NCBI GenBank assembly: GCA_947630745.1
Contig: CANRIT010000006.1
Coordinates: forward strand, 1,029 to 65,028
Origin: an uncultured Clostridia bacterium
GTDB taxonomy: Bacteria; Bacillota; Clostridia; Christensenellales; UBA1242
Direction: 5' to 3'
DNA: 64,000 nucleotides
Below are positions 1 through 64,000 of the stretch, one piece after another. Below the pieces are notes generated by a model that had not been told where the DNA came from, made no database searches, and saw nothing but the letters and a program-made list of their open reading frames with translations. Each line of letters begins with the position of its first letter. Positions within the stretch are counted from its first letter, which is position 1. The translations under genes were made by a program, and so were the position numbers.

Positions 1-387
1 AAGCAAAGTTTTGCCGCTGCCAGTTGGCCCAACCAAAAGAATGTTGGATTTTTCCAACTCCACCTGCTCAGAATTATTTTCCTTTTTAATCATGTTGTAA
101 TTAATGCGCTTGTAGTGGTTGTAAACAGACACGGCAAGAATTTTTTTAACCTCATCCTGCCCAATAACAAACTGGTCAAGCGCCTCTTTTATCTCTTGCG
201 GCTTTGGAAGGTCAATAAACTTTGATTGTTCGCTACCACGAGTTCGGTCGTTAAACGCCATAAGGTCGCGACAAATGTTTAAACAATCTTTGCAAATAAA
301 GCAATCGCCTTCTGGATTGCTGATTATGTCAGTTAATTCTCTTGCCGGACGCCCGCAAAACGAGCAAATGGTTTCTATCTCTTTCAA
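1..387 (-). CDS. clpX: ATP-dependent Clp protease ATP-binding subunit ClpX (N-terminal part, runs off the window)
   Basis: Manual translation from a TTG start after AGGAG: [13 protein letters not shown]...ICKDC (C4 zinc finger), ...[11 protein letters not shown]...[16 protein letters not shown] (Walker A). Lies downstream of tig and clpP. Confidence 0.95.
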
Positions 388-456
388 AATATCTCCTATT
401 TATTATATTAGCAATAAAATAATTATTTAACACAAAACAAATTTAATACAAAATTT

Positions 457-795
457 TTAATCCTTAAAAATAATTTCTGGCGAATACTCGGTTGCTTGAA
501 GAATTTTGTTTTCTATTTTTAAAACTATTTGACCATTTTCATTGCTTTTTTGCCAAATATCTATTCTTTCTTTATCTTTCATAAAAGAATCCCATGCTTT
601 TTCCCTTTTTGCCAAATTTTCAAACCGCACAATATAGGTAAAAATATTGGATGCTTCGCCTATTACTGGTTGCAAAAATAATACAGGTGTTATTCCATGT
701 TTTTTAAATAAGCGAAGGGTGTGATTTTTAAATCTATTTTCCAAATCGCCCATTTTGTTAGGTGCAACTTCGTATCTTCTTAATTCGTATATCAT
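457..795 (-). CDS. NIPSNAP family protein
   Basis: MIYELRRYEV...F..H.LRLFKKHGI...Y...FENLAKREKAW.SF..D...IL..T.YSP pattern typical of NIPSNAP. Confidence 0.85.
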   Translation of the reverse strand: MIYELRRYEVAPNKMGDLENRFKNHTLRLFKKHGITPVLFLQPVIGEASNIFTYIVRFENLAKREKAWDSFMKDKERIDIWQKSNENGQIVLKIENKILQATEYSPEIIFKD

Positions 796-1265
796 AGATT
801 TGCTCCCTTTTTTGGTTTGCGCAATGTCTGTTTAACTTGCGAGTAGCCTAATTTTTGATAAAATTTTAGTGCATCAGCATTATTTGATAGGCATAAAAGT
901 TCAATTTCATAATCATCACCAAAATTTTTTGCCGCCCAGTTTTCAAATGCGTTTAAAAGTTGCCGACCCACCCCTTGATGCCTATAATTTTCATCAACAA
1001 AAAGTGTATCTACAAAAACGCGGTTTGTTGTTGTCCCATTACCTTTAAAGGTTTGAATGTATCCAAAAATATATCCAACAGGTTTATCCGCCACCGCATA
1101 TGCGGCAAAAAAGTTTTGATTTGCTAATTTGTTTTTATGAAAGCCTGTAACATTGGTATCTGGGTCGATTGAACTATCCAACCCCGATTCATATTCAATA
1201 AGTTTTTTCATAAAATAATCACAAATTTCAAAATCTTTTTCGTTTTTTGGAATGATTATGTTCAT
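792..1265 (-). CDS. GNAT family N-acetyltransferase
   Basis: LFVDENYRHQGVGRQLL acetyl-CoA-binding motif A and N.DALKFYQKLGY motif B. 4-nt overlap with the NIPSNAP gene. Confidence 0.9.
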   Translation of the reverse strand: MNIIIPKNEKDFEICDYFMKKLIEYESGLDSSIDPDTNVTGFHKNKLANQNFFAAYAVADKPVGYIFGYIQTFKGNGTTTNRVFVDTLFVDENYRHQGVGRQLLNAFENWAAKNFGDDYEIELLCLSNNADALKFYQKLGYSQVKQTLRKPKKGANL

Positions 1266-1442
1266 TTTACTTTATCCTTATTTTAAATATTCGACTTGTA
1301 ATTATTCTATCGAATTTTATCTATTTTCCTACAAATTTACCCACTTGCGCCTACTTACAAGAAGTCCTAGAGTGCAGTTTGCAAACTGGCTGATTAGAAA
1401 CAAGCAAGACAAGGCTAACCTATTTTACACAACTAATTTAAT

Positions 1443-1565
1443 AAACTAAATAGAAGCAAGTGAGGCAAGGCTCGAAATTCGGGTAACGAGGGAGTTTAGT
1501 CCCCCTAAATGACCGAGTTAGCCGAGTTTCAGTAAACGCAGCATCACGCCGCTTATATTTAGTTT
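1443..1565. repeat. About 120-nt imperfect palindromic (long hairpin) element, MITE/REP-like
   Basis: Nested inverted segments AAACTAAATA/TATTTAGTTT, AAGC/GCTT, GTGA/TCAC, GAAATTCGG/CCGAGTTTC, TAAC/GTTA and TTTAG/CTAAA. Abuts the clpP stop codon. Confidence 0.6.
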
Positions 1566-2145
1566 ATTTACGCTTTTCGAAAATCTTATCGACCAGACCA
1601 TACTTCAGAGCGGACTTCGCGTCTAGGAAGTTGTCGCGGTCGGTGTCCTTTTCTATGGTGGCAATGTCTTTGCCAGTGTTGTCGCTTAAAATTTTGTTAA
1701 GGTTTTCACGCGTTTTTTGAATGTGTTTAGCGTGAATTTCTATATCGCTAGCCTGCCCTTGCGCGCCGCCAAGTGGTTGGTGAATCATAACCTCGCTGTG
1801 TGGCAAGCAGATGCGTTTGCCCTTTGTTCCGCTACTTAAAATTACGGCTGCCATGCTAGCTGCCATGCCAATGCAAATGGTGGATACATCGCATTTGATG
1901 TATTTCATAGTGTCATAAATGGCAAGTCCGGCGGATACGCTGCCGCCCGGGCTGTTGATATACATAAAAATGTCTTTATCTGGATTTTTGCCTTCCAAAT
2001 AGATAAGTTGTGCAACCACGGTGTTGGCAACTTGGTCGGTAATTTCGCCAGTTAAGAAAATTATTCTGTCTTCAAGCAAGCGGGAATATATGTCGTAACT
2101 GCGCTCCATATTCCCCACTTGGTCAATAACCATAGGAATTAACAT
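1564..2145 (-). CDS. clpP: ATP-dependent Clp protease proteolytic subunit
   Basis: [32 protein letters not shown] (catalytic Ser), MIHQPLGG (His), DRD. Confidence 0.98.
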
Positions 2146-2163
2146 AAATATCTCCTTTTAAAA

Positions 2164-2631
2164 CTAAACATTATGTTCGGGTTGTTTTTGCAAATCGTTA
2201 TTTACAAGATAGATGACTTGCCTATCATCTTTCATGTTTGATGCATATTGTTTGCCGTCAGATAAAATGTCTTCTGCGTAAAGTTGGTCAATTACATACC
2301 AGTTTGTATCACTTTCAACCAGATATTCGCCTTCCACTTCATCCTTTTCTATTTTTTCTTCGCCATAGTTGGAAACAACCACTTTTGTTTCGGGATAATC
2401 TTGGGTGGCATTCCAAACAATTGTAAAGGTTTGTTTGTGGTGCGAATTTTCTTCGGTTATTTGGTCGGCGTGCGAATTATTTAATAGATAATTTAGCAAA
2501 TTTTTATCCAACATCACCAATTTGCCTGGATATTGCCTGTAATACTTAGCCAACCAATCTAGCGGACAAACATTTTTCGCAACATTCGCTTTTATATAGA
2601 AATCATCCACACTTATTATGTTCTTTTTCAT
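2164..2631 (-). CDS. hypothetical protein between tig and clpP
   Basis: 155-aa ORF with an AAGGAG RBS, packed tightly between tig and clpP. No recognised motif. Confidence 0.75.
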   Translation of the reverse strand: MKKNIISVDDFYIKANVAKNVCPLDWLAKYYRQYPGKLVMLDKNLLNYLLNNSHADQITEENSHHKQTFTIVWNATQDYPETKVVVSNYGEEKIEKDEVEGEYLVESDTNWYVIDQLYAEDILSDGKQYASNMKDDRQVIYLVNNDLQKQPEHNV

Positions 2632-2652
2632 GCTTTCTCCTTTATGGTGAGT

Positions 2653-3936
2653 TTATTTTATTGTGTTGTTGGCACGAAGGAAATCAACAATCTTTTTCAT
2701 AAGCAGTTCGTTGGCAATGCGGTTTACCATATCATTATTAACTTGCTTGCGGAATTCTTTTTCGTCCTGATTGGCTTCTTTTGCCATTTCTTGCACTCTT
2801 TTGTCGATATCTTTGTCGGTGATGTTTAAATTTTCGCTGTTAATAAGTTTTTCAAGCACCAATCTTGCCTTTACTGTGCGCGCGCTTTGGGTTTTTACTT
2901 CGCCCTTAAACTCGTCTTCACTTTTGCCTAAATATTTAAGGTAATCTTCAAACTTAATGCCTTGATAACTAAGTTGCTGTTTCATACCATTTATTTGGCG
3001 GTCAACTTCTTGGTCAACAAGTGTTTCTGGCACGGTAAGAGATGTGTCATCAATAAGTTTGTCAAGCATATCGTTGTCAAGTTCAAGTTCGGCACGGTCT
3101 TGCGCTTGTTTTGTTAACTTTTCTTTAACATCTTTTTTGTAATCTTCAACCGTTTCAAACTCAGTGGAATTTTTAACAAATTCTTCGTCAAGTTTTGGCA
3201 TGATGCGTTCGCGTATCTGCTTGATTTCAACCTTAAAGGTGGCAGGTTTGCCTTTTAAACTTTCTTCATGATAATCGCTTGGGAAAGTTACATTAACATC
3301 CTTTTTGTCGCCAACATTTAAGCCAACAAGCTGGTCTTCAAATGTGTCAATAAACGAATGGCTGCCAAGTTTAAGTTGATAATTTTCTGCCTTGCCGCCT
3401 TCAAACGCCTTGCCGTCAATAAATCCTTCAAAATCTAAGGTAACAGTGTCGTCCAACTTGGCTGGGGCTTTGCTTTCCACCAAGCGGGAAGAACGCATAA
3501 GTTCGCGATTAATTTGCTCTTCAACCGCTTTGGCATCAACCTCTTCAACTTTCTTTTCAAATGTCAAGCCTTTGTATGTAGCAAGTTCAAAATCTGGCAC
3601 ACATGGGATGGTTAGCACCATTTCAAGCCCGTCTTTATCAAACTTTTTGATGTCAAGTTTTGGGCTGTCAATTGGCTTAACCTCGTTATGCTCGCGCAAA
3701 ATTTGGGTGTAAGATTTATAATACACTTCATCCAATGCCTCGTTTACAAATGCGGTTGGACCATAATTTTGTTCAATAACCGAACGCGGAGCGTGACCCT
3801 TTCTAAACCCAGCGACCGAATATTTACCCTTGTTTTTTTCGTACGCGGAATTGTTGGCATCCTCCCACTCGCTGCTTGTGATTGAGATTTCTGCAACAAA
3901 ACTGCCGTCATCTTTTTTGGTTAAATTGTATTTCAT
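2653..3936 (-). CDS. tig: trigger factor
   Basis: GFRKGHAP ribosome-binding signature and FKBP domain (DFEGFIDGKAFEGGKAENYQLKLGS..FIDTFEDQL, VTFP.DYH). Confidence 0.97.
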   Translation of the reverse strand: MKYNLTKKDDGSFVAEISITSSEWEDANNSAYEKNKGKYSVAGFRKGHAPRSVIEQNYGPTAFVNEALDEVYYKSYTQILREHNEVKPIDSPKLDIKKFDKDGLEMVLTIPCVPDFELATYKGLTFEKKVEEVDAKAVEEQINRELMRSSRLVESKAPAKLDDTVTLDFEGFIDGKAFEGGKAENYQLKLGSHSFIDTFEDQLVGLNVGDKKDVNVTFPSDYHEESLKGKPATFKVEIKQIRERIMPKLDEEFVKNSTEFETVEDYKKDVKEKLTKQAQDRAELELDNDMLDKLIDDTSLTVPETLVDQEVDRQINGMKQQLSYQGIKFEDYLKYLGKSEDEFKGEVKTQSARTVKARLVLEKLINSENLNITDKDIDKRVQEMAKEANQDEKEFRKQVNNDMVNRIANELLMKKIVDFLRANNTIK

Positions 3937-3965
3937 ATTAAGTATTCTCCTTTTTAAACTTACCT

Positions 3966-3994
3966 ATTGTAACACATAAAAAAATAAAAAGCAA
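3966..3994 (-). promoter_or_regulatory. sigma70/SigA-type promoter of tig
   Basis: Minus strand TTGCTT-17 nt-TACAAT with an extended TG. Confidence 0.6.
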
Positions 3995-4118
3995 CTATTT
4001 TTGCCTTTTAAATTTTTATACTATTAAATAATATTTTATATAATTTTCTATTTTTATAAAAATATGTTGATAATTTCTGTTTCTATGATAAAATAGTTAT
4101 GATTAAAAAGGAGAAAAT

Positions 4119-4622
4119 ATGAAAGTACACAAATATGACATATTGCAAATAAGTAAGTTTGAAGATGAAATTGTTTTTTCAGTGATTTCAAATGGATTAA
4201 GAAACGATTTTAACGCAAAAAAAATTGAATCCTCAGAGAACACTGATGCGTATAATATTTTAAACTTTTTAAGCACATTTGAAATTATTGCTAACAAATA
4301 TGGCAACTATTCGTTGGACTTTATTGATAAAGTTAACTATGCGCTTAAAACACTTGAGTTTTTTCAGTTGAGCAAGGAAGCAGTTATTGTTCGCACAAAA
4401 AAGCAAGGCGTAAAAGACTTTTTAACCCATAAGTTAATAAATTACACAAATGAGCATATGAACTCTTGCGCCACCACAGAAATTCGTGGCTTAGAGGGAG
4501 CCCCATTATATCAGTTAGATTTTAGAGGGAAAAATGGTTTTAAACACTTTGTGCGCGCGTTTGAAGATGCGTATCAAAATGATTTAAGCAACAAAAGTGT
4601 TGATTTTCAAAATATTAATTAA
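4119..4622 (+). CDS. hypothetical protein
   Basis: 167-aa ORF with AAGGAG RBS, upstream TTGATA..TGaTAAAAT promoter and downstream terminator. Confidence 0.8.
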   Translation: MKVHKYDILQISKFEDEIVFSVISNGLRNDFNAKKIESSENTDAYNILNFLSTFEIIANKYGNYSLDFIDKVNYALKTLEFFQLSKEAVIVRTKKQGVKDFLTHKLINYTNEHMNSCATTEIRGLEGAPLYQLDFRGKNGFKHFVRAFEDAYQNDLSNKSVDFQNIN

Positions 4623-4644
4623 GGCGCAAAATGCGTCTTTTTTT
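4621..4644 (+). terminator. intrinsic terminator
   Basis: AAGGCGCA-AAA-TGCGTCTT hairpin followed by a T run. Confidence 0.7.
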
Positions 4645-4720
4645 ATTTAATAAATAACCTATTTATTATTTAATATATAACCTATAAAATAAAAAAAAAA
4701 CCGACATTAAACAACATCGG

Positions 4721-5065
4721 TTATAAAAGTGAAAGTATTGCAACAAGCACAATCAGCCCAGCGGCAAAATAAAACAATGCCTCTAGCCTATGCTTTTTTT
4801 TGATAAGTGAATGTTTTAAACTTAAATTAACAATATACTCTTCCTTTTCTGGCGTGGCGTCAAACTGTTCTAGCATGTCGCTTGCCTTGTTGATTTGCGC
4901 GTTAAACCTATCCAGCATATAAAACAAAAACATAACAAGCGCGGTTGCCAAAAACATAAAGCCAAAAAACAGGCAAATTTTGTTTGTGTTGCCAAAAGCA
5001 AAAAATATAAAAGTTATAAATAAACTCACCACACTGGCGGTGAGTTTAAGATTAAATTTTTTCAT
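4721..5065 (-). CDS. hypothetical membrane protein
   Basis: Three hydrophobic segments. Likely start MKKFNLK immediately after the upstream gene's stop. Confidence 0.7.
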   Translation of the reverse strand: MKKFNLKLTASVVSLFITFIFFAFGNTNKICLFFGFMFLATALVMFLFYMLDRFNAQINKASDMLEQFDATPEKEEYIVNLSLKHSLIKKKHRLEALFYFAAGLIVLVAILSLL

Positions 5066-5066
5066 C

Positions 5067-5345
5067 CTACAAAGCAATACCAAGAACAAGGAATACGATA
5101 ATTACGATTACAAAAATAACATAAGCAATCATCCAACCAATGCTCTTTCTTGATTTTGCGTACCAGAAAGCAAACACAGCAGTTATTGCGTAAGCGATGA
5201 TTTGTGCAATTAATGTAAGCGCACTAGCAAGTGTGCTGCCAGCAGCCCAACTTACGTGGTTGAAGATTTGAACCAAAATCAAAGCCACAGCAATAAATGC
5301 AATTGCAATATAAGACAAGAAATTTACAACTGATTTACCCTTCAT
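5067..5345 (-). CDS. small hypothetical membrane protein (3 TM)
   Basis: GGAGG RBS and three hydrophobic helices. Confidence 0.8.
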   Translation of the reverse strand: MKGKSVVNFLSYIAIAFIAVALILVQIFNHVSWAAGSTLASALTLIAQIIAYAITAVFAFWYAKSRKSIGWMIAYVIFVIVIIVFLVLGIAL

Positions 5346-5547
5346 TTTAATCCTCCAAATTTATTATAACACAAAAAATTTTTGTTACAAACTATTTTAT
5401 GCCACTTTTTTGTTTTTTATTATTTTAATTTTTTGTATTTTGAATATTTAATTATCATTTTTAACTTATAATTTATTATTAAGATTTATTTAATTAGTAA
5501 TTATAACTATTTTTTTAATTAAAAATCTATATAAAAGCAAACAACTT

Positions 5548-6432
5548 TTAATCTAATTTATTTAGCACATCGGCAAAATATTTTGGAAGGGGCAATTCAA
5601 ATGACATAAGTTTGTTGGTTGTTGGGTGGATAAATTCCAGCTTATAAGCAAACAAAAGTTGACCGCTGGTTTTTATGGCTTTGTCCACCCCACCATACAA
5701 TGTGTCACCCACAATTGGATGGTTTATGTGTTTTAGGTGGGCGCGTATTTGATGAGTGCGGCCAGTGGTTAGTTGGCAGTTTAGCAGTGTGTAGTGGCTA
5801 TAAACCTTATCGATTGTAAATATGGTTTTGCTGTATTTGCCTCCTGGTTGGATGCTCATCTGCTGGCGATTTTTTGGGTTGCGGGCAAGGTTGCCTTCCA
5901 CAACAAAATCGTCCTTTATTCTACCTTTTATAAGCGCTTTGTACTGCCTATTTAGCGTTTTATCTTTAAGTTGGGCGGATAGATTTTTGTGCGCCTCGTC
6001 CGTTTTTGCCACCACCATAAGCCCGCCCGTGTCTTTATCCAGCCTATGCACAATGCCCGGGCGCAACACGCCGTTGATTGAAGAAAGGTTTTTTATGTGA
6101 TACACAAGCGCGTTTACAAGCGTGTGCTGCTTTGTTGTGTTGCATGGATGAACAACCAAGCCAACTTGTTTGTTTATTACAAGCAAACTGTCGTCTTCGT
6201 ACACAATGTCAAGCGGAATATCTTCCGCCCCCGCATCAATTTGTTTTGGCGGCTTTATTGAAACAGAAATTTTGTCGCCCGCCGCTAACTTATACCCCGC
6301 TTTTACCCGCTTGCCGTTAACCAACACATCGCCCGCATCAATAAGCGTTTTTAAATAACTGCGGGTGTAATTTAGCTGTGTGGTTAAAAACACATCAAGC
6401 CGCTTAGGAATATTGTCAAACAAAATTTCCAT
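5548..6432 (-). CDS. rluD: RluA/RluD family 23S rRNA pseudouridine synthase
   Basis: N-terminal S4 domain (RLDVFL), RPGIVHRLDKDTGGL catalytic motif, TGRTHQIRAH. Follows lspA. Start set at MEILFD. Confidence 0.9.
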   Translation of the reverse strand: MEILFDNIPKRLDVFLTTQLNYTRSYLKTLIDAGDVLVNGKRVKAGYKLAAGDKISVSIKPPKQIDAGAEDIPLDIVYEDDSLLVINKQVGLVVHPCNTTKQHTLVNALVYHIKNLSSINGVLRPGIVHRLDKDTGGLMVVAKTDEAHKNLSAQLKDKTLNRQYKALIKGRIKDDFVVEGNLARNPKNRQQMSIQPGGKYSKTIFTIDKVYSHYTLLNCQLTTGRTHQIRAHLKHINHPIVGDTLYGGVDKAIKTSGQLLFAYKLEFIHPTTNKLMSFELPLPKYFADVLNKLD

Positions 6433-6434
6433 AC

Positions 6435-6896
6435 TTATTCCGCCCGCTTTGGCATAACAAACAAAATGTGTATCGCCAAAATAACCACGCCTATGCTTAA
6501 ACACAGGTCTGCCAAATTAAAGGTTGGAAAGGTGCGCAAAATGTCCAAATAAATCCAATCGCGCACATAGCCAAGCATAACGCGGTCAACCAAATTGCCA
6601 ACTGCCCCGCCAATTGTAAGCCCAAAACCTATGCAATATGCCACATTGTTGCAACGCGCAAAATAGTTAAAGATAAACAGCCCAATAAGCAAAACCGAAC
6701 TTACAATAATAAGCAGCATGGTTTTGTTGCTAAAAATGCCAAACGCTGCCCCGCTGTTTCCCCCATTTGACGACACTGAAATTATGTTTGGAATAAGGTT
6801 GAAATAATCCACACTAAATAAAAAATGTTTGGTGGTTAAATCCGCCACCAAAACAAGCACAATTGTAAAGATTATTGTAAGCCATTTTTTCAACAC
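6435..6896 (-). CDS. lspA: lipoprotein signal peptidase II
   Basis: NSGAAFGIF, GGAVGNLVDR, GYVRDWI, FNLAD motifs. Confidence 0.95.
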   Translation of the reverse strand: MLKKWLTIIFTIVLVLVADLTTKHFLFSVDYFNLIPNIISVSSNGGNSGAAFGIFSNKTMLLIIVSSVLLIGLFIFNYFARCNNVAYCIGFGLTIGGAVGNLVDRVMLGYVRDWIYLDILRTFPTFNLADLCLSIGVVILAIHILFVMPKRAE

Positions 6897-6921
6897 AAAA
6901 TCTCCAATTTAAATGAATTTA

Positions 6922-7362
6922 CTAATTGTTTTCGCCCTCGTCCGGCTTTAAAATTTTTCTACCCTCTGGGGTAAGCAAAAACAAGTCGCCATACCAGCGG
7001 TGAATACTGCCATTTAAACCATATATTGCGCCCGACAAAAAGTCTAATATGCGCGCTGAATCACCTGCGGAAATAGCCTCCAAATTAACAGCAACCGTCT
7101 GCCCTTGCTTTAGATAGTCAACCACTTGTTGAATTTCCTTATTATTCTTTGGTTCAACAATAATTATGTTGCTTTCTGGCTGCAAGTTAAAATTTAAGTT
7201 GCCCGCGCCCATATTTGTGGTTGGCGCATTGTTGGTTTCCCCTGCAACATGCTCGTGCATATTAAAATTGGCGTATTTATCGTCCGCAACCGCTGTTTTG
7301 GATTTTTTGGAATTTTTATCTTCAAAACCCAAGCCGTGCATAACCCAATTTATAAACCCCAT
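6922..7362 (-). CDS. sepF: cell division protein SepF
   Basis: V.VNLE....SARILDFLSGAIYGLNGSI......FLLTP. Confidence 0.92.
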   Translation of the reverse strand: MGFINWVMHGLGFEDKNSKKSKTAVADDKYANFNMHEHVAGETNNAPTTNMGAGNLNFNLQPESNIIIVEPKNNKEIQQVVDYLKQGQTVAVNLEAISAGDSARILDFLSGAIYGLNGSIHRWYGDLFLLTPEGRKILKPDEGENN

Positions 7363-7371
7363 TTTGCCACC

Positions 7372-7617
7372 CTAGTCTTCAAAAATTTGTTTGCGCAAAA
7401 GATTGTACTCTTGGTCAGTGGCAATGTTAAACTCTTTAACCACGCGCTCATAGATAGCAATAACATTTTTGTTTGTGGTTTTGGCTTTTGCCTTTTCCAA
7501 CATCTTTTCTGCAATTTTAATTGCGTCTTGCCTACTGTTGTGGATATCAATGCCAACGATAGTTTCAATAATATCCATACATTTATTTTCAAATTCTTCT
7601 ATTTCTTTGTCCGTCAT
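7372..7617 (-). CDS. small hypothetical protein, first gene of the sepF-lspA-rluD operon
   Basis: AAGGAG RBS and TTGACA-17-TAAAAT promoter upstream. Helical charged protein. Confidence 0.75.
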   Translation of the reverse strand: MTDKEIEEFENKCMDIIETIVGIDIHNSRQDAIKIAEKMLEKAKAKTTNKNVIAIYERVVKEFNIATDQEYNLLRKQIFED

Positions 7618-7673
7618 ACAAATCTCCTTACTTTAATTTTAATATAATATTTAACATTTGTCAACAAATTATC

Positions 7674-7702
7674 AAAAAAAGCAGAAAATTTCTGCCTTTT
7701 TT
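7674..7702. terminator. bidirectional intrinsic terminator downstream of the giant gene
   Basis: A7-GCAGAAA-A-TTTCTGC followed by a T run. Confidence 0.7.
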
Positions 7703-7729
7703 GTTTTTTTTAAAAACAATAACCGTTTT

Positions 7730-10700
7730 TTACTGGATTTGTTTGTTGTAGCTTATTGAAATGTCATATGTTTGCCCATTTACAGAAATTGTGAATCTTA
7801 ATGTAACTGAATTTGCGCTGTGCTCTGTAAAGTATTTATTTAATGCTTCCACTGAAACGGATATGGTTTTATCGTTGTTATTTATTGTTACATTATCTTC
7901 ACCAGTAATTGGGTTGTCTTCTTTTGCTGTAATTGTTATTTCGCCAGAATAGCCGTTTGAAGTCAATTCGCCATTATTCATCTTCCACTCTGTAAACACA
8001 TTGGTGGACACATCAAAAGTGATTTGGCTTGAGCTTGTTGCTACTTGCTGGTTGAAACTTGGAGATTTTACCGCGATGATTGAGTCGCTTTCGCTTTCAA
8101 TTACATAGAAGGTTTTGGTGTTTGTGTACAGCGAATTTTCACTTTCATCTGAAAGTTTGTATGTTATAGTGTGAATTGGATATGTTTTGTCACCAAGTGT
8201 GTAGGTTTTTTCAACTTGACTATTATATTCTGCTGTAATTGAGCCATTGCCGCTATTTACTTTTACCCAAGTGGTTTCGCCATTGTTTCCGCCAGTTTTG
8301 TAAATGCCTAAAATTTCTGTTTGGTCAGTGGTTGATGTGAATATCTCGCTTGCTTTGTGCAAGGTTGTGGCTTTGGCAACAATTTCGTTTTGGGTGTACA
8401 AACTGAATGTGTTGTCGGATAAGCTGATTTGATTGCCATTTAATTCAATAACCAGTTTGCAATTTAGTCTGCCGTTGAATATCGCGCTGTCCCCACTTAA
8501 ATCAACACCTAAAACAACTTCGTTGTTGACTTCAAATGGCTTGATTTCATAAGACTCTTTAAGTCCGTCCGCCACACCGCTGGATGAATCTAGTTTGCTA
8601 CCGTTATCTCCAACAAATTTTAGGCTGCTGTTTTGACCAATAAGCGCGTTTGCAAAAGTGAGATAGTCGTTAATATTGATGTCGGTTGCAAGGGTAAACA
8701 AAACATTTACACTGTCTAGTTTCGCATATTCTGGAATGGTCAAAGTGTATTGTTTATCTTGCTGATATAGTTCTCCGTCAGTTTTTACTTGATGAGTTAT
8801 CTTGTTAAATTCAGAGTCAACATCAAAATAATCAGTTTGCTCAGTGGCAGTATTTTCCCAGCGTTTTGTTTCTTTATTGTAGACATATTTGCTGCTGTTA
8901 AATTCAAGTTGTTGTTTAAGCTCATTGTTATCATAAATCAAAGTGAATACCGCTTGTTTTGTATCCCTTGCTTGCACTTCGCTTGCAGTGTAGGTTTGTT
9001 TAAAGTAAGTAAGTGGCAAAACTGTTTTATTTTCTTCCCCACTGCTTGAAATTAATCCGTTATCAACATCAACTGAATTGTATTTGTGGTCTTCTACCGT
9101 GTTAAAGTCGCTAATATAATTTATGCCTTTTAATTTGTATGCAACATAGTAGTCAGCTGTTTTAACATTTTCGTTTGTAGAGTCAAAGCCAATGTAGGTT
9201 ATCCATGTTTTGTAAACCACATATGCGTCATTAATTGAAGTTGCTGGCAAGGTTATGGTTGGGATTGAATTTTTAGAAATATCTAACGATTGTTGTTCGC
9301 CATAACTTAAACTGCCTAGACTACTTGTACTCCAAGCGGATGAAGATATTATTGCGTATTGGTAATTTAATTGCAATTTTTTGTTGTCATCTAAATCCGC
9401 ATTTATTGTTAGCGTTAAACCAGTGTTTGCAGTTGCATCATTGTTGTTTTTAGCAAGGCTTATTGTTGTGCCTGCCTTAAAGCCATTTCCATCGCCAATT
9501 GGGGTTGATATGCTTTCCACGCCTACATAGCCTTGAATTTTAATCCTTAACTGCTGACTATTAGTTGTGTCGTGAGATGTGGTTAAGAAGGTAAATGTAT
9601 ATTCGCCATTGTTGTTAATATCTTTTGCAAAGGTAATTTTTCCGTCAGCATAACTAATGCCTAAATCGTCCCCATTACTTATGGTTACATTGTTTAGATA
9701 TTCTTGCAAACTTACTTCCCTACTTGAATCAGATTTATCCAATCTGCAAGCAACAATTTGATAAGTTTTGTTGTCATTACCATATGTGTAAGATTGAGTT
9801 ATATCCCAACTGTATGGTAGACTTGGATTGCTTGATAAGAATTTGTAGTTTGCAACAAGTCCGGTATCAGTGCCAATTTCTTTATAATCGTTGTCACCTT
9901 GTTTAAAGAACAAACTTACCCCGCGCTTAACTGTAAAGTCGCAATTTGCTTGTTGGTCGATTATAATTTGAGTGTTTTCGTCAAAGGTGTATTTAACATT
10001 AATTTTTAGGTGTACTTTTACATCTTGCAAAAGGGTGTTAAGTTTAAGCGCGTTATCGTTGCCAATAGTGGTTGAGCTGAACACATGGCTTAAATCAAAG
10101 CTTGAACTGCCACCATTGTTTAGGTTGGCTGAACTATCTTGCATGTCGATTTCGTAACTTAATTTATCAATCTTTCCACTTTCGCCAGTGTTAAAGGTGT
10201 AATTATAGATTTCGCCCAAATTTATGCTGTTTTCCGAATAGCCATAAACGTCAGTAAGTTTCCCTGCGTTAACGCTTTCCTTTACATTAAACAGATAAAT
10301 TCTAAAGCCAGATTCAATTTTGCTGTTGCCGTACATGGTAAGTTGCAATGCGGCAATTTCGATTTTGCTGCCAGAATTTCTGGACAAATCTAAGTAAATT
10401 GAATTGTCGTTTTTGTAAGTGATTGTAAATGTTAAAGGTTGAATTGTAAATTCATATTGCACAATAACATCGTTGTCAACAATTTCACTATCATCGCCCG
10501 TTCTTCTTGTAATTTCGCTGCTAACTTGAGTGAGTGCGCCGTCTTTGGATGTTAGTGCTTGCAAATCGGTTATGTGGAAGACATTTGCATCGCCATCCCT
10601 AACCTGACCAATAACTTTGCCGTATTTTTCACCGTCACCAGACAATTTGAATGAATCGTTGTCATTATCGTCTATAATAAGCGAAACATAATTAAATGCA

Positions 10701-13700
10701 CTTTCGCCCGTTGTGCTGAAAATTTCTCCGCCCGACTGCGCTTTGTCTATGCCATTGCCATTTTGCATAACATTAAAGTGGTAAATAACATTAACGCCCG
10801 CTGCATTTTGTAAGGTTACGCTGGCTTGTGATGCGCTGCCAAATGATATAAATTGACCATTTGTGTCACTACCAAATGTAACACTACCTGTTGAGCCGTT
10901 ATCTGAAATTGTTATTTTATTTATGCTGTTATCATCCAAAAAGCCCATTGCGGAAACATCATAATCAAATATGGTTTGAGTTTCGCTACCTAACATGTAT
11001 TGAAGTGCAAATTTGTGCTGATTTAAAATTGAAGTTTTGCTTGCAACATCTTTAACTGCTGATTCGTTTGTTTCAGTGTATTCGTCAAAGAAACTTGCAT
11101 ATTTTGTGTCGCCTTCATTTACATCTGGTTTTAGATAGTATTGCTCATTTACCGATACAATTTCGCGCGCCGCACCCTTAACTTGATAAGCTGGTGTTAG
11201 AGTGTAGGTTTGAGGTGCTTTGATGTAGTAAGACTCAGTATTTGACTGATTTAGATTTGTGCCAGCATTTGACACAACAAGATCCAAAATCAAAGTAAAG
11301 TCGTTTGCCAAGTGTGCAAAATTTATGGTTGTGGAATTGGTTATATTTGCCACTCCATTTGCTACTACGTTGTTGTTATTAAGCACAATTTTTTGAACTT
11401 TGTCGCTGATTGTGTTGTCGCTACCTTTAAATGTAATTTGAAGTTGTGAATTTGATGTGGTGATTATGGTAACAAGTTTTGTGCCATGGCTATCGCCATC
11501 GTAAATGGTGAATGTGCGAGTATCTTTCCCGTTTTGGTCTTCAACCGCAACATAAATTGAACTGCCCGCGCTTTGTTTAAAGTCGGTTTTTGCGCTTAGC
11601 GTGTGTGGGCTGTTTAAGTCGGTTGTCTCATTTCGTTCAATATGAAGTTTTGTTGTTACTTGAACTGCGATATTTGCTTGCGCTTCCGCGGCTGATTTAA
11701 CCGCCAAATTGTCCAATTTTATTGTTATGTTAAAGTTGTAAGCGGTTTGGTCTTGGATAAAGTACAAAACAAGTTTTCCGTCTTTATATCCATAAGTTAC
11801 CGCATGCCCTTCAACTTCTATATTGTTGCCGTCCGCTTGTTGCAAATTGCTTGGTTGAGCGCTGTCCATACCAGTGTAATTTACACTTTTGCTTGTTTTA
11901 TCGCCAAATGTAAATGACACCTTGCCGTTATAGTCGGTTGGGACATAATTTGAAACGGTTAGATAGTTGTTAAATCCGTCATTATAGTTGTTGCCCAAAG
12001 TTACATTGTCTTGAGTTTTGGTTGGTGCAATGCGAGTTAAGCTGTAATTTACCTTAATTTTTGTTCCGTTGCTTAAAGTATAAATTGCGGTGAATTTTAA
12101 ATCTGTGCTTACAAAACTTTTTACATCAATTTCACCATTTGTTAGGGTTAAAATTTGGGTGGTGTTATCGTCTGTAAATTTGATTGTGTACATACCGCTT
12201 GTTTGTTCGCATTTATATTCCGCTGATACGCTGTCGGTTACAATTTCAACAGAATTTATGCCCAAACCATTGCCTTTGCCTGCTTCAATAATTGAGAAAC
12301 CGCCCACGCCCACTTTGTTTAGGTCAACATTATATTCGCCAGTAACAATTTGGTCATTTCGTGCCAAAGTCGCCAAGTCGTCAAGTGTGCCATTTTCATT
12401 ATTGGTTGGGCTTACATATGCGGTTACTGTGCCAACTGGAATAAATTTGTTTTCGTCCGCGCTGCAATAAACCACCATAAGCCTTAATGTTAGGTGTTGG
12501 GTTGGATTTGTTAAAGTTGCCGCTTGTTTGCCGTTGACAAGCCCACCAATTGCAATCTCTTGCTCGCCTATTTTAACAAGGTTTTCCGCACTGCCGTCAA
12601 CCAATGTTTTTGCGTTAACTAGATAGAATTGCAAATTGCTTGTGCTGTAATTTTTGTTGCCAAACAAGCCGTCAATGTTGCCAATCAGTTGATTGTCGTC
12701 ACTATTTGTTTTTATTGATTTGCCCAACAATTTTATATCGTCATTTGATGTGTCGATAATTTGGTTGTTGTTTTCATCATAAACCACGCCAAGGTCGATA
12801 TTGTTTCTAAAATTGGTCTGGCTTAAATTGTCGTTGTCCGAAATTATTTCCGCTTGCACTTTGTAATATTGTGCGGATGCGTTTTGATAAGTTATTTTAA
12901 ACACAAAATACATTGTTGTGGTGTCGCCGTAATTTGTCGGCAAACTAAATGTTATTTGTGTGCCAGAAATTTTTACCACATTGCCGTAAGCCACCCTGCC
13001 AGTTTTGTATGCGTAAAGCGAAATTGAGGTGTTTTGGTCACTTGGCAATCTGCTATATCCATTTTGATTATTCCACACCATAACCCTGCTTAGGTCAAGG
13101 AAACTATCGTACGCTAGGTCGATTGTGGTGTCTGGTGAAGTTTGTGCGCTGACCACATTTTTAAGTGGGACAACTTCGTATTTATCAAAAACTTCACTAC
13201 CTGTGCCGCCAGCAACAAGCGTCATGTTGTCTATTGTTTGCGGAGTTAGTTTTTCCGATGTGGTTGTGTCAAGCGGATAGTTGATTTGGATTGCTTGGTT
13301 GTTTTTAACTGTGATTGTTAGTAGATATTCATATGTTTCACTGATATCATCTTTTAAGTATGTGATTTTGATTGTTATCGTTATATTAACTTGTTCTTCA
13401 TTTAACGAAATAAGGTCTCTGCTAAGTGTTAGTGTTGTGCCTGCGTTGGTTGCTTTCCATTCTCCACCATTTAATTGGTAACCAATGTTGTAACCATTAT
13501 GCTCGTTTACTGCAGTGATTACAATTGAGGTTATAAAGTCAACTTCTTCATCTTGCTGACCACCATAAATGGTTTTAATCATGTCATAACTGCCTTCAAT
13601 GTAGAAGTCGTCTGAAGAAGATGTGATTTCTGGCACATATGGCCTTACATCGAAAGTGAATGTGCCAGTAAGAGTGTTGGTATTTTCAACTCCGTCAACA

Positions 13701-16700
13701 ATAAATGTAAACGAAACTGAAATGTGATATAATATTTGACTTGGATTTTCTATATAAGCATAGAATTTGTTGGTGTCGGTTAACATTTTGAATTTTATGT
13801 CAGGATTGCTTGCTTGCTCATCAACATTAGTAATTTTTAAAGTATTGTTTGTGTTGTCTGTTGTTACACTAAACACATCGTCAAATGCGTTTTCAATATA
13901 GGTTTGCAAGCCATTTTCTAGGCTTATTTCCACTTTGTATGCGTTTGTTATATTAACCAAAATGTCGTTAGAATCTTGTTTGGTTAAGTCTGTGCCATTT
14001 ATCCAAATTGCAATTGGATTATTGTTGTAATGCAAATTTAATGTGATGGTATTGTTGTAGTTAAGTTCGCTCACCCAGCCCACTTTAAAATTACTTTCCA
14101 CAATTGTTAAAAGATTATCGCTGTCGTCGTCTTTGCTACCTATCGACAATTTGGAATAGTCGTTATTTTCTGTAATCTTTTGCAAGTTGTCGCCGTCAGA
14201 GTACATTTTTGTGCTGTTGTCAACTGTTTTGCCGTACACAATATTGTCATCGGTTTTGTAAGAATATAAATCAATAAGCGAATTAAGTTGAGTGTCCGTT
14301 GCGGATTTTAAATTAATTGTGTTGGTTTTTAGCACTGCAACTGCATTGTCAAGCACGGTAAAGGTGTATTCGTAATCCAATTCCATTGGAGTAGATTCAT
14401 CCCCTTTAAAGAAGAAGAATTTATATTTGCCCGCTTGTAATTGCAATTCGCCGCCATTATTTACTGCTGTTGCGTTCGAATAATTGTCGCCGTCAACATT
14501 ATCGCCATGCAAATATTTAACTTTTATGTTGTTGCTGTTTGCCTTGTCCAAAATTTTGTAAATTGGTCGGTTGGTGTCGGTGGACATTGCGCTTGCGTCA
14601 GTGTATGTCTTGTACAAAAGCACGGTTGTGCCTGCGTAGAAATTGCTCCAATACGGGCTTTCGTTTATTGAAAGCGATGGGCTGAATCGGATTGAAATTT
14701 TGGTTGGTTGCTGCTCGGTTTTAAGCTTGATTGACAATTCAAATTGAAGGTCGGTTTGCTGATATTTATCGCGGGTAAGCACAAGGTCGCCGTCTTTATA
14801 TTCAATTTTAACAAGGTAATTGTCACCAACCTTTATGCCTGCAACCACGCTGTCGCCAATTTCATTAAGCGTTTTGGTTTTGTCAGTAATTTCTACTTCG
14901 TAATTTTTTACGCCAGAAACTATGTTGTCAATACCAACAATAAACGCCTCGTCAATTGAAACTTTTTGTTCACCATTTTTGTAATCTAAATATTCGTTAG
15001 AAATTAAATTTAAACTATTGTTTTCGACAAAATCATTTTTGTTTGCGCTTGCAGTAAAGCCATTTTCCGCCACCACTTCCACTTTTAGATAGCGCGTGAT
15101 TGTTTCGCAAGTTATGTTGATGACTGAATACCCAGTTTCAGTTGTTACCCCAACCACTTTTGTGGTTATTTTGCCATCTTGACCAAGTGTGAAATAGTTG
15201 CCGCCGTCAGTTGAAGTTGCGGTGTAACTGAGTTTTCTTGTTAAAGTTTCGTAAGGAGTTGCGTAAAATCTATTTACGCTTTCAGCTGCGGTTGTGCTGT
15301 TAAACAAAGCATTGATGTCTGTTATTTCATATGTTTTTTCGCCGTCAATAATTTCATACTTGTAGGTGTAATTTTCGTCATCCCACCCTATTGTAATTTT
15401 TAGGCGGGCGGTGCTGCCAGCCGTTTCGGTTGTTGCAGCAAGGGATACATTTTGGTCGCCTATTCTTAAAATTATATTGTTTGGGGTGTTTGGTACAAAA
15501 TACACATTTGTGTTGCACCTTATTTGCCTTTCCCCGCCAATGTTAAGTGCAAAATGGTAGCTATTGCTGCTGCTTGGACTGGAAACCAAATCGTCAAAAG
15601 TTATTGTTATTGTGTTGTTGCCGTCAGTTGTGTTTGCAACAGTTATGCCATCCGTAGACATATTGCCGGTTGAACTTGCAAAGGCAATTAAATTTTTGTT
15701 ATCTTCAAACAATTTAAGCAAGTCCGCAATTTGCAAATCGTTTACATTTGAGGTGATGTTTATGGTGTGGGTTGCGGTGTCGCCAAGCGTAGTTAAATAA
15801 TCACCAAAGAACATATATTCTATACCGCGTTCGGTTTGGGTTGAATATGTATCGGTTACAAAATTAAAATCAAGGTCATTATTGCCAATGTTTAAACTTA
15901 AATGTGCGGAAACTGCAAGCGATTCGTTTGCAATCGCGTTGTTGCCAAGCATGATATAGTCAACACTGGTTGTGCTTTGCGTAATGTAACTTGTTATGTC
16001 GTTGGTTTTAAGCAAAATTGGATAAAGTTTTGGAGACAAATTGCGCGCATCAATAATTTCGCTAGTGGCTTTAACCGCGTTTACAAACTGGTCATCGTCA
16101 AAATAGCCCACCAACCTATACGACAAGTTGCCGTTTGTAATTTGAATGTTTGTAATGGTTTCAAAATATTTTGCATCGGTTTCAAGCGTAACAAGCGCAA
16201 AGCCATTGTAGCTTGTGCCTTTCGTGTTGAAAGTGTACAACTCATCAATATCGGTCGAGTTGAAAATTCTGCCATTTGCGTCATACCCCACCGTCAAAGT
16301 TAAATCTGGTGAAAGTCTGGTTGGCGTATTAAATTTTGGATTAATAGTTATTTTGCACGCATTGCTTGGCAAAACAACTGTGCCATCGCTGTTTACAACA
16401 AACAAAAGCAAGGCAAGGCTATCGTCCGTCATCTCGTTGTTGGCGGTGATGATAAAGCTGTTGTTTACCCCTTCGTTTCTGACTGCTGGGCTGACGGTGT
16501 AATCAAAATCGGTAGCCGTGGTGAAGTTATCGTTTTCTTGCTTGAAAAAGTCCATATAACTGCCCGAACCAAGCACAACTAGGCTGCTTGTTTGATTTGC
16601 GGTGCGCACAAATATTGCGCCATATTTTGCCTTGTAACTGGTTGTGGTGTCAGTGGCGGTTATGCCGCTTACAAGTTGATATTTTACGCCTAGCGAATTA

Positions 16701-18022
16701 ACAAGTGTCAAGCGGCTGTCAAGCGAAATTGTGTAGCGCAACTGGGTGTTGTTGTCGGTAAGCGTGCTGCCGCTGATTGAGTAGCTGTTTTGATTGTTGA
16801 AATACAAGTCGCTTGCTGATTCCGCACCAAACACAAGGTTGGAATTGGTTAAGAACAGATGTTCAAAATTGCTAAGTTTAAACACAATGTTGTTGTATCT
16901 ATCTTCACTGCCCGCGCCCGACATGGTTATGCCAAGATTGCTTAGGCTAAGTTCGTTTGGCACATTTACGTTAAGCTGAGCCGATGAGCCCATGTTTACC
17001 GATTCTATATTTGCAAACTGGACGGAAAGCGAAATGTTAAGGTGTGGAAGTTGAGATATATGTCGCTCATAAACCGTGTTTTCGTCCCAAGTTGAAGTAT
17101 CGTCCTTTTGTGCGAAATATGTTGGATACATAACCGCAACAAAGTTGTAGTTTGTTGAGTCGGTTTTTGAATTCGACAAAAAGCGATAGCCCGAGTGATA
17201 GATGTTTCTATTTTGATTTTCACTGCCAAGCCAGCCGGGGTTGCCTACCCACTGCAAGTCGTAATCGGCGCAATTTTGCTCAGTGATTAAAATATATTTG
17301 CCTTCACTACGGTTGTCGAAATAAAGTTCCACTTCTTTTGCGTGCTTGTCATAAATTGGCAAAAGCGCATTGTTTGGCGAGATTTCAAAGTCAAAATCAA
17401 GCGGCGAACCAGCGTCTATTTTAAGCGTTTGGGTTTGCCCGTCAGCGGATAGTTGCGCTTGTTTGTTTGAAGTGTTAAGCACAAGTTTGTTTGCGGCAAT
17501 ATCAATTTCTATACGCAAGCTGTTTTGGCTGGATACAAGAATTGAGCCATCGCTACGCCTTGCCTCACCCGACACGGTTACAATGCCGTATTCCGCTTTG
17601 TTGGATGGATAGGTTTGTTCTACCGCGCTGCTGTTGACTTTATAATAGATTGGCTGATTGCAATTGACTTTGTAATAAAAGCCGTCCGATTCTGGGGTAA
17701 GCGCCTGACCTTTGCTGTCGGTTAAAATTATAAGGTCTTGGTTGTTGACTTGATTGTTGCGGTCAAGCGATATGTAGCACGTGCGCTGATTGACCTCTTT
17801 TGCCTTGTCCGACTCAGCAGACAGGCGGAAAGAGTATAGTTTGGAACTATCATTTTCATCATACTGGATTTGCAACACATCTTGTTCAAAAAACAGGCGC
17901 GCTGGATAGATTGGGTCGGACCTAAATTGACCCGTTGCCGCCAAAACGCCCACAATAACACCAACAAGGGCAAACACCCCCGCCAGTACAATACCTAGTA
18001 CCTTAAAAATCCTTTTTGTCAT
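7730..18022 (-). CDS. giant (3430 aa) secreted or membrane-anchored surface protein
   Basis: Uninterrupted 10.3-kb ORF. N-terminal basic plus hydrophobic segment (MTKRIFKVLGIVLAGVFALVGVIVGVLAA). T/N/S/D-rich beta-strand-like composition. Confidence 0.85.
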   Translation of the reverse strand: MTKRIFKVLGIVLAGVFALVGVIVGVLAATGQFRSDPIYPARLFFEQDVLQIQYDENDSSKLYSFRLSAESDKAKEVNQRTCYISLDRNNQVNNQDLIILTDSKGQALTPESDGFYYKVNCNQPIYYKVNSSAVEQTYPSNKAEYGIVTVSGEARRSDGSILVSSQNSLRIEIDIAANKLVLNTSNKQAQLSADGQTQTLKIDAGSPLDFDFEISPNNALLPIYDKHAKEVELYFDNRSEGKYILITEQNCADYDLQWVGNPGWLGSENQNRNIYHSGYRFLSNSKTDSTNYNFVAVMYPTYFAQKDDTSTWDENTVYERHISQLPHLNISLSVQFANIESVNMGSSAQLNVNVPNELSLSNLGITMSGAGSEDRYNNIVFKLSNFEHLFLTNSNLVFGAESASDLYFNNQNSYSISGSTLTDNNTQLRYTISLDSRLTLVNSLGVKYQLVSGITATDTTTSYKAKYGAIFVRTANQTSSLVVLGSGSYMDFFKQENDNFTTATDFDYTVSPAVRNEGVNNSFIITANNEMTDDSLALLLFVVNSDGTVVLPSNACKITINPKFNTPTRLSPDLTLTVGYDANGRIFNSTDIDELYTFNTKGTSYNGFALVTLETDAKYFETITNIQITNGNLSYRLVGYFDDDQFVNAVKATSEIIDARNLSPKLYPILLKTNDITSYITQSTTSVDYIMLGNNAIANESLAVSAHLSLNIGNNDLDFNFVTDTYSTQTERGIEYMFFGDYLTTLGDTATHTINITSNVNDLQIADLLKLFEDNKNLIAFASSTGNMSTDGITVANTTDGNNTITITFDDLVSSPSSSNSYHFALNIGGERQIRCNTNVYFVPNTPNNIILRIGDQNVSLAATTETAGSTARLKITIGWDDENYTYKYEIIDGEKTYEITDINALFNSTTAAESVNRFYATPYETLTRKLSYTATSTDGGNYFTLGQDGKITTKVVGVTTETGYSVINITCETITRYLKVEVVAENGFTASANKNDFVENNSLNLISNEYLDYKNGEQKVSIDEAFIVGIDNIVSGVKNYEVEITDKTKTLNEIGDSVVAGIKVGDNYLVKIEYKDGDLVLTRDKYQQTDLQFELSIKLKTEQQPTKISIRFSPSLSINESPYWSNFYAGTTVLLYKTYTDASAMSTDTNRPIYKILDKANSNNIKVKYLHGDNVDGDNYSNATAVNNGGELQLQAGKYKFFFFKGDESTPMELDYEYTFTVLDNAVAVLKTNTINLKSATDTQLNSLIDLYSYKTDDNIVYGKTVDNSTKMYSDGDNLQKITENNDYSKLSIGSKDDDSDNLLTIVESNFKVGWVSELNYNNTITLNLHYNNNPIAIWINGTDLTKQDSNDILVNITNAYKVEISLENGLQTYIENAFDDVFSVTTDNTNNTLKITNVDEQASNPDIKFKMLTDTNKFYAYIENPSQILYHISVSFTFIVDGVENTNTLTGTFTFDVRPYVPEITSSSDDFYIEGSYDMIKTIYGGQQDEEVDFITSIVITAVNEHNGYNIGYQLNGGEWKATNAGTTLTLSRDLISLNEEQVNITITIKITYLKDDISETYEYLLTITVKNNQAIQINYPLDTTTSEKLTPQTIDNMTLVAGGTGSEVFDKYEVVPLKNVVSAQTSPDTTIDLAYDSFLDLSRVMVWNNQNGYSRLPSDQNTSISLYAYKTGRVAYGNVVKISGTQITFSLPTNYGDTTTMYFVFKITYQNASAQYYKVQAEIISDNDNLSQTNFRNNIDLGVVYDENNNQIIDTSNDDIKLLGKSIKTNSDDNQLIGNIDGLFGNKNYSTSNLQFYLVNAKTLVDGSAENLVKIGEQEIAIGGLVNGKQAATLTNPTQHLTLRLMVVYCSADENKFIPVGTVTAYVSPTNNENGTLDDLATLARNDQIVTGEYNVDLNKVGVGGFSIIEAGKGNGLGINSVEIVTDSVSAEYKCEQTSGMYTIKFTDDNTTQILTLTNGEIDVKSFVSTDLKFTAIYTLSNGTKIKVNYSLTRIAPTKTQDNVTLGNNYNDGFNNYLTVSNYVPTDYNGKVSFTFGDKTSKSVNYTGMDSAQPSNLQQADGNNIEVEGHAVTYGYKDGKLVLYFIQDQTAYNFNITIKLDNLAVKSAAEAQANIAVQVTTKLHIERNETTDLNSPHTLSAKTDFKQSAGSSIYVAVEDQNGKDTRTFTIYDGDSHGTKLVTIITTSNSQLQITFKGSDNTISDKVQKIVLNNNNVVANGVANITNSTTINFAHLANDFTLILDLVVSNAGTNLNQSNTESYYIKAPQTYTLTPAYQVKGAAREIVSVNEQYYLKPDVNEGDTKYASFFDEYTETNESAVKDVASKTSILNQHKFALQYMLGSETQTIFDYDVSAMGFLDDNSINKITISDNGSTGSVTFGSDTNGQFISFGSASQASVTLQNAAGVNVIYHFNVMQNGNGIDKAQSGGEIFSTTGESAFNYVSLIIDDNDNDSFKLSGDGEKYGKVIGQVRDGDANVFHITDLQALTSKDGALTQVSSEITRRTGDDSEIVDNDVIVQYEFTIQPLTFTITYKNDNSIYLDLSRNSGSKIEIAALQLTMYGNSKIESGFRIYLFNVKESVNAGKLTDVYGYSENSINLGEIYNYTFNTGESGKIDKLSYEIDMQDSSANLNNGGSSSFDLSHVFSSTTIGNDNALKLNTLLQDVKVHLKINVKYTFDENTQIIIDQQANCDFTVKRGVSLFFKQGDNDYKEIGTDTGLVANYKFLSSNPSLPYSWDITQSYTYGNDNKTYQIVACRLDKSDSSREVSLQEYLNNVTISNGDDLGISYADGKITFAKDINNNGEYTFTFLTTSHDTTNSQQLRIKIQGYVGVESISTPIGDGNGFKAGTTISLAKNNNDATANTGLTLTINADLDDNKKLQLNYQYAIISSSAWSTSSLGSLSYGEQQSLDISKNSIPTITLPATSINDAYVVYKTWITYIGFDSTNENVKTADYYVAYKLKGINYISDFNTVEDHKYNSVDVDNGLISSSGEENKTVLPLTYFKQTYTASEVQARDTKQAVFTLIYDNNELKQQLEFNSSKYVYNKETKRWENTATEQTDYFDVDSEFNKITHQVKTDGELYQQDKQYTLTIPEYAKLDSVNVLFTLATDININDYLTFANALIGQNSSLKFVGDNGSKLDSSSGVADGLKESYEIKPFEVNNEVVLGVDLSGDSAIFNGRLNCKLVIELNGNQISLSDNTFSLYTQNEIVAKATTLHKASEIFTSTTDQTEILGIYKTGGNNGETTWVKVNSGNGSITAEYNSQVEKTYTLGDKTYPIHTITYKLSDESENSLYTNTKTFYVIESESDSIIAVKSPSFNQQVATSSSQITFDVSTNVFTEWKMNNGELTSNGYSGEITITAKEDNPITGEDNVTINNNDKTISVSVEALNKYFTEHSANSVTLRFTISVNGQTYDISISYNKQIQ

Positions 18023-18190
18023 ACCCCTAAATCCTTTAAAATTATTATCTACAATTTTCTACAAAATAATTATATTATTTTTAAATTTGTAAGTCAAATA
18101 AAAATGGCAACAAAATTGGTTTATTTTAGGGCAATTTTTAATTTTTTATGTTTTGGACGATTTAAATGCAAAATTAGCAAAACACAAAAT

Positions 18191-18212
18191 AAAAAAAGCC
18201 CCACTGTGGGGC
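18191..18212 (-). terminator. intrinsic terminator of rsmA
   Basis: GCCCCAC-A-GTGGGGC hairpin followed by T7 on the minus strand. Confidence 0.75.
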
Positions 18213-18248
18213 ATGGATTGAATTTTCGACAAAAATTTAAACATTTAA

Positions 18249-19043
18249 TTATTTGCTTAGTGCGGCAAACATATTGACAAAATCAGCCACCGTTATCTCT
18301 TCCGGGCGGACGGACAGGGAGTAGTTGAATTTTTGCAAGATGTGTTCAATATCTTCCTTAGAATAGGCTGATTTTAGGTTATTCACAAGCGTTTTTCTGC
18401 GCATTGAAAACGACTGATGCACAAACGCGCTGAATGCGTTAAAGTTAGCAATGTTATATTTGTTGTGCGGAACAAGTTTGATAAGTGCGCTATCCACTTT
18501 TGGAGCGGGAGTAAAACATTCCTTTTTAACGATGCGCGGGATGGATGTTGTAAACAGCGATTGCAAAATTACACTTGTTATGCCATAGTCTTTGGTTTTT
18601 GGTTGGGCGTTAAAGCGAAGCGCTACCTCTTTTTGCACAAGCACAAGGATTGATTTTATGTTTTGTATTTGTTCAACAAGCTTAAAAATTATTGGTGTGG
18701 TTATGTAGTATGGTATGTTTGCGACCACCCGGGTGGGGGTATCTATAATTTTGATTAAATCCGCCTTTAAAAAATCATCAAAAATTAAAGTTAAGTTTTT
18801 GTTGTTGTCAGCAATTTTTTGTAGGGTTGGTTTTAGTGTTTCATCAATTTCAAACGAAATAACTTTTTTTGCTTTGCTACATAAAACTTGAGTAAGTGTT
18901 CCCGCACCTGCGCCAATTTCCAGCACGGTATCGTTATACCCCACCTCCCCATCGCACGCAATGGCATTTAAAAGATTTAAGTCATAAATAAAATTTTGAC
19001 CCAAACCCTTTTTGTAAAACTCACCATCCAACCTTTTTTGCAT
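18249..19043 (-). CDS. rsmA: 16S rRNA A1518/A1519 dimethyltransferase
   Basis: KKGLGQNFI, VLEIGAGAGTLT, VVANIPYYITTPI, F.PAPKVDSA, F..RRKTL.N.L. Confidence 0.96.
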   Translation of the reverse strand: MQKRLDGEFYKKGLGQNFIYDLNLLNAIACDGEVGYNDTVLEIGAGAGTLTQVLCSKAKKVISFEIDETLKPTLQKIADNNKNLTLIFDDFLKADLIKIIDTPTRVVANIPYYITTPIIFKLVEQIQNIKSILVLVQKEVALRFNAQPKTKDYGITSVILQSLFTTSIPRIVKKECFTPAPKVDSALIKLVPHNKYNIANFNAFSAFVHQSFSMRRKTLVNNLKSAYSKEDIEHILQKFNYSLSVRPEEITVADFVNMFAALSK

Positions 19044-19195
19044 ATAAATATTTTATCAAAAATGCAAAATAAAAGCAATAAAATAACTAAAATTTTAAAA
19101 AAATTATCAAAATTTGCATGTTTTTTGCCTTAATTTTGTTAATTTTTAAAAAATTTTAAAAAAATTGGCAGTGCGCCAACTTTTTTTTTGTTGTT

Positions 19196-19837
19196 TTATT
19201 TTAGATTGTTTAAATTATAATTTTCATCTAAGTCATTAAAGTCTACAAAAGTGGCTGAAATTTCTTTTGTGTAATTGTTATATTCTTCACGCGCGGCTTC
19301 AATTTTTTCTGCCTTTCTTTTTGCTGCCTTTTTAATTAATTTTTGAATGTAGTTTGCCCCAAAATTTTGCTTTAACAATTTATGCCAAGCAGTGGTTAAA
19401 TTTTTGTCTTCATACTTAGCGTAATCTTTTAGTCCAGTATCAACATGATGACCATAAATATTTGTGACCTTATCCAAAAGATTATTCAAATACAGCCAAC
19501 TAAATTTGTATGCCCGCTCTTCTGTAAAAAGATAAACATCTTTGCAGCCATCCACACCCAAAATTGCGGTAACATTTCTATCCCCTTCACTTATATATCC
19601 GCCAAAAAGTGAAAGGTTTGCTGCCGTTTTATCTTCCATAGCCGATTTTAACAAGTCAATAATCTGTTTTGCAAGTTTGACATTGGCAATCATCTCCACC
19701 CCATTAATGTTTTCAACAATCTGCTTACCTTGCCAATTTTGCCCCAAGGCTTGAACAATCCGCTCATCATCGCGGAAAGCAAAGCCGTATTTGCCAAAAT
19801 ATTGCACCATACTTACAAATTTTATAACCTTATCCAT
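19196..19837 (-). CDS. hypothetical protein, paralog array member 1
   Basis: GGAGG RBS before MDKVIKF. C-terminal W..LL...FG..YIQKL plus coiled coil shared with neighbours. Confidence 0.8.
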   Translation of the reverse strand: MDKVIKFVSMVQYFGKYGFAFRDDERIVQALGQNWQGKQIVENINGVEMIANVKLAKQIIDLLKSAMEDKTAANLSLFGGYISEGDRNVTAILGVDGCKDVYLFTEERAYKFSWLYLNNLLDKVTNIYGHHVDTGLKDYAKYEDKNLTTAWHKLLKQNFGANYIQKLIKKAAKRKAEKIEAAREEYNNYTKEISATFVDFNDLDENYNLNNLK

Positions 19838-19915
19838 TTTTCCTCCATGCGCTTTATTATCGCACAAAATGCAAAACTTGTCAATACCTAAAAAAATTGG
19901 CATCAAGCCAACCTT

Positions 19916-20464
19916 TTATTTAACATTTTTGTTGTCTTCTTTTAAATCTAAGTCATCAAACTTTTTGGTGTATTCGCTAAATTCTTGTTGCGCGGATTTT
20001 ATTTCTGTTTCCATTTTTCGCTGCGCATTTGCAATCATCTTTTGAATGTAACCCGTGCCGTACTCGTTTTTTAAAATTTTAAGCCATTTAAAAGACAAAC
20101 TTAAATCTTCTCGCGTTTTTACAACCGTGTCGTAAACGGTATATGACCAATAAACCGAATCTTCAGTAAGGTAAAGGCTGCGAAATTTGGTCACCATGTT
20201 AACGGCGGGGATGCACTCATCTTCATTTTGCAACACACCCACGGTTATCTGCTCTGGTTCAAGCTTGTCGCCAAATTCGTTTTTAAGCGTCTCAGCAAAT
20301 TTTTTCACACACATTGGGTCGGCAATAAATTCGCAGTCCAGCATATTGGCATTTATCCAATGATCACGCTGGCGCGCATTAGCAAGCAGAATTTGGGCTG
20401 TTTCTTTTGTTAAGGTGTCAAATTTATCTTGAACCATTCTGTATCTCAGCGGTTTATAATTCAT
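19916..20464 (-). CDS. hypothetical protein, paralog array member 2
   Basis: GGAG RBS before MNYKPL. WLKILKNEYGTGYIQKM plus coiled coil. Confidence 0.8.
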   Translation of the reverse strand: MNYKPLRYRMVQDKFDTLTKETAQILLANARQRDHWINANMLDCEFIADPMCVKKFAETLKNEFGDKLEPEQITVGVLQNEDECIPAVNMVTKFRSLYLTEDSVYWSYTVYDTVVKTREDLSLSFKWLKILKNEYGTGYIQKMIANAQRKMETEIKSAQQEFSEYTKKFDDLDLKEDNKNVK

Positions 20465-20487
20465 TATTTCTCCAAATGTTGTGACGA

Positions 20488-20961
20488 TTACGCGTTTAAA
20501 TTTTTGCCATATTTCTTTGCCAAAATATCTTGCCAAAGTTTTGTTAAATCTTCATCTTGATAAATTTTTTTGTTTTGGTTCTCTTCGCCAGAAAAATATA
20601 CTGTAAAGCATTTTGATTTGGTTAAGATTAAACCCGCCATTGTGTCGTCATCTTTCATGTAATTATGCCCATAATAATATTGCATTACAAGGGCAATTTG
20701 TTGTTTATCGCCATTTGTTAAAATTGAAACATAATCGCCATTGCTGCCTTTGTTGATAATGTTTTCCTTTACAAAAAACGCACGCACCAACTCATCCAAT
20801 TCTTCTTTTAATTCCCTATAATCGCGGATAAAATTACATTCTTCAATTTCTTTATCAAGTACCGCCATTTTTTCAAGGGTTTGCTTATTTAAAAAATCTT
20901 GCCTACCTTCCCTTTTTCTGTAAACGCGTTGAAAATCGATGTTTTTAATAACTTTGTCCAT
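20488..20961 (-). CDS. hypothetical protein, paralog array member 3 (C-terminally shortened)
   Basis: GGAGG RBS before MDKVIKN. Ends DLTKLWQDILAKKYGKNLNA without the coiled coil. Confidence 0.75.
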   Translation of the reverse strand: MDKVIKNIDFQRVYRKREGRQDFLNKQTLEKMAVLDKEIEECNFIRDYRELKEELDELVRAFFVKENIINKGSNGDYVSILTNGDKQQIALVMQYYYGHNYMKDDDTMAGLILTKSKCFTVYFSGEENQNKKIYQDEDLTKLWQDILAKKYGKNLNA

Positions 20962-21013
20962 AAAATCCTCCATACGTAGTTATTGTACCACATTTTTTTT
21001 AAAATTGTCAATA

Positions 21014-21538
21014 TTAATTATTGTTTAATTCTGCACTAATTTCCGCTTCAACCAATTTTGACATGTAGTCGTTGTATTTTTGTTCGACTTGTTTAATTTG
21101 CTGTTCCTTTCCGTTTTGCGCCATAATGGTCAGTTTTTGCAACAAGCCAATGCCAAATTTTTGTTTTAAAATTGCCAGCCAGTCAATTGACATTTCCCTT
21201 TGCTCAGCAAAAATGAAATCACCTTGCATTATGTTTACCTTATCTATGCTGAACACAAACAATTGCTTGTGCGTGTTTATGCAAATTGCGGGGGTAAAAC
21301 TAGATTTATCGTCAATATATCCGCCAAAAGTTTGCACAATAGGCTTGTTGTATTTTTCTTTAAACAGATTGTTAAGTTTGAAAAAATATCCCCTATCCAT
21401 AATAAAATTAAAGCCATCAATTTGGTTTAAAATCTTATAGTAGTCCACCCCAGTGTGTGAAATAAACCAGCTGATTTGCCTGTTGATTTCCATCCTTCCC
21501 ACATCTTGCAGATTGCTTATAACCTTTACAAATTTCAT
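21014..21538 (-). CDS. hypothetical protein, paralog array member 4
   Basis: FGGYI motif shared with member 1. WLAILKQKFGIGLLQKL plus coiled coil. TTGACA-16-TATAAT promoter. Confidence 0.8.
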   Translation of the reverse strand: MKFVKVISNLQDVGRMEINRQISWFISHTGVDYYKILNQIDGFNFIMDRGYFFKLNNLFKEKYNKPIVQTFGGYIDDKSSFTPAICINTHKQLFVFSIDKVNIMQGDFIFAEQREMSIDWLAILKQKFGIGLLQKLTIMAQNGKEQQIKQVEQKYNDYMSKLVEAEISAELNNN

Positions 21539-21649
21539 ATTTCACCTAAAACTATTATAACATATATAAATATTTTGTCAATACAAGTTAAAAAATTTGA
21601 TTTTGTTTTTTGTTTGTGATATAATAAAAAGTATTAATTGGAGAATTTT

Positions 21650-24061
21650 ATGTTAGACAACAAGTATAATTTTAAAGAAAAAGAAGCAAAATGGAGTGCA
21701 TTTTGGCAGGATAATGGCATTTATAAGTACAACAAAATTGCATCCCGCCCAACCTATTCAATTGACACTCCGCCACCAACAGTAAGTGGTGAGCTGCACA
21801 TTGGGCATATCTCGGGCTTTACGCAAGCGGACATGATGGCAAGGTTTTATCGCATGCAAGGCAAAAATTTGTATTTTCCGCTTGGTTTTGATAACAACGG
21901 ACTTCCAACCGAGCTTTTGGTTGAAAAGCAAAAGAAAATTGCGGCGCACACCCTTCCGCGCGAAGAATTTACCCGCATTGCGCTTGATTTAGTGGCAAGT
22001 TACAATCAAAGTTATCGCGATATGATTGAACGCGCAGGGATAAGTTGTGATATGAGTTTGGGTTATAACACCATTGACAACCGCAGTCAAAAAACCAGCC
22101 AAAAAAGTTTTATTCGTTTGGCAAAAGACGGCATAGCATACAGAGAAGACAAGCCTAGCCCATGGTGCTGCAAATGTCGCACATCGGTTGCTTCTGCTGA
22201 GTTGGAGGACACCGAACTAAACAGCGTATTTAATTACCTTAACTTTAAATTGGTTGACGGCGGAACAATCCCTATTGCCACCACTCGACCAGAATTTTTG
22301 CCAGCATGTGTGGGGATATTTGTTAACCCAGAAGATAAGCGGTACAACAATTTGGTCGGTAAACTTGTAAAAGTGCCGCTGTTTGAAGAGCGCGTGGTTA
22401 AAATTTATGCGGACAGCAAGGTTGGCATTGACAAGGGTACGGGCATTGTTATGTGCTGCACATTTGGTGACCAAACTGACGTTGAGTGGTGGAAAGAGTA
22501 TAAATTGGAGTTAAAGCAAGCCATTGACGATGGCGGGCGCATGACAGATATTTGCGGCAAATATGCGGGCATGAAAAGCATTGATGCGCGCAACGCGGTT
22601 ATTGAAGATTTAAAGTCAGCGGGATATATTTACAAACAAGACCCAATTGTGCACTCGGTTAAGGTGCATGAGCGGTGCAACACACCTATTGAATTTTTGT
22701 CTAAAAAGCAGTGGTTTATCCGCACTTCCACCCCAGAGTTAAAACAGATTTGGCTTAAACAAGGGGAAAAGTTGAATTGGCATCCTGCAAGCATGAAAGC
22801 GCGCTACGATGCTTGGGTGAACAACCTTAATCAAGATTGGAGCATTTCGCGGCAGAGGTATTTTGGTGTGCCTTTCCCAGTTTGGTATTGCAAAAATTGT
22901 GGCGAGCCTAGTTTTGCGGACGAAAATGATTTGCCAGTAAATCCGCTTACCAGCATACCAAAGCGCGCGTGCAAGTGCGGGTGCAATCAGTTTGAACCAG
23001 AGGCGGATGTTATGGATACTTGGGCAACAAGTTCGGTTACCCCACAAATTAATTGCAACTGGGCGGAAGATGAGGCTGAATGCAGCAAGCGTATGCCAAT
23101 GGATATGCGTTTTGCTGGGCGCGATATTATAAACACATGGTGTTTGCGCACAATAATTAAAGCCTACTATCATCAAGGCACATTGCCATGGAAAGATTTG
23201 TTTATTAACGGCTGGGTTATGGCGGACAAGGGGATAAAAATAAGCAAACATTTGGCAAACAGCAAAATGAAACTTACCGATTTGTTGGATAATTATGGCG
23301 CGGATGTTATAAGATACTGGTGCGCAAACGGGGCTTACGGGCGCGATGTTATGTTTAGTGACGAGGGGCTTAAAGATGGCTACAAGTTGCTTAACAAATT
23401 GTGGAATGCAAGCAAATTTGTGCTAAGTTTCTTGTACGATTACAAGCCAAACAAGCCAGCAAAAATTTTGCCAATTGATTGCTATATCATGCAAAAATTT
23501 AACGAAACATACAAAAAAGTGATTGGGCAATATAGTCAAGTTGAAATGGGTTACGCAAAAACTGAGATGGAAAAATTCTTCTATTTCTTCTGCGACAACT
23601 ACATTGAACTTGTTAAAAACCGACTTTATAAGCCAGAAATTTTTGGTGAAGAAGCAAAACAAAGCGCGCAATGGGCGTGCTATAATGTGCTGTTAAATAT
23701 GCTTAAAATTTTGGGCATTACCATGCCGTTTGTTTGTGAAGAAATTTATCAAGACTATTTTAGGCAGTTTGAAAAGACGGAGAGTATTCATTTGACTGTG
23801 CTGTCCCCTATTGATGTTGACGATAAACAGAATTTAATTGCTGACGGCGACAAGGTGGTGGAAATTGTGTCAAGAGTGCGCGCATACAAAAGCGAAAATA
23901 AATTAAGCTTAAAAACCGAACTTGATAAGATTGTTATTTGTGACAAAAATGTTGACTTTATTAAACAATGCGAAATGGATGTTAAAGCAGTAACTGGCGC
24001 ACATGATGTGGAATATAAAACGGGCGAATTTGATGTTGAAGTTGGTAAAGTGATTGAATAA
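21650..24061 (+). CDS. valS: valyl-tRNA synthetase (short, type-2/archaeal-like)
   Basis: IDTPPPTVSGELHIGH, GFDNNGLPTE, IATTRPE, GTGIVMCCTFGD, DWSISRQRYFGVPFPVW, DVMDTWATSS. About 800 aa with no C-terminal coiled coil. Confidence 0.95.
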   Translation: MLDNKYNFKEKEAKWSAFWQDNGIYKYNKIASRPTYSIDTPPPTVSGELHIGHISGFTQADMMARFYRMQGKNLYFPLGFDNNGLPTELLVEKQKKIAAHTLPREEFTRIALDLVASYNQSYRDMIERAGISCDMSLGYNTIDNRSQKTSQKSFIRLAKDGIAYREDKPSPWCCKCRTSVASAELEDTELNSVFNYLNFKLVDGGTIPIATTRPEFLPACVGIFVNPEDKRYNNLVGKLVKVPLFEERVVKIYADSKVGIDKGTGIVMCCTFGDQTDVEWWKEYKLELKQAIDDGGRMTDICGKYAGMKSIDARNAVIEDLKSAGYIYKQDPIVHSVKVHERCNTPIEFLSKKQWFIRTSTPELKQIWLKQGEKLNWHPASMKARYDAWVNNLNQDWSISRQRYFGVPFPVWYCKNCGEPSFADENDLPVNPLTSIPKRACKCGCNQFEPEADVMDTWATSSVTPQINCNWAEDEAECSKRMPMDMRFAGRDIINTWCLRTIIKAYYHQGTLPWKDLFINGWVMADKGIKISKHLANSKMKLTDLLDNYGADVIRYWCANGAYGRDVMFSDEGLKDGYKLLNKLWNASKFVLSFLYDYKPNKPAKILPIDCYIMQKFNETYKKVIGQYSQVEMGYAKTEMEKFFYFFCDNYIELVKNRLYKPEIFGEEAKQSAQWACYNVLLNMLKILGITMPFVCEEIYQDYFRQFEKTESIHLTVLSPIDVDDKQNLIADGDKVVEIVSRVRAYKSENKLSLKTELDKIVICDKNVDFIKQCEMDVKAVTGAHDVEYKTGEFDVEVGKVIE

Positions 24062-24070
24062 AAACTTAAT

Positions 24071-24110
24071 AAAAAAGACCTTCTATTTTAAATTTTAGAA
24101 GGTTTTTTAT
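24071..24110 (+). terminator. intrinsic terminator between convergent valS and groEL
   Basis: AAAAAAGACCTTCTA...TAGAAGGTTTTTT inverted repeat. Confidence 0.7.
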
Positions 24111-24280
24111 TTGTCATCTTTATGTTTATAAATTTATTTTTAATTTAAATGATTAAACAAATAAGATAATTTTTTATATTACAATATTCGATAGATAATT
24201 TTGTTTTTATTTGTAAAATTGCAAAAAATTTTTATAAAAGTTTATAAATTTAGCTGTTTTTTAAGCGTTTTTTATGTTAT

Positions 24281-26165
<1,885 letters not shown>

Positions 26166-26386
26166 ACTACCTCCAAAAAAATTATAAACTTGCCTTGTTT
26201 GATTTTTACCAAAACATGTCATTTTTTGCAAAAATTAAAAAATTTTTATGCAAATTAACAAAAATTGAGTAAATTTACATGGTTTTTTACTCTTTTTAAG
26301 TAATTTTTTTAAAATTTTTTTATTTTTTAAATTCGCCGCTTTGAATTGCCTTTCATAATGCAGGCAAAAATTTAATATATTTTATT

Positions 26387-27097
26387 ATGGCATACGTTTA
26401 CGATGACTACATCTATCAACAAAAAACAAGGCGCAAAACGGGTGGATTTTTTGCGCTTATAATTTTAGTTATTTTGCTGTTTTGTTTGGCAGTTTTTTTA
26501 ATACCTAAACGAAAAGAAAAACTAAATTTTTATTTTGTTGAACTGGGTAATTTTTTAAACTATAATCAAGCGTGCAAACTTAATGATGAGATAATTTCAA
26601 AACAGGGGGCGGGGTATATTTATTTTGATGGAAGTTATCATGTTTTGGCAAACTTTTATTACAAAAAAGATGACGCACAAAAGGTGTGCGAAAATTTAAA
26701 ATCGGATTATCAAAATGCGCAAGTTTTTACAATTGAACTTGACAATTTTAAAAAAATTAAATCCAACAAAATTTTATCCGCTTTTTATTTTGCCACTGAC
26801 AACTTTTTAAATCAACTATCCATTTCAAACATAAACTACGACAACGGGCAAGACAGTGTGCGCGTATACTCCACCAATTTAAAGATTATTGGCGAAAGAT
26901 ACAAAAGCGAGATAGACGATTTTTTAAAAAATTTTTCGGACAAACAGCATTACAACATAATTAAAAATTGCAACGAGATTTTGTCGCGCATCGATGAGTT
27001 TGACAAGATGTTTTCTTTAAACAATTTTAGCCAGCAGATAAAATACAACTCAATTGATATTGTTATTAAATGCTATCAAATTTTTGCTGAGTTTTAA
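26387..27097 (+). CDS. membrane-anchored protein with a SPOR-like domain
   Basis: N-terminal TM helix, then FYFVELGNF....A......GAGYI...YHV.......DAQKV pattern. Upstream TCATAAT...AATATAT resembles a SigE-type promoter (weak). Confidence 0.6.
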   Translation: MAYVYDDYIYQQKTRRKTGGFFALIILVILLFCLAVFLIPKRKEKLNFYFVELGNFLNYNQACKLNDEIISKQGAGYIYFDGSYHVLANFYYKKDDAQKVCENLKSDYQNAQVFTIELDNFKKIKSNKILSAFYFATDNFLNQLSISNINYDNGQDSVRVYSTNLKIIGERYKSEIDDFLKNFSDKQHYNIIKNCNEILSRIDEFDKMFSLNNFSQQIKYNSIDIVIKCYQIFAEF

Positions 27098-27484
27098 CTA
27101 TTTGTTTGAATTTTTGTTTGCTTTGCCCTCTTTTATCACCATCACCGCTTGATAGATTGCAAGGCAAATTAAAAACACGGCAAACATTTTTTTTAGCACG
27201 CCATTGCTAAGTTTTACTGCCAACAACGCACCCAACAAACTGAACGCACAGCCAACAACTGCCAATAACCAAGTTTGCTTAAATTTTACCAACTTATGTT
27301 TTATGTGGATAATAAGTGCAAGCACGCTCATAGGCAAAAAAGCAATTAAATTTATCCCCTGTGCGGCAAGTTGTTTAAAGTGCAAAAATATGGTTAAAAT
27401 GGGTATGGTAAGTGTGCCTCCACCCATGCCCATACCAGCCACAATTCCACCAAGAACTCCCGCAAAAATCTGCCAAAAAATCAT
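27098..27484 (-). CDS. sulfite exporter TauE/SafE (TSUP) family half-transporter
   Basis: GIVAGMGMGGGTLTIPIL......Q..AQGINL..FLP. Confidence 0.88.
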   Translation of the reverse strand: MIFWQIFAGVLGGIVAGMGMGGGTLTIPILTIFLHFKQLAAQGINLIAFLPMSVLALIIHIKHKLVKFKQTWLLAVVGCAFSLLGALLAVKLSNGVLKKMFAVFLICLAIYQAVMVIKEGKANKNSNK

Positions 27485-27489
27485 ACGCC

Positions 27490-27852
27490 CTACCTAAACA
27501 AAAGCACTATTCCGCTTAGTGCCATAAAAAACACAAAAAATCCTTTTAGCGCCTTGTTTTTGATTTTGTTAAGCAAAAGCGCGCCCGCAACTCCGCCCAA
27601 AATTATGCCAACAATAACGGGCCAGCCAGTTTTAAAGTCGATAGAATTGTTGCTCATATACACAATGGTGCTAACCAAACTTATTGGCAAAATTACAAAA
27701 AGTGCGGTGGCTTGCGCTTGTTTCTGCTCCATTTTAAACAGCTTGTTTAACACTGGAACAACAATCATTCCTCCCCCGCCGCCAAAAAATCCGTTTATTA
27801 TGCCAATTATCGCGCCAAACAAAAGGATATGTATTTTTTTTACCTTTTTCAT
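27490..27852 (-). CDS. sulfite exporter TauE/SafE (TSUP) family half-transporter
   Basis: GIINGFFGGGGGMIVVPVL......QKQAQATALFVILP. Start set at MKKVKK. Confidence 0.88.
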   Translation of the reverse strand: MKKVKKIHILLFGAIIGIINGFFGGGGGMIVVPVLNKLFKMEQKQAQATALFVILPISLVSTIVYMSNNSIDFKTGWPVIVGIILGGVAGALLLNKIKNKALKGFFVFFMALSGIVLLFR

Positions 27853-27949
27853 GCTGATATTATTTACATTTTGTTTAAAATTTATTTGCTTTTTTTTATT
27901 TATTATATTATAATTGTTTTGATTAACGGAATAATTATTACGAGGTTGT

Positions 27950-30900
27950 ATGAAAGTTAAAAGTTTTACAAAATTTAAACGCATTTTTTTGGTGTTGCTT
28001 TTGGGCATGCTTATGTTTGCTGCAAACCTTGGCATATTTGGCATTTTGCGTCCAGAACGCCGCGTTTTTGCTGCAAGCGATATTTCTAATGGCGAATTCA
28101 ATCCGCCAAGCAGCAACAGCACAAACCACACCGCACCTTCTTCTTCCGACTATGTAACCACTGTTTCTAGCGACACAGTGCGTGTAACTTCGGGGATTGT
28201 AAACTTAAATTCGGCTGAATACAACAAATATCCAAAGCGCAATTCGGGTACAACCGACCAGTATGTGCTTGCAATAAGCAGCACAACCAAACGCACCCTT
28301 AAAGCGGAAAATGGCGACCCTGTTGAGGTGGAAGAATCGCGCCCAACCAATTTTGGTTACAAAACCGCGTATTCAATCACACTGCAAAAAAATAGGTATT
28401 ACAAATTTAGCATCTCTGCCTACACTTCAAACCGCAACGGCATTGGCAAAATTGCCCTTTTAAATGCCGATGATGGCGACAGCGTGCTGGTTGAAAAATC
28501 CGCAATTGTAACACCAAACAACCTCTGGCAAGACTTTTATTTGCTGGTTTCCACCACCGATGTTGAATATAACGTTAAGTTTGCAATGTACTTGCAAGGC
28601 GAAGGCGTAGTGCTTTATGATAGTTTAAAGTTTGAAACAATTGACAAAGCCGCTTTTGATGCCGACTGCAAAAACACCTATCAAAGCGCGTATTTTGCTG
28701 ACGAGTACACTTTTGACAAGCGCATTGAATCAACCGATTTAAGCTTTGTTGGCAGCACAACCCAAGCGGGTGCAGAAAATGGCGCGCTTAAAGTCAGCCT
28801 TAACAAAACCACCACAGTTGGGGATATTGTTGGCTCACAACTTGAAATTGAACGCAACATCCTTTATAGGATTAGCGTTTACGCTAAAGCGGTTAATTTA
28901 AGCGGAAAGGTTGAATTGCAACTTGCACCTAAGGATGAAGACGAGCCGGACAGCGCGGATGTAACCAGCTTATCGATAACAAACTCGCAAGACGAACAGG
29001 GTTATGAATTTTACCTTCACGGTCACCCACTTGAGGCAAAAAACTATATATTTAAACTTTCTTGTGACAACGCAAGCGGGCAGGTTTATATAAGCCACAT
29101 TGTTATAAATTATTGTGACGACAACCAATTTTCTAACGCAAGCGCGGGCAGCACACTTGCAAAACTTGATTTGGCAAGCAATTTTGCAAACGACACTATC
29201 TCTTCCAACTTTGTAAGCAACGGCACTTTTAACAGCGGAAAAGTTAACGATTCAAAAAATCCTTATCCGCTTAGTGCAAACAATTGGACGGTTATAACCG
29301 ACCAGCAAAATTCGATTGCAAACGCGCAACATTATGGCATTGTAAACCTTGCTGACAAGGCTAAAATGCAGGAAAAGGGTCAGATTTTTGCCCCAACTTT
29401 GCCAGAAACCGACCCAATGGGTCAACAAGGCAACGTGCTTATGCTCTACCCCGCTGCTGGAACTTTGTCGTACATTGGTCCAACAAACAGCGTATCAAGC
29501 GGATATTTTAAATATGTGCTTAACATACGCACGCAAAAAGATGCCACGGTTGAGCTTATTTCCACCAACAGCAATGGCGAAATTGTGCTTTTGTCAAAAA
29601 AGGTGGAAGGCGCACAGTTCTGGTCAAGCAGCAGCGGATTGGTGTTGTATGGTCGCGCGGGATATGCAAGCAACGATGTTTGCCTTAAAATAACAGCAGC
29701 CAACAACAGCACCACCTTTGTGGATGAAGTTAAATTTTATAGCAATGTCAGCGAAGAAGAATTTAACAGCGCGCAAAACAAGGCGGATTTAAAGGTATTT
29801 TTAAATAAAGATTTGTATTCGACATCAAATGTTGAGCTAAGCGTTGTTGACGCAGCCAACTATCGGTTTGAAAACGAATCAGTTATGTCCACACTTAACG
29901 AACAAGCAGCAACATGGGAAGATAAAATGGCGCTTGAACTTAGGCAGTCACAAGCACAAGCGGGCAAAATAACTTCTAGTTTGGGCTACGCGTTTGAAAA
30001 TGGGAAATATTACAAATTATGTTTTGAAGTGTACACCAATTTGATGGAAGTTAGGCAGGGCGAATACGATGGCGATTACGGGCTTAACATAAGCTTGTCT
30101 GGGTTTAATGATAACGCGATTGCAAATGTGGTTACGGATAGATTTGTCACCTACACCTTCTTTGTAAACGCAACCAACTCCACCACATCCTACCTTACTA
30201 TCGAAATGGGCAACAGCGATGTTTTCTTGTCGGGGGAAGCGTATATTGGCAACTTTAAGTTTGAAGATGATTTGACCGAGCAAGAGTTTAAAATGCAATC
30301 GTCAAACAGCACAACAAAGGTTTTAACCACCCCAGCGGAAGAAAATGATGACAATAACGACAATTCAAGCAGCGATGACGAAAAAGAAGATACCAAAACC
30401 CCAATCAACTGGAACGCACTAATGTATGTTATTTCTTCAATTATATTTGGCGTGGCACTTATTATTGCCATTATTGGCATTGTGCTTAGAAGGGTTAAAT
30501 TTAAAAAGCCAGTTAAAAAATCCAAAAACGAATACGACCGCAACAAAACGGTTTCCAAACAATATTATGCGCGCAAGGCAATTGAACTTAAAGAAGCTAA
30601 ACTTGCCGAACTTAATGCCGAACTTAAATCGCTGACTGAAGAACGCAGCAAGTACGAAGATAACTACAAGGCGGATTTATCAAAATTGCGTGAGGCTAAA
30701 ATTAGGCGGGCGGACAAGGCAGAAATTGGCAGGTTGGAAAAAGAGTTGAAACAAAATCAAAAGGCATCCGCATCAATTGGCGTGTCGATTGCGCGTGTGG
30801 AAAGCGATATTGATTATGTAAATTCTGCTTCGTTTATAAATGCGGTTACCCGCCAGTTGGAAAATGAACAGCGGTCTGAAATTGTTGACGACAGCCAAGA

Positions 30901-31060
30901 TGACCAACAAGAAGTTGAAAATAAGCCAGCGGAAAAGGTTGACAAAAAGAGATCGGCTACAAAATCCGCAAGCAAAAAATCAACCGACAAAACAACCAAC
31001 AAAAAATCTACTGGCACAAAAACAGCAAAAACCAAAAAGCCAGCCGACGAAACTAAATAA
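27950..31060 (+). CDS. large cell-surface protein with C-terminal TM helix and cytoplasmic coiled coil
   Basis: Signal peptide, repeated jelly-roll/CBM-like patterns (NGEFN, NGTFN, L....YY.FS....), acidic linker, TM helix, coiled coil and Lys/Ser/Thr tail. Confidence 0.8.
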   Translation: MKVKSFTKFKRIFLVLLLGMLMFAANLGIFGILRPERRVFAASDISNGEFNPPSSNSTNHTAPSSSDYVTTVSSDTVRVTSGIVNLNSAEYNKYPKRNSGTTDQYVLAISSTTKRTLKAENGDPVEVEESRPTNFGYKTAYSITLQKNRYYKFSISAYTSNRNGIGKIALLNADDGDSVLVEKSAIVTPNNLWQDFYLLVSTTDVEYNVKFAMYLQGEGVVLYDSLKFETIDKAAFDADCKNTYQSAYFADEYTFDKRIESTDLSFVGSTTQAGAENGALKVSLNKTTTVGDIVGSQLEIERNILYRISVYAKAVNLSGKVELQLAPKDEDEPDSADVTSLSITNSQDEQGYEFYLHGHPLEAKNYIFKLSCDNASGQVYISHIVINYCDDNQFSNASAGSTLAKLDLASNFANDTISSNFVSNGTFNSGKVNDSKNPYPLSANNWTVITDQQNSIANAQHYGIVNLADKAKMQEKGQIFAPTLPETDPMGQQGNVLMLYPAAGTLSYIGPTNSVSSGYFKYVLNIRTQKDATVELISTNSNGEIVLLSKKVEGAQFWSSSSGLVLYGRAGYASNDVCLKITAANNSTTFVDEVKFYSNVSEEEFNSAQNKADLKVFLNKDLYSTSNVELSVVDAANYRFENESVMSTLNEQAATWEDKMALELRQSQAQAGKITSSLGYAFENGKYYKLCFEVYTNLMEVRQGEYDGDYGLNISLSGFNDNAIANVVTDRFVTYTFFVNATNSTTSYLTIEMGNSDVFLSGEAYIGNFKFEDDLTEQEFKMQSSNSTTKVLTTPAEENDDNNDNSSSDDEKEDTKTPINWNALMYVISSIIFGVALIIAIIGIVLRRVKFKKPVKKSKNEYDRNKTVSKQYYARKAIELKEAKLAELNAELKSLTEERSKYEDNYKADLSKLREAKIRRADKAEIGRLEKELKQNQKASASIGVSIARVESDIDYVNSASFINAVTRQLENEQRSEIVDDSQDDQQEVENKPAEKVDKKRSATKSASKKSTDKTTNKKSTGTKTAKTKKPADETK

Positions 31061-31065
31061 AAATT

Positions 31066-31093
31066 AAAATAGGCAACCTCGCCTATTTTTTTT
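31066..31093 (+). terminator. intrinsic terminator
   Basis: AAAATAGGC-AACCTC-GCCTATTTT followed by further T. Confidence 0.75.
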
Positions 31094-31185
31094 GTTTAAT
31101 ATCCGTTAATAGATTTTTATGTGATAAATCGTTAATTTTTTTATATTTTTTATTAAATTTTGGCGATTTTGATATGATTTTTAAA

Positions 31186-31488
31186 TTAATTATAAATTTT
31201 TAGGCGTTGACCTATAAAGAGTTTTGGGCTTGTTAAATTGTTGTCGGCTGAAATTTTTTCGGACGAAATATTATAAATTTTTGCAATGTCGTCCAGTGTT
31301 TGCGCGGGCTTTACAAAATGCGTTTTGTAGTCGTTGATATTAATTTCAACATACTCGCCACAAAAAATTGGATATGCATTATTGTTGCGCACAATGTTTT
31401 CGGTTTCAATATTAAAATCATTGCACAGTTGCTGCTCGTTTTGATTTTCAACCCGTAACAAAAATTGCTTTTTTAATTTTAATTCCAT
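31186..31488 (-). CDS. LysM-domain protein
   Basis: HFVKPAQTLDDIAKIYNISSEKISADNNL....LFIGQRLKI. Confidence 0.88.
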   Translation of the reverse strand: MELKLKKQFLLRVENQNEQQLCNDFNIETENIVRNNNAYPIFCGEYVEININDYKTHFVKPAQTLDDIAKIYNISSEKISADNNLTSPKLFIGQRLKIYN

Positions 31489-31583
31489 TTTCCTTCCTTA
31501 AAAGTTTATTGTATTTATGCGGGGCAAAAAAATTTTGATATTCTAAGCACAAAATTAAAATTATATAATACATTAGGACAAGT

Positions 31584-33092
31584 ATGAAAACATTTTTTAA
31601 AGCGGTGATGATAACCACAATATTTTCTGTTTTAACGCGCGCGCTGGGTTTTGTTTTCCGCATTTATTTTTCGCGCAAACTGGGGGCGGAAGGATTGGGG
31701 TTATTCCAGATGGCGTCAAGTGTGCTGGGCATTTTTATGACGCTTGTGTCAAGTGGGATTCCGCTTTCAACCGCAAAACTTGTGTCAAAATACGAGGTTG
31801 GCGGGCAACTTAAAAAGCGCAATCAGCTTGTGGGTTCGGCGTTGATTGTTGCGCTTGTTGTGGCTGTTTTATCTAGTTTTTTAATTGTGATTTTGCGCGC
31901 ATTTTGGGGTGTGGTGCTAACCGATAATCGCGCGGTGGAAATTTTGATTATCCTTGTGCCGTCAGTTGTGTTTAGTGCCATCTACGCCGTGTTTCGCGGT
32001 GCGCTTTGGGGGCAAAATGACTATTTTAGTTGTGGGTTGACCGAACTTGTTGAGCAGATTTTTAGATTTGTGCTTACCTTTGTTATGCTTAGAAACATAA
32101 CCGACTTTTTTGTGTCAAGCAAATATGCGGCAATTGCATTTAATTTAACCTGCCTTATTTCCGCCTTACTTTCTGTGTTTATCTATTTTAGACGGGGCAA
32201 AATTGGGGTGGCAAAAAGCGAATTTAAATCGATTATAAAATCCGCCGCGCCAATAACCGGAGTGCGGCTTGCAAACTCGCTTGTTCAGCCGCTGACCACA
32301 TTTATCATCCCCACCATGCTTATTGTTGCTGGATACACAAAAAGCGAGGCGGTGGCAAGTTTTGGTGTGATTATGGGCATGACCTGGCCGCTGTTGTTTG
32401 TGCCGATGACTATAATTGGCAGCATAAGCATGGTGCTTATACCTTCCATAAGCGCGATGGCAACAAAAAACATGGGCGAACAAATTGCAGACAATGTGCA
32501 AAAAGCACTTGAAGTTAGCATGTTTATAAGCATGCTGTTTATTCCGGTCTACCTTGCTGTTGGCGACCTGATTGGCATTGTGCTGTACAACAATCAGCTT
32601 TCGGGCGTGCTGCTGCAACTGGCGGGGGTGTGCGTGCTGCCTATTACGCTTTGCAACCTTACGGGAAGTGTGCTAAACGCGCTTAATTTGGAAGTTAAAT
32701 CGTTTGTAAATTATCTGCTTGGCTCGCTTGTGCTGTTTGCTTGCTTGATTGTTTTAACGCCAATAATTGGCATAAATTCGGTTATTGTCTCGTTCTTTTT
32801 ATCGATGACCACAATCACCCTTTTAAACCTGCGTAAGATAAAGCAAAAAGTGCCAAGCCTTAAATTTACCGTGTTTGCAAACAGTTTTAAATACACGCTT
32901 ATTGTTGCGCCAATAAGTTTAACTTGCCATTTTGTTGCAAACATTTTGCGGCATGTGTTTAATTACTTTATCTGCGCTTCAATTTCTGGATTGCTTTGCG
33001 TTGGACTGATGATTTTGTTTGTTAAAATATTTAACATATATGACCTAAAAAATTTATTCGCCCTACTAAAACGCAAAAAGAAAGTTAATTAA
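31584..33092 (+). CDS. SpoVB/MurJ-like MOP-superfamily flippase
   Basis: TRALGFVFRIYFSRKLGAEGLGLFQM, SSGIP....KLVS, EQIFR. Many TM helices. Confidence 0.85.
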   Translation: MKTFFKAVMITTIFSVLTRALGFVFRIYFSRKLGAEGLGLFQMASSVLGIFMTLVSSGIPLSTAKLVSKYEVGGQLKKRNQLVGSALIVALVVAVLSSFLIVILRAFWGVVLTDNRAVEILIILVPSVVFSAIYAVFRGALWGQNDYFSCGLTELVEQIFRFVLTFVMLRNITDFFVSSKYAAIAFNLTCLISALLSVFIYFRRGKIGVAKSEFKSIIKSAAPITGVRLANSLVQPLTTFIIPTMLIVAGYTKSEAVASFGVIMGMTWPLLFVPMTIIGSISMVLIPSISAMATKNMGEQIADNVQKALEVSMFISMLFIPVYLAVGDLIGIVLYNNQLSGVLLQLAGVCVLPITLCNLTGSVLNALNLEVKSFVNYLLGSLVLFACLIVLTPIIGINSVIVSFFLSMTTITLLNLRKIKQKVPSLKFTVFANSFKYTLIVAPISLTCHFVANILRHVFNYFICASISGLLCVGLMILFVKIFNIYDLKNLFALLKRKKKVN

Positions 33093-33114
33093 ATTTTAAA
33101 AAAGTGAGAAATAT

Positions 33115-33266
33115 TTACTTTTTGTGAGCAAAAAATAACAAAAACACTTACTTTTTGTGAGCAAAAAGTAACAAAAACACAAGTTAAAGTAAAAAATCAA
33201 AAATATAAAAAAATATAAACAATAATACTTACTTTTTGTGAGCAAAAAGTAATAAAAACACAAGTT
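33115..33266 (+). repeat. three copies of a 33-nt palindromic REP-like unit
   Basis: TTACTTTTTGTGAGCAAAAAGTAACAAAAACAC at 33115, 33148 and 33229, with at most one mismatch per copy. Confidence 0.9.
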
Positions 33267-33323
33267 TTTATGCAAAAGTGATAAAAAAAGATTAAATTAT
33301 TTTTTGATGTAAATAATTTAGTT

Positions 33324-34037
33324 ATGCTAATTGTTTTTGTAAGAGTTTTGATTATTTACCTAACCGTGCTGGTGTTTATGCGCATTATGGGCAAGCGGCA
33401 AATTGGGCAGATGCAACCGTACGAGGTTGTTATCACCCTTATTATTGCCGACTTAGCCACCCTGCCGATGAGCGACAACAACATTCCGCTTTTAAACGGA
33501 ATTTTGCCGCTGGCGGTGCTGGTGATTATTCATTTTGTTATTACATTTATTACGCGCAAAAGTGTGGGTGTAAGAAATTTTTTAAGCGGCAAGCCAGTGG
33601 TTGTAATAAGTCCGCAAGGTATTGAATATGACGCGCTAAAACAACTTAATATGAATATCGATGACATTTTGGAGGCCATGCGGCAAAACAGCTACAATAG
33701 TTTTGACCAAGTGCTGTTTGCGATAGTGGAAACAAACGGGACAATAAGCATAATCCCAACCAGCCAAAATGCGCCCGCGACCGCGCAAGATGTGGGGGCA
33801 AAAAATCCGCCAACCAAACTTACGCATGTCATTGTTAGCGACGGGAAGATTATTAAAGAAGAAATGCAGCAGATAGATTTGCAAATGGATGTGCTGGATA
33901 AAATTTTGCAGCATCTTAAGGTTAAAGCAAAACAATTAATTTTGCTGTGCATGGACAAAGACGGCAAAATTTACTATCAGCAAAAAGGCGAAAGTTACAA
34001 GGTTGTGCAGAACATTTTTAAAGAGGTGAAGTTATGA
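33324..34037 (+). CDS. DUF421 (YetF-like) membrane protein
   Basis: MRIMGKRQIGQMQPYEVVITLIIADLA, AIVETNGTISI. Confidence 0.9.
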   Translation: MLIVFVRVLIIYLTVLVFMRIMGKRQIGQMQPYEVVITLIIADLATLPMSDNNIPLLNGILPLAVLVIIHFVITFITRKSVGVRNFLSGKPVVVISPQGIEYDALKQLNMNIDDILEAMRQNSYNSFDQVLFAIVETNGTISIIPTSQNAPATAQDVGAKNPPTKLTHVIVSDGKIIKEEMQQIDLQMDVLDKILQHLKVKAKQLILLCMDKDGKIYYQQKGESYKVVQNIFKEVKL

Positions 34038-34414
34038 GAAATGTGCCTATCTTTATCCTTATTTTTGCCGTTATAGGTTTTGTTGTTTGGGAGAGTGTAA
34101 ACACACATCAAGTGTTTAATCACCTTACAAAAGAAAGCGATGCCATTTATTTGCAACTTGAATCGGGCGAAATTGACGAGCCACTTGAACAAAAAATTGG
34201 CAACCTTAACAATTATTGGACAAAAGAAATGGATAAACTTGCCATAAGCATTTCCAAAAAGGATTTGCAACCAGTTAGCGACTATTTGCAGTATTTGGTG
34301 GCGGCAGTAAAAAACGACAGCGCGGACGATGCCCTAACCTACGCCCGCCTACTTGACTACAACATTGACGGCCTTAAAGAAGCCAGCGGCATAACTTGGC
34401 TAAATTTATTGTAA
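34034..34414 (+). CDS. DUF4363-like protein
   Basis: N-terminal TM helix, W......LAISISKKDL, C-terminal W.NLL. 4-nt overlap with the DUF421 gene, a pairing typical of Clostridia. Confidence 0.65.
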   Translation: MRNVPIFILIFAVIGFVVWESVNTHQVFNHLTKESDAIYLQLESGEIDEPLEQKIGNLNNYWTKEMDKLAISISKKDLQPVSDYLQYLVAAVKNDSADDALTYARLLDYNIDGLKEASGITWLNLL

Positions 34415-34515
34415 CTTTTCTTTGATAGAAAAGTAACTAAAGAACTACTTTTCTTTGATAGAAAGATAACAAAAGAACTACTTTCCTGTGACAGAAAAGT
34501 AGCAAAAGAACAAGT
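34412..34515 (+). repeat. three tandem copies of a 33-nt palindromic REP-like unit
   Basis: TACTTTTCTTTGATAGAAAAGTAACAAAAGAAC-like units at 34412, 34446 and 34479. Confidence 0.88.
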
Positions 34516-34758
34516 AAAAATACCAATTATAATAATGATATTTGACGTAATATTGAATTTAGCGTTGATTTAAATAGTTATATTAATAAATAAAATATAT
34601 AAATTTCTATAAAAAACACAAAAATTTAATGAAAAATACAAAAAAATTAAGGTTTTTGCCTTAATTTTTTACTTTTTTGCGGGTTTTGTCGCTAATTTTT
34701 CTTAGCGGTTGATTTTTTAGATGTTGTTTTCGTGACTGGCTTTTTTGTTTTTGCGTCA

Positions 34759-37659
34759 TCACTTTTTGATGATTTTTTTTGTGTCCGCACTTGCTTTTGA
34801 TTTTTTATTTTCTGTATTGCTATCTACCGTTTTAGATTTAGTGGTTGGCTGATTAAGGTATTTTTTAAGATATTGACCGGTGTAGCTGCCTTTTACTTGG
34901 GCAACTTCTTCTGGCGTGCCGGTAGCAATAACTTTGCCGCCACCTTCCCCACCTTCTGGACCCATATCTATAATATAGTCTGCTGTTTTAATAACATCCA
35001 AATTGTGTTCTATCACCACAACAGTGTTGCCCTTGCCTACAAGTCGTTGCAAAATGTTGACCAGTTTTTTAACATCGTAACTATGCAGCCCGGTGGTAGG
35101 CTCGTCCAAAATGTAAACCGTGTTGCCCGTGTCACGCCGCGTTAATTCAGTGGCGAGTTTAAGGCGTTGCGCCTCACCGCCCGAAAGTGTGGTTGCGCTT
35201 TGACCAAGTTTTACATAACCAAGCCCAACATCCACCAGCGTTTGCAGTTTGGATTTGATTTGCGGAATATTTTCAAAAAATTCATATGCCTCGTCAATTG
35301 TCATTTCAAGCACGTCGTAAATGGATTTGTCCTTATACTTAATCTCCAGCGTTTCGCGCGAATAGCGTTTGCCGTTGCACACCTCGCAAGGAACATACAC
35401 GTCAGGCATAAAATACATCCTAAGCCGCTTTACACCATCGCCCGCGCAGGCTTCACATCTGCCGCCTTCCACATTAAAACTAAACTTGTTTGCCCCATAT
35501 CCTTTGCTTTTTGCCGCGTTTGTGGATGCAAAAAGTTCGCGAATTTTTGTAAACACGCCCGAATAAGTAACCGGGTTGCTGCGCGGAGTACGGCCAATTG
35601 GGTCTTGGTCAATTTGGATAACTTTATCCACCTTGTCCGCACCCAGCAGGCTTACAAAATTATTTTCTTGCTGGCGGCGGTTGAGTTTGTTGAACAGCGC
35701 GCGGTAGAATATATCGTCAACCAAAGTGGATTTTCCGCTTCCGCTCACCCCAGTTACAACGGTAAGCACGCCTTGCGGAATGGCTACATCCAAATCTTTT
35801 ATATTGTGCTGGCGGCAACCAAGCAAACGAATAAATTCCTTTTTAATTTCGCGCCGCTTTAAAGGGACTTCAATCTTTTCTTCCCCCGACAAAAATTTGC
35901 CCGTTATGCTGCGCGGAGATGAAATAAGGTCTTGCACACTGCCCTCTGCCACAATTTCGCCACCATGAACGCCCGCTTTTGGACCGATGTCAACAATGTG
36001 GTCGGCTGCGCGGATGGTGTCTTCGTCATGTTCAACCACAATAAGGGTGTTGCCCAAATCTCGCAAATTTTTAAGCGCGGCAATAAGGCGGTCGTTATCC
36101 CGCTGATGCAAACCGATGCTTGGCTCATCCAAAATGTAAAGCACCCCGCTAAGCCCACTGCCAATTTGAGTTGCCAACCTTATGCGCTGTGCCTCGCCAC
36201 CCGAAAGTGTGCTTGCCGCACGCGACAAACTAAGGTAAGTAAGCCCAACATTTATCAAAAATGACAAGCGCGCCTTAATTTCGTGTAAGATGCTTTCCGC
36301 CACCTGCTGCTCGGTTTTGTTAAGTTTTAAATTGCAGATAAAATTGTACAATTTTTCAATTGACATTTCGCACAAATCCGCAATGTTTTTGTTGTTGATT
36401 TTAATTGAAAGCGCGGCGGGATTAAGCCTGCGGCCATGACATTCTGGGCAGGTGTCTTGCGACATAAGTTTGTAAATTTCTTCCTTCATCCACTCGCTGT
36501 TGCTTTCGTTAAAGCGGCGCAATAGGTCGGGAATTATCCCCATAAATTTATAGTCCGAACGCAACAGATATTGATGCAAATTTGGCGCGCTTTCTTGTTC
36601 GCCCTTTTCCCCGTTTATAAGTGCTTGCCTAAGTTCGGTGCTAAACTTGTAGTACGGCGTGTCAAGTGTGTAGCCGTATTTTTTAACCAATTTGTTAAGC
36701 GCTTTTTTTGTGATGCCGGTGGCGTCAATGTTAAAGCCAAGCACGCTAAGCGCGCCCTCGTTGATTGAAAGCCTATCGTTTTTAACAATGGCATTTTCAC
36801 CAATTTTTATTACATACCCCAGCCCGCCGCATTTTGGGCATGCGCCTTGGTGGCTGTTAAAACTGAAAAATGATGGTTCGATGTCGGGCAAGGATATTCC
36901 GCAATCCACGCACGAAAATTTTACGCTAAACAGGTGAGTTTTTTCGCCGTCAAAAATGGTCACCAACCCGTTTGCCAATTGCAAGCATTTATCCACGCTG
37001 TCGGTAAGGCGGCTTACAATGCCCTCTTTGTTAATTATCCTATCCACAACCACGCTTATGTCGTGGCGTTTGTTTTTGTCCAAATTAATTTCATCGTCAA
37101 GCGAAAGCACTTCGCCGTCCACCATAACGCGAACATAGCCGTCCTTTCTAAGCGCATCCAACACCTTTTCTTGACTGCCCTTTTGCGCGCGCACAATTGG
37201 CGCCATAACAAGCAGTTTTGCGCCTTGTTCCAATGCACAGATGTGGTCGACAATTTGGTCAATGGTCTGCGCGGTTATTGGCTTGCCGCATTTTGGGCAA
37301 TACGGCTTGCCTATGCGGGCAAAAAGCAGACGAAAATAGTCATAAATTTCGGTTATTGTGCCAACGGTTGAACGCGGGTTGTTGTTGGTTGATTTTTGGT
37401 CGATTGAAACAGCTGGACTAAGCCCATCTATACTTTCCACATCGGGCTTGTTCATCTGCCCCAAAAATTGGCGGGCATAGCTTGACAAACTTTCCATATA
37501 TCTGCGCTGGCCCTCAGCAAAAATTGTGTCAAACGCAAGTGTGCTTTTTCCGCACCCGCTTACGCCAGAAAAAACAATAAGCTTATTTTTTGGCAAGGTT
37601 AAATCCACATTTTTTAAGTTGTTTTCCTTAGCGCCTTTTATAATAATGTTGTTAAGCAT
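34759..37659 (-). CDS. uvrA: excinuclease ABC subunit A
   Basis: Two Walker A motifs (GVSGCGKS, GVSGSGKS), two LSGGEAQR signatures, LDEPSIGLH and LDEPTTGLH, zinc fingers. Confidence 0.98.
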   Translation of the reverse strand: MLNNIIIKGAKENNLKNVDLTLPKNKLIVFSGVSGCGKSTLAFDTIFAEGQRRYMESLSSYARQFLGQMNKPDVESIDGLSPAVSIDQKSTNNNPRSTVGTITEIYDYFRLLFARIGKPYCPKCGKPITAQTIDQIVDHICALEQGAKLLVMAPIVRAQKGSQEKVLDALRKDGYVRVMVDGEVLSLDDEINLDKNKRHDISVVVDRIINKEGIVSRLTDSVDKCLQLANGLVTIFDGEKTHLFSVKFSCVDCGISLPDIEPSFFSFNSHQGACPKCGGLGYVIKIGENAIVKNDRLSINEGALSVLGFNIDATGITKKALNKLVKKYGYTLDTPYYKFSTELRQALINGEKGEQESAPNLHQYLLRSDYKFMGIIPDLLRRFNESNSEWMKEEIYKLMSQDTCPECHGRRLNPAALSIKINNKNIADLCEMSIEKLYNFICNLKLNKTEQQVAESILHEIKARLSFLINVGLTYLSLSRAASTLSGGEAQRIRLATQIGSGLSGVLYILDEPSIGLHQRDNDRLIAALKNLRDLGNTLIVVEHDEDTIRAADHIVDIGPKAGVHGGEIVAEGSVQDLISSPRSITGKFLSGEEKIEVPLKRREIKKEFIRLLGCRQHNIKDLDVAIPQGVLTVVTGVSGSGKSTLVDDIFYRALFNKLNRRQQENNFVSLLGADKVDKVIQIDQDPIGRTPRSNPVTYSGVFTKIRELFASTNAAKSKGYGANKFSFNVEGGRCEACAGDGVKRLRMYFMPDVYVPCEVCNGKRYSRETLEIKYKDKSIYDVLEMTIDEAYEFFENIPQIKSKLQTLVDVGLGYVKLGQSATTLSGGEAQRLKLATELTRRDTGNTVYILDEPTTGLHSYDVKKLVNILQRLVGKGNTVVVIEHNLDVIKTADYIIDMGPEGGEGGGKVIATGTPEEVAQVKGSYTGQYLKKYLNQPTTKSKTVDSNTENKKSKASADTKKIIKK

Positions 37660-37796
37660 TTATCCTCCAAATGTATCAATTATTATTATACCACCATTTG
37701 CAAAATTTTTCAAGCATAATATAAAAATAAATTTTTGAACTTAAAAAATATAAATTTAAGGCGATTTTTTGCATAAAAAAAGCCCCAGCGGGACTT

Positions 37797-38204
37797 TTAA
37801 TACTTTTTGCTTGGAGCAAGGATAACTAGCAGCAAGGCAAGCACGCCAACACCAATTGAGACGCCCATCGCCACATTGTTGGTTGCGTTAACTGAAACTG
37901 CGCCGCCAAAATTTGCAACCGAAAGTTTGAAGAATGAATCAATTGTAAGTGTTTCCTTAGTTTTGTCTGTGATTTGGATTTCAATGGCGTTTTCTTTAAA
38001 ATTGATTTTGTACTTAAATGTATCTTCATGCTTGGTGTCGCCAATTTTCAATTCCCTTTTAACCTTGCCGTTAAGTTGGAAGGTGTAAGAAAGTTCTTGC
38101 CCCTCAGTTTTGTATGTGTATTTTGTGTAAGGCAAAATTATGGTTGGCCAACCAAACCCAACCACAACAAAAGCCAAACAAAGTATCAAAACAATTTTAC
38201 GCAT
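37797..38204 (-). CDS. hypothetical membrane protein
   Basis: N- and C-terminal hydrophobic helices around a small beta-rich domain. AGGAGG RBS and terminator at about 37774-37797. Confidence 0.75.
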   Translation of the reverse strand: MRKIVLILCLAFVVVGFGWPTIILPYTKYTYKTEGQELSYTFQLNGKVKRELKIGDTKHEDTFKYKINFKENAIEIQITDKTKETLTIDSFFKLSVANFGGAVSVNATNNVAMGVSIGVGVLALLLVILAPSKKY

Positions 38205-38357
38205 AACTCCCTCCTATTTTTTGTTATTATAACATTAATAGTGCGCAAAGTCAATAATTTATGACAAAATTTGCAAAACAAAAAACTATTTTTAAAATAT
38301 TAATATTTTAACTTGACAACAATTGGTTAAAATTTTAAAATAAAGATAGGAGAAATT

Positions 38358-40145
38358 ATGTTAAATAGAAATGAAGTTCCAGCACAGTACAAATGGAAGT
38401 TGGAAGGGTTTGAAACGGATGAGGCAATTGAAAAAGTTTTTAAAACTTTAACCAAACTTACAAACGAAATGCCAAAATATAACGGCAAGTTTGAAGACGA
38501 AAACGCGCTTTACGAATATCTAACCAAATACGAAAAGGATGAGATTTTAATTCACAAATTTTCGCACTACATTTTTAATTCGCTTAGCGTGGATTGTTCA
38601 AACACAAAATTTTTGAAGTTGCGCACCCGTTTTATGAATGAGTACAACAAGTATTGCGAGGCATGTGCCTTTGTTACGCCACAGCTTAACAAACTTCCGC
38701 TTGCCTATTTAAAGGGGCTTATTAAAAACCCAAAATTTAAAAAATACACCACTACTATTGAAAACATTATCCACTATAAGCCGCACCGCGTGGATGAAAA
38801 AACCAATTTGATTTTGACCAAACTTGGCGCAGTTTTGGGCGATAACGATTCGGTTTTTGACATTTTTACTGACAGCGAAATGCCGTTTGACGATGTGGTT
38901 GACAGCAAGGGCAAAAAGCACAAACTGTTTAATTCCAACTATTCTGGCTTTGTGTCAAGCCACGACCGCGTGCTTAGGCAATCCGCTTTTAACAGCATGA
39001 TGAACGGGTACGGCAATTTTATTAAGACTTTTGAACGCCTTTATTTGAAGGATATTGAAACGGACAAAATCCTTGCCAAAATGCACAACTACCCTAGTTG
39101 TTTGGACGAGGCGTTGGATGGCGAGTTTATTCCACGCGCGGTTTTTGATAAGGTGATTGAAGAGACGAACAAGAATATCCCGCTTTTGCAAGATTATGTT
39201 AAAACCATTGCAAAGCAAGAAAATATTAAAGGGTTTGCCTATTTTGACCTGTTTGATGAGGGCAAGTTGAACAAAAAAATAACCATAGAAAGCATGAAGC
39301 AGACGGTTTTGGATGGATTAAAGCCGCTTGGAAGCGAGTATTTGGCGCACCTTAACAAAAAATTTAACGACTTTTCAATTGACTTTTTGCCAAACAAGCA
39401 CAAGGCTTCGGGCGCGTACAGCAGCGATTGTTATGGCGGAAAAAATGTTGTGTTGATGAATTTTACTGGCAATTACGATTCGGTAAGCACGCTTGCGCAC
39501 GAAATGGGACATTGCATTAATGCGGAATATTACAACAACACCCAACTTGTTAACGATGCGGGGGTATACATTTTTACTGCGGAAATTGCAAGCACGGTGA
39601 ACGAACTTATTTTAAACCAATACATGCTTAAAAACAGCAGCGATAAAGAAAAGGTGTTTTATTTGCGCCAATTTTTAGATAGAGCGCGCAGCACGATTTA
39701 TAGGCAAATTTTGTTTAGCGAGTTTGAACTTTGGGCGCACACGCAAGTGGAAAACGAAGTGCCAATAACCTATGTTGAATTGTGCGACAAATATTATGAG
39801 CTTAACAAAAAATATTATGGCAACAGCTGCGTTTTGCCAAAAAATTTGCAAAACGAATGGGCGCGCATCCCACACTTTTACAACGCGTATTATGTTTACT
39901 GCTATGCAACTGGTTTGATTGCAGCGATGAATATTGTTAGCAATATAAATGCTGACGCAAACTATGTTAAAAAATATATTGAGTTTTTAAAGAATGGCAC
40001 AAAGGTGCACCCTATTGAAATTTTGCGCAAAATTGATATTGATTTAACCACAGATGAGCCTTACAAAAAAGCGTTTGATATGTTTAAAAAATATCTTGAT
40101 GAATACAAAATGCTTACAAAAAACGCAAAAAAATCTAAAAAATAA
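38358..40145 (+). CDS. pepF: oligoendopeptidase F (peptidase M3B)
   Basis: R.EVP..YKW.L, K.SGAYS, TLAHEMGH zinc motif, AEIASTVNE, WARIPHFY..YYVY.YATG. Confidence 0.93.
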   Translation: MLNRNEVPAQYKWKLEGFETDEAIEKVFKTLTKLTNEMPKYNGKFEDENALYEYLTKYEKDEILIHKFSHYIFNSLSVDCSNTKFLKLRTRFMNEYNKYCEACAFVTPQLNKLPLAYLKGLIKNPKFKKYTTTIENIIHYKPHRVDEKTNLILTKLGAVLGDNDSVFDIFTDSEMPFDDVVDSKGKKHKLFNSNYSGFVSSHDRVLRQSAFNSMMNGYGNFIKTFERLYLKDIETDKILAKMHNYPSCLDEALDGEFIPRAVFDKVIEETNKNIPLLQDYVKTIAKQENIKGFAYFDLFDEGKLNKKITIESMKQTVLDGLKPLGSEYLAHLNKKFNDFSIDFLPNKHKASGAYSSDCYGGKNVVLMNFTGNYDSVSTLAHEMGHCINAEYYNNTQLVNDAGVYIFTAEIASTVNELILNQYMLKNSSDKEKVFYLRQFLDRARSTIYRQILFSEFELWAHTQVENEVPITYVELCDKYYELNKKYYGNSCVLPKNLQNEWARIPHFYNAYYVYCYATGLIAAMNIVSNINADANYVKKYIEFLKNGTKVHPIEILRKIDIDLTTDEPYKKAFDMFKKYLDEYKMLTKNAKKSKK

Positions 40146-40259
40146 GCAAAAATTAAAAAAATATTTTGTTTTTTAACAGATTTGCAGGATTAATTAAAAT
40201 TTATAATAATAATTAAAAGTTTGCAAAAAATATATTAATGTGCTATAATGGGAGTGAAT

Positions 40260-40595
40260 ATGCTAGATAAAAAGTGCGGCGAAGTGTTGCGAGTTTTAAA
40301 AAAACTTAACGCGGAAGAAAGTTACAAGGTTGTTACGCTTGAAGAAATTGCAGGCGAACTTAAAGGGTTTTCGCTGGCTGTTATTAAGCAGTGCATGGAT
40401 ACCCTTGCCCGGGAGGGGTATATCAACATTAAGTTTTGTGAAGACAACACATATTGCTATTCAATAAAAAAGCAAATAAGTGCGCAACAAGAAGTGGCAG
40501 CAAAACCAAACAACAAACTTATGTATCTATATATCTTCCTTGCCGCGTTTGCTGGCAGCTTTTTGGCTTTTATGTTGGTGGCATTAATATTTTAA
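40260..40595 (+). CDS. hypothetical protein, winged-helix-like domain plus C-terminal TM helix
   Basis: VTLEEIAGEL....AVIKQCMDTLAREGYINIK pattern and hydrophobic C-terminus. TTGCAA..TATAAT promoter and GGAG RBS. Confidence 0.7.
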   Translation: MLDKKCGEVLRVLKKLNAEESYKVVTLEEIAGELKGFSLAVIKQCMDTLAREGYINIKFCEDNTYCYSIKKQISAQQEVAAKPNNKLMYLYIFLAAFAGSFLAFMLVALIF

Positions 40596-40604
40596 GGTGG
40601 AGTT

Positions 40605-40964
40605 ATGTTATCCTTTAAAGAAAAGTATGTTATGGAATTTGTTTATCAGCGTTGCCAAGGCAAAAAATCTTGCCTTATTTCCCCACGCGAAATTATAAGT
40701 CACGCGGCGGACAAATATGTGCTTTACGCTGACGAGCTTGAAAAGATTATGACAAATTTAAGTTACGACAATTACATAGAGCTTGTTAAGTCGGACAAAA
40801 AGGGCGCGCCCGTTTATTGCGTGTCACTTAAAATTAAGGGCGAAGGTTTCCATCGCGAACTGTCGATTGGTAAGCGAAATTTTTGGCTTTTGTTTGGGCG
40901 CACATGCTTGTTTGCCATGGTGGGCGCAATTGTAGGTTGCATTATTAAGCTTATTTTGTTGTAG
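40605..40964 (+). CDS. hypothetical protein, winged-helix-like domain plus C-terminal TM helix
   Basis: ISPREII......ELEKIMTNLSYDNYIEL......YCVSL..KG and hydrophobic C-terminus. Confidence 0.7.
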   Translation: MLSFKEKYVMEFVYQRCQGKKSCLISPREIISHAADKYVLYADELEKIMTNLSYDNYIELVKSDKKGAPVYCVSLKIKGEGFHRELSIGKRNFWLLFGRTCLFAMVGAIVGCIIKLILL

Positions 40965-40970
40965 GTGGCT

Positions 40971-42926
40971 ATGGAGTACAGAAAGTTTGAATTGGTTTCT
41001 AAATACAAACCCACTGGCGACCAGCCCGAGGCGATAAACGCGCTTGTTGAGGGAGTAAACGATGGGCTTAGCGCGCAGGTGCTTAAAGGTGTTACGGGCA
41101 GCGGAAAGACGTTTACTATGGCAAATGTTATTGCTGCGGTTAACCGCCCCACCCTTGTGCTTGCCCACAACAAGACCTTGGCAGCACAATTGTGCAATGA
41201 ATTTAGAGAATTTTTTCCAAACAACAGAGTGGAATTTTTTGTTTCGTACTACGACTATTATCAGCCTGAGGCGTACATCGTTTCAAGCGACACCTACATT
41301 GAAAAAGACATGAGCGTAAACGATGAAATTGACAAGCTTAGGCACAGTGCAACCAGCAGTTTGCTTGAGCGAAGTGACACAATTGTGGTGGCATCCGTAT
41401 CGTGCATATATGGTTTGGGCGCGCCGGACGAGTATTTTAATTTACAAATTTCAATGCGAATTGGCGACAAATTTTCGCGCGATGAACTTATTAACCGTCT
41501 TATTGCCATACAGTACACCCGCAACGAGATTGATTTTCAGCGTTCAACTTTTAGGGCGCGCGGCGATGTGGTGGACATTTTTCCAGCCGACAGCAGCGAA
41601 ATTGCGGTTAGGATAAGCTTTTTTGATGACGAAATTGAAAGCATAAGCGAATTTGACCCAGTTACGGGCAAGGTGCTTAACAAGCTTAAACATATTGCCA
41701 TCTACCCCGCCAGCCACTACGCAGTTGGGAGCGAAAAGTTGCAGCACGCGCTTGACGAGATACGCAAAGATGCCGCTGAGCGTGAGGAATTTTTTAAGAG
41801 ACAGGACAAACTTATTGAGGCGCAGCGCATACGCGAACGCACTAATTACGATTTGGAAATGATGCAAGAAATGGGATATTGTTCGGGGATTGAAAACTAT
41901 TCGCGCTATTTTGACGGGCGCGAGCCGGGCATGCCGCCATACACCTTGCTTGACTATTTCCCTAAGGGGTTTTTGCTGTTTGTGGACGAAAGCCATATCA
42001 CCCTTCCGCAAGTGCGCGGGATGTACAATGGTGACCGTGCGCGCAAAACAAGCCTTGTGGACTACGGTTTCCGCCTGCCTAGCGCGTTTGACAACCGGCC
42101 GCTTAATTTTGATGAATTTAATGCGCGGATTGGGCAGACGATTTATGTTTCTGCCACGCCAAATGACTACGAACTTAAACTTGCCGGCCAGGTGGTTGAG
42201 CAAGTTATTAGGCCTACCTACCTTTTGGACCCAGAAATTTTTATCCGCCCAAGTGTTGGGCAGGTGGACGATTTGCTTGAAGAAATTCGACATGTAACAA
42301 GCGAGCATGGAAAAATTTTGGTTACCACGCTTACCAAAAAGATGGCGGAAGATTTGTGCGCGTATTTTGAAGAACAAGGAGTGCGGGTAAAATATCTGCA
42401 CAGTGACATCGACACGCTTGAACGCGTTAAAATTCTTAACGAATTGCGCGCGGATGAGTTTGATGTTTTGGTAGGTATCAACCTTTTGCGCGAGGGTCTG
42501 GATTTGCCCGAAGTTATGCTTGTGGCAATTTTGGATGCGGATAAAGAAGGATTTTTGCGCTCTGCCACCAGCCTTATACAGATTGTTGGGCGTGCGGCGC
42601 GCAACAGCAAAAGCCGTGTGATTATGTACGCTGATATGATAACCGACAGCATGCAAAAATGTATTGATGAAACAAATCGCAGGCGCGAATTGCAGCAAGC
42701 GTACAACAAAAAGCACGGAGTTGAACCACAAACTATTAAAAAGGAAATTGTTGACACGCTTAAAATTCGCATGGAAAATGACGAAAAACCTTCTTCTAAA
42801 CAAGATATTGCAAAACAAATTGAACAACTTAAAGGCATGATGAACACTGCCGCCAGCCAGCTAGATTTTGAAACTGCCATAAAATTGCGCGAAGAAATCG
42901 CCAAACTTAAAAGAAAACTGCGTTAA
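40971..42926 (+). CDS. uvrB: excinuclease ABC subunit B
   Basis: [20 protein letters not shown] beta-hairpin, [19 protein letters not shown]-terminal UVR domain. Confidence 0.98.
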
Positions 42927-43034
42927 CTCTTTTTGTAAAAAGAGTACCAGAAAAACCCGTCATTAATTATTATAAATTTAAATAAACAATTTTTATTTTA
43001 CTCTTTTTTGTAAAAAGAGTAACAGAAAAACGGG
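42924..43034 (+). repeat. two copies of the palindromic REP-like unit (reverse complement of the 47.3-kb repeat)
   Basis: TAACTCTTTTTGTAAAAAGAGTACCAGAAAAACCCG (42924) and TTACTCTTTTTTGTAAAAAGAGTAACAGAAAAACGGG (42998). Confidence 0.88.
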
Positions 43035-43095
43035 TCAAAATACAATAATAGTAATAGAAAAACAAGTCAAATAAAATTAAAACCTTATTTAAAGT

Positions 43096-43123
43096 AAAAA
43101 AGCCACGGAGTGTGGCTTTTTTT
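43096..43123. terminator. bidirectional intrinsic terminator
   Basis: AAAAAAGCCAC-GGAGT-GTGGCTTTTTT between convergent genes. Confidence 0.8.
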
Positions 43124-43130
43124 ATTTCAT

Positions 43131-46100
43131 TTAATCTTGTTTGTCAGCGTCTTGATTGTCAGCGTTGTCTTTGTCGGCTGGTTCTTCTACTTTTTCTGCT
43201 TTGTCGTCTGCTTTTTTGCTTTTGCTGGCAGATTTTTTGGCAGGTTTTTTGCTTGTAGTTTCGCTGGTTAATGCTGCTGGTTTTTGTTTTTTGCTGCTTT
43301 TGCCAGTGAATAAGAAGAACATAATTACGCCAATCAATATGATGCTAGAAACAACAATCAATATAATGCCAATTTTTGAATTTGACAAGCTGGTTGGCTC
43401 TGCCTTTGCTGTTACGCTAAACTTAATTTCGTATGGGTCGCTTTTGTTCTGCTGATTATCTTCCGCAGTGAACACAAATCTGTATGTGCCAATTGATGAA
43501 ATTGTGTAGTTGTAAACAGTAAAGCCGTCTTCTATTGTGCTGGTCTTACTAACCTCGTTGTCTTCGCTGTCAACAAGTTTAATTGTCAAGCTGCTCCAAC
43601 TGTAATTGTCGCGCTCGCCTTGTGCTGGGTCTTCCGTATTTTCAACAATTTTAAAGTTGACATTGTCCTTTTTGTTGTTGCTGTTGGTGTAAGAAGTCCA
43701 AGTGTACAAGTTTTTGTTGTCTTGCGTTGCGGTGATGGTCATAATTTTATCAATTGTGCTGAATTTAACTGCAATGTTGATGTCACTGTCAGTGTAAGTT
43801 ATTTTGTCTTGCAATGCACCCGCATTTACCCTAAATTTAGGTGGAATATTGTCGCCATAAGTTATGGTCAATTCTTTGTGGTCGTAATAGTTGCTTGGAG
43901 CATCGGTATATGTTTCGTAACTTATATTGTACACGCCTATGCCCGAAGTTTTAATCACCCAATTTTTGCCAGATGCATCCCTTGTTGCCTCGCTCCAACT
44001 TGTTGCATTTTGGCGTTTGTACAACAACTTAGTTTCACTTACATTGTACCCTTCTTGTGTTGCAACCCATTGCGGAATAATCAACTGCTTTTCTTCGTTG
44101 GCTGCGGTGTAAGAGAAGTATTTTGGAAGGTTGAAATCTTCATCCCAAACAATGCTTGCCGTACCGTCAGTTGCATGTTGTGCCTCCACAGTAACGGTAA
44201 TTTCGTATGGTGGAATTACGTGAACGCCTTTATCTTTAGTTTCGTCTGTCCAACTTACATTAACTTCAAATGTGTAGCGGCCAGCGGTGAACAATTGCCA
44301 TCCGCCGTTAACTTCTTCGTAATGTTTGCCTTGAACCTTGGTTGGAACAATTTCTATGTTAAGGTTTTCATCATCAACAATTTCCTTGCTGTTGTCGTTA
44401 CCATCGTAAACATGTGGGGTGATTTGCAAAATGTCGCCCACTGTTGCTGTGTAGCTTGAGCCGCTACCCTCGCAATTTACATACACATCCAAAAGTGGTT
44501 GTGCGGTTGATACAACCTTAAACGAATAGTGCGCAACTGTGGTGTTGCCCGCATCGTCAGTTGCGGTGTAAACCACAACATATGTGCCAACTGCGGTTGT
44601 TGTGATGTGACCAGACACCTTGCCCTTGTATATGGAATATTCATCCAAATATTTGTAATTTTTGTGGAAGGTTAAATCTTTAACATCAGTGCTGATATCG
44701 CCTTCTGGAATGATGTAATAGAACACGCTGGTTGACAAATTTTTATCTTTCACGTCGCTAAATTGAACGATTGGGATTTTTACATCAACCCCTTGTCCTA
44801 CTGGTGTAGTGTCACTCGAATCATTTTCAAATATTTGCTTATGCTCATTGCTTTCGTATTGAACAGAATTAATGGTTGGCACATCAGAGTCTTGTTCATC
44901 AGCAATATAAAGCGAAGTTGTGTCAAACTTAACCACGCCATCGTCATTTATTGTTAATGCAAGCACATAAATTTTGCCGTCCTCGCCTTTGCTTACATTT
45001 TCTGGTATAGTAGTTTCAAACTTAGTTGTGCTGCCGTCAACAAGGTCAAATTTATAAACATTTGTTGCGCCGTTTAGTTTTGTTTTTAAAGCGTCAGTCA
45101 ATAAATTTATAATGCTATCTGTGTTACCTTTGACCTTTTTTGCCTCGTTTATAACTTCATCAATTTGTATGGTACTGAAATCTTTATCTGAATAGTACAT
45201 TGCGTTAACAAGGCGCAAATCAACATCGTCATTTGAGTTGACAGTAAAGCTCACCTTTTCACCCTCGTAAACAGTTGGATTGTTGTTGTTTACAATATTG
45301 ATGGATAAGTTGGTATCTTTTGCATCGCTGCTTACAATTTTAAACGAATATTCAGTTGAAGATTGCTCGTAAAGCGCATTTCTACGCGTATAGGTCTGCG
45401 AAGATGATTGATAGGTTGATTTCACCTTAACTTCGTAGCACAAGCGGTATTCTTTATCCAAAATGCCATTAGGAACTTCTGCGCCGTCTTTAGCAAATTT
45501 GAATGTTGCGCTTTTTGCAAGCTGTTCAAAATATTTCTTTTGGCTTTCTGCATCGTTGGCTTCAATTGGCTTATTTTCTGCATCGTAAACAAAGTTGTAG
45601 CCGTCATTTTCTGTAACAGCAACATACTTATCGTTTGCGTAGTCAATTTTTACGCCATCGATGTAGTATTTTGTGCCGCTTTCCTTTTCAGTAAAGTAGC
45701 GCACAACCATAAGGTCGGTATAGTCGTCAACTGGGCTGTTGAAGTACACTGCTGGGAAGACCAAACCGCTGTCTTTGGTGTAATTGTATTCCGCCTTAAT
45801 TTCTGCCACTGCGGATTTAACTGCATTTTCGCCCTCGTCAGTTGCAACAAAATTGCCGTTTCCATCAAAAATTGTGTAGTCATAAACCGCCTTAACAGTT
45901 GGGTTTATGTTGTTGCGGCTGAAATAGCCTAAATCGTACACCTTTTCAATTGGAGTTTGGCTGAAATAGTCTTGAATTGTGTATTTAACTTTGTAGTTTT
46001 TGCCTTCAAGTTCTTGATAAGTGTGGTTGCCAAAGCCATCATCACCCGTGGTGAAATTGAAGGTGAAATTGTTGTTTGTAAGGGTTTGTTTGATTTCTGG

Positions 46101-47114
46101 GTTGTCTTCTTGATAAATTTCAATTTTAATTACATTTTTAGCAACATCGGTTTGGCTGAAATTTTGCAAATTATAGTCAACTTGTGGATTGCGCAAAACC
46201 ACATTTTTGTCGCCCAATTTTGCGGTTGGTGGAGTTGGAGTTTTGATGTCGATGTTGTCCGCAGTTGGTGCAACAAAGTCTTTGTCAACCGTAATTTCTT
46301 TCTGCACAGGAGTTGCTTCTTTATATGTGTAAGTTATAACATACTTGTCTTCGTCTTTAAAGGTCAGCACGCGGGTGTCTTTGTTATAGGCACTGCCCTC
46401 TTGTGTGGTGCCGTTTTCTGAATTGTAAATTTCCACGCCGCCATAGCTGATGGTGAATGGTACTTCTTCAAACTTCTTTTCCTTACCATCTTCCACCGTT
46501 TGATAGCCGTACAATTTTGGCACGGTGAAGGTTGAATTTAAAGATGCCATTGTTGGGAAAAGCACATTTAAATTGGTTTCAGTATACTTGCCGTCCGCGT
46601 AGTCTATTTGTTTTTGTTCAATAACATATTTTGCGCCAATAACTTCAACTTTGTAATCTTTTGAAAAATATGTTGTGTTGTTTTGGCTGTCAATTTTGAT
46701 GTAGTAGATGTTGTAAGTGTTTGTTGTTTTGTCCAAGATTTTAACTGCGTTATTTTCGTCATCCGCTTGGAAGAAAGTTGTGTCTGTGTTAAATTCTGTG
46801 TCACTTTTTTTATCTTTTACTTTAAAATCACGCACAAAACCGCCCTGGTCTACCACACGGATATAGTATTCGCCAGATTCGTCTTTTAAATATGGGATTT
46901 TTAGTTCTGCATTTGAGTCTTTGCTGTAATCCACCTTTTTAGGCATTTTAACTGAATTAAAGGTTGCTGTTGGTGTTTTGCCTGATTCCCAATCTTCCGC
47001 TGCTGCCACACCCGTTGGTATAAGTTTAAGTGGGGTTAAAGCAAACATAAAACTGCATGCTAAAAATGCAATAAATACAAATAGTCTTTTAATATGCTTT
47101 TGTAAAACCTTCAT
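43131..47114 (-). CDS. large cell-surface protein with Ig-like repeats and a C-terminal TM anchor
   Basis: Signal peptide ending in VAAA, Ig-like hallmarks (GTYVVVYTATDDAGN, GTYRFVFTAEDNQQN), TM helix IGIILIVVSSIILIGVIMFFLF, charged tail. AAGGAG RBS before MKVLQK. Confidence 0.82.
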   Translation of the reverse strand: MKVLQKHIKRLFVFIAFLACSFMFALTPLKLIPTGVAAAEDWESGKTPTATFNSVKMPKKVDYSKDSNAELKIPYLKDESGEYYIRVVDQGGFVRDFKVKDKKSDTEFNTDTTFFQADDENNAVKILDKTTNTYNIYYIKIDSQNNTTYFSKDYKVEVIGAKYVIEQKQIDYADGKYTETNLNVLFPTMASLNSTFTVPKLYGYQTVEDGKEKKFEEVPFTISYGGVEIYNSENGTTQEGSAYNKDTRVLTFKDEDKYVITYTYKEATPVQKEITVDKDFVAPTADNIDIKTPTPPTAKLGDKNVVLRNPQVDYNLQNFSQTDVAKNVIKIEIYQEDNPEIKQTLTNNNFTFNFTTGDDGFGNHTYQELEGKNYKVKYTIQDYFSQTPIEKVYDLGYFSRNNINPTVKAVYDYTIFDGNGNFVATDEGENAVKSAVAEIKAEYNYTKDSGLVFPAVYFNSPVDDYTDLMVVRYFTEKESGTKYYIDGVKIDYANDKYVAVTENDGYNFVYDAENKPIEANDAESQKKYFEQLAKSATFKFAKDGAEVPNGILDKEYRLCYEVKVKSTYQSSSQTYTRRNALYEQSSTEYSFKIVSSDAKDTNLSINIVNNNNPTVYEGEKVSFTVNSNDDVDLRLVNAMYYSDKDFSTIQIDEVINEAKKVKGNTDSIINLLTDALKTKLNGATNVYKFDLVDGSTTKFETTIPENVSKGEDGKIYVLALTINDDGVVKFDTTSLYIADEQDSDVPTINSVQYESNEHKQIFENDSSDTTPVGQGVDVKIPIVQFSDVKDKNLSTSVFYYIIPEGDISTDVKDLTFHKNYKYLDEYSIYKGKVSGHITTTAVGTYVVVYTATDDAGNTTVAHYSFKVVSTAQPLLDVYVNCEGSGSSYTATVGDILQITPHVYDGNDNSKEIVDDENLNIEIVPTKVQGKHYEEVNGGWQLFTAGRYTFEVNVSWTDETKDKGVHVIPPYEITVTVEAQHATDGTASIVWDEDFNLPKYFSYTAANEEKQLIIPQWVATQEGYNVSETKLLYKRQNATSWSEATRDASGKNWVIKTSGIGVYNISYETYTDAPSNYYDHKELTITYGDNIPPKFRVNAGALQDKITYTDSDINIAVKFSTIDKIMTITATQDNKNLYTWTSYTNSNNKKDNVNFKIVENTEDPAQGERDNYSWSSLTIKLVDSEDNEVSKTSTIEDGFTVYNYTISSIGTYRFVFTAEDNQQNKSDPYEIKFSVTAKAEPTSLSNSKIGIILIVVSSIILIGVIMFFLFTGKSSKKQKPAALTSETTSKKPAKKSASKSKKADDKAEKVEEPADKDNADNQDADKQD

Positions 47115-47351
47115 AATGCTCCTTTTTTGCAATAGCAATATATTTATACTTAAATATTGTAATAAAATGCCCAAAAAATGTCAAACAAATTAGGGGCATA
47201 ATTCACAATTATTTAAAATTTAGTGTAAATAGTTTTTGCAAATTTATTGTACAAAATTTTAACTAGTTTTGTCGAAAAATGTTTTTCCCGCCCGCATGCC
47301 TTTCGCCGCGGTTTTCAGCAAGGCAAATTTAGTTCAATCAAGCTGAATATT

Positions 47352-47675
47352 CTGGGTTTTTCTGGTACTCTTTTCCCAAAAAGAGTACGGAGCGGAGGTT
47401 ACTGCAAAGGTTGTTTAGAACGACCAGCCCCGACCGACTGGGTTTTTCTGGTACTCTTTTCCCAAAAAGAGTACAGATGTTTATGGTAAGGATTGTTTAA
47501 AACAACCAACTCTGACCTACTGGGTTTTTCTGGTACTCTTTTCCCAAAAAGAGTACGGATGGTTACAGCAAAGATTGTTTAGAACAGCAAGTTCGACCGA
47601 CTGGGTTTTTCTGGTACTCTTTTCCCAAAAAGAGTACGAAGGTTTTTCTGGCAACTCTTTTCCCAAAAAGAGTTG
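47352..47675. repeat. array of four identical 37-nt hairpin repeats plus one variant, with related 44-49 nt spacers (CRISPR-like appearance)
   Basis: CTGGGTTTTTCTGGTACTCTTTTCCCAAAAAGAGTAC at 47352, 47438, 47520 and 47601. Variant copy at 47641. Confidence 0.95.
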
Positions 47676-47706
47676 GGGTGCGGGTAGTTTAATTAAAAAA
47701 GGAAGG

Positions 47707-48240
47707 CTAAATGCCTTCTAAAAGTTGAAGTTGTTGTTGTGCATACTCAGGCGAAATAAAGTTAAATTCCTTACTCGACGCCAAAAAGTATTGTTTTTGC
47801 CTATGTTGTTGCAGTTTTTGAATAAACTCTTTTGGCAGATATTTGTAGTGTTCAATCAAAATTTTGTTAAGCACGGCAAAATTAAGTGTTTTTGCTTGTT
47901 TAAATGCTTGTTTTGTAGACAAAGCCCACTCGTTTGGCTCTACCCTATCCACCTTTTTAAAATCGCAAATGACATTCATATCTTGTGGCGAACATACAAA
48001 TCGCGTTATAATCTCAATTTTTTCCGCCACCGTGCGCGGCAATTCTTTAACCGCGTTGGCGTCCATATAATAAAATTCGCATAACTTTTCTGGTTCGCCA
48101 AAAATGGCGCGTGCGTTCCTTGGGCGTTTTAAAATGACTCTATCGCCGTACACGCCACGCCCACGTTTATACTCCAAAATTTCATAAAAATTGTTAATCA
48201 AAAAGTCTAACAATGGCCAATTTTCTACGTTAACCTTCAT
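47707..48240 (-). CDS. hypothetical protein
   Basis: 177-aa ORF with AGGTGG RBS, 11 nt downstream of the HicB-like gene. Confidence 0.75.
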   Translation of the reverse strand: MKVNVENWPLLDFLINNFYEILEYKRGRGVYGDRVILKRPRNARAIFGEPEKLCEFYYMDANAVKELPRTVAEKIEIITRFVCSPQDMNVICDFKKVDRVEPNEWALSTKQAFKQAKTLNFAVLNKILIEHYKYLPKEFIQKLQQHRQKQYFLASSKEFNFISPEYAQQQLQLLEGI

Positions 48241-48251
48241 TAAACCACCTT

Positions 48252-48515
48252 TTAAGCAAGCGCATCCACCAAAAGAACTATGTTATTTTTGTTCTTTTTA
48301 TCTGCATAATATTTTTCAAACGGACTTGGGGATTCAATCTCGCAATCGTATTTTATGGCACAATCCACCATAGCACAAAGCATTTCTTTTGCTTTAATGT
48401 ACGCGCTAACCACGCAATCGCCTTCAGTAACAATTTGAAGGTCAGGTATTTTTATGGTGAAATACCCAGTATCTTCATCCTTATACAAAATTGCGGTGTA
48501 AACTAACTCTTTCAT
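48252..48515 (-). CDS. HicB-like antitoxin domain protein
   Basis: Y.AI...DE..GY.TI.IPDL.I.TEGD....A...AKE.L pattern of the HicB N-terminal domain, ending with VLLVD. TTTACA-17-TAAAAT promoter. Confidence 0.7.
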   Translation of the reverse strand: MKELVYTAILYKDEDTGYFTIKIPDLQIVTEGDCVVSAYIKAKEMLCAMVDCAIKYDCEIESPSPFEKYYADKKNKNNIVLLVDALA

Positions 48516-48597
48516 AACTTCCCCTTTACAGATACAATCATTTTAACATATAAATACAAAAATGTAAAACAAATTTTAATATTAAATAAAAAAATTT

Positions 48598-48794
48598 AAA
48601 ACTTTTCAGTGTGAAAAGTTACAAAAGCAAAAATGGGTTTCGATTCCCCTTTTAAACCCACAAACGACTTACTTTAAAAAAGTAAGCAAAAAGTTGACAT
48701 ATAGCATTATTCTATAATGATCTTTTTATAACTTATAATTAATAGGTTTTATTTATATTAGTTCTTTTGTTACTTTTCTAGTTTAGAAAAGTAA
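48598..48794. repeat. three further degenerate copies of the palindromic REP-like unit
   Basis: AACTTTTCAGTGTGAAAAGTTACAAAAGC, CTTACTTTAAAAAAGTAAGCAAAAAG, and the inverted copy GTTCTTTTGTTACTTTTCTAGTTTAGAAAAGTAA (48761-48794). Confidence 0.75.
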
Positions 48795-48824
48795 ATAAAA
48801 AAAAAACGCCCGCGTGGGCGCATG

Positions 48825-49142
48825 TTATGCTGTAATGCCTTGTTCTGCAACCTTTTCGTCTACTGATTTCGTTGGTTGCATTGCTTTGCTTAATTTTTTG
48901 CCAGCGGCTGCTGGTAATTTTTTACCTTTGTTTTTACTGAAACTTAAAGAAGTTTCTATTAATAAACTTGTTCTTTCTCTATTATCTTTAAAAAGAGCAT
49001 GATTGGTTTTTGCAACCAATGGGCGAAGTGGTTTTTTGATTGAACGTCCAACTAAATGATTAGCATCAATCTGTTTACGCACTTCATTCAACTCGTTTAA
49101 ATAATCTAATCTACCTTGAATTAATGTTTTAGCTGTTGCCAT
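48825..49142 (-). CDS. small basic hypothetical protein
   Basis: AGGAGG RBS, TTTACA-17-TATTAT promoter and CGCCC/GGGCG terminator with T10. Lys/Arg-rich, 105 aa. Confidence 0.8.
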   Translation of the reverse strand: MATAKTLIQGRLDYLNELNEVRKQIDANHLVGRSIKKPLRPLVAKTNHALFKDNRERTSLLIETSLSFSKNKGKKLPAAAGKKLSKAMQPTKSVDEKVAEQGITA

Positions 49143-49384
49143 ATGTATCCTCCTAATTCGCTTATATAATAACACAAAAAATTAAATTTGTAAATAGTTT
49201 TTTTAATATTTTTCCAATATTTTTTAAAAATTTTTTTATTTATTTTTTTGCCTATTTTTAAATTGATTTTTTACGCAATATATTGACATTATTTCGTTAA
49301 AATCAACTATATATTGTTGAAATTGCAAGTATTAAACAGTCATGCTTATAATTATTAATTGCATTATATAAACTATTATAAAGA

Positions 49385-49415
49385 AAAAGCAATGCGCTAA
49401 TGACATTGCTTTTTT
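49385..49415 (-). terminator. rpoBC terminator
   Basis: AAAAAGCAATG-9 nt-CATTGCTTTTT inverted repeat. Confidence 0.75.
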
Positions 49416-49470
49416 GTCTATTCGTAATAGGACGAGTTGTTTGCTACTCATCTATAGGACGAGTAATTCG

Positions 49471-52400
49471 TTACTCGTCAATGTCGTCAAACATGATGTC
49501 GACATTTTGATTTGCGGAAATATCGTCTTTGGTTTGTTTTGGAATAATATTCCTATACGCTGGCGAACCTGTGCCGGCTGGAATCATCTTACCGATTATG
49601 ATATTTTCTTTAAGGCCGGTTAAGTGATCAACCTTACCCTTTAATGCTGCCTCAGTCAACACATTGCTGCTTTCCTGGAAGGATGCTGCAGACAAGAAAC
49701 TTTCGGTGGTCAAAGATGCCTTGGTTATACCTTGCAATTCGCGTTTTGCGGTTGCTGGCATGCCACCCTCTTGAAGAGCTTTTTGGTTAGCCTCTTCAAA
49801 CACGCGGTTATCCACAATATCGCCCGGCAACAAATCGGTGTCGCCAGCATTTTCAATTTTAACCTTGCGTAACATCTGTCTAATAATAATTTCCAAGTGT
49901 TTTGCGTTGATAGAAACGGATTGAGATTTGTAAACCTCCAAAACCTCGTTAAGCAGGTATTCTTGCACTGCTTTGACACCACGTGTGCGCAAAACATCGC
50001 GTGGGTTTAGTGGACCTTCGGTTAATGCAGTGCCCGGAGATACAACATCGCCATTTTTAACCTTTATGGTTGAGCCAAATGGCAAAATGTAACTTTCTTC
50101 CGTTCCGTTGCCCTTGATTACCACTTCAAAGCGCTTGTCAATTTGATTTATGCTAACCTTGCCTCCAACATCACAAATGACTGCTGCACCCTTAGGGTTG
50201 CGGGCTTCAAAAATTTCTTCAACCCTAGGCAAACCTGAGGTAATATCTTCTGCTGCTGCACCACCGCTGTGGAAGGTACGCAACACAAGCTGAGTACCAG
50301 GTTCACCAATTGACTGAGCTGCGATAACGCCGACAGCCTCGCCCACATGAACCACATCATTTGTGGACATGTCGCGTCCGTAACACTTGCAGCACACGCC
50401 AGATTTTGCCTTACATGTTAAAATGCTGCGGATTGGCACACGGGTGATGCCCGCGTCAACAATAATCTGAGCCAAATCGTTGGTTATATAGCAATCTGCT
50501 GGGCAGATTTCTTGTTTGGTTTTTGGATTTATAATTGCTTGCGAAGTGAACCTGCCCACAATACGATCAAACAGTGTTTCAATAACTGCGCCTTTTTGGG
50601 CAATTTCGGTAACTTCTATACCCTTAACTGATTCGCCTAAATTTGCAAAGCAGTCTTCCTCGGTAACGGTTGTGTCTTGCGCAATATCCACCAGCCTACG
50701 GGTTAAGTAACCAGAGTCAGCTGTTTTAAGTGCGGTATCCATCAGCTGTTTACGCGCACCACGCGCTGCACTGTAGTATTCCAACGAGGTTAAACCTCTT
50801 CTAAAGTTGTTTTTAACTGGAACTTCGCTTAGGCCACCGCTTGCCGAGTCCATGTTACCCATAATGCCGCAAAGTTGTTTTAACAAGTCGTCCGAACCAC
50901 GCGCTTTTGAAGTCAACATAATTTTTAATGGATTGAATTTATCCATTTGGCTGGATGTGGCTTTAATAACCTTATCCACCGTTTCACGCCAAACTTCCAA
51001 GTTCCTTGAACGCTTTGCAGAGTATTCCATCAAACCTTGATTGTAAAGCTCGTTGTTTTCTGCAACTTTTTGTTCTGCCTCGTGCAAATATGTGTCGCGC
51101 TCTTTCGACTCGGTTAAGTCGAATATAGAAATTGACAAGCTTGCCAAGGTGCTATATTTGTAACCCATGTTTTTGATATCGTCAACCATGGTAACTGTTG
51201 TGTTGGTGCCATGTTTGCGATAGCATGTTTCAATAAGGCTGGAATAATCACCTTTTGCAACTGGTTTATCAATTTCAAATTTAAACGCATTTTCCTTTTT
51301 GGTGCGGTCAACAAAGCCCAAATCTTGCGGGATTATGCTGTTGAAGATAACTCTACCTAAAGTGGTTTGAGTGCGGCCGGTTAGTTGCTCACCTTCAAAT
51401 TGTACGGTACGCCTTAAATTGATAAGTGCTTGCAGGCTTAACTCACCATTTTCGTAAGCAAGGTTTGCCTCGTCCACGCTGGCGAAAGTCATACCCTCAC
51501 CCTTTGCACCTTCACGCACCATTGTTAGATAATAGTTACCATAAATCATATCCAAACTTGGCAACATATTTGGCTTGCCATCGCTTGGTTTTAATACGTT
51601 GTTAGAAGCAAGCAACAACATTCTGGCTTCGGTACGCGCTTCAACCGAAAGTGGAAGGTGAATTGCCATTTGGTCACCATCGAAGTCGGCGTTAAAGCCG
51701 CCGCACGCCAAAGGTGGAAGACGAAGGGCTTTACCTTCAACCAAAATTGGTTCAAACGCTTGAACAGAAAGTTTGTGAAGGGTTGGTGCACGGTTTAAAA
51801 GCACTGGATGCCCTTGAACAACTTCGGACAAAATATCGTACACAATTGGGCGTTCTTGGTCAATCATGCGGGTGGCTTTTTTAAGGTTGTTGGTTGCATT
51901 AAGTTCCAACAAACGCTTAATGATAAATGGACGGAACAATTCAAGTGCAATCATCTTTGGAAGACCGCATTGATAAATTTTAAGTTCTGGTCCAACAACG
52001 ATAACGCTACGGCCAGAATAGTCCACACGTTTACCCAATAAGTTTTGACGGAAACGGCCGTGTTTACCCTTTAAGGATGCGGTTAACGATTTTAAATCAC
52101 GCTGGCGGCTGCCTTGAACTGCCCTGCCACGCTTGCCGTTATCAAACAGCGCATCAACTGCCTCTTGCAACATACGCTTTTCGTTACGCACAATAATTTC
52201 TGGTGCGCCAAGCTCCATAAGCTTTTTAAGACGATTGTTGCGGTTGATAACACGGCGATACAAATCGTTTAAGTCGGATGCGGCAAACTTGCCACCATCA
52301 ATTTGCACAAGTGGGCGCAAATCTGGTGGGATAACTGGGATAACATCCAAAATCATCCAGCTTGGTTTGTTGCCAGATTTTATAAACGCTTCAATAACAT

Positions 52401-53034
52401 CCAATTTTTTGGTTGCTTTAAGTTTGCGCTGACCTTTGGCTGTGTGCATAATTTTGGTAAGTTCTTCGCGTTCCTTTTCCAAATCGATGTCGTTTAAAAG
52501 TTCCTTAATCGCTTCTGCACCCATGCCGGCACGGAAACCATCTGGACCATACTTTTCAACTGCATCGCGATATTCCCTATCACGGATTACTTGTTTGTAA
52601 GTGAATTCGGTGTTTTTAGGGTCAAGCACAACATAAGAAACATAATACAACACTTCGTCCAATTGTTTTGGGCTCATGTCCAAAATAAATCCCATGCGGC
52701 TTGGCACGCCTTTAAAGAACCAAATGTGGCTAACTGGGCAGGCAAGTTCAATATGCCCCATGCGCTCACGCCTAACTTTGCTGCGGGTAACTTCCACCCC
52801 ACATTTGTCGCACACCACGCCTTTATATCTTACTCTTTTATACTTACCGCAATGGCATTCCCAGTCCTTTTTAGGTCCAAAAATGCGTTCACAAAACAAA
52901 CCATCTTTTTCTGGCTTTTGTGTGCGGTAATTTATGGTTTCCGGTTTGGTGACCTCACCGCGAGACCAACTTCTAATCATCTCTGGTGAAGCAATGCCAA
53001 CGCGGATAGAGTCAAAATTGTTTAATTCAAACAT
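49471..53034 (-). CDS. rpoC: DNA-directed RNA polymerase beta' subunit
   Basis: [10 protein letters not shown] zinc finger, [27 protein letters not shown] catalytic motif, [16 protein letters not shown]. Confidence 0.99.
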
Positions 53035-53045
53035 TTCTTTTCCTC

Positions 53046-56000
53046 CTAATCATCCAAATCGTCGAATAAATCGGACTCATCAAATGCGGTGTTGTTAACA
53101 TCATTTTCGTAATCTTTTGCAATATCGTCAAATTCAAGAGTGACATCTTCAAGCACTGGTTTGTTAACTGGTTCAACTGCGCTAACCTCTTCGCCCTCGT
53201 CACCAACTTCGTTGATGGTAAGCTCGTGATTATCAGCAGTTAAAATCTTAACATCTAGGCACAAGCCTTGCATTTCTTTAACCAAAACCTTAAACGATTC
53301 TGGCATGCCGGGCTCTGGGATAGGCTCACCTTTAACGATTGCCTCGTAAGTTTTAATACGCCCTTCCACATCGTCCGACTTGATTGTAAGCATTTCTTGC
53401 AACAAGCGCGATGCGCCATATGCTTCAAGCGCCCACACTTCCATTTCACCAAAACGCTGACCACCAAGTTGGCTGCGTCCGCCAAGTGGTTGTTGTGTGA
53501 TAAGTGCATATGTGCCAATGCCACGCGCGTGGATTTTATCGTCAACCATGTGGTTAAGTTTTAACATATACATAACGCCAACCGTGGTTTTGTTTTCAAA
53601 CGGCAAACCAGTACGTCCATCATAGAGTTGCATTTTGCCATCTTCCGGAAGGTTGTTTGCTTTAAGTAATGCTTTAATATCTTCTTCACTTGCACCATCA
53701 AAGGCAGGGGTAGCAATTTTCCAATCCAAATGCTTTGCTGCCCAACCCAAGTGCATTTCAAGCAACTGGCTTAAATTCATACGGCTTGGGATGCCAAGTG
53801 GGTTGACAATTATATCAACCGTTTCGCCATTTGGCATGTATGGCATGTCATTTTCTGGCAAAACAACCGAGATACAACCCTTGTTACCATAACGACCGGC
53901 AAGTTTATCGCCCACTTGCAAAATACGCTTTTGTGCGATGTAAACTTTAACCATCATATTTACGCCAGCATCAAGTTCGTCTTTATTTTTCCTTGACAAA
54001 ATTTCTATGCCGACAACCACACCTTCTTCGCCATGTTTAACTTTAAGCGAGGTGTTTTTAACTTCTTTTGTCTTTTCACCAAAAATGGCTTTTAACAAAC
54101 GCTCTTCTGGGGTAAGGTCGGTTTCACCTTTAGGGGTAACTTTACCAACCAAAATATCGCCAACTTTAACCTCAGTACCAATGCGGACAATACCATTTTC
54201 GTCCAAATTTTTAAGCGCATCTTCGCCCACACCAGCAATGTCGCGTGTAATTTCTTCATCGCCCAATTTGGTGGTTCTAGCCTCGGTGTGGACTTGTTGT
54301 ATGGAAATAGATGTAAACGCATCTTCACGCACAATGCGTTGGTTGATTAAAATTGCGTCTTCAAATGTATAACCTTCCCAGTTCATAACTGCTACGGTCA
54401 TGTTTTTGCCAAGTGCCAATTCGCCTTTATCAGTTGAAGCACCATCGGCAAGCACATCGCCTTTTTTAACCTTTTCACCCTTTTTAACAATAGGTTTTTG
54501 GTTAAAACATGCCTTTTCGTTAGTGCGTTCAAACTTGCGAAGTTTGTGGTTGATGATGCTGCCATCTGCATATTCCATTGTGATGTAATCACTAGAAACA
54601 TATTTGCACACGCCATCTTGTTCTGCCAAAACCATAGCACCCGAATCAACTGCGGCTTTGTGTTCTACACCTGTGCCGACAATTGGGCTATCCGAACGGA
54701 TAAGCGGAACAGCTTGGCACTGCATGTTTGCGCCCATCAGCGCACGGTTACCTGTGCTGTGTTCAACAAATGGGATAAGGCTTACGCTGATTGAAAGCAA
54801 CTGCCTTGGGCTTAAATCTACAAAATCTATCATGCTGCTGTCAACATGGGCAGTTTCCCCATTGTGACGGCAATCAACAAATCCATCCAAAATTTTGCCA
54901 TCTTCGCTTTGTGGTACGGTGGCTTGGGCGATGTAATGCCCAGTTTCTTCATCCGCCATCATAAATACTATATCGTTTGTGATTTTGCGGGTTTTTGGGT
55001 CAACCTTTCTGTATGGGGTTTCAATAAATCCATACATATTAATACGCGCGTACGCGGTTGGGGAATCCATCAAACCGATTGCCGAACCTTCTGGTGTTTC
55101 TGCCACACAGATACGGCCGTAGTGTGATGGGTTAATATCACGCGCTTCCGCACTGGCACGTTCCTTCCTTAAACCGCCTGGTCCAAGTGAAGAAAAACGC
55201 CTTTTATGCCTTAAACTTGCGGCTGGGTTGATTTGGTCCATAAGCGCGCTAAGTTGGCTGGTTGCCATAAATTCTTTAAGGGTTTTGTTTATATACCTTG
55301 CGTTTACAATTTTGCTTGGAGTAGCATCGGTCAAATCGCGTGACTGCAAATTTTCCCTAACCTGTGTTTGAAGTTTAAGCATACCACGCCTAAACTCGTC
55401 TTTTAACAGCTCACCACATCTTGCCACGCGGCGGATTGAAAGGTTGTCCACCTCGTCCGTGCTTCCCAAACCGTCAATAAGGTTAAGGTGATAGCTTATT
55501 GTTGCAACAAAGTCATCCAAGGTAACTTGAAAATCTTCCAACTTATAAACATTTTGTTGAATGGCTTGTTTAAGGCTTGCTTCGTCCTTATTTGCCTTCA
55601 TAATCTCTTGCAACAAAGGAAGGTAAACAAGCTCGGTTATGCCCAATTCTTCCGGATTAAGTTTTGCATATGCTTTAAGGTCAACGCGCTTGTTGCCCAC
55701 AACATGCACCACTTTATCGTTAACTAAAACATCAACTTCGTTTATGCCTGCATTTTGGATTGCAACTGCGGTGTCATGGTCAATAATTTCACCTTTTGTA
55801 ACAAACACCTTTTTGCCAAGCTTAATGTCGTTTGCGGCAATTTGGTCGGTTATGCGGTTTGCAACGGACAATTTTTTGTTAAGTTTAAACCTGCCCACCT
55901 TTTCCAAATTATACTGCTGAACATTGAAAAACCTGTCGTTAATATACGCCAAAGTGTTTTCTGGGTTAGGGATTTCACCTGGGCGTGTTCTGCGACCAAA

Positions 56001-56717
56001 TTCTATAAGTGCCTCTTCTTGAGTTAGTTGAGGTTCTTTTTCAAGGGTGTTTACAATAAATGGATGGTTGCCAAAAATTTGTTTAATCTCTTCATTTTCA
56101 TAACCAAAGCATTTTAAAAACACGCCAAGGCTCATTTTAAACTTTCTGTCAACCACAACGCGCATTGTGTCGCCCGTAACTTGTTCGGTTTGCATCCACA
56201 TGCCGTGGCTTGGTTGGATTGAGCCATGATAATCCATTCTGCCATACTTGTTAAGCGCGCCATCAAAAAGCGCACCAGGAGATTTAACCAACTGGCTTAA
56301 AACAACACGCTCTACCCCATTGCAGATAAATCCGCCGTCATTTGACATGTATGGGATGTCGCCAAGGAAGACTTCCTCGTCAACAATCTGCCCAGTTTCT
56401 TTAACCAAAAGGCGAACATTTACTTTAAGTGGAACGGTGTAACTTGTCTGTTTAAGTTTGCACTCTGCCCACGAATATTTTGGGGTTTTGTCTATGCTAT
56501 AACCTAAAAAAGACAACTCTGCTTTGTTAGAGTAGTCTACAATAGGATTAAATTCATTCAAAACCTCGCCAATGCCGACGTTTAAGAAATGATTATAGTC
56601 CTCCTTAACGTCATTAAGCCAGTCTGGTATCACGTATGGGACATTGATTTTAGCAAAACTCATGCGTTCAGCCTTGCCCTGCTTAATTTTTTTGATGTTG
56701 AGTGTTGAATCCATCAT
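53046..56717 (-). CDS. rpoB: DNA-directed RNA polymerase beta subunit
   Basis: [67 protein letters not shown]. Confidence 0.99.
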
Positions 56718-56802
56718 TTAACTCCTTATTAAGTTAATTTCTCTCTATTTTATAGGTGTTTTTTGGCAATTTAAAAATTAAGAGAATTTTTGATACTAGG
56801 TT

Positions 56803-56831
56803 ATTCTAACACAATAATCAATTTGTGTCAA
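56803..56831 (-). promoter_or_regulatory. SigA-type promoter of rpoB
   Basis: Minus strand TTGACA-17-TAGAAT with an extended TG. Confidence 0.7.
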
Positions 56832-56949
56832 TAGATTTTTGGTATTTTTTTAAAAAAATTTTTATAAATGTCGGTTTTTTGTAATTATTGCCAAAATTCG
56901 TCCAAATAAAACAAAAAAAGGTGCGCTTTTCACCTTTTGTTGCAACTAA

Positions 56950-57399
56950 TTAATTTTGATTGTTTGCGTTTTTAACCGCCTCGTCAACCAGCTGCTCTGC
57001 CGATTTAAACTTCATGCAAAGCGCGGCAATCATAAAGCCAACAACAATAAGCGAGCCAGAAATTGCATTTACCACAAGCAGTGTTATAATGTTGTGTTTT
57101 CTGTTGCTTAAATGCTTTGCATCCAAAATTACGCGTATGCCAAAAACCAAATCAAGCGCGGCAAGTATAAGCGACATTATCCCTATAAAAATAACCACTT
57201 TGCGCAGCATGTCGGTAACAAGTTGAAGATCTGCGGTTGTGTAACCCATTTCGGTAAGTTCCGCCTCTGTAAACAGGTCGGTAACATTTAAAATTGATGA
57301 GCTTGTTAGGTAAATAATCGCCGCAAAAATCAAAATGCCAGCAAACACAATTGCAAGTATGCCGCCCGCACGCATTAAACCCTTTTTTGTTTTGTTCAT
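56950..57399 (-). CDS. hypothetical membrane protein
   Basis: GGAGG RBS before MNKTKK and three hydrophobic segments. Confidence 0.8.
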   Translation of the reverse strand: MNKTKKGLMRAGGILAIVFAGILIFAAIIYLTSSSILNVTDLFTEAELTEMGYTTADLQLVTDMLRKVVIFIGIMSLILAALDLVFGIRVILDAKHLSNRKHNIITLLVVNAISGSLIVVGFMIAALCMKFKSAEQLVDEAVKNANNQN

Positions 57400-57531
57400 A
57401 TTGCCTCCAATCAATTATATTTTAGCGCGGTTTAAAAAATAAGTCAAACAATTGGATGTTGGGAATAAAATATTAATTATAAATGCCACCAAACCCTTTG
57501 CAAAATTTTAAGTTTGTGTTATAATTGAATT

Positions 57532-58440
57532 ATGATTTGCTTAAACAACACAACCTTATTTAAAAATATAAAACTTAACAATCACCATGCGTATTTGTTT
57601 TATTCGCTTGATGAAGAGTTGAATAATTTGGTGGCGGAAAATTTTGCCAAGATGCTTGTGTGTGAAAATGGCAATATGTGCAACAATTGTTACGCTTGCC
57701 GCCAGTTTGACACAAGCACACATCCAGATGTTACAATTTTAAAGCAAGACAGCATTAAGGTGGACGATGTAAACAAAATTATTGCCAAACTTTCCACCAC
57801 CCCACTTGCAGGCGACAAAAAGGTGTTTGTAATTTTGAATGCGGAAACTATAAACGAAATTTCGCAAAACAAACTTTTAAAGTCGCTTGAAGAGCCGGCT
57901 AAAAACAATGTGTTTATTTTGACCACAACCAAAACGGACAAACTTTTGCCTACCGTTTTAAGCCGACTTAACAAAATTTATTTGCCTTCGCTTGATGCGG
58001 CGGACAGAAAGTTGATTGTTGATGCGTATTTGGCTGCTGGGCTTGATATTAAACAATTTTTGCAGCCAGATTGCACGCTTAGTGAGGCGGTTAAATTTGC
58101 AACTGACAAAAATTTTATTGCCACGGTAAACAGCATTTTTGATTTGCTTAGCAATTTAAACACAACGGCGGACATTCCGCGTGTGGTTGGCGAGTTGAAA
58201 GATTTTGATAAAAGCATATTTTTTGCGTGTTTGCAAGATGTGTTTATAAGTTTGGCAAACAACAGCACAAAATATCCGCGCATTGATGAAATAAAATCAA
58301 AATACCCCCCACGGGCATTAACAAAAATTATCCCGCTTGTTGAAAGGGCGTATTTGTATCAAAATTCAAATGTAAACTTTACATATATTTTGGATAATTT
58401 GTTGTTTAATATTTTAAAGGAGAAATTTTTATGCAATTAA
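57532..58440 (+). CDS. holB: DNA polymerase III delta' subunit
   Basis: HAYLF, C...C..C..C zinc site, HPDV, SQNKLLKSLEEP, LLPTVLSR. Upstream of the PSP1 gene as in Bacillota. Confidence 0.9.
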   Translation: MICLNNTTLFKNIKLNNHHAYLFYSLDEELNNLVAENFAKMLVCENGNMCNNCYACRQFDTSTHPDVTILKQDSIKVDDVNKIIAKLSTTPLAGDKKVFVILNAETINEISQNKLLKSLEEPAKNNVFILTTTKTDKLLPTVLSRLNKIYLPSLDAADRKLIVDAYLAAGLDIKQFLQPDCTLSEAVKFATDKNFIATVNSIFDLLSNLNTTADIPRVVGELKDFDKSIFFACLQDVFISLANNSTKYPRIDEIKSKYPPRALTKIIPLVERAYLYQNSNVNFTYILDNLLFNILKEKFLCN

Positions 58441-59228
58441 CCGAACTTGTTATGTTTAACAGCCCAATAAATCTATATGCCCCCGCGGGGGATTATAAAC
58501 GCGGACAGCGCGTGGTTGTTTCTACCCCAACTGGCCAGGAACTTGGCATTGTTAAAGGAGTGGTTGAACGGGAGGATGCTGACCCGGTTGACATTATCCG
58601 CGCCGCAACAAAGGAAGATAACGCAATTCACTGCGAAAACTGCATTTATGCGCGCAAATTGTTGCCTGAAATTAAAGAAGAGGCCAAAAAACTTGGTTTG
58701 GATATGAAAGTTGGCTTTATTTCCACAAATTTTGAACGCACCAAACTGGTGGTCAATTACACTGCGGATGAGCGTGTGGATTTTAGGGAACTTATTAAAA
58801 TTTTAGGTGCTAAATATAAAACCAGAATTGAGATGCGCCAGATTGGCAACAGAGATGAAACTAAGACCATAGGGGCCATGGGTATTTGCGGGCGTGAATG
58901 TTGCTGCAAACTTTACTTGTCCGATTTTGATAAGGTTAGCATAAAAATGGCAAAAAATCAAAACCTTGCGCTTAACCCTACCCGCATAAACGGAATGTGT
59001 GGTAGACTTTTGTGCTGCCTTAAATACGAAGACGATTTTTATGACGAACTGCAAAAGAAAATGCCACATGTTGGCAGCACTGTTATAACTGCTGATGGCA
59101 AAGGCACGGTAACTACCACTGACTTTTTAAAAGAAACTGTTACTGTAAGTTTTGTTAAGGATGACACAACTGAAGTTAAAACCTATCCGCTTGCCGACAT
59201 CAAGCAAAAAGATAGCGCGAACAAATAA
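58431..59228 (+). CDS. ricT: PSP1 family protein RicT/YaaT
   Basis: YTADERVDFRELIK, RIEMRQIG.RDE, GICGRECCC, SIKMAK.Q.L.LNP..I.G.CGRLLCCLKYE. Confidence 0.93.
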   Translation: MQLTELVMFNSPINLYAPAGDYKRGQRVVVSTPTGQELGIVKGVVEREDADPVDIIRAATKEDNAIHCENCIYARKLLPEIKEEAKKLGLDMKVGFISTNFERTKLVVNYTADERVDFRELIKILGAKYKTRIEMRQIGNRDETKTIGAMGICGRECCCKLYLSDFDKVSIKMAKNQNLALNPTRINGMCGRLLCCLKYEDDFYDELQKKMPHVGSTVITADGKGTVTTTDFLKETVTVSFVKDDTTEVKTYPLADIKQKDSANK

Positions 59229-59313
59229 TATACCCCACCCCCGCATGTTTATTATTGCAAAATAATTTTAAAACTACATATGCTCGCAAGGGGTATATTT
59301 GCTTAGGAAGAGT

Positions 59314-59985
59314 ATGAAGATAGAAAATTTTAAATTAGAACATTTTGATAACGGAATATCAATCTATCAAAGTGATGATTTATACAAATTTACCATGGAT
59401 GCAATTTTGCTTGCCAAGTTTTGCAACATTAAGCACAGCGACAATGTGCTTGAACTTTGCGCGGGAAGTGGAGTTATAAGTTTTTATGCCTACTCGCTTT
59501 GCCCGTTTAATCATCTATATTTTAACGAAATTCAAAGCGAAATGTGCGTAATTATTGAACAAAACATAAAATTTAATGGTTTTGGACGCAGAAGTAAAAT
59601 TTTTAAGTGTAATTTAAAGGAATTAAAACCGGCTGATTTTGTTAAACCACTTGATGTTGTTATCTGCAACCCGCCTTATTTAAAGGTTAATGGCACAAGC
59701 AAAATTAATGCCAAAAAAGAAATTGCACTTGCAAGGCACGAAATTGAAGCCACGCTTGAAGATATAGTAAGCAAGGCAAGCGAACTTTTAAAAGATAAGG
59801 GGCGGCTGTATATGGTGCATCTGGCAAGCCGAGTGGATGAAATTGTTACGCTTTGCCACAAATACAATATTAATGTTAAGCAGTTGAAATTTATTTTCCA
59901 TGGCGAAAAGGATGCGTATTTGGTGCTTGTGGAAGCGGTTAAAAATTCGCAATTTGGTGTGCGAGTTACAAAAAATCAGGAGTAG
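59314..59985 (+). CDS. tRNA1(Val) A37 N6-methyltransferase family (YabB/YfiC-like)
   Basis: F.MDAILLA.F, LELCAGSGVI, ICNPPY, ARHE. Confidence 0.88.
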   Translation: MKIENFKLEHFDNGISIYQSDDLYKFTMDAILLAKFCNIKHSDNVLELCAGSGVISFYAYSLCPFNHLYFNEIQSEMCVIIEQNIKFNGFGRRSKIFKCNLKELKPADFVKPLDVVICNPPYLKVNGTSKINAKKEIALARHEIEATLEDIVSKASELLKDKGRLYMVHLASRVDEIVTLCHKYNINVKQLKFIFHGEKDAYLVLVEAVKNSQFGVRVTKNQE

Positions 59986-59987
59986 AT

Positions 59988-60608
59988 ATGTTTGATGATA
60001 TAAAAATTAATTGCCATAGTTCAATTTGCCTTGGTGGGAACATTTATGTTGACCCGTTTAAAATTGAAAACGCGCCACACAATGCCCGACTTATTTTTAT
60101 AACCCACTCGCATTATGACCATTTGGAAATTGAATCGATTGACAAAATAAAAAACGACAACACAATAATAATTTGCACGCCCGACAGCGAAAAAATATTA
60201 AAAAATGCAAAAATTTCAAATAAAATTGTGATTGTAAAGCCAAACGAACACAAAATTGTTGATGGAGTTGAATTTGACACCTTCCCTGCATACAATGTTG
60301 GGCATCATCATTTTAGGGAATTAAATTTTGTTGGCTACACATTAAATATTGATAATACAAAAATAACAATTTGCGGTGATACGGATTTTACACCCGAACT
60401 GGCAAAAATAAAAACCGACATATTGCTTATACCCATAGGGGGTACTTACACAATGGACGCATGTGAGGCTGCAAACGCCACAAACACAATTAAACCAAAA
60501 CTTGTTATCCCCACCCACTACAACACCCTTGTTGGCACTAAGGCGGACGAAAAAACATTCATTCAAAATGTAAACAAAAACATTCAAGTTAAAATTTTAG
60601 TAAATTAA
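59988..60608 (+). CDS. MBL-fold metallo-hydrolase
   Basis: IYVDPF, ITHSHYDH, PAYN...H, GDTD, PIGGTYTM, IPTHY. Confidence 0.92.
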   Translation: MFDDIKINCHSSICLGGNIYVDPFKIENAPHNARLIFITHSHYDHLEIESIDKIKNDNTIIICTPDSEKILKNAKISNKIVIVKPNEHKIVDGVEFDTFPAYNVGHHHFRELNFVGYTLNIDNTKITICGDTDFTPELAKIKTDILLIPIGGTYTMDACEAANATNTIKPKLVIPTHYNTLVGTKADEKTFIQNVNKNIQVKILVN

Positions 60609-60678
60609 CACTTTTTTAAGTGTTTTTTTATTTACAAATTTGGTTGACATATTTTAATATTTTTGATACATTTATTGT

Positions 60679-61479
60679 ATGTTATATTTTGTTGGCACGC
60701 CAATTGGAAATTTGGAGGATTTCACTTTCCGTGCGGTGGAAGTTTTAAAAAATGTGGATGTTATTGCATGTGAAGATACTCGCCACAGCAAAATTTTGCT
60801 AGATAATTATGGCATTTGTACAAAAACAATCGCTTATCACAAGTTTAATGAGCAAGCGAGCGCGGACGGCATTGTTGAGCTGTTAAAAAGCGGAAAAAAT
60901 GTGGCGGTAATTTCGGATGCTGGCATGCCAGTTATTTCCGACCCGGGCAATGTCCTTTGCAAAAAGTTGCACGAAAACAATCTGCCTCACACGGTAATTC
61001 CGGGCGCAAATGCTGGGCTTAGCGCGCTTATTCTTTCTGGTTTTGATGCCACAAAGTTTGCATTTTTTGGCTTTTTAAGTGAAAAGAATAAGGAATTAAA
61101 GGTTCAGCTTAGCGAAATTGCAAATTTTTATGGTTCAATAATTATCTATTCAAGCAAATACAATATTAATAAAGATTTACAAAATTTGTATGCAGCGCTC
61201 GGTGGTGTGCGTGTGGCTGTGGTTAGCGAGATAACCAAGATGCACGAAAGCGCGACCATCCTTACCCTACCCGCGCAAATTGACCAGCCAAAAGGCGAAT
61301 ATGTGTTGGTGGTGGAAAATGTTAAGCCTGAGGTGTCCGCGCCCGATGACAAGCAAATTTTGCGCGAACTAAATGAACTAATTAAAAGCATGCCAAAAAA
61401 TGAAGCGATAAAGCAAATAAAACAAAAGTATAATTTAACAAAATCTTATGTTTACAATTTATTTGAAAATAACAAATAG
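60679..61479 (+). CDS. rsmI: 16S rRNA C1402 2'-O-methyltransferase
   Basis: LYFVGTPIGNLED.T.RA, ACEDTRHS, SDAGMPVISDPG, EITKMHE, KGEYV. Confidence 0.96.
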   Translation: MLYFVGTPIGNLEDFTFRAVEVLKNVDVIACEDTRHSKILLDNYGICTKTIAYHKFNEQASADGIVELLKSGKNVAVISDAGMPVISDPGNVLCKKLHENNLPHTVIPGANAGLSALILSGFDATKFAFFGFLSEKNKELKVQLSEIANFYGSIIIYSSKYNINKDLQNLYAALGGVRVAVVSEITKMHESATILTLPAQIDQPKGEYVLVVENVKPEVSAPDDKQILRELNELIKSMPKNEAIKQIKQKYNLTKSYVYNLFENNK

Positions 61480-61685
61480 CGGGCAACCGCTTTTTTGCTT
61501 TGATTTATTTTTTTATTTTTTAGTTATACAGTTAAATTTTTATTGATTTTTAAACTTATTTTTGATGATTTTAAAAAAATTTTTGCAATTTTACAAAATT
61601 CAACAAGTTATTTAAAATATTTGATAATTATTTTTTGTTGTGGTAAAATTAATAATAAGTTGATAATTTTTTACAAAGGAGGAAT

Positions 61686-62864
61686 ATGGATAAAACGCGT
61701 GTTTTGTTGACATATATGGAATCTGGCATGGGGCATATAACCAGTATGAAAAGTATAAGCGATGCGCTTAAAAATATGAATCTGCCAAATTTGGAGTTGA
61801 TTGACTGTTATATTATGCAAGAGGACAACGACCCAGTTTTAATTAAGTTTAACAATTTTATTATTCACCAAACCAAGCAAACAAATTGCATTCGTGGATA
61901 TGGCCCATTTGTGTTTTGGTGGTTGGAAGTGCTTGGCAAGCAAAAGTTTATGGTGTTTGTGCATCATTTGTTGTTTAGAAAGGCACTTAACCACACGCTT
62001 GAAGCGTTTAAAAAGCGCAACCCAGATGTTATTGTAAGCACGCATTATTTTACGACGCTTGCTGCTGTTGAGTACAAAAGGCGGGTAAACAAAAACTGCA
62101 TTGTAATCACCTACAACCCAGACAACAATGTTCATCCTTGGTGGGACAACCGCGATGGTATGTTTGTGGTTAACAACGATGTTTGCTTTAACGAAGCAAT
62201 AAAGCGCAGGCATTTTAAGGCGGAAAATGTTAAGCAAGTCTATTTCACCGCGCGCAACGAAGTTATAAACGCCGCCATTTCGCCAAACGAATACCGCAAA
62301 AAGTACAACATTCCGCAAGACAAATTTTGTGTTATGATTGCGGATGGTGCGTATGCAAGTGCGCGTTCGGTTGCCGTGGCGGAAGAACTTTTAAAAACCG
62401 ATTTGCCTCTGACAATAATTATGTTGGCGGGCAAAAATGAAGAGGTTTACAACAAGTTTAAAGCACTTGAAAGCAAAACTAAGCCAAACATCACCCTTAT
62501 AACATCAGGCTTTACCACCAGCGTGCATGAACTTTATTGCGCAAGCGACTTGTTTGTTACCAAGGCGGGTCCAAACGCAATTTTGGACAGCGTGTTTATG
62601 GGCACACCTATTATTGTCGACTTCTACGCCCACCCTATTGAAAAGGCGACAACCAAGTTGTTTGTTGACGATTATAATGTGGGCAAGGCAATTTACAAGC
62701 CAAAACAAATCCGCGCGCAGATTGAAGAGTTTATAAAAGACCCTAATCTGCTTGCCCCATATAAAGAAAATTGCAAAAAGTTTGATAAAAGCAAAAATGG
62801 TTCGCTGGATATGGCAAAAATTATTGTGGATGAAATTAACAAGCATAATTCTAACGCATCTTAA
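61686..62864 (+). CDS. MGDG synthase/UgtP-like diacylglycerol glycosyltransferase (GT28-like)
   Basis: SGMGH, PDVIVSTHY, LAGKN, GFT..V......SDLFVTKAG. Confidence 0.85.
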   Translation: MDKTRVLLTYMESGMGHITSMKSISDALKNMNLPNLELIDCYIMQEDNDPVLIKFNNFIIHQTKQTNCIRGYGPFVFWWLEVLGKQKFMVFVHHLLFRKALNHTLEAFKKRNPDVIVSTHYFTTLAAVEYKRRVNKNCIVITYNPDNNVHPWWDNRDGMFVVNNDVCFNEAIKRRHFKAENVKQVYFTARNEVINAAISPNEYRKKYNIPQDKFCVMIADGAYASARSVAVAEELLKTDLPLTIIMLAGKNEEVYNKFKALESKTKPNITLITSGFTTSVHELYCASDLFVTKAGPNAILDSVFMGTPIIVDFYAHPIEKATTKLFVDDYNVGKAIYKPKQIRAQIEEFIKDPNLLAPYKENCKKFDKSKNGSLDMAKIIVDEINKHNSNAS

Positions 62865-62875
62865 TTTGATTGTTT

Positions 62876-63745
62876 ATGGAAAAATTGGAAAAATCGAACA
62901 TCAAAATCGACCCAGAAGCCATGAAACTTAATCCAAATTCGCAACAATACAAGCAGATTTTGGAAGAGTTGGCAGCTGAAGGCGAATACGATGTTCACAC
63001 AACAAAAATTAATACAAAAAATGTTAAGGATATAAACGAAAAGTATATTTACAAGCCCAAAAATCCGCTATACAAATTTACGCGGGCGATTTGCAAATCT
63101 ATCCTTTATGTTTTTGGACCGGTTGTGAATAAGGTGGCGTTTAACCTAAAAATTAAGGGCAGAAAAAATTTAAAAGGGCTAAAATCCGCGGTGACAGTTA
63201 GCAACCATGTGCATTATTTGGATGTGCTGATGAATATGCAAGCGGTAAGGCGGAACAAGTTTTATGTGGTGTGCGCAAACCACAACATGAAACGCGGGGT
63301 CGCTGGCTACCTTTTTAAAGCCAGCGGGGTGTTGCCTTTATCTAACAGTGTGGCGGCGTCTGTCCACCTTAACCAGACAATTGACGACATTTTGCAAAAA
63401 GGCGGGTTTGTACATATGTATGCGGAAAGTGCGCTTTGGTTTAGATATGAGCGCAGCCGTCCGCTTAAATTGGGCGCGTTTAAAATTGCAGCAAAAAACA
63501 ATGTGCCAGTTGTGCCAATTGTGATTTTGTTCCGTCCAAAAGCCAAATTTGAATTTTTCCGCCACAAAAAGACGGTGACCATGGTTATTGGCAAGCCAAT
63601 TTACCCTAGTGCGGATTTGAATTTGAATGAAAATGCAAAGAATATGCGCGACATATGTCAGCAGTATTACAACGATACGATTTGCGACTTTTATGGTTAC
63701 GATAAAACCAACTACTCGCTTAACGAAAAAATAAATCCAGATTAA
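62876..63745 (+). CDS. lysophospholipid acyltransferase (PlsC-like)
   Basis: NHVHYLD (HX4D), YAES, LKLGAF..A....VPVVPI. Confidence 0.88.
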   Translation: MEKLEKSNIKIDPEAMKLNPNSQQYKQILEELAAEGEYDVHTTKINTKNVKDINEKYIYKPKNPLYKFTRAICKSILYVFGPVVNKVAFNLKIKGRKNLKGLKSAVTVSNHVHYLDVLMNMQAVRRNKFYVVCANHNMKRGVAGYLFKASGVLPLSNSVAASVHLNQTIDDILQKGGFVHMYAESALWFRYERSRPLKLGAFKIAAKNNVPVVPIVILFRPKAKFEFFRHKKTVTMVIGKPIYPSADLNLNENAKNMRDICQQYYNDTICDFYGYDKTNYSLNEKINPD

Positions 63746-63914
63746 GGATTTATTTTTTGCTTAGTTAAATTTTTATATTTTGTTTATATCAATTCTTTAT
63801 TTTAGATTTATATTAGTTTGAGTTGATTTAATTATTGTTTTTATGCTTTTTTGTAATTGGTTTAAATTGTATCAATTTAATTTTGTTTTTTGTGCGCGTT
63901 TTTATATTTTATTT

Positions 63915-64000
63915 TTACAGCCCGTTATTGTTTTCTTCCCCTACATCGTTTGTATCATAAACATCTTTGCTAAAATAACGCTCATTGTAGCCATAGCGCA
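63915..64000 (-). CDS. C-terminal end of a gene entering from beyond the window
   Basis: Open frame ...RYGYNERYFSKDVYDTNDVGEENNNGL followed by TAA. Confidence 0.55.
   Translation of the reverse strand, partial: RYGYNERYFSKDVYDTNDVGEENNNGL

Follow-up and report, generated by a model that had tools for sequence, protein, structure and literature searches.

Genomic context of the repeat array

We analyzed a 64,000-nt stretch of DNA (the window), corresponding to positions 1029–65028 of contig C6 in the genome assembly of an uncultured Clostridia bacterium. The assembly comprises 1.13 Mb in 19 contigs, is estimated to be 98% complete, and the G+C content of its contigs ranges from 32 to 39%. Onthoplasma, which belongs to the family UBA1242 of the order Christensenellales, is placed in the cited account among gut bacteria with reduced genomes (PMC12306168). 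The genomes of the genus are designated by G numbers: G000 is the genome containing the array, G001 is its nearest relative, and the other numbers refer to further genomes of the genus.

The features at the locus are summarized in Table 1. Read along the minus strand, a gene for a 177-aa protein is followed by its terminator, the array (antisense to the genes), a promoter, and a gene for a secreted protein of 1347 aa. The list of open reading frames opens the frame of the large gene at position 47174, and the ATG at 47114 was read by eye as the likely start codon. The array is located 170–520 nt upstream of the conserved sigma-70-like promoter. On the other side, a three-copy cluster of the same repeat family adjoins the downstream end of the large gene; the last hairpin of this cluster and the stop codon of the convergent gene overlap. 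The 3′ half of a terminator persists between array and promoter in both G000 and G001 as ..TTCGACAAAACTAG.., and this remnant forms the inner boundary of the insertion carrying the array. The insertion is specific to this lineage and lies between the terminator of the 177-aa gene and the promoter of the large gene.

Table 1 Features of the array and its surroundings (window coordinates; R1 is a covariance model of the repeat family).
Feature	Position	Strand	Remarks
Three-copy family cluster	42919..43069	−	Opposite to the array; copies at 42919-42964 and 42993-43039, a degenerate one near 43050-43069
1347-aa large secreted-protein gene	43131..47114	−	No Pfam family; array upstream, inverted copies downstream
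Sigma-70-like promoter of the 1347-aa gene	47156..47184	−	TTGACA, 17 nt, TACAAT; 11/12; kept in relatives
Terminator remnant	47261..47276	−	3′ half (..TTCGACATAACTAG + T-run); terminator present here in other species of the genus
Decayed-unit candidate before copy 1	47313..47351	+	Weakly linker-like
Repeat copy 1	47352..47388	+	Lead CTGG, tag GTTTTTCTG, hairpin GTACTCTTTT-CCCA-AAAAGAGTAC; R1, 48.6 bits
Linker 1	47389..47437	+	49 nt; shares homology with linkers 2 and 3; by eye, relatively GC-rich
Repeat copy 2	47438..47474	+	Identical to copy 1; R1, 50.5 bits
Linker 2	47475..47519	+	45 nt
Repeat copy 3	47520..47556	+	Identical to copy 1; R1, 49.2 bits
Linker 3	47557..47600	+	44 nt
Repeat copy 4	47601..47637	+	Identical to copy 1; R1, 46.1 bits
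Copy 5	~47641..47675	+	Outer two stem pairs swapped (CAAC../..GTTG), loop CCCA; nhmmer E 2e-5
Intrinsic terminator of the 177-aa gene	47702..47718	−	Array starts just past the terminator
177-aa gene	47707-48240	−	No Pfam family

Organization of the array

The preliminary description of positions 47310–47675 had listed four identical 37-nt repeats, related linkers of 49, 45 and 44 nt, and a fifth copy with a swapped stem, and this layout was borne out by our analysis. The starts of copies 1 to 4 are spaced by 86, 82 and 81 nt. Copy 5 starts 38 nt past the start of copy 4, and no long linker separates the two. The stem of copy 5 is CAACTCTTTT/AAAAGAGTTG, against GTACTCTTTT/AAAAGAGTAC in copies 1 to 4, and the swapped outer pairs are still able to pair. 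Tandem Repeats Finder described the array as 3.5 copies of an 82-nt period with 85% matches.

The three linkers are homologous but diverged, with pairwise identities of 67%, 80% and 70%. All of the repeat columns were invariant (37/37), compared with 26 of the 49 linker columns, a contrast far beyond chance (Fisher p = 1.6e-7). Folded as single-stranded DNA, the array hairpin had an energy of −8.2 kcal/mol, and none of 200 shuffled sequences folded as well. A decayed spacer-like segment had also been proposed to precede copy 1; similarity was detectable there but was weak, reaching 71% when an 82-nt unit, repeat included, was compared. In four DNA runs, the assembled contigs break within the array; in one of these runs, the array of a related strain, on a contig from another sample, is longer by one 38-nt unit at its end.

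The hairpins were also considered as intrinsic terminators. This candidate was rejected because the T-run precedes the stem and, on the reverse strand, an A-run follows the hairpin. A terminator scan flagged copies 2 and 4 only, through chance T-rich sequence downstream.

Regular units of approximately 82 nt, each ending in a stable hairpin, could be expected of tandem small-RNA genes or of a processed multi-unit ncRNA, the role listed first in the preliminary description, and the whole region does fold somewhat better than its shuffles (z = −2.1). Nevertheless, we consider this reading very improbable. The plus strand has no promoter-like site pointing into the array, and there is no terminator for each unit. 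Of the pairs predicted in the linkers, 17 on one strand and 19 on the other, none covaried (RNAalifold, three units). Rfam, one of the checks named in the preliminary description, provided no family match in the array: a search of positions 46500–48500 against Rfam 15 returned chance-level matches only, none of them within the array at E ≤ 10. Furthermore, the array is absent from the nearest relative, and its conserved part is common to solitary copies that have no linker. Rfam scans of two G001 loci at the gathering threshold detected nothing, and ARAGORN detected no tRNA.

Comparison with CRISPR arrays and search for mobilizing enzymes

The array resembles a CRISPR array in its near-identical direct repeats, which at 37 nt lie within the range of approximately 23–55 nt, in the hairpin at the end of the repeat, and in its regular spacing of 81–86 nt. 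It differs from CRISPR arrays in that the "spacers" are 67–80% identical to each other instead of unrelated, no Cas1 or Cas12f1-like gene and no protospacers were found, and the same repeat occurs singly at many loci throughout the genome. Linker sequences were found nowhere else in the genome itself and in none of 60 relatives, and a search against plasmids gave no match. Against phages, the sole match was a 38-nt segment with 86.8% identity (E = 0.01), contributed by the same phage under two accessions.

Genes for Cas1 (PF01867) and for the Cas12f1-like/TnpB domain (PF07282), the two families covered by this search, were not found in the 98%-complete genome, and the controls were detected. 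The Y1/RAYT transposase (PF01797) gave no match in any of the six element-bearing genomes searched, G000 and five others, and G000 contains no gene with rve or DDE_Tnp_1. G000 does encode three tyrosine recombinases, all located far from any element. The search for cas, RAYT and TnpA genes that the preliminary description had proposed therefore gave no Cas1, no Y1 and no TnpB-type gene in G000. No mobilizing enzyme thus emerged from the families searched, and "mobility" is deduced solely from differences between genomes.

The homologous linkers and the lack of Cas1 and protospacers agree with the initial view that this is not a spacer-acquiring CRISPR, and we regard an orphan or degenerate CRISPR array as practically dismissed. 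In the cited definition, a false CRISPR is an array with neither spacer diversity nor companion cas genes (PMC5294841), and the array corresponds to this definition. A related case is provided by the STAR loci, described in the cited text as interspersed intergenic loci that expand and contract (PMC3532100). They share with the array a repeat-spacer appearance, "spacers" that lack diversity, the absence of companion cas genes, and expansion and contraction at intergenic positions. However, STAR repeats are direct repeats with a GC-rich signature and no hairpin, whereas the array consists of an A/T hairpin with a pyrimidine tag, and the STAR signature is absent from it.

The array belongs to a genome-wide family of tagged hairpins

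The array is not an isolated locus. Motif searches, nhmmer and a covariance model indicated that it is one cluster of a family dispersed over the whole genome. Approximately 28 forward copies were located at 11 intergenic loci of the 1.13-Mb genome by nhmmer with a 23-copy seed and by motif search. The covariance model R1, built from 21 copies of the same geometry of which one came from the array, detected 20 copies at E ≤ 1e-4 in the same genome. A sister subfamily (TTTTTG + TTACTTTT..AAAAGTAA) contributes 10 further copies, three of which are arranged in tandem at positions 33113–33265 of the window.

The family consensus consists of (T)TGAC, 2–3 nt, the tag GTTTTTCTG, and a 10–11-bp A/T-rich hairpin. 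The element is approximately 32–46 nt long, with a hairpin of 24–25 nt and a tag of 9 nt. TGAC or TTGAC is often present 5′ of the solitary copies. TTGAC was also considered as a −35 box and was rejected, as no −10 hexamer was seen by eye at a usable distance.

The strict pattern and R1 each matched the same 9 of the 64 genus genomes. Copy numbers by the strict pattern and R1, respectively, were 19 and 20 in G000, 10 and 9 in G001, and 3 and 9 in G024, and ranged from 1 to 4 in the six other genomes; the reversed pattern, used as a control, matched 0 times in all genus genomes. The sister subfamily is present in eight of the same nine genomes, and a 16-mer of the repeat occurred in 2 of 201 genomes sampled from the family UBA1242. 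On this range and these counts, the family is confined to a subclade and is most expanded in G000.

By crude ORF calls and our own reading of them, five of the 11 loci lie between convergent genes, five between co-directional genes, and one between divergent genes. The array and most clusters in G000 are direct repeats. Several species have, at orthologous loci, inverted pairs of the two subfamilies whose tags face each other and can pair.

The family pattern had 0 matches in a viral contig collection. Metagenome contigs yielded 102 stretches, each with one match and none with an array; we judged these matches uninformative, since the 22-base pattern is A/T-rich. A generic search for a T-run followed by a hairpin gave 156 matches in the real genome and 147 in the reversed genome, and thus we used only the subfamilies defined by sequence.

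Structure and conservation of the element

The hairpin proposed in the preliminary description is a real covarying structure, as judged from the covariance model and from pair counts over 43 copies in nine genomes. In this alignment, which was made against the model and leans towards its structure, 97.9% of the cells pair and four of the ten pairs have changed on both sides (35 cells). The covariation score was reached by 0 of 500 shuffles, and when the partner column was moved by 1–3 columns, pairing fell to 62–74%. The mispairs were TT (4), GA (2), CT (2), TG (2) and TC (1), with no strand asymmetry, and G-U did not outnumber A-C.

In the family hairpin, an inner stem of 7 bp is fixed (CTCTTTT/AAAAGAG), the outer pairs change in a covarying manner, and the loop can vary freely. 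The tag is near-invariant, with its G in 40 of 43 copies, the five T in 42–43, the C in 38, and the final T and G in 42 each. The fixed half-stems are separated by 2–7 nt depending on the copy, as fits a hairpin and not a duplex operator of fixed spacing. Operators similar to CtsR sites or CIRCE were considered and dropped because the stems vary. Element orientation agreed with the local majority gene strand at eight loci and opposed it at four; with no clear bias, the data do not support a mechanism based on single-stranded DNA at the replication fork.

One copy is located upstream of dnaJ in five species (G000, G001, G022, G278 and G036). It lies in sense orientation 29–65 nt upstream of the dnaJ start, in some of these species between dnaK and dnaJ, and the gene upstream of it differs in two of the five. 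Tag and stem are the same at 28 of 28 positions in all five genomes; the loop varies (ATAA, ATAA, CTA, GT and GC, respectively), and the flanks and the rest of the spacer differ. Comparison of these sequences shows that the orthologous dnaJ-upstream copy is under purifying selection, and its conservation fits better with a host function than with a purely selfish element.

Turnover between related genomes

We compared the spacer downstream of the 177-aa gene among the genus genomes. Of its 41 syntenic loci, only that of G001 has an R1-type copy in the spacer (1/41). Thirteen syntenic loci were read; the large gene and its promoter are located downstream in 12 of them (all except L029), and most have a short spacer bearing the terminator. 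G000 and G001 have in common the terminator and the copy adjoining it, and are 85% identical over the 180 nt next to the promoter. The array of approximately 390 nt is unique to G000, and a different three-hairpin repeat takes its place in G001. The G001 copy beside the terminator has the stem CTAC../..GTAG and occupies the same place as copy 5 of the array; copy 5 is therefore probably an older resident copy.

The position of the array upstream of a strong promoter might suggest a duplex or cruciform platform for a nucleoid protein, gyrase or a dedicated regulator, insulating or regulating transcription of the 1347-aa gene. Such a role could draw on the distance of 170–520 nt to the conserved promoter, on the inverted copies flanking the other side of the gene, and on the near-invariant tag, which would be expected of sequence-specific recognition. 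We consider it quite unlikely, since 40 of the 41 syntenic loci lack an R1-type element and yet gene and promoter are still present in 12 of the 13 loci read, and the spacer of the nearest relative is filled differently. In addition, a duplex-binding dimer would not tolerate the variable spacing of the half-sites, and no candidate protein was found.

Differences were also observed at other loci. In G001, four tightly packed copies lie between plsX and rnc and abut the rnc start, and one of them is exactly the hairpin and loop of the array, at a locus that is non-syntenic with the array. In G000, plsX and rnc are on different contigs with no elements beside either. At the rubrerythrin locus, R1 had seven matches in G000, two in G001, and none in G012, G014 or G024. 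An operon spacer on contig C9 is 21–28 nt long in three species; it measures approximately 95 nt in G000, where it contains an element, and 367 nt in G001. This locus provided no clean pair of filled and empty sites with a defined target, and no target duplication. Thus, copy number and placement change fast between close relatives.

MITEs, whose terminal inverted repeats match those of an autonomous IS in the genome and which come with a target-site duplication, were considered as a further class and rejected, as no rve, DDE_Tnp_1, Y1 or TnpB gene was found and no duplication was seen at the C9 site.

Possible activity as RNA

The elements might function as RNA hairpins, acting as 3′-end stabilizers, processing sites or attenuators, with the array forming a stack of them on a read-through or antisense transcript and affecting expression of the flanking genes. 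Their placement is partly consistent with this: in three cases a hairpin overlaps a stop codon, in two others the distance to it is within 5 nt, the copy upstream of dnaJ is kept in sense orientation in five species, and the G001 copies adjoin the start of rnc. REP elements, moreover, are described in the cited text as elements that lie downstream of coding regions and are plausibly transcribed into RNA (PMC3733652). However, as a rule no U-tract follows the hairpin in either orientation, the T-run coming first, and the orientation to the neighboring genes is mixed. Several clusters, including the array, have a canonical terminator on one side and the next promoter on the other, a setting in which little transcription would be expected, and G-U pairs do not exceed A-C mispairs. 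We consider RNA hairpins an unlikely general explanation.

Relation to REP and BIME elements

Among the roles first suggested for the repeats, a REP/BIME-like element is the one supported by our results. According to the cited descriptions, REPs are short, tagged extragenic palindromes, situated mostly between convergent or co-directional genes and often after coding regions (PMC3733652), and they are clustered or paired and form lineage-specific families (PMC3733652; PMC2817692; PMC3337134). Their tags are given as GTAG or CGTC (PMC3733652) and their copy number as usually more than 100 per genome (PMC2817692). REPs with the CGTC tag, in the words of one of these sources, "apparently lack a dedicated transposase" (PMC3733652).

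The family shares with the REP, BIME and REPIN elements of Proteobacteria, which are associated with RAYT transposases whose genes the repeats usually flank, an extragenic palindrome of 20–40 bp, a conserved unpaired tag at one end, intergenic dispersal with mainly convergent or co-directional placement and many positions directly after coding regions, clusters, and species-specific families and copy numbers. Inverted pairs able to form larger hairpins, as in BIMEs and REPIN doublets, occur between the two subfamilies at several loci, but the array and most G000 clusters are direct repeats. The family differs from REP, BIME and REPIN elements in several respects. The tag is GTTTTTCTG and not GTAG or CGTC, the copies number approximately 20–40 per genome instead of more than 100, the array copies are direct whereas those of BIMEs alternate, and no RAYT gene was found in the six genomes searched; the host is a reduced Clostridia genome. 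With CGTC REPs, the family has in common a tagged palindrome lacking a known dedicated transposase; they differ in tag, in taxa and in stem composition, which is A/T-rich in the present family, and we do not claim homology. Because the tag and the cognate RAYT gene do not conform and the copy number is low, we file the elements as a new family of REP-like kind and not as REPs proper, with a status comparable to that of CGTC REPs.

IS200/IS605 elements carry subterminal hairpins, and a hairpin next to a short specific sequence would be a fitting substrate for an HUH enzyme acting on single strands. The TGAC or TTGAC preceding solitary copies of the family could correspond to a target preference of such an enzyme. 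In contrast to IS200/IS605 elements, the family elements are single hairpins without cargo, no Y1 or TnpB gene was found, and neither a target duplication nor a precise empty site was seen.

Taken together, the array is probably a false CRISPR, namely an amplified local cluster of clade-specific extragenic palindromes similar to REP/BIME (REPIN) elements. The element would act as a hairpin, either in extruded or single-stranded DNA or in RNA when it is transcribed, and a candidate factor may recognize it through the tag. At some loci, such as that upstream of dnaJ, the host seems to use the element as a structural or processing hairpin; the array itself would need no function of its own.

Origin of identical repeats and diverged linkers

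The preliminary description had attributed the pattern to selection on the hairpin as a structure while the linker drifts. Covariation across the family and the orthologous dnaJ copies do show selection on tag and stem, but such selection does not fully explain the invariance of the array. Copies 1 to 4 also agree in the loop CCCA, in the lead CTGG and in the outer stem pairs, all of which can vary in the family, and copy 5 has the same loop as copies 1 to 4 with a different stem. Agreement at positions that are free in the family is better explained by one variant having been copied or gene-converted recently than by structural selection alone. The divergence among the linkers, 20–33%, exceeds that of the adjacent spacer between G000 and G001 (15%), yet G001 has no array.

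The simplest account, we infer, is that a unit was duplicated in tandem and that one variant was later spread by short-tract conversion or re-copying. An element-plus-linker unit of approximately 82 nt would have been duplicated by slippage or by unequal exchange between neighboring hairpins. Since then, short-tract gene conversion or re-copying of an active variant may have kept the element parts identical while the linkers drifted. Alternatively, one variant may have been inserted repeatedly beside a ..GAC.. motif in an older linker repeat.

A more specific proposal is that the tag and hairpin together form the recognition site of a candidate hairpin-specific enzyme or binding protein of this UBA1242 subclade, other than Y1/RAYT, that copies or converts the elements, some copies, such as that upstream of dnaJ, having been co-opted by the host as regulatory hairpins. 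Such a protein would explain the identical copies amid diverged linkers, the same variant at non-syntenic loci of two species, and the spacer expansions at the same sites. We regard this proposal as speculative and improbable.

Biological implications

Identification of the array as part of a REP-like family removes a false CRISPR. It also shows that a strongly reduced gut Clostridia lineage, with a genome of approximately 1 Mb and no transposase among the families searched, still maintains and amplifies tagged palindromic repeats, of which some copies stay unchanged between species. Were there a partner protein, biology of the REP/RAYT type would extend beyond Y1 transposases; should the candidate non-Y1 enzyme prove true, it would represent a RAYT-independent REPIN-like system in a genome of approximately 1 Mb that has no transposase among those searched. 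If there is no partner protein, these would be hairpin repeats that spread by recombination alone. In either case, the elements mark rapidly changing spacers and junctions of synteny in these genomes, where they will disrupt assemblies made from short reads.

Dispersed repeats in the window and in the nearest relative

The sister subfamily, a tag-plus-hairpin set related to the array's element, forms a tandem of three copies in the window (TGTTTTTG followed by TTACTTTTTG-CTCA-CAAAAAGTAA), with just 33 nt between two of them. A hairpin of the family type (TTACTTTTCTA-AAC-TAGAAAAGTAA with CAAAAGAAC) was found beyond the rpoC terminator, which consists of GCGCCCACGCGGGCG and a T-run. At both rpoC and the array, an element lies directly past a canonical terminator.

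The window also carries a second dispersed repeat, distinct from the array's element: a composite of approximately 95 nt with three hairpins. The first is CTTACTTT..AAAGTAAG, the second, for which a compensated variant GGGA..TCCC occurs, is GGGGAATCG.AACCC(C/A), and the third is TAACTTTTC-ACAC-TGAAAAGTTA. In the nearest relative (G001), a copy of the composite repeat occupies the place of the array; it shares 95.6% identity over 91 nt with that of the array's own genome (G000), and its final two modules are duplicated in tandem with diverged linkers.

Coordinates of the repeats and genes (C-numbers without a genome are contigs of G000)
Feature	Location	Strand
Sister subfamily, three tandem copies	window 33113-33265	minus
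1347-aa secreted protein	window 43131-47114	minus
177-aa gene and HicB-like homologue	window 47707-48515	minus
Composite repeat copy	window 48601-48690	minus
rpoC terminator, then family-type hairpin	window 48762-48826	minus
Composite repeat, other G000 sites	C3:88934-89024, C9:37998-38090, C3:59480-59514	
Composite repeat	L022, about 3710-3900	
Insertion in operon spacer	L232 (G001:C23), about 830-1196	
Four elements between plsX and rnc	L019 (G001:C13), 2796-3020	

A 367-nt insertion, GC-rich in part, was observed in an operon spacer of G001; three other species have a spacer of 21-28 nt there. An Rfam search of the insertion gave no match. Portions of the insertion recur elsewhere in G000, at C6:2474-2585 (79%) and C2:8742-8783 (98%), which makes it another dispersed repeat.

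Genes flanking the array

The 1347-aa secreted protein matched no Pfam family. A strong, conserved promoter precedes its gene at 12 of the 13 syntenic loci read (41 in all, L022-L062), and the product may be a major surface protein or an S-layer-like one. Inverted element clusters on both sides of this gene were found in G000 only.

An 87-aa homologue of HicB-like antitoxins (PF15919, E = 2e-6) is encoded directly upstream of a 177-aa gene of unknown family. The two could be an unusual toxin-antitoxin pair.

Elements and gene order

More distant members of the genus, which lack the element family, nevertheless have a hairpin built to the same plan immediately before dnaJ (loci L093, L097, L099 and L101). 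In it, a run rich in T closes with TG and leads into a stem whose 5' arm is T-rich, as in TTTCTTTTG followed by CTGTCTTTTCTT..AAGAAAAGCAG.

The elements coincide with synteny junctions at plsX/rnc and dnaJ. plsX and rnc adjoin in G001, with four elements at their junction, and are on separate contigs in G000 (C3:50229 and C5:21233). The gene upstream of dnaJ varies among species, and the break falls at the 5' edge of the element.
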